Shown here: positions 1 through 40,646 of the stretch, piece by piece | How the letters are laid out: each line of letters starts with the position of its first letter | How positions within the stretch are numbered: the stretch's first letter is position 1 | IMG/VR virus record: IMGVR_UViG_3300020366_000002 | Coordinates: 1 to 40,646 of that record | Origin: a virus | Lineage: Duplodnaviria; Caudoviricetes | Strand: one strand, 5' to 3' | DNA length: 40,646 nt | The notes under the pieces: model-generated | The model's database searches: none | The model's input: the letters and a program-made list of their open reading frames with translations, nothing else | Told to the model about the DNA's origin: nothing | Position numbers and translations under genes: made by a program

Positions 1-77
1 CAGAGACCACCTTAATAACAGCTCAAGAACTAAAGGTAGACGCAGAGACAGCAACAGAAGGTTCTCGTAAACTAGAT
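1..77. repeat. Terminal 77-bp overlap, identical to 40570-40646 (circular assembly junction)
   Basis: cagagaccacc...gtaaactagat appears at both ends. The 77-bp length matches a common assembler k-mer, and the reading frame runs through the junction. Confidence 0.95.
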
Positions 78-548
78 ATAGAGGCTGACACTACGCTTAA
101 AGGTAAACAAGGTTCACTGGTAGACGCTCAAGAACTCAAGACAGACGCAGAAACAGCCACAGAAGGATCTAGAAAGCTAGATATAGAAGCTGATACAACT
201 TTAAAAGGTAAACAAGGTGCGTTAGTTGACGCCCAAGAATTAAAGACCGACGCAGAAACAGCTACGGAAGGTTCTAGGAAGTTAGACATCGAAGCTGATA
301 CTACTCTTAAAGGTAAGCAAGGTTTACTAGTCGATGCACAAGAACTTAAAACAGACGCTGAGACAGCAACTGAAGGCTCTCGTAAACTAGATATAGAAGC
401 AGATACTACACTTAAAGGTAAGCAAGGTTTACTTATAGATGCACAGGAACTAAAGACTGATGCTGAGACAGAACTTTTGACTGCACAGGAACTAAAAACT
501 GATGCTGAGAAAGAGCTTATAGATGCACAGGAACTAAAGACTGATGCC
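3..548 (+). repeat. Coding tandem repeat: four 105-bp units (45, 150, 255, 360) and 42-bp units (3, 465, 507); continues from 40383
   Basis: The units are ETATEGSRKLDIEADTTLKGKQGxLVDAQELKTDA (35 aa) and ExxLxxAQELKTDA (14 aa). Copies differ mostly at synonymous positions. Confidence 0.95.
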
Positions 549-1421
549 GAGGCCGCACTAATAGCAGACCAAGAAGCTTTAATAGAGCAACAAAAGTTAG
601 AGCTAAGTGAAAAGAGAACCTATGAAACTAACGCAGAGTCTGCTTGGTTTCAAAATGGTGGTGTAGGTATTACTGGAGAAAGTGGATACTTCTCATTCAA
701 AGACTTTAAAGAAGAGTTAAGAATGATGGGAATCCAAGAAGGCCCATTTAACGGTTTACCCGCTTATAAGAAAGTAGAGCTAATTAAAGATGCTCATCAA
801 CTACGAGCTAACGTTACACAAGGTGTTGATAATACAGGGACAACAAACCTAAAACTTGTAAACTCAATCTTACGTTTAATAGGAGAGCATAAAGTATCCA
901 ATATTAATGCAAATGCACTTTCTGTAAATGCTTTTGACTTAATGGTTGAGACTAACGAAGAGTTACAATCTAGAGGTTGGTATTTCAATACTACTCATGA
1001 CTATGAATTTACAGCGACTAATCAAGGTATCATATCGACAGCTAATATAACACCAGAAGTTTTAAACGTTGAGATAAACAACGTTAGGACTCGTCGAGAT
1101 TTTAATACACCTACCTACATCTATAATCTAGAAGATCAATCTTACACAACTTGGAGTGGTACAGTAAAAGGTACAATCATACAAAAAGTTGATTTAGATG
1201 CTGTTCCAGTTAAATATCGTCAATACCTAGAAGTTCGTGTAGCTATTTTGTTAACAGAAATGTATCCAAAATCTGGTGTAGACATACAACGTCTTCCTAA
1301 GATGGAAGCAGAACTTAGAGCTTACTTTGCCGACGTCGACAACGACAACGCTAATTATTCTATATTTGACAATTACGACACCTATTCTAGAGTCGGTATT
1401 AACCGTAACTACGAACTATAA
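3..1421 (+). CDS. Tail tubular protein A (gp11-like), 3' part of a gene starting at 39825 and wrapping the junction (about 721 aa in total)
   Basis: Frame 3 is open from base 3 and in frame with the 477-1421 ORF. The C-terminal domain has gp11 motifs VNSILRLIGE, LQSRGWYFNT and VPVKYRQYL. It lies between the capsid and tail tube B genes. Confidence 0.88.
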   Translation, partial: ETTLITAQELKVDAETATEGSRKLDIEADTTLKGKQGSLVDAQELKTDAETATEGSRKLDIEADTTLKGKQGALVDAQELKTDAETATEGSRKLDIEADTTLKGKQGLLVDAQELKTDAETATEGSRKLDIEADTTLKGKQGLLIDAQELKTDAETELLTAQELKTDAEKELIDAQELKTDAEAALIADQEALIEQQKLELSEKRTYETNAESAWFQNGGVGITGESGYFSFKDFKEELRMMGIQEGPFNGLPAYKKVELIKDAHQLRANVTQGVDNTGTTNLKLVNSILRLIGEHKVSNINANALSVNAFDLMVETNEELQSRGWYFNTTHDYEFTATNQGIISTANITPEVLNVEINNVRTRRDFNTPTYIYNLEDQSYTTWSGTVKGTIIQKVDLDAVPVKYRQYLEVRVAILLTEMYPKSGVDIQRLPKMEAELRAYFADVDNDNANYSIFDNYDTYSRVGINRNYEL

Positions 1422-4342
1422 TGCCCTTAGTAACTACATCACTACCTAATTTAATACAGGGAGTCTCACAACAACCCGATGCTATTAGGTATGACGGACA
1501 ATGTGAGCTACAAGAAAACGCTATGAGTTCTATTGTAGATGGTTTAAGTAAAAGACCTTGTACTCAACATATTGCTAGATTGTTAACAGAAGCGATCGAT
1601 AATACAAGTTTTGTTCACTTTATAAATCGAAGTGCAACTGAGAAGTATGTATTAATTAACGATGGTTCTTATGTTTGTATATACAACTTATTAACAGGTG
1701 ATGAAGCTACAATTACTGAAGGTACAACACAATATAAAAGTACTTTATCCGCAGGTAAATACCCTGCAACTGGTTATCTAGCTCCAACTACACCTAGAAC
1801 GTCTTTTAAAGCACTAACAGTTTCTGATGCTACTTTCTTGGTAAATACTACACAGAATATTGCTGTAGGTGCTGATAACACACCTACGTTAACTAACGAT
1901 GCACTTATATTCATCAAACAGGGTGATTATGCCAAAGAATATGGATTCCAAGTTAATGCTAAAGTTCCTGGAACTCTTGGAAATGCAAGTGTAAGTATAA
2001 CTACTTCTGTTTCAAATGATATATACAGTCTTACAGGTGTAGCTACTATATCTGGAGGTTTAGGTACAGGTTTCGCTGTAAACGATATTGTAGACTTAGA
2101 ATTACCTTCAAGCAAGGTACTACCGTTTGCAGACTGGGCTAATGCTCCAAGAGTAGACGCTGAAACAATGGATTTAGAGTTGTTTACACAGCCTACATTA
2201 AAGATTACATCTATAGGCTCTAGTGGTGAAGTAACAGGTATACAAGTTGAAAATGCAGGAAGTTGGAGATACAAGAAAGCGGCTTATTACTCTGGGTTTA
2301 TATACTCTAGTGGTGACTATGCCCTTACTCAATCAGCGGGAACTTTAGATATTGGTACAACCCACCCAGATGGTGTTTGGACTGTTGAAAGTACAGGTAA
2401 TACCGCTGTTACAGGTAGTTTAAATTTTATATACGAAAGAAAGACTAAATCTGGTAATGGTACAAATACAAGTGGTACGACGACGACGGCAGAAAATGCT
2501 GACTCATCGGTCATACTAGCAAAGCTTGTAGATTTAACAGACTCCGATACATCCGAAAGTGGTCTTCCTAGTGGTGATTCTTTTGGTGATCATTTTACAT
2601 TAGATTCAACTAACGTAAGTCAAAACTTATTAGTTCTAACAGCTGACTCTGATATCAGTGAAATCGCTGTTTCTAGTTTTGATGGTTTATCGGGTGAAGG
2701 TATAGGTGTGGTACATAACTCAGTAAGTAGTCTTGATGATTTACCTGTGTTTGCTAAGAATAATTTTGAGGTAAAAGTACGAGGTGATGCTGATCTTAAC
2801 GAAGACGACTACTACGTTAAATTTGAAACTGTAGGTGGTAAGGACTTTGGTAACGGATCTTGGGTAGAAACTGTAGGGCCTAATATCAAAAAAGGATATG
2901 ACTCTACCTCTTTACCAATCGAGTTAATTAATGATGCTCCAGATAGATTCCAAATTAGGACAATGAAGTTTGCTGAAAGAGAGGCAGGAGACGACGAAAG
3001 TAATCCCTTAGCTTCATTTATTACACAACCTATAGCAAATCTATTCTTCTTTAAAAATCGATTAGGATTCCTAAGTAATGAAAACATTATTATGTCACAA
3101 AGTGGGTTTGGTAAGACAGACAGTACAGGACAAATGGTGTATAATTTTAATCGTACTACAGTTACTACATTACTAGATGACGATCCTATTGATATAGCGG
3201 TATCTAGTAGTCGTGTTACTAACCTAAGATCAGCTAAAGGTTTCCAAGAGAATCTTATTATGTTCTCTGAGAATGGACAGTTTGTTCTTAAAGGTGGTGC
3301 TACATTGACTCCTAAGACAGTTTCCATTACACCTGTAACTAACTTTAATACTAATAATAATATAGACCCTATACCACTAGGAGCGTATATTTATTTCCCA
3401 TTTGATAAGAGTGGATTTACAGGGGTTAGAGAATTTACAATCAATGCTAATACCGACGTCTACGACTCTGTTGACGTAACTGAGCACGTACCTAGTTATA
3501 TTAAAGCTAACATACTAGACTTTGCGGGTACAACCTCAGAGGATATGCTTTGTATCGTCAGCGTCGACGACCCTACGGTACTCTGTGTATACAAGTATTT
3601 CTATAGTGGTAACAAGAAGCTACTAAGTAGTTGGTTTAAATTTAAATTTGACAGTGAAATAAGAGGTATGGAGTTTATCGATTCAGTGTTATATATGGTT
3701 ATGACTAAGAATAGCGAAACTAACTTAGTTAAATTACCTATGAACTCTGGTCAGACTGATTCTACCTCTGTAGAGCATTTAACTTTACTAGATATGCGTG
3801 TATCCGCTACTACTAACTCAAGTAGCCAAATAGTACTACCATACACACCAGATAACAACTCAGTAGAGGCATACAAACCAACTGGTCAAAAATTACCTTG
3901 TACTAATACAGGCTCTACTGTAACAGTTACTGGTAACCCTAATACAACTGTATTTGTAGGTATACCATACACTATGAAGTACACTTTTAGTAAACAAGTA
4001 TTTAAACAACAATCGGGACAGAGTAAATCAGCTAGTAACGTTGATATGTTAGTACGCAAAGGCTCTCTATATTATAATAAGAGTCAAGGATTCACTGTAA
4101 AGGTTACTCCAGAGCGTAGAAGTACATATACTAACGACTATACTAATCAGTTTTCTACTTATGTTGTAGGTACAACTAATGTTAGTGAATTAGATCTAGA
4201 TAATGGTTTCTATCAGTTTCCTGTTTATTCTAAAGCTAGTACAACCGAGATAACAATCGAAAATAGCTCAGCTTTACCTTCAACCTTTCAATCAGCCGAA
4301 TTTGAGTCATTTGTCCACACACGTGCAAAACGTATCCCGTAA
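1421..4342 (+). CDS. Tail tubular protein B (gp12-like nozzle)
   Basis: N-terminal LPNLIQGVSQQPD, GLSKRP, FFKNRLGFLS and DDDPID motifs, C-terminal FQSAEFE; syntenic with T7. Confidence 0.95.
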   Translation: MPLVTTSLPNLIQGVSQQPDAIRYDGQCELQENAMSSIVDGLSKRPCTQHIARLLTEAIDNTSFVHFINRSATEKYVLINDGSYVCIYNLLTGDEATITEGTTQYKSTLSAGKYPATGYLAPTTPRTSFKALTVSDATFLVNTTQNIAVGADNTPTLTNDALIFIKQGDYAKEYGFQVNAKVPGTLGNASVSITTSVSNDIYSLTGVATISGGLGTGFAVNDIVDLELPSSKVLPFADWANAPRVDAETMDLELFTQPTLKITSIGSSGEVTGIQVENAGSWRYKKAAYYSGFIYSSGDYALTQSAGTLDIGTTHPDGVWTVESTGNTAVTGSLNFIYERKTKSGNGTNTSGTTTTAENADSSVILAKLVDLTDSDTSESGLPSGDSFGDHFTLDSTNVSQNLLVLTADSDISEIAVSSFDGLSGEGIGVVHNSVSSLDDLPVFAKNNFEVKVRGDADLNEDDYYVKFETVGGKDFGNGSWVETVGPNIKKGYDSTSLPIELINDAPDRFQIRTMKFAEREAGDDESNPLASFITQPIANLFFFKNRLGFLSNENIIMSQSGFGKTDSTGQMVYNFNRTTVTTLLDDDPIDIAVSSSRVTNLRSAKGFQENLIMFSENGQFVLKGGATLTPKTVSITPVTNFNTNNNIDPIPLGAYIYFPFDKSGFTGVREFTINANTDVYDSVDVTEHVPSYIKANILDFAGTTSEDMLCIVSVDDPTVLCVYKYFYSGNKKLLSSWFKFKFDSEIRGMEFIDSVLYMVMTKNSETNLVKLPMNSGQTDSTSVEHLTLLDMRVSATTNSSSQIVLPYTPDNNSVEAYKPTGQKLPCTNTGSTVTVTGNPNTTVFVGIPYTMKYTFSKQVFKQQSGQSKSASNVDMLVRKGSLYYNKSQGFTVKVTPERRSTYTNDYTNQFSTYVVGTTNVSELDLDNGFYQFPVYSKASTTEITIENSSALPSTFQSAEFESFVHTRAKRIP

Positions 4343-4814
4343 CATCGTAAGCCACCATAACGGTGGAGGTATGGTTGTCTTAGCTAAAGACGACGACGTC
4401 GATGCGATAGCACCCTTTATGAGGAAACCAGATAAACTGGAGGTTTCTTGTATGGGGCATACACCCGAAGAGGCTCTTAGAAGTGGATTAAAAAATGATG
4501 ATGCAACTTTTACTGTCTTATGTCCAGAGGGCGTACCTATTGCTATGTTTGGTAGTGGACGAATTGCTGGACAAGCCTATATATGGTTACTGGGTACTGA
4601 CGCTTTGTTAGATAACGCCTATGCGTTTATAAAAGCTTCTAGACCTTGGGTACATCTATTAACTGCCCCATATAAGACCGTAGTAAACTACGTACACGAA
4701 GATAACGAATTAGCCATTAAATGGTTGCGTTTCTGTGGTGCAAAGTTTATAAGAAAACTAGAATTTTCAAATCAACCTTTTTACGAATTTATAATAATAT
4801 CAAACAATGTGTGA
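4302..4814 (+). CDS. Internal virion protein A (gp13-like, acetyltransferase-like fold)
   Basis: MRKPDKLEV, IWLLGT and NYVHEDNELAIKWLRFCG motifs; follows gp12. The start may be downstream of 4302. Confidence 0.85.
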   Translation: MSHLSTHVQNVSRNIVSHHNGGGMVVLAKDDDVDAIAPFMRKPDKLEVSCMGHTPEEALRSGLKNDDATFTVLCPEGVPIAMFGSGRIAGQAYIWLLGTDALLDNAYAFIKASRPWVHLLTAPYKTVVNYVHEDNELAIKWLRFCGAKFIRKLEFSNQPFYEFIIISNNV

Positions 4815-5448
4815 ACCAACTACAATAGCCGTAGCGATGGGTGTGGGACAAGCCGCTAGTACCATCGCAGGTCAACGCAATGCCGCTAAGACGCAAGAAA
4901 AGATGCAACTTAGAGCGACACAGGATGAACAAAAACGTTATTTACGTGAGGTTTCAGCTCAAAGAACTCAAGAACGTTTTCAAAAGATTGCAATGGCTCA
5001 AAAACTTAGAGCTAACCAAAAGAGAGCTATGGAAGCTAGAGCAACTGCTAGAGTTGTCGCAGGTGAAGCAGGAGTTGGTGGTAGAAGTGTTGATGCACTA
5101 GTGGCTGATTACACACGTAAGGAAGCTGAATACAATTTCTCATTAGCACAACAAGATCAAATGAACTTTGTTAATAGTCAGATAAACCTAGACAACGCCG
5201 CAGGACAATCTAGATCTAATATGTTACGTATCAACAAACCTATTGAACAACCTAATTATCTAGGTGCAATACTTGACGGTGCTCAGACAGCATTTAGTAT
5301 GCAAGGAGCAATGGCTGATGCAGGATTTACAGGTTTCGGTAACAAAGATTCCGTTGCTACTTTTGCTAAACAATCACAAAAAACTCAGAATATGGGAATG
5401 CTAGATCTACATCTTCCAAACCAAAACCCTTTTAATACTTATGGCTAA
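4807..5448 (+). CDS. Internal virion protein B (gp14-like ejection protein)
   Basis: MCEPTT start, Gln/Ala-rich helices, AGEAGVGGRSVDAL motif; synteny. Confidence 0.85.
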   Translation: MCEPTTIAVAMGVGQAASTIAGQRNAAKTQEKMQLRATQDEQKRYLREVSAQRTQERFQKIAMAQKLRANQKRAMEARATARVVAGEAGVGGRSVDALVADYTRKEAEYNFSLAQQDQMNFVNSQINLDNAAGQSRSNMLRINKPIEQPNYLGAILDGAQTAFSMQGAMADAGFTGFGNKDSVATFAKQSQKTQNMGMLDLHLPNQNPFNTYG

Positions 5449-8400
5449 GAATCCTTTAGAAGAACTACTTAAAAAAGGTGGTAGAGACAATCCATCATAT
5501 GACCCAAGTCAGCAGGCTTTAAACCCTAGCGTTTCACGAGGTGGTGACTATTTTGTTCCCGTACAAGAAACCCCTAAAACTAATGCCGCTTTAAATTTCG
5601 CTAAGGCATTAAGTAGAACTCCAGAGGTATACAAACAGGCTGTTGATATGAATCAAGAGCGGGCCGCTAGAGAAATCGCTGAAATGTCTGATGAAGAATT
5701 TAATGCTCATTACAACGAGTTATTGTCTCAAGATAAAGAATTACAAAGTTTATTTGGTTACAACAAAGCATTCCAAGAGAAACTTGTAGAACGTACATAT
5801 AAAGACGTTGTTCCATTAGAACTCAAAGAGCTTGAGAAAGAATTTAAAGGTACACTACAAAACTATGATAGTATTGACGACTACGACAACGCCGTCAACA
5901 ACAAAGTTAATGAATACTTTGATAGCCTTAATTCACGTTTTAACGGCAATGAGTTTGCATCTAATGCTCACAATGCACTTGCTGTAGGACAGAAAGCTAA
6001 GCTAATAGTAAATCTACACGATGCTTATATCGAAGAGACAACTAAGTATATTCGTGAAGAAGAGATAGATACAGGGTCAAGAACTTTAGAAAAACTAGAT
6101 GGTGAATATGATGCTTTAGGAACTACACTTACTGAGCTTAATATAGCTACAGCAAACAATCTAGGAGACAAGAAGACTGCCAATGAGACTACACGTTCTA
6201 CTGTAGCGGCTCATCTTGATAGCCTTATAGCTTTAAGCACTACAGAAGGCTTAGAGAATGCAGAAGAGTTATTTAATGAAGTATTCACAAACGATGAACC
6301 TTTATTAGTTAACGGTAAAGACATCTTTGAAGGCTCTGAGGGGCAGAAGATGGAAACAGAGTATAGAGTAAAACTACACAACGCTAGACTGGCTCTACCA
6401 CAACTACTTGATGCTAAGTATGACAAAATAGAAAATGAGTATACAGCTCGTATTATTAGAGCACAAGGTAACCAAGAAGAACTAGATGCTATCTTTGCAG
6501 AGCTTGACGCAGAGATCCAACAAGAAGGTGACGATGGTTTAACTGTTAGGTTAAATAAATATAAAGATACCATTAAAAGAGACCCTTCTATATTTATTGA
6601 TGTAGCCGTCAACGACTTCGTTAAGAGCGTACCTAAAAATACTGCTCATAAATTCAACGACAACGTCACCTTTACGTTAATTAATAGTGAAGATATCAAT
6701 TTCACTCAAAGAGAGATGGAGCTATTCTTTAAACGTCAAGATGGAGGCACAGGAGATCTTGTAGGCACTGAGTTAGCTATGGAGCTTTCTGGGTATCACC
6801 AAAAGACTTATAATCAGTTAGTACGTGAGAAACTACAAGAAATATATTTAAACCCTAATTTAAGTGATGTAGAAAGAGAGCAACAAGCTCAAGAAGCACT
6901 ACAAGAGGCTTATGAAGAGTCTAATGAAGCTGTTAAACGTGAAATGAAGCGTCTTACAAAGGTTAACGAACCTAAATTAGAAGCTCAAAGTGCAGAACAA
7001 TTAGCTATAAATGCAGGAGCTAATGAGATAGAGTTAAACCGTGTTAGAAATATAACAGACCCTATTTTACAAATACAAGAATTTAATAGATTAGCAGAAG
7101 AATCTGTCAAACAAGACGACCCTTACACTATTACAGATGGTAAGGTTCAGATTAAAATTAATAAGAATGAGTCTGTAGCTACTACTTTAGATAACTACGC
7201 ACAAGTCTTAAAACTAGGCTTTAATGACAGAGAATCAGCTTTAGAAGCTCATTATGCTGTTATGGAGCAGTTAGAAAGAAAAGGTGTTAAGTACCTTGAC
7301 GCTATTGGTCAGCAGTATGCTAATGGTGGTGAGAATCAAGCTTTGGATGCTTTATGGCAATACAAAGAGCTTGTAGGGTTTACCAAAGAAGAACTAGACA
7401 ACGGATATGTGTCAATAGATTATGTAGTTGATACTAGCTCAGTCTATTCGCCTTATGGTATAGTTACCCCTTCTAATCGTGTACAGACAATCGAGATTCC
7501 TCTAGAAAAGATATGGGCTAGAGATACAATAGGTAAAGACCCTAGAATGGCCTCTGAAGAAGACTACGCCATCATCATCGACGGAGATATAGCTAATACT
7601 ATATACGCCCTTAAAGAAGGTAATGTATCAGCATTCTTACCTCCTAGTACAACTGGTGGAGTGTTAGATGACTTTGAGGCTCGCACTAAGGAAGCACAAA
7701 GAATCTATGATGCTCAAAGAAGATACTTTGTAGCTATGGGTTACCTAGAAGCGGGAGAGATGTTCGACGGCGACGACGACCTTGATCCCGACCCCGAAAA
7801 AAAAACTTTAGAGGATAACGAAGTGGAAGCTATCGATTCAAATATTACTGAGAATTTCGGAAAGTATTCAATAGGCAATGAACCAACTAATGTCCACGAA
7901 CAAGTTATAGATAAATACAATCTAAGAACAGAAAGAGGAAAAACCTTTATTAACTATAAGGACTTTGCGAAAAAGTTCTACACAAGTAGACTCCCAAATG
8001 CGAATCCCGAAGCTATTGATAGAATTGTTGATGCTAAGTTTAAGCTATTAGAACAACGTAGTCCCGAGCTTCTAAACACTAAAAACAATGAAGTTCGAAT
8101 AGTATTTAAAGATCTTGGGGATCGTATTGGAGGACTAGCTTATCGTAACAAAGATTTAATTGAAGTCAGTGACCGTTATCGAAATATAGAAGCTGTTGAG
8201 CAAACTATAATGCACGAGTTAGTTCATGCTTCTCAAAAGAACAGAAAAGGTAAAATGACAAACCTTATGACAAACGAACTAATTAGTAAAGGAGATTATA
8301 CTTCTCCCGATAAGTCATACATGGACTACTTAACCTCACCTTCAGAAACCGATGCAAGACTTGCTGAGGTAGCTCGAAGATGGGTACTAAAAGGTAATGA

Positions 8401-8770
8401 ATTTATAGATCCTAGAAAAGGAACTGAAGTAGCTGAAGACGCTTTAGTAGACTTTCTAGCTCACAGAAACAATGATGAATTTGATGGTACTAGAGTTCAA
8501 CTAATTAGGATGTTAGGCTTTCCCGATAGTTACATAGTACCATCCAACCAAGTAAAAGACCTACCTAACAAAGAAAGAGCTAAATGGTTAGGAAGAGGCT
8601 ATACCGACGAAAGTAGGATTCCTATGGAAAAGGAGGATGTCGGTGAAGAATGGGAAGAAAAGGTTCGACAAGAATTACGAAAAAACCCTAACTTAAAATT
8701 AATTTTAGAGTCTATCGGTACATTAGTACAAAACGAAAGCACTCAAAACCCAAATGAACAATTAGCATAA
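5441..8770 (+). CDS. Internal virion protein C (gp15-like) with C-terminal HExxH metallopeptidase-like domain
   Basis: Assigned by synteny; acidic helical protein of 1109 aa. HELVH at 8213-8227 is followed by Y..SPSETDAR. Confidence 0.75.
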   Translation: MAKNPLEELLKKGGRDNPSYDPSQQALNPSVSRGGDYFVPVQETPKTNAALNFAKALSRTPEVYKQAVDMNQERAAREIAEMSDEEFNAHYNELLSQDKELQSLFGYNKAFQEKLVERTYKDVVPLELKELEKEFKGTLQNYDSIDDYDNAVNNKVNEYFDSLNSRFNGNEFASNAHNALAVGQKAKLIVNLHDAYIEETTKYIREEEIDTGSRTLEKLDGEYDALGTTLTELNIATANNLGDKKTANETTRSTVAAHLDSLIALSTTEGLENAEELFNEVFTNDEPLLVNGKDIFEGSEGQKMETEYRVKLHNARLALPQLLDAKYDKIENEYTARIIRAQGNQEELDAIFAELDAEIQQEGDDGLTVRLNKYKDTIKRDPSIFIDVAVNDFVKSVPKNTAHKFNDNVTFTLINSEDINFTQREMELFFKRQDGGTGDLVGTELAMELSGYHQKTYNQLVREKLQEIYLNPNLSDVEREQQAQEALQEAYEESNEAVKREMKRLTKVNEPKLEAQSAEQLAINAGANEIELNRVRNITDPILQIQEFNRLAEESVKQDDPYTITDGKVQIKINKNESVATTLDNYAQVLKLGFNDRESALEAHYAVMEQLERKGVKYLDAIGQQYANGGENQALDALWQYKELVGFTKEELDNGYVSIDYVVDTSSVYSPYGIVTPSNRVQTIEIPLEKIWARDTIGKDPRMASEEDYAIIIDGDIANTIYALKEGNVSAFLPPSTTGGVLDDFEARTKEAQRIYDAQRRYFVAMGYLEAGEMFDGDDDLDPDPEKKTLEDNEVEAIDSNITENFGKYSIGNEPTNVHEQVIDKYNLRTERGKTFINYKDFAKKFYTSRLPNANPEAIDRIVDAKFKLLEQRSPELLNTKNNEVRIVFKDLGDRIGGLAYRNKDLIEVSDRYRNIEAVEQTIMHELVHASQKNRKGKMTNLMTNELISKGDYTSPDKSYMDYLTSPSETDARLAEVARRWVLKGNEFIDPRKGTEVAEDALVDFLAHRNNDEFDGTRVQLIRMLGFPDSYIVPSNQVKDLPNKERAKWLGRGYTDESRIPMEKEDVGEEWEEKVRQELRKNPNLKLILESIGTLVQNESTQNPNEQLA

Positions 8771-8771
8771 T

Positions 8772-11700
8772 ATGTCTATATTCCAACAAATAACTACAGG
8801 AGCATCCCGCGAAGGCGTGGAAGGAGCACTTGAAAAGAAACCAGAGGAAAGTAAAGGAAACCTTATTACTGACCTTTTAGCCGCCCCTATTAGAGGTGTT
8901 GAAGGAGCTGTACAAGGTATTTACAACCTTGGTGATTATGCAATGGGAGATGCACTTCCAGATTACGATAAAAAGTTCTTAGGCACATCCGACACTATGA
9001 TCGGTGGTTTTGTAGAAGGCACAACACAGTTTCTTACAGGGTTTGTACCTGTAGCGGGACAACTAGGTAAACTAGGACAAGTTTCTAGGTTAGCCAAAGC
9101 GGGTGCTAAATCTAAGAAGTTTAAAAAGATGGCACAACGTCGTCGTATTGCTAGTGATGTAGGTGCAGGTGCTATTGCTGACTTTTTAGTATTTGATGGA
9201 CAGGAAGCACGTTTATCTAACCTTATCAACAACACACCTTTAGCTAACCCAGTTACTGACTATTTAGCCGCAACAGAAAATGATGACGAAGCTTTTGGTC
9301 GTATGAAGAATGTAGCTGAAGGTTTGTTTATTGAAGCGGGTATGCGTAGTCTTCTTGGTGGTTTCCTATCTGGTGTTCGTAAGATGAAACAGATAAGAGA
9401 AGCTAGAGTATCAGAAGATCCAGAGCTAGCTTTCCAAAAGATTTTTGATGACCTTAGAAACGACCCAGAGTTAAACGAAGGTAGAACTACAGCGGGATTA
9501 GATAAAGCGTTTACAACCTTTGTTCAGAAACGTTTTGCTACGACGTTGAACGACGACACTGTAGCTAATCCATCATCGTTTGATGTAATGGATCAGTGGG
9601 TTAAATCAGAAGATGGTCAGAACAGTCCTTATGCCCCTTTATTTAACAAGATACTTGAGTCTAACCCAGAGACACTTAAAAACACTGAGTTCGGTGGGTT
9701 CAAGCAATATGATGAGTTAAAGAAAACTGGTGGATACAATCTACAGGATCGTGTTATTACTTTAGCTGAACGTAATCAACGTAACAAAATGTTGGTAGGT
9801 GCTAACCTAGAAAAGACATTTGTACACGAATCAATGCACGCAGTAACATCTATAAAACTGTCAGAAACATTCGGTACACAACCTAAGAGTTCAGCTCCAT
9901 TAGAATTTGCACAGTATCTACGTTTCATTGAAAGAACAATGACACAGTTAACTGATGAATCACCTTTAAAAGCTATAGGTAATGCTTATCTAGATGCTGT
10001 ACTTAATGGTCAATCAAGGGCTGTATTAAGTAACCCACAGAAACTTATGGATAGCATTAAGTCACGTAGAGAAGCGGGTAGAAGTACTTATGGTCTTAAA
10101 AGTATCCATGAGTTTACAGCAGAAGCTATGACTAATCCTAAGTTCTTTAAAGACTTATATGGTGCTCAACCTCAGAATAAAGGTATAGTACATAAGATTC
10201 TAAAAGCTGTTAGAGATTTATTAGGTATACCTCAAGAGTACAATTCAGAGTTTGGTAATCTTGTTACAAGCATACGTAACGTAATGAATAAACAAGAGAC
10301 CGATATCATCAATCGTATGTATGATGAAGGTCGAATCGACGCCGACGCTATAGACGAACAAGACTTTGTTAAAGCGTTAGCTGAGGGCGATACAGATGAA
10401 TACTTTGGTGAAGGTTTCCAAACTATTAAAGCAGAAGACCTACAGAAACTTGATGACGTAGGAGCTGAACTAGGTAAGATGGATAAGATGGAATCTTTAG
10501 TGCGTGGTATTGATGAAGAAGCTGTACGTATGGACGAGTTACCACAGAAGTTTGAAGACGACGACATCACAGAAATAGCAAGAGGTGAAGACGAACGTAC
10601 TATACCAACAAGAGCTCCTGTAAAACTTGATAGTGTTAAAGGTAATATCGAAGGTCGTCAACCAAGAAACCTTCAAGTAAGCGAAAGAGTAGACAAGGTT
10701 ATTAAAGAACTAAGAGCTGAAAAGGTAAAATTATATGCAAGAACCTTTGCAAGTGTAAGAAAATTGTTTGCTAAAGTTAGAGACGAATACGGTCTTAAAA
10801 TAATAGACACTAAGTTAGACTCTAAGGGTGGACGAGTAACTCCTGCAGTACGTAGACGTGTCTTACTCAACTACCTTAGAAACAATACAGTTTTAGATAA
10901 AGAAACTAGAGGTAAAATCTTAGAATTAGTAGACTCTAAAATGTCAGATGAGTTCCAAAGAATTGATGGAGCAAAATATAGTTTGCTAAAAGATCCATCA
11001 TACCCAATGACAAATACGGATATACTAACGAGAGCTGATGATAAAAAGTTAGGTGAAAGTACTGCTCCACAACTTACACTTAGTGAGCTTGCTACTTTAG
11101 CAGACAATCCTAATTATACATTATCAATGCTTCGTAAAGGTGTAGAGCCAGAGCTGACACCAGATAGAGGTTTTGATACTGCTAGAACTGTACAGAAGAA
11201 AGGTAAACTTAAAACTGGAGATGTAAGTGTACCAGAAAATATACAACTACAACGTCCGTCGTCTACTTTACCAACACAAAGAAGAGCTCAGTTTGAGTTA
11301 GATGGCCTCAAGAAACGTGTACAAAAAGAACTAGATCTTAACGATGGTGAAACTGATGCTTTCTTTGGAGAAGGCTTCCAACAAGCTAACCAAAGATTAA
11401 TAGGTATGGATGGTATGGGTACAGATGCGTTAAACAATATGATTAAACACGCATCATCTACATCTGGTGTTATTCATATTATGCGTCGTCTTGTATCTGA
11501 TATGAAATTATACTCACCAGAAGAGAAGGTAGATATGACTCAACTAGCACAGACTTCTAACGCACTTGTAGATGCCTTTGGTGGTAGTAAAGATACTTTC
11601 GAGGCTCTTGCTCAACAGCTAAGAGGTAATGAAGGTGCTATGAATCAATTTAGATTAGAGCAGTCGGCTATTAAAATGGTTATGGATAGACTAGCGATAA

Positions 11701-14168
11701 ACGTACAGAAGGTTGCTATGGATATGAAGAAAAACGGTATGGGTAACTATACTGACAATCAACGTGTCGACTTCCTTGAAAACTTAGATAGGCTTTATGA
11801 AGTAGGGCGTCTTTGGAATATGTACGGACGTGAAGCAGGTTTAACACTACGTCAACGTGGTGGTTTGTTACAAGGTAAAGGAAGCCTTGCTGAGTTACAT
11901 ACTAAAATACTTAACCAAAACATTAACAACCGTGATGTAGGAGCTAAGGTTGCAACAGAGTCTGGTAGACAACGTTACCTTAGAAGTAAGACAATAACAC
12001 AGTCATTTGAAAAGATTGTAGACCAAGTAGCTACTGCTACAAACACAAAGCATCTTGTAAATAATGCTGACGTTAACCCTGTGATCGCCGCTAAGATAGC
12101 TAAAGGTGTACACGGTTCAAAACTTATGGATATGACTCTTGAGTATTGGACTAACTCACTCTTGTACGGCCCGACTACACAGATTGTCAATTTATTTGGT
12201 AATGGTATTACACTAGGACTTAGAGCCGCTGAGTTAACAGTAGGTTCTGCACTTACAGGTAACTTTGAAATGACTAGAGCCGCTTTAGGTACAGCTTTCC
12301 ACTTTGATATGTGGGCAGAGTCACTTAAGATGGCTGGTAAGGCATTTAAAGAAGACTCAGCACAACTTACACAGGGTAGTAAAGCATACGACGACGACTA
12401 CGTCAATATGCCTAAGATTACAGCTAGTAATGTAAACGAAGTAGTACCTATGCACATTGCAGATGCAGGTACATTTACAAGTTCTATTATTAATGGCTTT
12501 GGTAAATATGCTAGATTTCCTGGACGTATGTTAGGTGCGGGGGACGAATTATTTAAACAACTTAACTACCGTTATTACGTTAAGACAATGTTAGCGTACG
12601 ACGGGGCAGTTAAAGGTGGTCTTAAAGGTGAAGCCTTAACTAAACACGTTAAAGATGGCTTTGAAGGACTACTAGAAGAAGGTAGGGCTTATAATCAAGA
12701 CAACATCGACCTTAATTACTACAACAATGAGATTGCTCCTAAGCTTGCAGATGGTACTTATACACCTGTTGAAGCTGACAGTAAATATAAAGAGTATGTA
12801 GCTAACAGAGCTAAGATTGATGACACTGATCGTTCTAGATTAGCCGAGAAAGCCTTAGAGTACGCCAAAGAAAACACATTTACATCTGACTTAGATGAGA
12901 ATAGTGTATTCGGTATTGTATCTAAGCACCTTAATCAACTTAAACGTAACCCTGTAACACGTGGGTTAAGCTTTATTGTACCGTTCGTTAGAACTCCTAC
13001 AAATATCTTAGCGTTTGCTGTTGATCGTACTCCGTTAGGTCGTCAACACTTAGCATTCTACGCAGATGGTGTTAAAGGTATTAGTAATTTAATAGCTAAA
13101 ACACAATTCCAGTACAAATCAGCTCTTAATTCAGCAGATCCTGTAGTAAAAGCACAAGCTTACGGTAAGTTAGCCACTACAACAGCCGCAGTTGGCGTAG
13201 GATTGCACTATGCGTACTCTAATAGTGAGTATTTAACAGGTGGAGGGCCAACAGATACAGACCGTAGACGTGCATTACAGATGAAAGGATGGCAACCATA
13301 CTCAATTAAGGTTGGAGACAAGTATTATAGCTACCAAAAGGCTGACCCTATGTCTACTGTACTAGGTATGTATGTAGATATGGCTGAAGCTATTCGTTAT
13401 CACGATATGGATCAAGAGCAAGCTGAATGGATTATGGGTGTTATTGGTCTATCGTTCATCAACAACATCGGTAACAAATCATTCCTTCAAGGTTTAGATA
13501 ATATTATGGGCGTTATGCAAGACCCTGTAGGTTCATCTTCTAGATTAGTAGGTGACATCGGGGCAGGCTTTATGCCAGGATATATCCAACAAGTAGGTAA
13601 CGTACAGAAGTTCCGTGAAATTAAAGAAGCACGTACAATGCTTGATGCGTTCCTAAAGCGTAGTCCATTTAGAGACTCCTTGATGCCTAAACGTAACGTG
13701 TTAGGTGAGAAGATAATGATTGAGAATCCAGACTTTGGACTTGGTGTTGTTACTCCTGTATATATGAGTAGCGTTAACACAGACCCTGTTAACCAAGAGA
13801 TTGGTAGACTTAACAAAGGATTTAGTATTCCTAAGTCAAAACTTATGAACACCTTTGATATGCGTCAGTATGAGAACGACGAAGGACAGACAGCCTTTGA
13901 TAGATACCAAGAGCTCACTGGTGAAGTTAAGGTAGATGGTAAGACACTTAGAGAAGCTCTAACAGGTCTTACAAAGTCTAGTTACTACAACAATCTAGAT
14001 GATGGTACTGACCAAGAACTTAACTTAGGTGTACAACCACCACGTGTGAAAGCAATGCAAAAGATTATCAATAGATATCGTAAGTTTGCTAAATCAGAAC
14101 TACTAAATGAATTCCCAGAACTTCGTGAACAGATGGATGAACTCCTACGTAAACGTCAACTTATTTAA
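8772..14168 (+). CDS. Internal virion protein D (gp16-like) with internal HExxH metallopeptidase-like domain
   Basis: 1798 aa, synteny, C-terminal motifs PFVRTPTNI and GWQPYSIKVGDKYYSYQKADP. HESMH at 9825-9839 with downstream HEFTAEAMTNPKF. Confidence 0.85.
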   Translation: MSIFQQITTGASREGVEGALEKKPEESKGNLITDLLAAPIRGVEGAVQGIYNLGDYAMGDALPDYDKKFLGTSDTMIGGFVEGTTQFLTGFVPVAGQLGKLGQVSRLAKAGAKSKKFKKMAQRRRIASDVGAGAIADFLVFDGQEARLSNLINNTPLANPVTDYLAATENDDEAFGRMKNVAEGLFIEAGMRSLLGGFLSGVRKMKQIREARVSEDPELAFQKIFDDLRNDPELNEGRTTAGLDKAFTTFVQKRFATTLNDDTVANPSSFDVMDQWVKSEDGQNSPYAPLFNKILESNPETLKNTEFGGFKQYDELKKTGGYNLQDRVITLAERNQRNKMLVGANLEKTFVHESMHAVTSIKLSETFGTQPKSSAPLEFAQYLRFIERTMTQLTDESPLKAIGNAYLDAVLNGQSRAVLSNPQKLMDSIKSRREAGRSTYGLKSIHEFTAEAMTNPKFFKDLYGAQPQNKGIVHKILKAVRDLLGIPQEYNSEFGNLVTSIRNVMNKQETDIINRMYDEGRIDADAIDEQDFVKALAEGDTDEYFGEGFQTIKAEDLQKLDDVGAELGKMDKMESLVRGIDEEAVRMDELPQKFEDDDITEIARGEDERTIPTRAPVKLDSVKGNIEGRQPRNLQVSERVDKVIKELRAEKVKLYARTFASVRKLFAKVRDEYGLKIIDTKLDSKGGRVTPAVRRRVLLNYLRNNTVLDKETRGKILELVDSKMSDEFQRIDGAKYSLLKDPSYPMTNTDILTRADDKKLGESTAPQLTLSELATLADNPNYTLSMLRKGVEPELTPDRGFDTARTVQKKGKLKTGDVSVPENIQLQRPSSTLPTQRRAQFELDGLKKRVQKELDLNDGETDAFFGEGFQQANQRLIGMDGMGTDALNNMIKHASSTSGVIHIMRRLVSDMKLYSPEEKVDMTQLAQTSNALVDAFGGSKDTFEALAQQLRGNEGAMNQFRLEQSAIKMVMDRLAINVQKVAMDMKKNGMGNYTDNQRVDFLENLDRLYEVGRLWNMYGREAGLTLRQRGGLLQGKGSLAELHTKILNQNINNRDVGAKVATESGRQRYLRSKTITQSFEKIVDQVATATNTKHLVNNADVNPVIAAKIAKGVHGSKLMDMTLEYWTNSLLYGPTTQIVNLFGNGITLGLRAAELTVGSALTGNFEMTRAALGTAFHFDMWAESLKMAGKAFKEDSAQLTQGSKAYDDDYVNMPKITASNVNEVVPMHIADAGTFTSSIINGFGKYARFPGRMLGAGDELFKQLNYRYYVKTMLAYDGAVKGGLKGEALTKHVKDGFEGLLEEGRAYNQDNIDLNYYNNEIAPKLADGTYTPVEADSKYKEYVANRAKIDDTDRSRLAEKALEYAKENTFTSDLDENSVFGIVSKHLNQLKRNPVTRGLSFIVPFVRTPTNILAFAVDRTPLGRQHLAFYADGVKGISNLIAKTQFQYKSALNSADPVVKAQAYGKLATTTAAVGVGLHYAYSNSEYLTGGGPTDTDRRRALQMKGWQPYSIKVGDKYYSYQKADPMSTVLGMYVDMAEAIRYHDMDQEQAEWIMGVIGLSFINNIGNKSFLQGLDNIMGVMQDPVGSSSRLVGDIGAGFMPGYIQQVGNVQKFREIKEARTMLDAFLKRSPFRDSLMPKRNVLGEKIMIENPDFGLGVVTPVYMSSVNTDPVNQEIGRLNKGFSIPKSKLMNTFDMRQYENDEGQTAFDRYQELTGEVKVDGKTLREALTGLTKSSYYNNLDDGTDQELNLGVQPPRVKAMQKIINRYRKFAKSELLNEFPELREQMDELLRKRQLI

Positions 14169-14173
14169 ATATA

Positions 14174-15457
14174 ATGCCTAACTCATATATAGAACCAACA
14201 CCCTCGAACTCAGCTATTGATGTTTCGTCACTAAACTATATCTCTATAGACGACCTCCACGCTAGAGGAAGTAATAATGGCGGGACGTCGTGGACGAACC
14301 TAACTATTAGTAGTAGAGATGCTTCAGCTAAAACTGTAACAGTAACAAGCGGGGCAAGCTATAGTACACTTAGAATCTACAGACTGACCACCCAAGAACC
14401 ACTTGTAGATTTTACAACAGGTGCAGTATTGACAGAAGCTGATTTAGATAAAGCTTATCAACAAGGTTTATTTGCGGCACAAGAAGTTAATGAAAATGCT
14501 TCTGGTCAATCCGTAGCTGACCCACAAAATATAGAACAAAGTCAATTAGCTAGTGACTTTGAGTTACCTACGTCTAAGCTTGCTGTTGATGATATTAGTT
14601 TAGGTACTATTAACTTAAAAGATATAAGCGAAGGAGGTTCGGGTAATGCGACAGTAAAGTGTTTTAGAACTGGTACAACAGATCACTTATTACTTTACGG
14701 TGAAGATCATATCGGTCTTAGGGTAGGTTCAAATATCTTTGCTCAAGAAGGTCTTAAACTAACAAGACTCGCCACGCAATCAGACGGTTCTAACTACGAT
14801 ATGACACTTACTGCTCCTAATCTTCGTAAAGAAGATATAACTGATAATAAAGCATTAGTTACTAAAGAGTATTTAGACGACGCACAGACTAGCCAGAACA
14901 CAACACTAGGTACTATTTATGTTGCTAAAACCGATGAATTATCACAAAAAGTAATTAATTGGACGTTTAACGGTCTTACTAATGATTTAGAATCTGACCT
15001 TGGGATTTATGCTGATAGGACTGGGTGGACGTTACAAGTTAATACTACAGGAGGAAACGAATCAGACTTTCTGAGTGATAATGGTAAGTATTTTGGAGCA
15101 CCTCTACAAACAACAAGTGGTCATGCTCTTTATGGTACTTGGAAAATCGAAATCAGTTGGTTTGCAGGGATAGATAAGGGAAGTGGAGGTAGTGACGTTC
15201 AATCTCGATTATACGCGACTCAAAAAGCTAGTGCCGAAGGAGATGATCTAATTACCTTAGGAATGGGCGGTGCTGAAGCAACTACCAATAAAGGTTCTAG
15301 TTTGCATTGGAGTCAAATACTTAAATCTACTGGTAATTCAGATGATGTATTACGTAGATACTTCTTTCCACACGTTGACGAAACAAGTGCAATGGATATT
15401 GACGCAGGCACTATGCAAGCATCCATCACAATAAGTAAAATTTCAAATTCAGTATAA
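14174..15457 (+). CDS. Tail fibre protein (T7 gp17-like N-terminal anchor)
   Basis: LRIYRLT...LVDFTTGAVLTEADLDKAYQQGLFAAQE matches the gp17 N-terminal pattern; follows gp16. Confidence 0.85.
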   Translation: MPNSYIEPTPSNSAIDVSSLNYISIDDLHARGSNNGGTSWTNLTISSRDASAKTVTVTSGASYSTLRIYRLTTQEPLVDFTTGAVLTEADLDKAYQQGLFAAQEVNENASGQSVADPQNIEQSQLASDFELPTSKLAVDDISLGTINLKDISEGGSGNATVKCFRTGTTDHLLLYGEDHIGLRVGSNIFAQEGLKLTRLATQSDGSNYDMTLTAPNLRKEDITDNKALVTKEYLDDAQTSQNTTLGTIYVAKTDELSQKVINWTFNGLTNDLESDLGIYADRTGWTLQVNTTGGNESDFLSDNGKYFGAPLQTTSGHALYGTWKIEISWFAGIDKGSGGSDVQSRLYATQKASAEGDDLITLGMGGAEATTNKGSSLHWSQILKSTGNSDDVLRRYFFPHVDETSAMDIDAGTMQASITISKISNSV

Positions 15458-15460
15458 TAA

Positions 15461-15616
15461 ATGAACTCTCAACATTTACCTTCAGCAGTAGGAATCGTAG
15501 GACTCCTCGGAACAATAACGCTAAGTGACATTAACACATTGATTGCAATATGTGTTGGTGTGACTACCCTAGTATACCTTGGGATAAAAATTTATAAAGA
15601 AATAAGAAACCAATGA
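15461..15616 (+). CDS. Putative holin (51 aa, absent from the ORF track)
   Basis: MNSQHLPSAVGIVGLLGTITLSDINTLIAICVGVTTLVYLGIKIYKEIRNQ: hydrophobic segments and a charged tail. Sits at the gp17.5 position with an ATGA overlap into terS. Confidence 0.75.
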   Translation: MNSQHLPSAVGIVGLLGTITLSDINTLIAICVGVTTLVYLGIKIYKEIRNQ

Positions 15617-15843
15617 GTGATAAATCCTTAAAATTACACAATCTACAAGATATCATCATCGACGACTTAATCAATAAGATTAAATCTGGAGAGGCTACAG
15701 CATCAGAATTAAGTGTTGCTAGACAACTCCTAAAAGACAATGGTATTCAAGCAGTAGCAACCGACGACTCGCCAATGAAAGAACTTGTAGCAAGTTTACC
15801 GTTTGACGACGACTCAGAACACGTTAAGTTAAATGTCAAGTAG
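15613..15843 (+). CDS. Terminase small subunit (gp18-like)
   Basis: IKSGEATASELSVARQLLKDNGI...LPF motif; lies upstream of terL. Confidence 0.9.
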   Translation: MSDKSLKLHNLQDIIIDDLINKIKSGEATASELSVARQLLKDNGIQAVATDDSPMKELVASLPFDDDSEHVKLNVK

Positions 15844-16060
15844 AAACTATAGAAAAGAATATGACTCTTACCATAAAAGAAGTAAGCAGAAAAAACGTAG
15901 AGCGGGACGTAACAAAGCTCGACGTATGCTTATTCGTGAAAGGGGCAAACAAGCCCTCAAAGGTAAAGACGTCGACCACAAAGACCGTAACCCTAAAAAC
16001 AACTCTAGACGAAACTTAAGAATACAGTCTAGATCTAGGAACAGGTCTAGAAATAAATAA
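15833..16060 (+). CDS. Small basic HNH-like protein
   Basis: DVDHKDRNPKNNSRRNLRI (H-N-N pattern); very Arg/Lys-rich. Confidence 0.7.
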   Translation: MSSRNYRKEYDSYHKRSKQKKRRAGRNKARRMLIRERGKQALKGKDVDHKDRNPKNNSRRNLRIQSRSRNRSRNK

Positions 16061-16063
16061 CAT

Positions 16064-17734
16064 ATGGAAATCCCCGATCAGCTTCGGGACTTTAGGAACT
16101 TCCTTTTTGCAACTTGGAAACACCTAAATCTCCCAAAACCTACAGAAATTCAGTATGAGATTGCTGAGTTTATGCAGAATGGCCCTAAAAGAGGTATTAT
16201 TGAAGGCTTTCGGGGTGTTGGTAAGTCTTGGATCTGTTCTAGCTACGTTGTACACCAATTATTCCTAGATCCAAGCAAGAATATCCTTGTTGTATCAGCC
16301 TCTAAGACACGTTCTGATGACTTTAGTACGTTTACCCTTAGGTTGATCCACGAAATGCCCATATTGGCTCATTTAATACCCTCACAGAGCCAAAGATTTA
16401 GTAAGATATCGTTCGACGTCGGGCCTGCCCCTGCCTCACACGCCCCATCCGTTAAGTCACTAGGCGTCACTAGCCAACTTACAGGGTCACGTGCGGACAT
16501 CATTGTCGCAGACGACATCGAAGTACCCAGTAACTCGGCTACCCACGGGATGCGATGGAAGCTTAGTGAACAAGTTAAAGAGTTTGACGCTATCTTAAAG
16601 CCCCTAGAAGACTCTAAGATCATCTTTCTAGGCACTCCTCAGACCGAGGACAGCATATACAATACCCTTTTAAATCGTGACTACACAGCACGTATATGGC
16701 CTGCTAGGTTTGTATCAGAAACAGAGAACGAATCTAGTTATAACAGTAATGTAAGTCCATACTGTGTAAACCTTGAGAAACAAGGACAATCTACAGAACC
16801 TCTTAGATTCTCAGATGTAGACCTAGATGAGCGTGAAATCTCCTATGGTCGCTCTGGGTTCGCTATGCAGTTCATGTTGAACACTAGGCGTTCTGATATG
16901 GATCGCTACCCACTTAAACTAAATGAGTTAATAGTGATGGACGTCGACAACGAACTAGCACCCGAGAAGGTTCTGTGGGCACACTCACCAGACCTAGCGT
17001 GGGACAGTAGTGTACCTAATGTAGGTTTCTCTACAGACCGTTACCACAGGCCTCTGAAGCTCGTAGGAGACCACATACCGTACACAGGGTGTGTTATGTC
17101 TATTGACCCTTCTGGACGTGGTAAGGATGAGACTGCGTGGGCTGTAGTAAAGATGCTTAATGGTTATCTATACGTCATCGACGCAGGAGGTATGCAAGGA
17201 GGTTACTCTGAGGAGGTACTACTTGCTCTTGCCAAAAAAGCCAAAAAATACGCTGTCAACGAAATAGTCGTCGAAAGTAACTTTGGTGATGGAATGTTCT
17301 CTGAGATATTTAAGCCGATCATAGGAAAGATCCATCCAACAACCATTTCCGAGGTACGTCACAACACCCAAAAGGAGAAACGTATCATCGACACTCTCGA
17401 GCCAGTTATGAACAGCCATAGGCTGATTATTGACCCCACAGTAATTCAGAGAGACTTTGAGTCCGCCCAAGGGTATCCCCAAGAAAGTCAGTTGAGATAT
17501 CAGTTGTTCTATCAAATGAGCAGAATCACCAGTGCTAGAGGAGCTATTAGTCACGACGATAGACTAGACGCACTAGCCATAGCTGTCAATTATTGGGTAG
17601 AACAAATGGCACAAGATGCAAATCTCAAGATGGACAATAGAAAAGAAGAGTTACTAAATGAAGAGCTACAAAGATTCGAGGATAGCTTTTACAAGCGTTC
17701 TAAGGGGTCTAGAAGCTCTTTGACGTGGACTTGA
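16064..17734 (+). CDS. Terminase large subunit (gp19-like)
   Basis: GFRGVGKSW, GSRADIIVADDIE, IDPSGRGKDET, ESNFGDG and HDDRLDALA motifs. Confidence 0.97.
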   Translation: MEIPDQLRDFRNFLFATWKHLNLPKPTEIQYEIAEFMQNGPKRGIIEGFRGVGKSWICSSYVVHQLFLDPSKNILVVSASKTRSDDFSTFTLRLIHEMPILAHLIPSQSQRFSKISFDVGPAPASHAPSVKSLGVTSQLTGSRADIIVADDIEVPSNSATHGMRWKLSEQVKEFDAILKPLEDSKIIFLGTPQTEDSIYNTLLNRDYTARIWPARFVSETENESSYNSNVSPYCVNLEKQGQSTEPLRFSDVDLDEREISYGRSGFAMQFMLNTRRSDMDRYPLKLNELIVMDVDNELAPEKVLWAHSPDLAWDSSVPNVGFSTDRYHRPLKLVGDHIPYTGCVMSIDPSGRGKDETAWAVVKMLNGYLYVIDAGGMQGGYSEEVLLALAKKAKKYAVNEIVVESNFGDGMFSEIFKPIIGKIHPTTISEVRHNTQKEKRIIDTLEPVMNSHRLIIDPTVIQRDFESAQGYPQESQLRYQLFYQMSRITSARGAISHDDRLDALAIAVNYWVEQMAQDANLKMDNRKEELLNEELQRFEDSFYKRSKGSRSSLTWT

Positions 17735-17802
17735 GTACCAAGAGCCCATTTAGGGGTAGAACACCCCTTAGAGACGATTCTGACGATGATTACCTTAAAT
17801 CA

Positions 17803-17815
17803 AGGACTAATATGA
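17803..17815 (+). promoter_or_regulatory. Candidate phage RNAP promoter, copy 1 (right-end, phiOR-like position)
   Basis: AGGACTAATATGA, identical at 32241 and 34960. Followed by GGGAG. Its ATG opens only 4 codons. Confidence 0.6.
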
Positions 17816-17820
17816 GGGAG

Positions 17821-17905
17821 TACTAAGTGTACACTAAGTGTTTTATACATTATAAGTGTTCTATTAGTCATCAACAACGTCAACACTAAGAGTACACCTA
17901 GTGAG
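17821..17905. repeat. Short ACTAAG/ACAC repeats downstream of terL
   Basis: tactaagtgtacactaagtgt ... acactaagagtacacctagtg. Position resembles the T7 right-end short repeats. Confidence 0.45.
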
Positions 17906-17950
17906 TTTTAGGGTTGACATATAGTATTTATATAACTATTAATAGTAATT

Positions 17951-18214
17951 ATGAGTGACCGACCACAACGACGCAAGGCCTTAACGCCTCTACAATCTGC
18001 CGCAGGTATACTGGGGGAGCATTATGAGCATTTCGTTATTATGGTCAACGATGAGCCTCACTCAGTGCGTCTCGAATATGACAATAGTCTTAGTGCTCTC
18101 GGTATGATCGAAACAGGACACAAGTTGATCTCTAAGAATCTTATGAGTGACGCTGAAGAGGACTTTGAGATCGTCTGGGACGACGAAGATGACGACGAAG
18201 AAGAGGCTATATAA
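17951..18214 (+). CDS. Hypothetical protein with acidic C-terminus
   Basis: 87-aa ORF, preceded by TTGACA at 17914 and followed by a hairpin. Confidence 0.7.
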   Translation: MSDRPQRRKALTPLQSAAGILGEHYEHFVIMVNDEPHSVRLEYDNSLSALGMIETGHKLISKNLMSDAEEDFEIVWDDEDDDEEEAI

Positions 18215-18242
18215 TTTTTTTTGTGTGTATATGTGAACCATA

Positions 18243-18296
18243 AGCCACTCTAGGAGTTTTAATGTAATAGTTTCTACCTAGAGTGGCTATTTTGTT
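18243..18296 (+). terminator. Hairpin/terminator closing the + strand late region
   Basis: 12-bp perfect stem agccactctagg/cctagagtggct with a 22-nt loop, then attttgtt. Confidence 0.55.
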
Positions 18297-18532
18297 GCAA
18301 AAATCTGAGAGGGTTTATATATACGTCGACACTTAGGTTTCCCCCGAGGGTCTTTGGCGTACGCAAAATTCGATGATAGTCGAGGGTCTTTGACATTTTT
18401 CTGACACGGGGGCTTTGAACCACTGCAAACAACAGAATACCAAGGGATTACATATCCATTTTGACTGTTGAACAATCTGACGCAACGAACTTGCCTTTGT
18501 TTGTTGTTGCAGGGGTTTTTTGCCTATGACAT

Positions 18533-18568
18533 AAAAAAACCCTAAGCACACATAGGCACTTAGGGCTT
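18533..18568 (-). terminator. Rho-independent terminator after the 99-aa reverse gene
   Basis: Minus strand reads agccctaagtgc-ctatgt-gtgcttagggt followed by a T run. Confidence 0.85.
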
Positions 18569-18585
18569 GATGATAGTAGATAAAC

Positions 18586-18885
18586 TTAGAAATCTAGGCG
18601 AACTGGCAACTCATACCTTAGAGCTCCCTTCGAATCAATATGGGACGATACTTCGATGACATCCCCTACTGAAAACGCAGGATGGCTTTTCTCATTATGC
18701 CACAACACCACCTTGATTGGGCGAGCATCATCACTGACCTTAACGAAGCACTCAACGGCCCACGAATCATTCGACGACGCAGGCTTGCCTTTGGCATTCT
18801 GCATCTTAGGATTGATACGCATAACCTTTGCTTTGCTATAGCTTAAGTCAACGACGGAATTTGCAATAATAACTGAATCTTTCAT
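18586..18885 (-). CDS. Hypothetical protein, possible OB-fold nucleic-acid-binding protein
   Basis: Beta-rich, with KAKVMRI, IKVVLW and FSVGDVIEV patterns typical of OB folds. Has an AT-rich leader and its own terminator. Confidence 0.6.
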   Translation of the reverse strand: MKDSVIIANSVVDLSYSKAKVMRINPKMQNAKGKPASSNDSWAVECFVKVSDDARPIKVVLWHNEKSHPAFSVGDVIEVSSHIDSKGALRYELPVRLDF

Positions 18886-19024
18886 AATAATAATAATAAT
18901 TTTAATTAACTTTGGACTTCCAAGTCATTCGGAAGCCTCACTAAAGAGGCTTTCGTATGACTTATCGCATCGCCAGAAAATAACCGAAAACCTTACGCTA
19001 AGATGGATGCAAACACATTGTTTG

Positions 19025-19187
19025 CTTGATTTTTGTTTCTTTTTATCAAGAAAAAGAAATTCGTTTGGTTCTTTGCGAAGCACAAAGAACTTGATTTTGT
19101 TTCTTTTATTAAGAAAAGAAATTCCTTTGGTTCTTTGGGAAGCACAAAGAACTGACCTTTGGTTACTTTGGGGCAGTCCAAAGTAAC
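19025..19187. repeat. Tandem ~60-bp duplication forming an array of five hairpins
   Basis: tttctttt(t)/(a)aaaagaaa stems twice, gttctttg/caaagaac twice, gttactttgg/ccaaagtaac once. Confidence 0.8.
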
Positions 19188-19222
19188 GAGCCGATATGTG
19201 GTTGTGTTGACGTCGCCTGCAT

Positions 19223-19258
19223 AAAAAAAGCCCAAGGCATCTTGCGACACCTTGAGCT
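19223..19258 (-). terminator. Rho-independent terminator after the RHH gene / reverse operon
   Basis: Minus strand reads agctcaaggtgtc-gcaa-gatgccttgggct followed by a T run; GNRA loop. Confidence 0.88.
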
Positions 19259-19288
19259 GTATGATAGTAGATAATGGTATTATTATGA

Positions 19289-19468
19289 TTAACCGTTATA
19301 TGTCCGTATCTGGTCGTTTTTGACTAGATTCTTACAAATCTGACGCAACCGAATTGATGGTGCGATACCGTCCTCACGCTGTAGTAGCTTGAGTTTGAGA
19401 TATTGCTCCTCTGGTAGATCGATTGTGACTTTGTGAGATTTAGACTGTTGTGTGTTTGATAGTTCCAT
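19289..19468 (-). CDS. Ribbon-helix-helix (CopG/Arc-like) DNA-binding protein, 59 aa, absent from the ORF track
   Basis: Hand translation MELSNTQQSKSHKVTIDLPEEQYLKLKLLQREDGIAPSIRLRQICKNLVKNDQIRTYNG: alternating strand KVTIDL, helix, G-turn, helix. Confidence 0.75.
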   Translation of the reverse strand: MELSNTQQSKSHKVTIDLPEEQYLKLKLLQREDGIAPSIRLRQICKNLVKNDQIRTYNG

Positions 19469-19616
19469 AATGATAGTATATATAATTTGTTAATGATTGA
19501 TTTGTTAGAAAAGCCCAGTTATGTGTAGGCTTGCATATAATGGATGTTGACACACCTTGAATAGAAATATGAATAGTAAGAACTGCATAAGTATAAACAA
19601 GATGACGCCAACTAAG

Positions 19617-20645
19617 TTAGTATGTTTGTAACATATTTAAGTTATTATTAATTATTTTTGAAGCATTGAAGTAGAGCCAGGCTGTAACCATACCTCCTTT
19701 GTCTAGTTCAATGGTAGTTAGTTTTCTTTGGTAGTGCGTAGGGTGACCTTCGAGTCGATCTAAGCTGTACTGAGCGACATCGTCAACCTTGTACACTTCC
19801 ACAGAGACGTTGTGACCTAAGTTAGGCTTGTCGTATACATATGGTAGACCGTGTTCTTCTACCAATGGATACTTGTTGACAGTTATGCCGTGACCTACAA
19901 ACTCTTGACCTTGTAGATAATACTTGTGATTACCCTTGTCTTTCTTGAGTGTACCATAGACTGCGACATAGTCTACGTCGTCCCAAGGATATAGGTCATC
20001 GTATGCTTGTTGTTTCCAAGCTTCTTCGTCGAGCTTGTCAAGGTCAAGAGGATGTGAGTCATAGTCGTCTTCGTAGGTATCTAATGGTTCTACGTCGTCG
20101 ACTGCATATGAACCAGTCTTAGTAAAGTGCTTGTCGTAACTGTAGTAGCCTTTGCTAGAACAGTATGAGGCGAAGCAATTGTTTTTGGAATACCACGCAC
20201 CACCACGCTCATACCAAGTACCGTAGCGTTCTACGTGGCCGTCAGTTACGATACAGAAGCGTGTGTCTGTGAAGCTGAGTATGTCAGCCCAGTGTACTTC
20301 TGGTATGCCCTTGAGTATCTGGCAGACTTCTTCGGTGTCAGTCATCTTGTTGTCACCGAGGTCAGCTACTGTACCGTTACTGAACAGGTATTGTGATGGG
20401 TGTATGGGAAACGGATGGCAGTTGTCAATACCTTTGTCGCCACGTGTAGCGTATCTGTAGTGTGCTACGAGGGGACGTTGTGCATTGATAAGGTCGTATG
20501 CTTCGTCGTAATCGAGAGTATAAAGAACTTCCATTGTGTCTGTGTAAACAATACCGAATCCGTCTGGGTTAGTGAACTCTGCATTGTCGATGATGTGATA
20601 CGGTATAACAGTATCTGGGTTTGGTTTATGTATAATTAAGCACAT
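19617..20645 (-). CDS. Class II glutamine amidotransferase fused to gamma-glutamylcyclotransferase (AIG2-like)
   Basis: Cys2 (MCLII), NPDGFG, HYRYATRG, NCHPF, NG and TDTE; acidic linker; then VAVYGTLK and LDRLEGHP. Confidence 0.9.
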   Translation of the reverse strand: MCLIIHKPNPDTVIPYHIIDNAEFTNPDGFGIVYTDTMEVLYTLDYDEAYDLINAQRPLVAHYRYATRGDKGIDNCHPFPIHPSQYLFSNGTVADLGDNKMTDTEEVCQILKGIPEVHWADILSFTDTRFCIVTDGHVERYGTWYERGGAWYSKNNCFASYCSSKGYYSYDKHFTKTGSYAVDDVEPLDTYEDDYDSHPLDLDKLDEEAWKQQAYDDLYPWDDVDYVAVYGTLKKDKGNHKYYLQGQEFVGHGITVNKYPLVEEHGLPYVYDKPNLGHNVSVEVYKVDDVAQYSLDRLEGHPTHYQRKLTTIELDKGGMVTAWLYFNASKIINNNLNMLQTY

Positions 20646-22624
20646 GGTGTTGTGTTGGCTATAAGGATTTCGTTAAAGTTATTGACTTGTCGTGATTCTA
20701 TAACATCTTGACACCAGTTACGCTGTGCAGATGTAAGGTAGTCACGATCTGAGTCGTCTTGATTGTTTTTGATAAAGTTAACAACCGACGCTAGTGAAGC
20801 ATTAGGGTTGTCGTCTAACCACGCTTGGAACAGGTATGAGTCGACGATGACATCACGCATTCTATGTAAGTCTGCTTTGTATGACTTGTCGAGATACTTG
20901 GTAAGGTCGTGTAACAAGAAACGCATCTTTTGGTACAGGTGTGTACTGAAGAAGTGTGAGTTGAAGTATGAGTCAGCTCTGAGTGATTTGTATAATGTCT
21001 GACGCCCGTACTTGAGGTCTAGTCGTGCATTGGTGAGTTCCATTTGTCGTACATACTCCTCTTTGTGTTGTGAGTAGCTGTACACGTGCGACATAATAAC
21101 CTGCATAAGTTTGAATCTACGCTTGAGTTGTTGTTGATTCTTGACTTTTGAAGGTAGACGAAACTCTAGTCTGTTGCCTTTGTTTTGTATACAACAGTAG
21201 CGACCTCGTTGGTTGGCTGTGCTAAGTTTCTTATTATAGCGTGCATACTCGTTGGTAAGGCGTGGCTTCCATAGTGCATACAACACACCGCAGAATGGTG
21301 ATACTTCTGGTAGGTCTAGTATGAAGTCGTTGACATCTGATGACTTGTACGATATATTTATGTGGCCACCGCATCGTTGATTGGCGTCACAGTTAACGTA
21401 TGTTGAGTTGTCTACGTCGTCAGCAAACTGAGTGTAGTTAGATAAGTTGTACACGTGTGTGATACCTTCTAACCCGCACGAACTGTCTGTTTCCCAGTGA
21501 CTGAACAATGGTTGTATGTCGACACGGTCGTAACGATTGTACACAGTTTGTTCTAGGTTATTCTTTTCTACCTCGAACCCTATGTAGAACTTGTTAAGAC
21601 CTGGCGTAGTTGTGTCTTGGTCTTCGATATGACCCTCTTTGGTTTGCATATCGTCGTCCATATTAGTGTGGTAATCTTGTACGAAGTAAGGGTCGCCACG
21701 GCATTCTTCTCTACGGGATTCTTCTTCGATGTCTTCCCATACACTAGCGTCTTGGTGGTAGTAACAGTCGCGTTCGTCACAGTAACGCATCTCGTCTGAG
21801 TGGAAGTACTCTTCGTTCCATTCGCACCACAGTAAGTCTTCGTGGTCTTGATGATAGAAGTCATAGTTTACAACAGTCCAGTCGCTATTGATTTCGTCCA
21901 TAAATGCACGCATTGCCCAGAATAAACCTTGTGGAACTGTGTATTGACGTAGTATTAGTTGTGAGTGGCGATCGTCTTCTGGGTCAACATCTGCTAACCT
22001 AGTGAAGTCGAAGTATTGCTCTGCATCTATGATTGAACAACGGGTACTTATATTGTTAAACCAAGCACCGTTTATATGTATAGCAAAGAGACGGACATGG
22101 TCTTTATGCATTAGTATCCAGTTGTCTCTGTCGTCTTGTGCAAACACTGCGTTTTCTAAGACATCTTTTAGTGACCATTTCTCTAGTTGGAAGTGGTATA
22201 GGCTAAGGAAGCAGTCATCTCTGTTTAGATAGTCTGGGTCTATTATAGTATTGACGACGAAGTACATATGCTCTGGCTCGACTTCGTAGTGGTCGTCATT
22301 GAGATAACTAAGATTGGTAGCGTCTTCTGCAGTTATGTCTACTAATGAACTACGAGCAAAGGCTATTAGTTCTTCTGCTTCTCGCAGTATACGTTGTGTT
22401 TCTTCGTATTCTGCTTGACCGCCACTTAGATTGTTGTTGCTGATGTAATCCCGACGGTCGCGTATTAGTTGCTTTACAGCGTCTAGTGTACGGTAGCTTC
22501 CGTCATTGTCGATAAAATACGGTTTAACTAATTCTAGTTTGTCTTGTATTTTAGTTTGAAACAGCTCTCTAATGACAGCTGTGTGTGTTATGTGGTTACG
22601 ACGATATTGTCTATGTATATTCAT
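20636..22624 (-). CDS. Putative amidoligase (COOH-NH2 ligase, glutamine-synthetase-like fold) with long N-terminal extension
   Basis: IGFEVE, ETDSSCGLE, CGGHINIS, RY and LEFR motifs, preceded by Cys/His-rich WCEW..YCDERDCYYH. Overlaps the GATase gene. Confidence 0.8.
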   Translation of the reverse strand: MNIHRQYRRNHITHTAVIRELFQTKIQDKLELVKPYFIDNDGSYRTLDAVKQLIRDRRDYISNNNLSGGQAEYEETQRILREAEELIAFARSSLVDITAEDATNLSYLNDDHYEVEPEHMYFVVNTIIDPDYLNRDDCFLSLYHFQLEKWSLKDVLENAVFAQDDRDNWILMHKDHVRLFAIHINGAWFNNISTRCSIIDAEQYFDFTRLADVDPEDDRHSQLILRQYTVPQGLFWAMRAFMDEINSDWTVVNYDFYHQDHEDLLWCEWNEEYFHSDEMRYCDERDCYYHQDASVWEDIEEESRREECRGDPYFVQDYHTNMDDDMQTKEGHIEDQDTTTPGLNKFYIGFEVEKNNLEQTVYNRYDRVDIQPLFSHWETDSSCGLEGITHVYNLSNYTQFADDVDNSTYVNCDANQRCGGHINISYKSSDVNDFILDLPEVSPFCGVLYALWKPRLTNEYARYNKKLSTANQRGRYCCIQNKGNRLEFRLPSKVKNQQQLKRRFKLMQVIMSHVYSYSQHKEEYVRQMELTNARLDLKYGRQTLYKSLRADSYFNSHFFSTHLYQKMRFLLHDLTKYLDKSYKADLHRMRDVIVDSYLFQAWLDDNPNASLASVVNFIKNNQDDSDRDYLTSAQRNWCQDVIESRQVNNFNEILIANTTPCA

Positions 22625-22663
22625 ATGCTTTGATGTGTCTTGGCTTGTCTTGTCTTTATTTTT

Positions 22664-22715
22664 AAAAAAACAAAAGAGGGAAAAACCTCCGAAGAATGAA
22701 AGGTTATTCCCTCTT
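22664..22715 (-). terminator. Inverted repeat with T-tract on the minus strand, just upstream of the amidoligase
   Basis: aagagggaaaaacct-N12-aggttattccctctt (one mismatch). On the minus strand it is followed by ttgttttttt. Confidence 0.6.
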
Positions 22716-22760
22716 AAAAACCCCCGAATGAAACCACAAACATAAGAACACCTAAGACCC

Positions 22761-22846
22761 TTGGTTTGCTTTGGTTGCTTTGCTTTGCTTTGCTTTGGTT
22801 GCTTTGGTTTGCTTTGGTTGGTTTGGTTGCTTTGGTTTGCTTTGCT
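22761..22846. repeat. Degenerate TTTGC/TTTGG/TTGC microsatellite
   Basis: About 86 bp with no A on the + strand, built from T(2-3)GS units. Confidence 0.95.
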
Positions 22847-22856
22847 ATGTAGACAA

Positions 22857-22905
22857 TGATGATAGTTGTGGGGTCGCCTAGTGATGATAGTTGAGGGCTC
22901 GCCTA
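22857..22905. repeat. 24-bp tandem direct repeat TGATGATAGTTGWGGGSTCGCCTA upstream of the integrase
   Basis: Copies at 22857-22880 and 22882-22905 with 2 mismatches; a partial copy lies at 18372. Confidence 0.9.
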
Positions 22906-22927
22906 CGAAAAAAAGTTAAAAAAACTA

Positions 22928-22960
22928 TTGACAAGGCCCTTTTATGCGTAAATAAAGGGT
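22928..22960 (+). promoter_or_regulatory. Candidate host sigma70 promoter for the integrase, overlapped by an inverted repeat
   Basis: TTGACA at 22928 after an A-tract; cccttt/aaaggg inverted repeat. The -10 element is imperfect. Confidence 0.45.
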
Positions 22961-22963
22961 GTA

Positions 22964-23962
22964 ATGACCACAATACGCACAAAACACGGTACTTACCAAG
23001 CTTCTTTTACACATTTTAACAAAAGATTTAGAAAAACTTTTAAATCTAAGCTAGAAGCTGATAAATATGAGTTCGATGTACGACATTTAGGTGTAGACGT
23101 CGACGAAAACAACATACCAACCCTTGAAGATGTGTCTTGGGAGGTATTTGACGAGAAATGGGCTAATACACCTAATGAAGTAGGACGTAGAGCTCATATT
23201 CGTTGCTTTACTGGTTTCTTTGGACATAGATTCAAGATCAATGAGCTAGATAATAGTCAATGTAAGAAATATGTAGGGTGGCTGAAGAACACAAAAAGAA
23301 ACTCACAGTCCACCATAAACGGCAAGATATCAGCCCTCACGGTTGTTTTAGACCACGCTGAAGAGAATGGATACATTACTTCTGTTCCTAAGCTTAGAGG
23401 ACGTAAGAAGCCCAACAATCAATGTCTTGAGTACATATCTGAAGAGGAAGAAGCAATCATTGTTCCTTTTATGCTGAACCACCACCTAAAAAGTATGAAT
23501 GACTTTGGAGAGTTTTGGTGTTGGTCTGTAGATACAGGCTTCAGACCGAGTGAAAGTCGTCGTCTGACGAAAGCAGATGTATATCTAGATGACAGTGGTC
23601 GCCACGTTGCTAGACTACGTAAGTCTAAGACTAACACTTGGAGAGTTATCCCACTCACTAATAGAGCCCTAGCTATGTGGAATAAACAAACTCACAGAGA
23701 AACACCTTGGGGTCACATAGGGACGACTCAGATAGCTAACTGTTGGGAGCGTGTGAGGGCTTACAGAGGCCGTACAGGCGATCCTAGCTACAAAGCATAC
23801 TTAACTAGACACACTACAGGTAGTCGCCTTGTACAACGAGGTACAGACTTACCTGTAATTAAAGAAATTTTGGGACATACAGACTTGACAAGTACTCAAC
23901 GGTACGCAAAGGTCAGCCCAACTAACTTATTCAACGCAATAGATAAACTTAACAATAAATAA
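22964..23962 (+). CDS. int: Tyrosine recombinase / integrase
   Basis: TGFRPSE, KSKT, YLTRHT, LGHT and RY catalytic motifs. The HxxR His is replaced by Tyr. Confidence 0.93.
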   Translation: MTTIRTKHGTYQASFTHFNKRFRKTFKSKLEADKYEFDVRHLGVDVDENNIPTLEDVSWEVFDEKWANTPNEVGRRAHIRCFTGFFGHRFKINELDNSQCKKYVGWLKNTKRNSQSTINGKISALTVVLDHAEENGYITSVPKLRGRKKPNNQCLEYISEEEEAIIVPFMLNHHLKSMNDFGEFWCWSVDTGFRPSESRRLTKADVYLDDSGRHVARLRKSKTNTWRVIPLTNRALAMWNKQTHRETPWGHIGTTQIANCWERVRAYRGRTGDPSYKAYLTRHTTGSRLVQRGTDLPVIKEILGHTDLTSTQRYAKVSPTNLFNAIDKLNNK

Positions 23963-23966
23963 AATT

Positions 23967-24260
23967 ATGGCACAATCACAATTCCTAGATATAACAGACG
24001 AAACAGAAGGTCAAAGAATCCACAACTTTTTAAAGTGGGCTAATCGTAAAATAGAAGAAGAACTCAGAAAAGCTGAACTGGAGGACATAGTCACACCACG
24101 AAAGCGTATCCATAAAATGGACAATGAGGAGAAAATAGAGTATGTAATGAAAGTAGAAGAACTAAGAGCATCCTACAGCACTCATCAAGCTTGTAAGAAA
24201 GTTGGCATATCGCCATCATCATACGCAAAGTGGAAGAGAGCACTCATTACAAATAAATAA
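23967..24260 (+). CDS. Helix-turn-helix protein
   Basis: C-terminal THQACKKVGISPSSYAKWKR. Confidence 0.7.
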   Translation: MAQSQFLDITDETEGQRIHNFLKWANRKIEEELRKAELEDIVTPRKRIHKMDNEEKIEYVMKVEELRASYSTHQACKKVGISPSSYAKWKRALITNK

Positions 24261-24263
24261 TTT

Positions 24264-26693
24264 ATGACTAAACAATTAGAGCAAAAGGAACTTAATAAAG
24301 ATATGCAAGTTCTCGGCTTAGGACGTTATCGTTCTAGGAATGAATCAGCAAAGAATAGAGACGCTGAAGTCGATACTAAATATGGACAGAGGCTAATGCG
24401 AGCGTCACTACCTGTGTATGCTAACGCTATAGAAGACTGGTTTAAAAACACAGTTAGTACATATAAGAATAAAGCTAGGTATCACATTGATTGTGATGTC
24501 CTAGCCCCTAAGCTTGTAGCTTTTGTAGCTATAAAGAGTGTGCTTGATTGTATATCTAAAAAGAATCCCTTGTCTTCTGTTGCTCACTCTGTGGGTGCTC
24601 ATATAGAAGATGAATGTCGTTGTCGTTTTCTGTTAGATAATAACGAAGAGAAAGGCAGTGGTATTCTGTTAGGTACTAAACGTCGTAAAGGTAAAGCCGC
24701 AAAAAAGAGACACCTACGAAGCTCTATGAAACACGAAGCTGAGAAGGGGTTGATGAAAGAGTGGATACCTTGGTCGCATAGAGATAAACTTAACTGTGGT
24801 TTACATATGGTTGAGATACTACGGTCGACAACGTCGTTGATTGAATATATTTATCTACCAAACAACAAACGTTCTAAGAAACCTACAAGGTACGTAACAG
24901 CTACTGAGAGTACTCTTAAATGGATTGAAGACTTCAATGAACACAAAGAACTCCTAGAACCTTTTTGGTTACCCACAACAGAGCTACCAAATGCTTGGAC
25001 AAATGTTTGGGATGGAGGTTATGAGATAGAAGGTACATCATTACCTAAACTACCTTTTATTAAGACTACCAATATGGATTATCTAAGAAACATAGACCAA
25101 GTCTTAGAGAAACCTATGGAAGCAACTAACTTGATTCAACAAACACCTTGGAAGATCAATGAGAAAGTCTTTGAGGTTATGAAGTATTGTTGGAACAACA
25201 GTATAGAGGTAGGTGACTTACCTAGTAAAGAGAACGAAGCACTACCACCTATACCTACAGACTTTAAAACAAATCCAGAAGCCAACAAACAATGGAGACA
25301 AATGGCGGCTCGTATCTACAGTCATAGGCTGAGTACAACAAGTCGTCGTTTACTTGTAGCCAAGGTATTGTATGTAGCTGAGAAGTTGATTGGTAGTAGA
25401 TTCTTTTATCCTAGCCAAGTAGACTTCAGAGGACGCATCTATAATATACCTAGCTTTCTAGGAGTCCAAGGGCCAGACATGAGTCGTGGTCTATTACACT
25501 TCTCTCGCTCTGTTCGTATCAAGAATGATGAGGATGCAAAATGGTTAGCTATCCAAGGAGCTAATACATATGGTAACGACAAGGTTACATTAGAGGAGCG
25601 TGTAGAGTGGGCAAAAGGTTTTGCTAATACAGCTGATGCTATCGCTTGTAATCCTATGTCTAACGATGAGTGGACAAGAGCTGATGACCCTTGGCAGTTC
25701 TTAGCGTGGTGCTTTGAATGGGCTGAGTACTGTGCAACAGGAAAAGTTGTGTCGCATCTACCTGTAAATATGGATGCAAGTAACAACGGACTACAGATCT
25801 TGTCTATGTTAATGAGAGATGAGTATGGTTGTTTATCAACTAATGTACTACCTACAGATACTCCTGCTGATATCTATCGTGTTGTATCTGACCGTGTCGT
25901 CGACCAATTAAAGAAAGACAGAGATGAAGGTAACCCAGTAGCTCACGATTGGTTGTGCTTTGGTATTGATCGTAAGTTAGCCAAGAGACCTACAATGGTG
26001 TGGCCTTACGGTGGTACATTCTATAGTTGTCGTGCCTACGTCGACGAATGGTATCAAGACACACTCAGAAAAACCAAGTGCAACAATCCGTTTGACGAGA
26101 GTATGCGTTACAAAGCTACAGGTTATCTTGCAAGACTAACTTGGAATGCTATTAACGAAGTACTTCTTAAACCTAAGGAAGCTATGGAATGGCTACAAGG
26201 TATAGCAGTAGAGTTAGCTAAACATAAACTACCTGTTAGTTGGACTACACCTTCGGGCTTTCCTGTACTGCAAGAGTATAAGAAGTCTACGTCACAGAAT
26301 GTACATAGTCATATCAACGGAGAAGCTACGCACATCAAGTGGCACTCAGAGTTAGAGGACATAAGTGCAAGACGTCAGAAACAAGGCATCAGTCCTAACT
26401 TCGTGCATTCACTGGATGCTACAGCCTTGACACTTAGTGTACTTGAAGCTAACAAAGAAGGTATATATGACTTCTGTATGATACACGACAGCTACGGAAC
26501 TCACGCTACAAACTGCGACTTATTCGGAAAAGTTTTAAGAAATCAGTTTTTTTCTATTTTTAGTGTTGACTTATTACAAGATTTAAGTCATCAATTAAAA
26601 CATCAACATCCAACTATAACAATACCAGAAACACCAAGCTACGGAACTGCAGACATAAGTAGGGTCTGCCAAAGCAAATATTTTTTCTGTTAA
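24264..26693 (+). CDS. T7-like single-subunit RNA polymerase
   Basis: DFRGRIY, DASNNGLQ, RKLAKRPTMVWPYG, PNFVHSLDA and IHDSYG motifs. Confidence 0.98.
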   Translation: MTKQLEQKELNKDMQVLGLGRYRSRNESAKNRDAEVDTKYGQRLMRASLPVYANAIEDWFKNTVSTYKNKARYHIDCDVLAPKLVAFVAIKSVLDCISKKNPLSSVAHSVGAHIEDECRCRFLLDNNEEKGSGILLGTKRRKGKAAKKRHLRSSMKHEAEKGLMKEWIPWSHRDKLNCGLHMVEILRSTTSLIEYIYLPNNKRSKKPTRYVTATESTLKWIEDFNEHKELLEPFWLPTTELPNAWTNVWDGGYEIEGTSLPKLPFIKTTNMDYLRNIDQVLEKPMEATNLIQQTPWKINEKVFEVMKYCWNNSIEVGDLPSKENEALPPIPTDFKTNPEANKQWRQMAARIYSHRLSTTSRRLLVAKVLYVAEKLIGSRFFYPSQVDFRGRIYNIPSFLGVQGPDMSRGLLHFSRSVRIKNDEDAKWLAIQGANTYGNDKVTLEERVEWAKGFANTADAIACNPMSNDEWTRADDPWQFLAWCFEWAEYCATGKVVSHLPVNMDASNNGLQILSMLMRDEYGCLSTNVLPTDTPADIYRVVSDRVVDQLKKDRDEGNPVAHDWLCFGIDRKLAKRPTMVWPYGGTFYSCRAYVDEWYQDTLRKTKCNNPFDESMRYKATGYLARLTWNAINEVLLKPKEAMEWLQGIAVELAKHKLPVSWTTPSGFPVLQEYKKSTSQNVHSHINGEATHIKWHSELEDISARRQKQGISPNFVHSLDATALTLSVLEANKEGIYDFCMIHDSYGTHATNCDLFGKVLRNQFFSIFSVDLLQDLSHQLKHQHPTITIPETPSYGTADISRVCQSKYFFC

Positions 26694-26715
26694 CAATATA
26701 ATAATAAAAATCAAT

Positions 26716-27318
26716 ATGAGTAAAACATTAAGCACACCAGTAGGGTCAGCCTACTACCCACGTATCGACACACCAGATACTAAATTCAATCCCGATGGGG
26801 TTTATAGCTGTAAGCTACACGTAGATGAAGGCGACTACAATGCCTTCGAATTGACTGTTAAAGATATAGTCAACAAGGCTTACAAAGATGAATGCACTAA
26901 GCGAGGAGTAGCCAAGCTTAAGATTGCACCAACAAGCCCAATACGTCAGACTGACGATGGCGAATATGAAATCTATGCCAAGCAAGTAGCCAAGAAGGAT
27001 ACACGCAAAGGTTTATTAGAGTTCAACGTTGCCGTCTTCGACGCTAAGGGTCAGAAACTACAAGAGACCCCGAAGATTGGAAGCGGTTCAAAGCTGAAGA
27101 TGGGAGTGGAGATCTATCCATACTACACAGACCTTAACGGGTTTGGGTATACGTTACGTCTGAAAGCAGTTCAGATCATTGACCTCGTAGAGTACTCTGC
27201 AGGAGATGCCTCAAGTTATGGCTTCTCTTCTGAAGAGGAAGGTTATACAAGCTCGGGCGAAACGTTTAACAACACGTTCGAGAAGGATGAGGTACAGACA
27301 GAACAAGCACCGTTCTAA
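26716..27318 (+). CDS. ssb: Single-stranded DNA-binding protein (gp2.5-like)
   Basis: PDTKF, IGSGS and LRLKAVQIIDLVEY motifs; acidic tail ending in Phe. Confidence 0.92.
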   Translation: MSKTLSTPVGSAYYPRIDTPDTKFNPDGVYSCKLHVDEGDYNAFELTVKDIVNKAYKDECTKRGVAKLKIAPTSPIRQTDDGEYEIYAKQVAKKDTRKGLLEFNVAVFDAKGQKLQETPKIGSGSKLKMGVEIYPYYTDLNGFGYTLRLKAVQIIDLVEYSAGDASSYGFSSEEEGYTSSGETFNNTFEKDEVQTEQAPF

Positions 27319-27664
27319 GTATCGCTCTCGATTTGAAGAAAGCATTGCCCTCTCCTTCGAGGAGGAGGGGGTCGTGTTCTCCTATGAAACTCTTAAATTA
27401 AAATATGAACAACCTCACACGTACACACCAGATTTTATTCTTCCTAACGGTATTATTATTGAAGCTAAAGGCTATTGGTTACCGAGCGATCGTACAAAGC
27501 ATAAGTATGTTCGGCAAAGTAATCCACAATATGATATCCGTTTTTGTTTTCAGAATGCGTACAATAGACTTAGCAAGAAGTCGAAGACAACGTATGCTGA
27601 ATACTGCGACAAGAATGGTTATCTCTGGTGTCATAAAAAGATACCCGAAGAATGGCTGATTTAG
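27287..27664 (+). CDS. Endonuclease I (gp3-like Holliday junction resolvase)
   Basis: YRSRFEE, YTPDFILPNGIIIEAKG and DIRFCFQ motifs. The ATG at 27287 is preferred over 27206. Confidence 0.95.
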   Translation: MRYRQNKHRSKYRSRFEESIALSFEEEGVVFSYETLKLKYEQPHTYTPDFILPNGIIIEAKGYWLPSDRTKHKYVRQSNPQYDIRFCFQNAYNRLSKKSKTTYAEYCDKNGYLWCHKKIPEEWLI

Positions 27665-29232
27665 AATCTACACTCACACACCAACCTTGCCCCGATTGTG
27701 GGTCAAGCGATGCACTCACTGTCAACACAGACGGTTCAACCAAATGTTTTAGTTGTGGTCAATTCACTCCATCAACTAATCATACAACACATATACCAAC
27801 ACAAATGACTAATAATTTTATTAGTGGAGAAGTCGTCGACTTACCCCACAGAAAGATAAACCGAGAAACTTGTAAACACTTTGGATACAAAATAGGTACT
27901 CTTAACGGAGAGCCTTGCCACATAGCTAGCTATAGAAATATGGATGGGGCTACAGTGGCACAGAAATATAGATTTAAAGACAAGAGCTTCCGATGCGAAG
28001 GTACTCCTCTTTATTTCTTTGGACAGAATTTAGCACCTAATGGTGGTAAGCGTTTAGTTATCACAGAAGGAGAGATAGACGCACTTACAGTTAGCCAAGT
28101 GTTCGACAACAAATGGCCTGTTGTTTCTCTTCCTAGTGGAGCACAGTCAGCTAAGAGTACATTTAAGAAACACTTTGAATGGTTAAGTTCTTGGGATGAA
28201 GTTGTACTTATGTTTGATAACGATGCACAAGGAATCAAAGCATCAGAAGAAGTATGTAACATCTTGCCCGCAGGTAAATGTAAGATAGCTAAGCTACCAC
28301 TCAAAGACCCTAACGAAATGCTACTTGCGGGTAAGGGTAAAGAGATAGTCTACTCGGTATACAATGCAAAGGTGTGGCGACCAGATGACATTGTCGATGG
28401 TGTTGATATTTACGATCTACTAAAAAATCCCAAAGAGAACCAATCAATCCCTTACCCATTCAACGGGCTCAATACTATGACTCGAGGTTTGCGTAAGGGA
28501 GAGATTGTGACTCTCTGTGCGGGTAGTGGTATAGGTAAGTCACAAATATGTAGAGTGATTGCCCACCATATATTAACTGCAACGGAATGTAACATAGGAT
28601 ACATAGCACTAGAAGAATCTTTAGAAAGAACTGCTAACGGAATATTGGGTATTCATATGAATAAACAATTACACCTCGAGCCTCATAGTTTCACAGATGA
28701 TACGGAGAAGGCATTCAACGAAACTGTAGGCTCGGGGCGATTCTTTATGTATGACCATTGGGGTTCTATGGAAGGAGACAATCTTATAGGACGTATACGC
28801 TATATGGCTAAATGTCTAGACGTTGAGTACGTCGTCCTCGACCACCTCTCCATAGTTGTGAGTGGTATAGGCGAAGGGGATGAGCGTCGTATGATTGATA
28901 ACACTATGACTAAGCTACGTTCCTTGGTAGAAGAAACTAAGATAGGAATGATTCTAGTATCTCATTTAAAAAGACCCGAAGGTAAAGGACATGAAGATGG
29001 TGCTGTTACAAGTTTAGCACAACTACGTGGCTCAGCCGCTATCGCTCAACTTAGTGATATGGTTATAGGTCTTGAGAGAGATCAGCAAGATCCCGAAAAC
29101 AAAAACCAAACGGTTGTGCGTGTACTCAAGAATCGCTTTAGTGGTGAGACTGGTATAGCTACTGGACTACATTACAATTCAGATACTGGAGCTCTTACAG
29201 AAACAGTATTAGACATAGAGAACCCATTTTAA
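27652..29232 (+). CDS. Primase/helicase (gp4-like)
   Basis: Zinc finger CPDC...CFSC, TOPRIM ITEGEIDA and FDND, Walker A GSGIGKS, LRGS and KNRFSGETG. Confidence 0.97.
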   Translation: MADLESTLTHQPCPDCGSSDALTVNTDGSTKCFSCGQFTPSTNHTTHIPTQMTNNFISGEVVDLPHRKINRETCKHFGYKIGTLNGEPCHIASYRNMDGATVAQKYRFKDKSFRCEGTPLYFFGQNLAPNGGKRLVITEGEIDALTVSQVFDNKWPVVSLPSGAQSAKSTFKKHFEWLSSWDEVVLMFDNDAQGIKASEEVCNILPAGKCKIAKLPLKDPNEMLLAGKGKEIVYSVYNAKVWRPDDIVDGVDIYDLLKNPKENQSIPYPFNGLNTMTRGLRKGEIVTLCAGSGIGKSQICRVIAHHILTATECNIGYIALEESLERTANGILGIHMNKQLHLEPHSFTDDTEKAFNETVGSGRFFMYDHWGSMEGDNLIGRIRYMAKCLDVEYVVLDHLSIVVSGIGEGDERRMIDNTMTKLRSLVEETKIGMILVSHLKRPEGKGHEDGAVTSLAQLRGSAAIAQLSDMVIGLERDQQDPENKNQTVVRVLKNRFSGETGIATGLHYNSDTGALTETVLDIENPF

Positions 29233-29233
29233 A

Positions 29234-31018
29234 ATGAACTTATTTTTTGATATAGAAACAAACGGGTTGACTGATTGGAATAGACAGAGCGACCTAGAGA
29301 CTGTACATTGTATGGTAATTATAGATGAAGACAACAACGTCTTCAGATATCAGAATCATTCAATGGAGTATGGTTTACAAAAGTTATCTACGGCTGATTG
29401 TATTATAGGACATAATTCAATTAGCTTTGATTACCCCGCCCTAAAGAAACTCTATGGATTCACACACGATAACATAGGGGACACTATGATTATGGCTAGG
29501 TGTATCTACCCAGATATCAAAGTAAATGACTTGAATGCACAGAGAGATAAATCAATCATAGGCTCACACAGTTTAAAAGCTTGGGGTATACGTATAGGAC
29601 AACAGAAGTCTGACCACGGTGCTACTGAGGATTGGACACAGTGGTCTCAAGAGATGGAGGAATACTGTGTACAAGACGTTGTCGTAACCAAAGCTATCTA
29701 CGACTTCCTAATGACAAAGAAACCAAGTCAACAAATGATTGACCTCGAACACTCTTTTGCAAAACTTATGCGAACTCAAGAGTGGAATGGTTTCCCTTTT
29801 GACGTAGACAAAGCTGTAAACTTAGCTGAAGAACTTTGTGTACGTCGTGTTGAACTCAAGTCAGAATTAGAAGAAGTGTTTGAACCCACTGTAATTACTA
29901 TGAAAAGTAAATGGTGGGTTAATCGTAATGGCGATCAGTTTCCTACAAAGAAAGCTATGCTTGAGTCTGGCTACAAAGCAAATGAGTGTTTTGAAGGCGA
30001 CCATAAAACAAAAGTAATACCATTTAATCCTGCATCAAGAGATCAGATAGCTGACCGATTACTGAAGCGTGGGTGGAAACCTAATGCTTACGAAGGTAAA
30101 CGACCCGCTATCAATGAAGGTGTTCTTAAAAGTATAAACACACCAGAATCTCTGTTGTTACTTGAGTACTTACTTGTATCTAAGAGATTAGGACAGTTAG
30201 TTGAGGGTAGCCAAGGTTGGATTAAGTTAGAAAAGAATGGACGTATACACGGTTCAGTCATTACTAATGGTACTGTATCGGGACGTTGTAGTCATCGTAA
30301 TCCTAATGTAGCTCAAGTGCCTGCAGTACGTGCCCCTTATGGTACAGAATGTAGAGAACTATTTACTGCCCCTAAAGGTAAAGTATTAGTAGGATGTGAC
30401 GCATCTGGTTTAGAGCTTAGATGCTTAGCACACTATATGCATCCTTGGGACAAAGGAGCGTATGCTAAGGAGATACTCGAAGGTGACATTCATACTGCTA
30501 ATCAAAAAGCCGCAGGTCTAGAGACTAGAGACCAAGCTAAGACTTTCATCTATGCTTTCCTATATGGAGCGGGAGATCAGAAGCTAGGCTCTATATCTGA
30601 AGGTGGTGTTAAAGAAGGTAAACGATTGAAGACGTCGTTTATGAATAAGACTCCTGCTATTAAACATTTAACTGAAGCAGTATCTCAAGCAGTGTCTAGT
30701 AAAGCTTACCTTGTTGGTTTAGATGGTCGTCATCTACCTTGTAGGTCAGCACACTCAGCACTCAACTTATTACTACAATCAGCGGGAGCTGTCATTATGA
30801 AACAAGCTACTGTTCAGTTCTCTAAGATCGCCAAGAAACCTTACGAGTTACACGCCAACGTTCACGACGAAGCACAGTTTAGTTGCCTACCAGAACACGC
30901 TGATGAGCTTGGTCAGAATTTTGTTGACTCCATCGTAGAGGCAGGCAAGATACTAAAATTTAATTGTCCACTTGACGGAGAGTACAAGATAGGACACAAC
31001 TGGAAAGAAACCCATTAA
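29234..31018 (+). CDS. DNA polymerase, family A (gp5-like)
   Basis: Exonuclease motif DIET, DASGLELR, RDQAKTFIYAFLYG and VHDE. Confidence 0.97.
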   Translation: MNLFFDIETNGLTDWNRQSDLETVHCMVIIDEDNNVFRYQNHSMEYGLQKLSTADCIIGHNSISFDYPALKKLYGFTHDNIGDTMIMARCIYPDIKVNDLNAQRDKSIIGSHSLKAWGIRIGQQKSDHGATEDWTQWSQEMEEYCVQDVVVTKAIYDFLMTKKPSQQMIDLEHSFAKLMRTQEWNGFPFDVDKAVNLAEELCVRRVELKSELEEVFEPTVITMKSKWWVNRNGDQFPTKKAMLESGYKANECFEGDHKTKVIPFNPASRDQIADRLLKRGWKPNAYEGKRPAINEGVLKSINTPESLLLLEYLLVSKRLGQLVEGSQGWIKLEKNGRIHGSVITNGTVSGRCSHRNPNVAQVPAVRAPYGTECRELFTAPKGKVLVGCDASGLELRCLAHYMHPWDKGAYAKEILEGDIHTANQKAAGLETRDQAKTFIYAFLYGAGDQKLGSISEGGVKEGKRLKTSFMNKTPAIKHLTEAVSQAVSSKAYLVGLDGRHLPCRSAHSALNLLLQSAGAVIMKQATVQFSKIAKKPYELHANVHDEAQFSCLPEHADELGQNFVDSIVEAGKILKFNCPLDGEYKIGHNWKETH

Positions 31019-31023
31019 CATAT

Positions 31024-31170
31024 ATGCAAACAACATTCACAGTAACACAAACATTCAAAGTAACAGCCAATACGTTAGCCGAAGTAGAATCAGCAGTAAG
31101 CTCTGATGATTACTCAGACGTTGACATTGACTTAGATAAAACTAAAACAATTATAGAACCCGCAATATGA
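31024..31170 (+). CDS. Small hypothetical protein (48 aa, absent from the ORF track)
   Basis: MQTTFTVTQTFKVTANTLAEVESAVSSDDYSDVDIDLDKTKTIIEPAI fills the gap and overlaps the next gene at ATGA. Confidence 0.7.
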   Translation: MQTTFTVTQTFKVTANTLAEVESAVSSDDYSDVDIDLDKTKTIIEPAI

Positions 31171-31898
31171 GTAAAGCAGTATTAGATGGCGATATGATCG
31201 CTTACCGAGCCGCATTCGGTTCGGAACACGAAATACGATGGGATGATGACTTGTTCACATTACATCTCGACCTTAACGAAGCCTTAGATAAAGTACACAC
31301 AGCTCTTGTTGCTATACTACATAAGCTAAATACTACAGACTACGTTACTGTATTTAGTCCTTCTAAAACATTTAGGCACGATTTAAGTCCAAGTTATAAA
31401 GCTAATCGTAAAGATAAACGTAAGCCATTAGGTTTAAAAGTTTTGATGCACGAAGTTTATGAAATACATAATGGTATACGTCACGATGACATTGAAGCTG
31501 ATGACTTGATTGGTATTCTATGTACAGGTGATGATAGTTGCATCGCTGTAAGTGGCGATAAAGACTTTGCTACATTACCTTGTAAGTGGTACAACTTTCT
31601 TAAAGACGAACTGTCTGAGCGTACTGTAGAAGAAGCTAACTATAATCATTTAATACAGACACTCACAGGTGACTCTACAGATGGTTATATGGGAGTCAAA
31701 GGTATTGGCCCTAAGACTGCCGAGAAACTACTTAAATCAAAAGGTGCTACGTGGGAGTCTATAGTTGACATTTATGAATCAAAAGGTATGACTGAAGAGG
31801 AAGCATTACTAAATGCACGTTTGGCTTATATTCTTAGATCGGACGACTACGACCTCGAAACCAAACAAATAAAACAGCTATGGAATCCAAATCAATAA
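31167..31898 (+). CDS. 5'-3' exonuclease (gp6-like)
   Basis: LDGD, YKANR, EADD, DKD and GDSTDGYMGVKGIG motifs. Confidence 0.95.
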   Translation: MSKAVLDGDMIAYRAAFGSEHEIRWDDDLFTLHLDLNEALDKVHTALVAILHKLNTTDYVTVFSPSKTFRHDLSPSYKANRKDKRKPLGLKVLMHEVYEIHNGIRHDDIEADDLIGILCTGDDSCIAVSGDKDFATLPCKWYNFLKDELSERTVEEANYNHLIQTLTGDSTDGYMGVKGIGPKTAEKLLKSKGATWESIVDIYESKGMTEEEALLNARLAYILRSDDYDLETKQIKQLWNPNQ

Positions 31899-32236
31899 TA
31901 CCAGATACAGGAGAACGCTCTAACTTTGAGACTGGAGCAGTTCGTGATGCAATGGAGGGAAAAGGCTTACCTTCATTATTGCCCCTAGAATCCCTCAGAA
32001 GGGCCTCTAAGAGGTTCGAGGATGGGGCGACTAAGTACGGTCGAAATAACTGGCAAAAAGGCATACCTATGAGCCGTTATGTGGACGCTCTGTACCGTCA
32101 TCTTTGGCAATTTATGGAAAATGACCAAAAAGAAGACCACGGAGGGGCTATTATTTGGAATGCTATGTGTCTAGTACAGACGCAAAAGTGGATAGAAGAG
32201 GGTAAATTACCCGAAAGTTTAAACGATATTAATTAA
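31880..32236 (+). CDS. dATP/dGTP diphosphohydrolase-like (DUF5664-like) protein
   Basis: FETGAVRD, GATKYGRNNWQKG, ALYRHL and EDH motifs. Confidence 0.75.
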   Translation: MESKSIIPDTGERSNFETGAVRDAMEGKGLPSLLPLESLRRASKRFEDGATKYGRNNWQKGIPMSRYVDALYRHLWQFMENDQKEDHGGAIIWNAMCLVQTQKWIEEGKLPESLNDIN

Positions 32237-32240
32237 ATAA

Positions 32241-32253
32241 AGGACTAATATGA
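32241..32253 (+). promoter_or_regulatory. Candidate phage RNAP promoter, copy 2 (start of late region)
   Basis: AGGACTAATATGA at the boundary between replication and structural genes. Confidence 0.6.
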
Positions 32254-32435
32254 AGAACCCAACTATTCCCAAAGAAATAATTGATTATTTAGAGGAGTTA
32301 TATCCACCTATGGATCATACTCCTTCAACTCCTGTAAGGGAAATCGATTACTACAACGGTAAAAGGCAAGTTATTAATCACTTACGCTCTCGCTATGTAG
32401 AGCAAAACGAAAACATACTAACTCGAGAAATATAA
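32250..32435 (+). CDS. Conserved-type small protein preceding the portal
   Basis: LEELYP...GKRQVINHLR pattern seen before portal genes of T7-like phages. Confidence 0.7.
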   Translation: MKNPTIPKEIIDYLEELYPPMDHTPSTPVREIDYYNGKRQVINHLRSRYVEQNENILTREI

Positions 32436-32439
32436 TATT

Positions 32440-32643
32440 ATGTGTATGCCAAAAGCACCCAAGATCCCAGATCCGATTGCACCACCTCCAGCTCCTCCGC
32501 CTCCTACTAAAACAGCTAAGAAGGTAGAAGAAGTTAAGAAGAAACCTGGACAAACAGGTAGTCGTGGAACTGCCGCTCTTACAGTGCGTCGTCCATCGAC
32601 GAATGTAAATTCAGCGGGTTCTGGAGCAAATATATCTTACTAA
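32440..32643 (+). CDS. Small Pro/Lys-rich virion assembly protein (gp6.7/7.3 position)
   Basis: MC start, polyproline stretch, GTAALTV; immediately before the portal. Confidence 0.7.
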   Translation: MCMPKAPKIPDPIAPPPAPPPPTKTAKKVEEVKKKPGQTGSRGTAALTVRRPSTNVNSAGSGANISY

Positions 32644-32646
32644 TAG

Positions 32647-34185
32647 ATGATAAATAGCACGGCTCAAGAGATCTATACTGTCCTAGAAGGCAAGCGGCAT
32701 CAATTCCTAGATCGTGCCCGTGATTGCTCTAAACTGACTTTACCCTACATTCTTCCAGAAGAAGGATTTGGCTCGCATAGTCGCTTAGAAACCCCCTTTG
32801 CGAGCGTTGCGGCACGCGGAGTAAATAACCTCGCCAGTAAATTATTGTTAGCACTCCTACCCCCGAACGCTCCTTTCTTTCGCCTTCAAGTGGATTCCTT
32901 TGCTCTTAAAAGTGAAGGAGCACCCGAGGAGCTTATTAGTTCCATAGAGGCTCAACTCCAACAAGTAGAGGAGGCAGTCATGGATGAGGTCTCAAGAGAG
33001 ACTTATCGTACTGCATTACACGAAGCCCTAAAGCACCTAATAATCACAGGTAACGCACTTATGTACATTCCAGATACTGGTGGAATGCGTGTGTTCCACT
33101 TAGATAGGTATGTAGTAGAAAGAGATCCTATGGGTAATATTATCTATATTGCCACAAAGGAGAATCTTTCATATTCCGCTTTAACTCCCGATATGCAAGC
33201 AGTATGTGGTCAAGAGGGTGCAAGTCCCGACGACGACGTCGAACTATATACAGCAGTATGTCGTAAGAAAAATAAGTGGGAAGTATTCCAAGATATAAAT
33301 GGAGTACGTGTACCTAACTCTGAAGGTACTTATAAATTAGACAAATGTCCTTTTGTACCATTAAGGTTTTCTCGAATTGATGGAGAGCATTACGGACGTG
33401 GTTATGTAGAAGAATACCTAGGAGACATTCAGAGTCTTGAAGGATTAACTAGAGCTATCGTTGAAGGTTCTTCAGCGTCAGCTAAGGTCTTATTCCTTGT
33501 AAACCCTAACGGTACAACTAGACCTAAAGTACTAGCAGAGTCTCCTAATGGAGCTATAGTACAAGGTAACGCTCAAGATGTAACTGTATTACAAGTACAG
33601 AAACATAATGACCTAAGAGTAGCCCAAGAAACTATGGGAGCGATCAAGGAAAGACTTGGTCACGCTTTCTTGTTAACAAGTGGTACTGTACGTAATGCAG
33701 AGCGTGTCACTGCTGAAGAGATCAGAATGCTCTCTATGGAGCTTGAGAATGCTCTAGGTGGTGTATATAGCTTATTTAGTACAGAGCTCTCTATGCCTAT
33801 GATACATCGTATTATGGCTGTTATGAATAAGAAACGTCGTCTACCTAAACTACCTAAGGATGTAATTAACCCTGTCATTATAACAGGTGTAGAAGCCCTT
33901 GGACGTGGTAATGATTTACAGAAACTAGATATGTTCCTTAGTGGAGCGGCTCAGATGTTTGGCCCAGAGGTTCTCCAACAGTATGTAAATCCAAATGAAT
34001 ACTTTAAACGTCGTGCTACAAGTCTTGGTATTAAAACAGCAGGACTTGTAAAGACAACAGAAGAAATAGAACAAGAAGTGCAACAACAGCAAGCTATGCA
34101 AATGACTGAGAAGTTAGGCCCTTCTGGTATTAAAGCTATTTCTGACCAAGCAAAAAATCAACAACTACCAATAGAAGGCGAGTAA
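32647..34185 (+). CDS. Portal / head-tail connector (gp8-like)
   Basis: ARGVNNLASKLLLALLPP, GEHYGRGYVEEY, AERVTAEEIR and ALGRG motifs. Confidence 0.97.
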   Translation: MINSTAQEIYTVLEGKRHQFLDRARDCSKLTLPYILPEEGFGSHSRLETPFASVAARGVNNLASKLLLALLPPNAPFFRLQVDSFALKSEGAPEELISSIEAQLQQVEEAVMDEVSRETYRTALHEALKHLIITGNALMYIPDTGGMRVFHLDRYVVERDPMGNIIYIATKENLSYSALTPDMQAVCGQEGASPDDDVELYTAVCRKKNKWEVFQDINGVRVPNSEGTYKLDKCPFVPLRFSRIDGEHYGRGYVEEYLGDIQSLEGLTRAIVEGSSASAKVLFLVNPNGTTRPKVLAESPNGAIVQGNAQDVTVLQVQKHNDLRVAQETMGAIKERLGHAFLLTSGTVRNAERVTAEEIRMLSMELENALGGVYSLFSTELSMPMIHRIMAVMNKKRRLPKLPKDVINPVIITGVEALGRGNDLQKLDMFLSGAAQMFGPEVLQQYVNPNEYFKRRATSLGIKTAGLVKTTEEIEQEVQQQQAMQMTEKLGPSGIKAISDQAKNQQLPIEGE

Positions 34186-34188
34186 ACT

Positions 34189-34956
34189 ATGGAAAAAGTC
34201 GTGATAAACGAACCAACCGAGGGGGAGAATTTATCTCTCGAAGAAGAACTAAAAATGCAAGAAGAGGCTAGAGCCAAAAACGGCACTGCTGAACCTAATG
34301 TAACAGAATCAACAGAAGAACGCCCAGAGTGGTTAAACGAGAAGTTTAAATCACCAGAGGAACTAGCTAAAGCTTATGAAGAACTTGAACGAAAGCAAGG
34401 GGGAGAAGAAGAACAAGAAACCGAAAGTGAAGACGGTGACGTTGAATCCGAAAGTGACAGTTCTGATAATCCGATCAGCTTAGCTCAAGATTACTATAAT
34501 GAAAACGGAGAGCTTTCCGAGGATATGTACAAAGGTCTTGCAGATGCGGGCATACCAAAAGAACTGGTAGATAGCTACATCGCAGGACAAGAAGCTATTC
34601 TTGGAAATGAAACTAAACAGATACAGGATTCCATCGGTGGGCCAGAGGTCTACGAGTCGATGGTCGAGTGGGCTCAGAATAATCTTACAGATGAGGAGAT
34701 AACTGCCTACGACGACGTCGTCAGTGAAGGAACTTTAGAGCAATCTAAAATGGCTGTAGCGGGTATGTTTGCACGTTTCAAGGACGCAGGAGGTAAAGCA
34801 CCAGAATTACTTAGTGGCTCAACCACTGGAAGTGCTGTAAAACCCTTTAGATCTGCCGCTCAAGTGACAGAAGCTATGCGTGATCCTAGATACCAAAATG
34901 ACCCTGCATATCGTGCTGAAGTCGAGCGTAGATTAGCTGTATCTAACGCATTTTAA
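34189..34956 (+). CDS. Capsid scaffolding protein (gp9-like)
   Basis: RPEWLNEKF, LAKAYEELE and AMRDPRY...YRAEVERRL motifs. Confidence 0.95.
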   Translation: MEKVVINEPTEGENLSLEEELKMQEEARAKNGTAEPNVTESTEERPEWLNEKFKSPEELAKAYEELERKQGGEEEQETESEDGDVESESDSSDNPISLAQDYYNENGELSEDMYKGLADAGIPKELVDSYIAGQEAILGNETKQIQDSIGGPEVYESMVEWAQNNLTDEEITAYDDVVSEGTLEQSKMAVAGMFARFKDAGGKAPELLSGSTTGSAVKPFRSAAQVTEAMRDPRYQNDPAYRAEVERRLAVSNAF

Positions 34957-34959
34957 TTG

Positions 34960-34972
34960 AGGACTAATATGA
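34960..34972 (+). promoter_or_regulatory. Candidate phage RNAP promoter, copy 3 (directly after scaffold, phi10-like position)
   Basis: AGGACTAATATGA. The next real gene starts at 34979 in a different frame from the motif's ATG. Confidence 0.6.
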
Positions 34973-34978
34973 ATAACT

Positions 34979-35140
34979 ATGCCAGAAACAACATTAGAAA
35001 TCCTCGAGAAAGGGCTCAACGCTATGACCTTAGCGTGTGAAGCGTTAACTAAACAAAACGATGTACTCAACAAAGATATAGAAGGTCTTAAAAATAAAGT
35101 GAGTCGTCTAGAAGAAAAAATTATAATTAATAAAGAATGA
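34979..35140 (+). CDS. Small coiled-coil protein (53 aa, absent from the ORF track)
   Basis: MPETTLEILEKGLNAMTLACEALTKQNDVLNKDIEGLKNKVSRLEEKIIINKE; ATGA overlap with the next gene. Confidence 0.7.
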   Translation: MPETTLEILEKGLNAMTLACEALTKQNDVLNKDIEGLKNKVSRLEEKIIINKE

Positions 35141-35541
35141 CAACAGAATTAGTAGCAATGCTTGGTGGTGGAGCTAGTGGCTTCATCTTCAAGTTGATTG
35201 GTACGTTAGTCAATGCACAAGCATCTAACGTAGACAATCTAATTAAAAAGTCACAAGCATATACTGAAAGTGCTGATGCCGCAGATAAACGTGGTGGAGC
35301 AGGAGGTGCTTGGGTACGTCGATTCATCGTAGTCGTCGTCCTATTCGGAGTTGTTGTAGCCCCATTCTTATTAGCCCATAGTGGCGATGGAGTAACAGTA
35401 GCTAGTGAGTATAGTAAATGGTTTGGTTTCATAACTGGTACATCCTATGAGACCCTACACGGATACGTCATACTCCCAGAGATCCGTACCTCCATCATAA
35501 CCATCGTATCCTTTTACTTCGGTTCATCAACTGTTAAATAA
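35137..35541 (+). CDS. Membrane protein, 3-TM holin-like
   Basis: Hydrophobic N-terminus, WVRRFIVVVVLFGVVVAPFLL, and C-terminal IITIVSFYFGSS. Confidence 0.6.
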   Translation: MTTELVAMLGGGASGFIFKLIGTLVNAQASNVDNLIKKSQAYTESADAADKRGGAGGAWVRRFIVVVVLFGVVVAPFLLAHSGDGVTVASEYSKWFGFITGTSYETLHGYVILPEIRTSIITIVSFYFGSSTVK

Positions 35542-35586
35542 TATGACTTGTTTACTTTGTGTTAACAGAACCAAGTGTCTTTGTAA

Positions 35587-36321
35587 ATGGACAAAAAATC
35601 AGCGAAAAAAATACTCCTTGAACATCAAGAAGCACTTAGAACGTTACTCGAATCACAAGGTCTTGGTGACGTTAAAGCAGATCTTAAAGAGATTAAAGAA
35701 ACTACTGAGGAAGGTAGGAAAGCTCTTAAGAAATCTTTGGTGGAGCGTATTAAGGATCTACCAGTCGTTCAAAAAGTAAGCGAATTAGGCACTGCGGGTA
35801 CTGTAGCCGTAGCCACGGCGGGTACTGCACAGGTTGGTATAGCTACTGACCTTACGACTGTATTCGTAGCTGAGATTGCAGAAGACGTCGTTGAAGAGAG
35901 ATTTGAAGTTCCTATGTTTATAGACAACTTCGTCGACTTCCACTCATTAAACGCTTGGGGTCAAGTAGTGATCGCTGAGAAGGTAGCTGAGATACAAGAG
36001 TTATCTAGTCCTTCCGAGGTTTCCGAACCACAACCGACACCCACTGATACTCCTGCGTCCGAGGACACCACACAGGAATCTTCTTCTTCTTCACAAGATA
36101 GTCCCGACGATAAGCCTTCTCAGAGTAAACCCACTGAATCAAGCCAAGAATCAAAAGCAGAGAAGTCAGAAACAACAGAAAATAAATCATCATCTGACGA
36201 GCCTAAGGAATCTCCAACAGAAGTCAAGAATGAACTACCTATCGTAGAGACACCTTTTGAACAGATGGGAGACGACATAAAGCCTCATTCAAGTATTAGA
36301 CTAGTATCACCAACATCATGA
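35587..36321 (+). CDS. Hypothetical protein: coiled coil, Ala/Thr/Gly segment, Ser/Glu/Pro-rich disordered tail
   Basis: 244-aa ORF with an ATGA overlap into the next gene. Confidence 0.75.
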   Translation: MDKKSAKKILLEHQEALRTLLESQGLGDVKADLKEIKETTEEGRKALKKSLVERIKDLPVVQKVSELGTAGTVAVATAGTAQVGIATDLTTVFVAEIAEDVVEERFEVPMFIDNFVDFHSLNAWGQVVIAEKVAEIQELSSPSEVSEPQPTPTDTPASEDTTQESSSSSQDSPDDKPSQSKPTESSQESKAEKSETTENKSSSDEPKESPTEVKNELPIVETPFEQMGDDIKPHSSIRLVSPTS

Positions 36322-36482
36322 TTGACTATTTATTCTTAAATTATAAAGACGATTTACTCGCTATAGCTTTTACCTATATCGGTATTGTATCGCTTATATT
36401 AATGTTTCTCCCTAAAAACAATTTCTTTAGCAAAGTCTTCAAAGAGTTTGCTTCAATATTTACATCAATATTTAAAAAATGA
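36318..36482 (+). CDS. Small single-TM protein (54 aa, absent from the ORF track)
   Basis: MIDYLFLNYKDDLLAIAFTYIGIVSLILMFLPKNNFFSKVFKEFASIFTSIFKK; ATGA overlaps at both ends. Confidence 0.75.
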   Translation: MIDYLFLNYKDDLLAIAFTYIGIVSLILMFLPKNNFFSKVFKEFASIFTSIFKK

Positions 36483-36751
36483 GTATAACAGAACCAGAAA
36501 CTAAAGAGTCCATAACTTGGATTACAATCGAACAAGATTGGGAGTGGTATTATTTTGTTCCATTACTTGATCGTGATGAATGGAGTGGTATCGACTACGA
36601 CAACGTCCAATATGGATGGGATGAATTAGACTACAGATTTGGAGTCGACTACCCCGCTATCCCAGAGCCCGCTGATGCAGGCTTTGTAGGAGCTATCTTG
36701 GTTGCTATATTCGTTGCATTTACCTATTTTAAAACCCGAACAAACAAATAA
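36479..36751 (+). CDS. Protein with C-terminal PEP-CTERM-like sorting signal
   Basis: Ends AIPEPADAGFVGAILVAIFVAFTYFKTRTNK: IPEP, then a TM helix, then a basic tail. Confidence 0.75.
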   Translation: MSITEPETKESITWITIEQDWEWYYFVPLLDRDEWSGIDYDNVQYGWDELDYRFGVDYPAIPEPADAGFVGAILVAIFVAFTYFKTRTNK

Positions 36752-36756
36752 TAACT

Positions 36757-37029
36757 ATGGCATTCAAAACTACATTCACTTCTAACACTTCTACTACTCT
36801 TGACTGGGTAGGTGGTGAAGGTGTACTTCTTGCAAGTGGCACATTTGGTAGTGGTAAAGTTACACTGGAGCAAGATATTAACGGAACATACGTAGCTATC
36901 GAAGACGCTGAATTATCAGCAGATGGTGGCTTCAAATTCGTTACATCTTCTAAACAGTTAAGACTTACCTACTCTGGTGGTACTTCACAGAACGTATTCA
37001 CAAGCGTAACAGCGTTATCTAAATCCTAA
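36757..37029 (+). CDS. Small beta-rich protein, possible virion decoration/structural protein
   Basis: SGTFGSGKVTLEQ motif and Thr/Ser/Gly-rich strands. Confidence 0.6.
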   Translation: MAFKTTFTSNTSTTLDWVGGEGVLLASGTFGSGKVTLEQDINGTYVAIEDAELSADGGFKFVTSSKQLRLTYSGGTSQNVFTSVTALSKS

Positions 37030-37033
37030 ATAA

Positions 37034-37966
37034 ATGAACCTTATGTCTTCCCAAGTATCTCCTCTTGTGCAGAGCCTTGTCACAGCACAAGTTGCAGTAG
37101 ATAAAACTATATTCGATTCAGCTTTTGCTATATATGGTACGGTAGATTATTTAGGTAATGGTAACAATGTTATTAGATTTTATAACTCTGGGGCAAGCAC
37201 TACTGAAAGAGATTTCACAGCAACAGAACTAACTGATGGTACTTATACAACTTGGTTAGATGGTGCGGCTTCTAGTGGTACTAGGGTGGCTAAACTGTAT
37301 AATCAGAAAGGTAACTCAGCTTTAGATCTACAACACCCAAGTTCTTCAAGCAGACCTTGGTATGAATCAAGTGAGAACACAGTAAGATTTGATCAATTAA
37401 ATTATTTTAACTACGCAGTTTTGTTTACAACAAGTGCTGAATCAACATTATCTCCTTTTGAAAACAATACAACAGCAAATGACACAACTCTTGTTCTAGG
37501 TGCTAGAAAGAAAGACAGTTCATTGTACGGATTGCCTGCCTCTTCTAGAACATTGTTTGCTTTAAGAGATAGCGTTTCTCCATCATCTCCATATAATGTC
37601 CCACACAAAGCGTTAGCTATAAAGGCGGGTACGTATTCTGATGATATAGCTATTTCAGCAAGGGGTGATGACTTTACACACGTTATAGCAGAACACGATG
37701 TATTTGACCATAGTACACTTAAAACATACATAGGTGAAATCAAGAGAAACCCAGTTAGTGGTGTTACATCAACTGATATGAATTTATTTGTTAACAATAC
37801 GCAAGAAGTAGATACTACTACAACTAGCTTAGATGCTGATATAGACATAGGTTCTATATATCTAGGTGACAATAAATATATAATGAAAGGTGCTCTATTG
37901 TTTAATAAGATTTTAACATCTGAAGAGAAATCAGAACTACATACTAGAATGTCACAGGATTATTAA
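37034..37966 (+). CDS. Putative virion appendage protein (LamG/lectin-like beta-sandwich)
   Basis: ERDFTATELTDGT, VAKLYNQKGN and C-terminal LLFNKILTSEE patterns reminiscent of phage LamG-like domains. Confidence 0.55.
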   Translation: MNLMSSQVSPLVQSLVTAQVAVDKTIFDSAFAIYGTVDYLGNGNNVIRFYNSGASTTERDFTATELTDGTYTTWLDGAASSGTRVAKLYNQKGNSALDLQHPSSSSRPWYESSENTVRFDQLNYFNYAVLFTTSAESTLSPFENNTTANDTTLVLGARKKDSSLYGLPASSRTLFALRDSVSPSSPYNVPHKALAIKAGTYSDDIAISARGDDFTHVIAEHDVFDHSTLKTYIGEIKRNPVSGVTSTDMNLFVNNTQEVDTTTTSLDADIDIGSIYLGDNKYIMKGALLFNKILTSEEKSELHTRMSQDY

Positions 37967-37967
37967 T

Positions 37968-38201
37968 ATGCATAAATTTTTAATATACCAAACAAAAGCA
38001 GAAGCCGACTTACGAGCTGATGAAGAAGGTCAAACACGTAACTTACCTTATTGGGAAGATCCTATTAATGTGACAAGAACCTATACTGCACCTATATATA
38101 CTTTAGATGGAGAGTGGGCTCTGGAAGTTACAGAGTATACTTTAACAGCAGAAGAAGAAACCCAAGTAGTGGAGGATATAAATGTAGAAAGATATGAGTA
38201 A
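37968..38201 (+). CDS. Small acidic hypothetical protein (possible fibre chaperone)
   Basis: 77-aa ORF directly after the putative appendage gene. Confidence 0.65.
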   Translation: MHKFLIYQTKAEADLRADEEGQTRNLPYWEDPINVTRTYTAPIYTLDGEWALEVTEYTLTAEEETQVVEDINVERYE

Positions 38202-38436
38202 ACGTAAAGGTGTAAGCCTAAGAAAAGAACATAAAAACCCTACAGGTGGTTTAAACGCCAAGGGACGTGCTTATTACAACCGTAAAACAGGATCTAACCT
38301 AAAAGCCCCACAACCTAAAGGAGGCCCTCGTAAGAGGTCTTTTTGTGCTCGTATGAAGGGTGTTAAAGGCCCTATGAAAGACTCTAAAGGGAGACCTACA
38401 CGTAAGGCTCTCGCACTAAGAAAATGGAAATGTTAA
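38194..38436 (+). CDS. Small highly basic phage protein
   Basis: GGLNAKGRAYYNRKTGSNLKAP...RKRSFCARMKG...ALRKWKC. Confidence 0.8.
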   Translation: MSKRKGVSLRKEHKNPTGGLNAKGRAYYNRKTGSNLKAPQPKGGPRKRSFCARMKGVKGPMKDSKGRPTRKALALRKWKC

Positions 38437-38440
38437 TATT

Positions 38441-38563
38441 ATGAGCTTATATAGAAATATCAATCGTAGACGTAAACTTGGAATAAGCCGTTCTAAGAAG
38501 AACTCTACAGTCTCTAAGAAATCCTACGAGAATATGAAAAAAGGATTTCCTAAAAAGAAATAA
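38441..38563 (+). CDS. Very basic 40-aa peptide (absent from the ORF track)
   Basis: MSLYRNINRRRKLGISRSKKNSTVSKKSYENMKKGFPKKK. Confidence 0.7.
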   Translation: MSLYRNINRRRKLGISRSKKNSTVSKKSYENMKKGFPKKK

Positions 38564-38582
38564 TTTTGTCAACTGACTTAGA

Positions 38583-38613
38583 CACACAGCCCGTTGCGAC
38601 GGACAACTGTATG
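38583..38613 (+). promoter_or_regulatory. Structured leader upstream of the major capsid gene
   Basis: cacacag-c-ccgt-tgcg-acgg-acaa-ctgtatg: inner and outer stems with an asymmetric internal loop. Confidence 0.5.
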
Positions 38614-38676
38614 AATGACGACGTCGACCGACACCACTAACCCTAACAATAACCCTTATAAAGTAAAGGAAAAATT

Positions 38677-39744
38677 ATGTCATTTACGACAACTACAAAT
38701 GCCGCTTCACGAGTAGGTTTAGATACCAATAACTCGGGTGCAGGTAACGAATCCTTGTTCCTCAAGGTCTTTAGTGGTGAGATCCTCACTGCTTTTGAAA
38801 CAGCAACAGTTATGAAACCTCTTCATACTGTTCGTACTATATCAAGTGGCAAATCTGCCCAGTTCCCAATCACAGGTATCGCTTCTGCGGCTTACCACTC
38901 AGCGGGACAGGACATCTATGCCAACGCTTCAAGTCAAATCTCTGACATCAAGAAAACTGAAAGAACAATCGCTATTGACGACGTATTGATCTCTTCAACT
39001 TTCTTAGCGAAGATTGACGAATTAATGAACCACTACGATATCCGTTCTATCTATGCTTCTGAGCTTGGTAAAGCTTTAGCTAAGCAGTTTGATTTAGCTA
39101 CAATGAAAACATTGTTTGCGGCGGCTAAGACAGGTGCAAATATCTCTGGTGATACTAAAGCTGGTATCCAGTTATCTGGTACTGATTTAGATACAGACAC
39201 AGAGATCATCAATGCTCTGTATGATATCGCTACTGGATTAGACGAAAACGATGCTCCTTCTGAAGGACGTTTCGCTATCGTAGCTCCTAAAACCTACAAT
39301 ACAATCTTAGCTTCTGGTAACAACGCTGTTAGCAGAGACTTTGGTACTGGTGGTAATATGGCTACAGGTGTAATCCAAAGTGTTGCAGGTATCCGCCTTA
39401 TCAAATCAAATCACCTAGCTGACATTGCGGCTCTTGGAGACAAGACAGCGGCTTCTGGTACTAATGATGGTATCCACGGTTCAGCTTCTGTTAAGAATGA
39501 TGTTGGTGCATCTGGAGATGGTTACCAATCAGACTTCAGCGGACTTGTTACAGGTTCAGCTGGATCTGAGAAATACGGTATCATTGCAGGTACTCCACAA
39601 GCGATCGGTACAGTTAAGTTACTTGATTTAGCTACTGAGTCAGAATACCAAATACAAAGACAAGGTCACTTGTTCGTTGCTAAATATGCAATGGGACACG
39701 GTGTACTACGTCCAGAGTGTGCGGCAGTTTACGAAGTAGACTAA
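38677..39744 (+). CDS. Major capsid protein (gp10-like)
   Basis: LFLKVFSGEILTAF, RTISSGKSAQFP, HYDIRSIY and KYAMGHGVLRPECA motifs. Confidence 0.97.
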   Translation: MSFTTTTNAASRVGLDTNNSGAGNESLFLKVFSGEILTAFETATVMKPLHTVRTISSGKSAQFPITGIASAAYHSAGQDIYANASSQISDIKKTERTIAIDDVLISSTFLAKIDELMNHYDIRSIYASELGKALAKQFDLATMKTLFAAAKTGANISGDTKAGIQLSGTDLDTDTEIINALYDIATGLDENDAPSEGRFAIVAPKTYNTILASGNNAVSRDFGTGGNMATGVIQSVAGIRLIKSNHLADIAALGDKTAASGTNDGIHGSASVKNDVGASGDGYQSDFSGLVTGSAGSEKYGIIAGTPQAIGTVKLLDLATESEYQIQRQGHLFVAKYAMGHGVLRPECAAVYEVD

Positions 39745-39762
39745 GAATTAACCCCTCAACTC

Positions 39763-39806
39763 GAAGTCCTCATAGGTTTATCCCTATGGGGGCTTCCCCT
39801 TTTTTT
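39763..39806 (+). terminator. T-phi-like terminator after the capsid gene
   Basis: gaagtcctcatagg-tttatc-cctatgggggcttc stem with G-U pairs, then ccc and a T7 run. Confidence 0.85.
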
Positions 39807-39824
39807 AATAATTTATAAAATAGA

Positions 39825-40646
39825 ATGGCATCAACGACGACGACCCCAACAACACTTACCCAATCAGTTAATATTATATTAGCTAACATCGGTGAAGCAC
39901 CTGTAAACTCTGTTGCGGGTTCAGTACCCCAACAAGTTTCATTAGCTCTTAATACACTTACAGAAGTTAGTAGAGATGTACAATCAAAAGGTTGGTGGTT
40001 TAATCAACAAAGCGGTGGTAATTACAGTGAATCTGCTAATATTACATTATATGATATTAACGTAAGTAATGATTGGAATACTAACATTCCAGAAGAGGCT
40101 GTAAGATATATAACCATTAGAGCCGCTAGAATCGCTAATAGTCGTTTTATAGGAGCTGAAGAGCTTCAAAAGTTTTCACTAAATGAAGAGCTAGTAAGTC
40201 TAGCTATACTTCAACAAGCACACGTAAGAAACTCCAATGGAGTTCTAGATTTTAATTCATTCCCCTCTGAGCTTAAATCGTTAGGCGTCGACGAGGTCAT
40301 GTTCCTTCAAGGTAATGTTGAAGAGAAATATGGTACACTAAGATTAGCTAGTGAAGTAGTTAATCAAGCTAAAACTAAAGCTGAGACAGAGCTACTAACA
40401 GCTCAAGAGCTTAAAACAGACGCTGAGACTACCTTAGTAACAGCACAAGAACTACAAGTAGATGCTCAAACAGCAACAGAAGCTTCTCGTAAATTAGACA
40501 TAGAAGCAGATACAACTCTTAAAGGTAAACAAGGTTTACTTGTAGATGCACAAGAGTTAAAAACAGACGCAGAGACCACCTTAATAACAGCTCAAGAACT
40601 AAAGGTAGACGCAGAGACAGCAACAGAAGGTTCTCGTAAACTAGAT
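39825..40646 (+). CDS. Tail tubular protein A, 5' part (absent from the ORF track; continues at the window start)
   Basis: ATG at 39825: MASTTTTPTTLTQSVNIILANIGEAPVNS...EVSRDVQSKGWWFN...IPEEAVRYITIRAAR. Open to the window end, with repeats starting at 40383. Confidence 0.9.
   Translation, partial: MASTTTTPTTLTQSVNIILANIGEAPVNSVAGSVPQQVSLALNTLTEVSRDVQSKGWWFNQQSGGNYSESANITLYDINVSNDWNTNIPEEAVRYITIRAARIANSRFIGAEELQKFSLNEELVSLAILQQAHVRNSNGVLDFNSFPSELKSLGVDEVMFLQGNVEEKYGTLRLASEVVNQAKTKAETELLTAQELKTDAETTLVTAQELQVDAQTATEASRKLDIEADTTLKGKQGLLVDAQELKTDAETTLITAQELKVDAETATEGSRKLD

Follow-up and report, generated by a model that had tools for sequence, protein, structure and literature searches.

The window analysed here, 40,646 nt long, is the complete circular contig of a T7-like phage. 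Positions 1–77 are identical to positions 40570–40646, the circle measures 40,569 nt, and the IMG/VR record is classed as having direct terminal repeats. The genome encodes a T7-type RNA polymerase, a primase-helicase, a DNA polymerase, the portal, scaffold, capsid and nozzle proteins, internal virion proteins, a tail fibre, a terminase and an integrase. The public runs listed as holding the window stretch are labelled marine or seawater metagenome, and no RNA dataset is among them. Between the major capsid and nozzle genes, in the T7 gene order, lies an adaptor gene whose stop codon is overlapped by the nozzle ATG (Table 1). The adaptor gene crosses the contig junction: positions 39825–40569 and 1–1421 join into 2166 nt that encode 721 residues and contain a single stop, at the end.

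The reality of this ORF, which the first-pass annotation had proposed, is borne out by the joined translation. The translation contains all six motifs quoted at that stage and is identical, letter for letter, to the database protein P0003, found on four contigs (the longest of 41,186 nt). One contig of run X5 covers positions 39600–40646 plus 1–461 with the exact 77-nt overlap, and the listed contigs of run X7 cover the join piecewise, each with no more than one mismatched letter; either run may be the source of the window. The circle contains no exact internal repeat of at least 33 nt, so no repeat compels the join made at k=77. An assembly artefact in which two genes were joined through a mis-assembled repeat, a concern raised at first reading, is already largely refuted and extremely improbable given the join-spanning contig, the identical database protein and 155 proteins with the same domain order. 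Several contigs of the phage do stop inside the repeat (L001, L025 and L113), which makes the exact copy number fragile. Because assemblies often break there, single copy numbers need long reads. Near-identical database entries of 651, 756 and 791 residues differ by whole 35-residue units, and the 756-residue form occurs on 11 contigs versus 4 for the 721-residue form.

The 721-residue protein contains two gp11 domains, copies A and B, at its ends. Both halves match phrog_446 and exceed the 22.3-bit cut-off of the Pfam Tube family (PF17212), so that the doubt whether only one half resembles gp11 falls away. No further gp11 was found in the window genome. A four-helix up-down bundle is predicted in both copies. 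In fold comparisons, copy A of the family member P0156 (model) aligns with the KHP30 adaptor (Z 10.3, rmsd 3.4, 120 aligned), and copy B aligns with T7 gp11 (Z 15.0, rmsd 5.3, 178 aligned). The β-sheet fibre dock is predicted in copy B only, where a 72-residue middle forms five strands; copy A retains a 28-residue remnant, in agreement with the very short and full middles described earlier. Across the relatives, the middle of copy A spans 20–36 residues in 108 of 109 two-domain proteins, and the one exception is a regex miss.

Table 1. Features of the double-adaptor locus and its partner genes in the window
Feature	Position	Strand	Basis
Tail fibre, T7-type N-terminal anchor domain	14174..15457	+	PF03906 E 1e-6
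Portal protein	32647..34185	+	PF12236
Major capsid protein, upstream neighbour	38677..39744	+	PF21703
Terminator-like hairpin and T run, capsid-adaptor gap	39763..39806	+	consensus match only
gp11 copy A, residues 1-137, four-helix core, fibre-dock middle of 28 aa	39825..40235	+	PF17212 82 bits
Module X1, residues 141-176, two short helices into long helix	40245..40352	+	invariant residues, HHalign, predicted fold
Heptad repeat, first part, from residue 194	40404..40646 (40570-40646 duplicates 1-77)	+	sequence
77-nt terminal direct repeat (assembly overlap of circular contig)	40570..40646	.	first and last bases identical
Second part of heptad repeat (units end at residue 438, predicted helix at 467)	1..656	+	arrays, model
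Module X2, residues 478-516, second small helical module	687..803	+	invariant residues, HHalign
gp11 copy B, residues 527-721, full fibre-dock middle, predicted portal-embracing C-terminal tail	834..1421	+	PF17212 55 bits
gp12-like nozzle, 973 aa	1421..4342	+	PF25675 E 6e-188

The two gp11 copies are separated by a long heptad helix that is flanked by small helical modules. Among 99 aligned proteins, the invariant residues are P147, G154, F160 and K168 in module X1 and R489, E495, F498, K505 and K506 in module X2. X1 and X2 are homologous (HHalign E 6e-6, probability 85%); one copy of this ~36-residue module follows gp11 copy A and the other precedes gp11 copy B, and the P0156 model, which is better resolved, gives both a matching three-helix outline. 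The DNA of the heptad region consists of 105-nt and 42-nt arrays. The encoded units from residue 194 measure 14, 35, 14, 35, 35, 35, 35, 14 and 14 residues and end in a looser unit of 14, which reproduces the earlier count of five 35-residue and five 14-residue repeats (245 residues). The predicted helix, approximately residues 165–467, exceeds this repeat. The first-pass annotation was correct on the two gp11 domains and the heptad spacer; it lacked the duplicated flanking module, the split of conserved surfaces between the copies and the link to tail tubes, which are described below. Two candidate resemblances of the module gained no support. A villin headpiece-like fold gave no Pfam match to E 10 for either module and is not among the listed matches of fold searches that were dominated by gp11 domains, and a copy of gp11's own tail received an HHalign probability under 1%. 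A search of the ESM Atlas with residues 138–525 yielded no usable match or model.

The double adaptor belongs to a large family. The C-terminal 472 residues used as a query found 239 proteins among 7994 scored candidates, and two gp11 signature motifs occur in 109 of 120 among the matches listed. The homologue collection, which had been recommended for a comparison of repeat counts, comprises 216 proteins, fragments and unrelated matches included; 155 of these, from 43 lineages, carry all six blocks in the same sequence. Their shared layout is gp11-A, small module, heptad helix, a second copy of the module and gp11-B. Their lengths range from 462 (L093) to 1095 residues, with helices of 27–643 residues. 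In related loci, the adaptor gene likewise lies between the capsid and nozzle genes, in some with an inserted fibre gene. A quick capsid tree places the whole set of 30 double-adaptor rows in one clade (97%), which also contains 6 single-adaptor rows; this topology would be compatible with a single origin of the double adaptor. In a quick tree of the copies, all 22 A copies form one clade (97) and all 20 B copies another (100). No clear stand-alone copy A was observed among 19 matches to shorter proteins, which by their lengths and by 11 inspected cases are fragments and two plain single gp11s. Cultured phage records covering 80% of either half numbered 0 of 117 and 0 of 12, the repeat DNA had no blastn match in phages, and a GTDB scan for a host link returned 7 loci, all with a single gp11. 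The best match of the RNA polymerase is an uncultured phage at 40%. These comparisons pointed to no host. Large insertions in the copy B dock or in the X2-B gap are observed in P0156, P0167, P0207, P0074, P0095, P0101, P0079 and P0212, and the members with the shortest helices are among these.

The spacer helix varies in length but keeps its phase. Of 138 anchored sequences, 127 have a length of 6 modulo 7 between the invariant lysine and the invariant glutamate; the same holds for 34 of 37 lineages, over a 24-fold range (27–643 residues). A total of 229 sequences was examined; the rest were incomplete, unrelated or without the anchor. The final anchor was chosen after looser anchors that include a variable hairpin, with which the phase was weaker (66/90, 103/155 and 87/151). 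In near-identical pairs, the length difference is a multiple of 7 in 194 of 196 cases. Proline occurs in 1 of 43 spacers. P0156, the minimal member, has a 27-residue spacer, as does P0167 when counted on the sequence, and AlphaFold models P0156 with one unbroken helix (residues 165–201). The corresponding helices measure 83 residues in P0084 and 293 in P0003. The shortest member would thus have no hairpin, because its spacer is too short for one and is modelled straight. In the single-chain model of the 721-residue protein, the helix is broken at residues 304–334 into two equal, hairpin-like arms (pLDDT 37–48, pTM 0.38). In models of this kind, a long helix on its own frequently folds back. 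A complex prediction with two copies of P0084 residues 8–507 scored 0.01 and was given no weight. With a helix rise of 1.4–1.5 Å per residue, the 303-residue helix has a calculated length of 42–45 nm, and the family would extend from ~5 to 95 nm. The whole T7 portal-adaptor-nozzle assembly is reported to measure 29 nm (PMC6702177).

Outside the family, the repeat resembles tail tubes found in N4-like phages. Module X1 plus the repeat, searched against 1.84 billion proteins, gave 53 hits, namely 30 family members, 18 N4-like tail tubes and 5 others; the tubes, classed by the ends of the BUCT194 protein, make up 18 of the 23 non-family hits. By tblastn, the repeat matches this virion protein of the N4-like Vibrio phage BUCT194, which itself matches B2 gp34, DEV gp75, N4 gp54 and Moo19 at E 1e-22 to 3e-18. 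A spacer-only profile (19 loci) against the PDB gave two hits to E 10, with DEV gp75 at the top at a non-significant E of 0.11. The heptad position profiles of the family and the tubes are alike (Q/E/D, L, L, D and A positions), the Q position being partly built in by the phasing. Exact shared words exceed all 200 heptad-phase shuffles in only 7 of 19 tubes, which had been picked by likeness. One exact word of 14 residues is common to the adaptor and a tube gene in an N4-like head region (L039:3740-4633), and this locus is a clue to possible exchange between T7-like phages and N4-like phages. The latter may have been the source of the repeat. Shared ancestry and convergence are both possible, and the sequence would suit a 12-helix barrel either way.

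DEV gp75 is described as a dodecameric tube with outer and inner diameters of 63 and 36 Å and a length of ~330 Å (PMC11445570), and N4-like tubes are reported as single-layer, 12-fold and helical (PMC13730344; PMC13434306; PMC11654681). The diameters of such a tube and of an adaptor ring would fit, because the lumen of the T7 gp11 ring is reported as 40 Å (PMC6702177) versus 36 Å inside gp75. The adaptor-binding N-terminal part and the plug-binding C-terminal part conserved in the tubes were not seen in family members. The adaptor is not a member of the tube family phrog_2050, since neither half matches it, and may work like such a tube. Suspected resemblances of the repeat to microvirus pilot proteins and to the P22 portal barrel were dropped, as neither appeared in the PDB sequence searches. 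In P0170 and P0178, which lie outside the two families, the same repeat follows a helical domain that is connector-like by eye and has no name in Pfam or PHROGs. These two proteins are possibly an independent connector-plus-tube fusion.

We propose that twelve copies of the protein would form two adaptor rings with a 12-helix DNA tube as the spacer between them. The order would be portal, ring B, tube (~300 residues, 42–45 nm here), ring A and nozzle, a reading to which we give a probability of about 0.6; a tube between two rings in either order is likely. Ring B, from the C-terminal copy, would grip the portal protein through the canonical tail, and ring A would sit on the nozzle side. Because the C-terminus of copy A points toward the portal, the helix would run upward, starting at ring A and ending at ring B. 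The number of heptad repeats would set the tube length and give a T7-like phage a longer rigid tail. The twelve copies, the straight parallel tube, the ring order and an advantage such as access through a thick cell coat are all inferred. We lean slightly toward the wider claim that a single gene encodes ring, tube and ring, with the tail length written in the heptad repeat without a tape-measure protein and changing, as repeats are gained and lost, even between strains of one phage.

The first-pass annotation had offered two models, and the evidence favours the second, two rings with a length-tunable spacer, through the fixed phase, the 12-helix tube relatives and the straight 27-residue helix. 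Its first model, in which the A and B copies of six chains alternate around a single pseudo-12-mer ring that bears six hairpin whiskers, is improbable on the same grounds, as the minimal member P0156 is modelled with a straight helix and no hairpin. That model would provide six fibre docks for six fibres and would match the 12-to-6 symmetry step, alternate T7 subunits being already described as different (PMC6702177), and the 721-residue monomer model is hairpin-like. Half of such a ring, however, would lack the portal-binding tail and the acidic patch. Each P-SCSP1u fibre is reported to use the docks of two neighbouring adaptors (PMC10575957), and the dock is shortened in copy B too in 26 of 155 members.

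Two directly stacked 12-chain adaptor rings, as in Pa223, GP4 and crassviruses, with the repeat looped out as 12 helical hairpins, are unlikely, if the best placed of the alternatives. Stacked rings have solved examples in Pa223 (10.1101/2025.06.11.659172) and crAss001 (PMC10172136), the two equal helices and central break of the 721-residue model agree with them, and the split of conserved surfaces fits them as well. The straight helix modelled for the 27-residue member argues against looped-out hairpins, and the fixed phase would be superfluous if a turn could absorb odd lengths. Moreover, the spacers contain no conserved turn and almost no proline, and the nearest outside relatives are parallel tube proteins. 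The mid-helix break in the 721-residue model and the E of 0.11 for the gp75 match in the PDB count against the 12-helix tube between rings.

The order of the rings was assigned from the conserved surfaces of the two copies. Segment scores compare 50 family members with the 26 of 37 single gp11s that were anchored. Helix 3 (3.21 in A versus 1.03 in B) and the helix 3-4 loop (1.83 versus -0.90) are conserved in copy A. The C-terminal tail (2.35 in B versus -1.01 in A; 2.93 for the singles among themselves) and the acidic patch at the helix 4 end (3.44 versus 0.33 acidic residues) are conserved in copy B. The helix 1-2 loop is retained in both copies (3.71 in A and 3.00 in B), and its asparagine is kept in 16 of 41 A copies and 1 of 41 B copies. 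L032, L034, L035 and L037, the nearest single gp11s, have A-type loops together with a B-type tail in one domain. The way features are divided between A and B, as read from the sequences, matches a duplication after which the two copies split the roles. In the published descriptions of T7 and P-SCSP1u, the adaptors bind the portal clip through the helix 4 end and the C-terminal embracing helix and contact the nozzle through the helix 1-2 loop (PMC6702177; PMC10575957). The helix 3-4 loop would also face the nozzle, judging from the bundle topology. T7-type fibres are described as docking between the adaptor dock and the nozzle (PMC6702177; PMC10575957), and those of P-SCSP1u also bind the adaptor helices and the nozzle platform (PMC10575957).

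These surfaces bear on a reversed tube, in which ring A sits on the portal and the helices descend to ring B, which holds the nozzle and fibres. The reversed order would place the intact dock of copy B beside the nozzle, as in T7, and would run from N to C away from the head, as reported for DEV gp75 (PMC11445570); the loss of the dock in copy A could leave room for the descending helices. This order is improbable, since the portal-binding tail and acidic patch belong to B and not to A, the C-terminus of A faces the portal and would need a full turn back, and the helix 3-4 loop of B has diverged. Three points tell against ring B on the portal. The nozzle-side copy A would have no fibre dock although the fibre keeps its T7-type anchor, which is awkward; the helix 1-2 loop that makes the established nozzle contacts is present in both copies; and the chain has to pass up along the outer side of ring B before it arrives at the N-terminus of B. 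The first of these points is eased by the 26 of 155 members with a shortened dock in B too and by the further contacts of the P-SCSP1u fibres with adaptor helices and nozzle platform.

A precursor or scaffold role, with cleavage of the long protein or entry of just one domain into the tail, is very unlikely. Copy A is split in two contigs, L021/L096 and L095, as a precursor might suggest. The L095 split is probably due to sequence errors, because other L095 genes are fragmented as well. Both domains and both modules carry invariant residues in the 99 aligned proteins, and no motif resembling a cut site was noted.

The tail of T7-like phages is regarded as short and constant in length, with the envelope crossed by ejected proteins. 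The present protein shares the fold, motifs and capsid-nozzle gene position of T7 gp11 or tail tubular protein A (PF17212; P-SCSP1u gp22, KP32 TTPA). However, T7 gp11 is one domain of ~200 residues forming one ring, whereas the family has two diverged copies and a long helix in 462–1095 residues. The Schitoviridae tail tube (DEV gp75, N4 gp54, Moo19 gp71, B2 gp34; phrog_2050) is like the repeat in sequence and heptad pattern. It is described as a separate protein, positioned under a single adaptor and terminated by a plug; in the present family, the middle repeat alone is shared, and adaptor domains cap both ends. Multi-ring tails (crAss001 R1-R5, Pa223 gp63-a/b, GP4 gp81/gp82) are likewise lengthened by more than one ring of the adaptor fold. 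These rings are described as separate, directly stacked polypeptides without a covalent link, helical spacer or repeat-coded length, unlike the single gene that holds both copies here. The Pseudomonas podophage A1002 is described with an adaptor, nozzle-like parts and a 12-fold helical tube of ~240 Å, the tube being a separate protein below the nozzle, and not described as a T7-like gp11 fusion (PMC13730344). The adaptor of Peru-2 is described as an ordinary one (10.64898/2026.06.25.734500).

Among PDB structures, fold searches returned single-domain adaptors; they also returned a handful of long viral proteins that contain one adaptor-like domain. The latter include BFVD entries Q6RCF4, A0A516L4P3, A0A516LTA4, A0A516M5L4 and A0A6J5LSM0 (500–1100 residues), for example from Vibrio phage VP2, and adaptor fusions may be commoner than described. 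A gp11 with two domains and a repeat-bearing spacer was not found in the literature searched; one may be mentioned in the supplements or in the many subscription papers beyond its scope. Stacked adaptor rings and helical tubes are known, each as separate proteins, and their fusion is new as far as searched. Long podophage tails are reported to arise by three earlier routes, phi29-like funnels, N4-like tubes and stacked adaptor rings (PMC13730344, 2026); if the proposed architecture is true, the fused ring-tube-ring would be a further route. Tail length could then evolve in 1-nm steps, and taxonomy would mislead on the morphology of an uncultured phage group. The double adaptor is hidden under labels such as "tail tubular protein A" or "hypothetical protein". 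Were the proposal true, the family would also supply a natural series (27 to 643 residues) with which tail length could be compared with the thickness of the host coat, as well as a DNA-conducting tube that is encoded by one gene and has a programmable length.

Several neighbouring genes differ from those of T7 or of single-adaptor phages. A fibre-like gene lies between the capsid and double-adaptor genes in L013:2355-3458, L014:2310-4004, L022:1348-2103, L093:423-1097 and L097:293-1558. Most relatives with this gene share an acidic N-terminus in its product, some products have what is presumably a chaperone-like end, and the protein could dock on the tube or a ring. Complete nozzles beside double adaptors are 908–1099 residues long (16 rows); those beside single adaptors are mostly ~780 residues, with several of 833–993. 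In the window, positions 34979–38436 hold ~3.5 kb of small genes between the scaffold and capsid genes, including membrane-like proteins and a DUF6321 gene; T7 has none there. The minus-strand block at 19617–22624 consists of two genes. One encodes a fusion of glutamine-amidotransferase-like and gamma-glutamyl cyclotransferase domains; a 662-residue protein of the block, without a profile match, is one that we take to resemble an amidoligase. Non-coding tandem arrays flank this block at 19025–19172 (31/62-nt period) and 22761–22905 (5- to 25-nt periods), the latter directly before the integrase gene.
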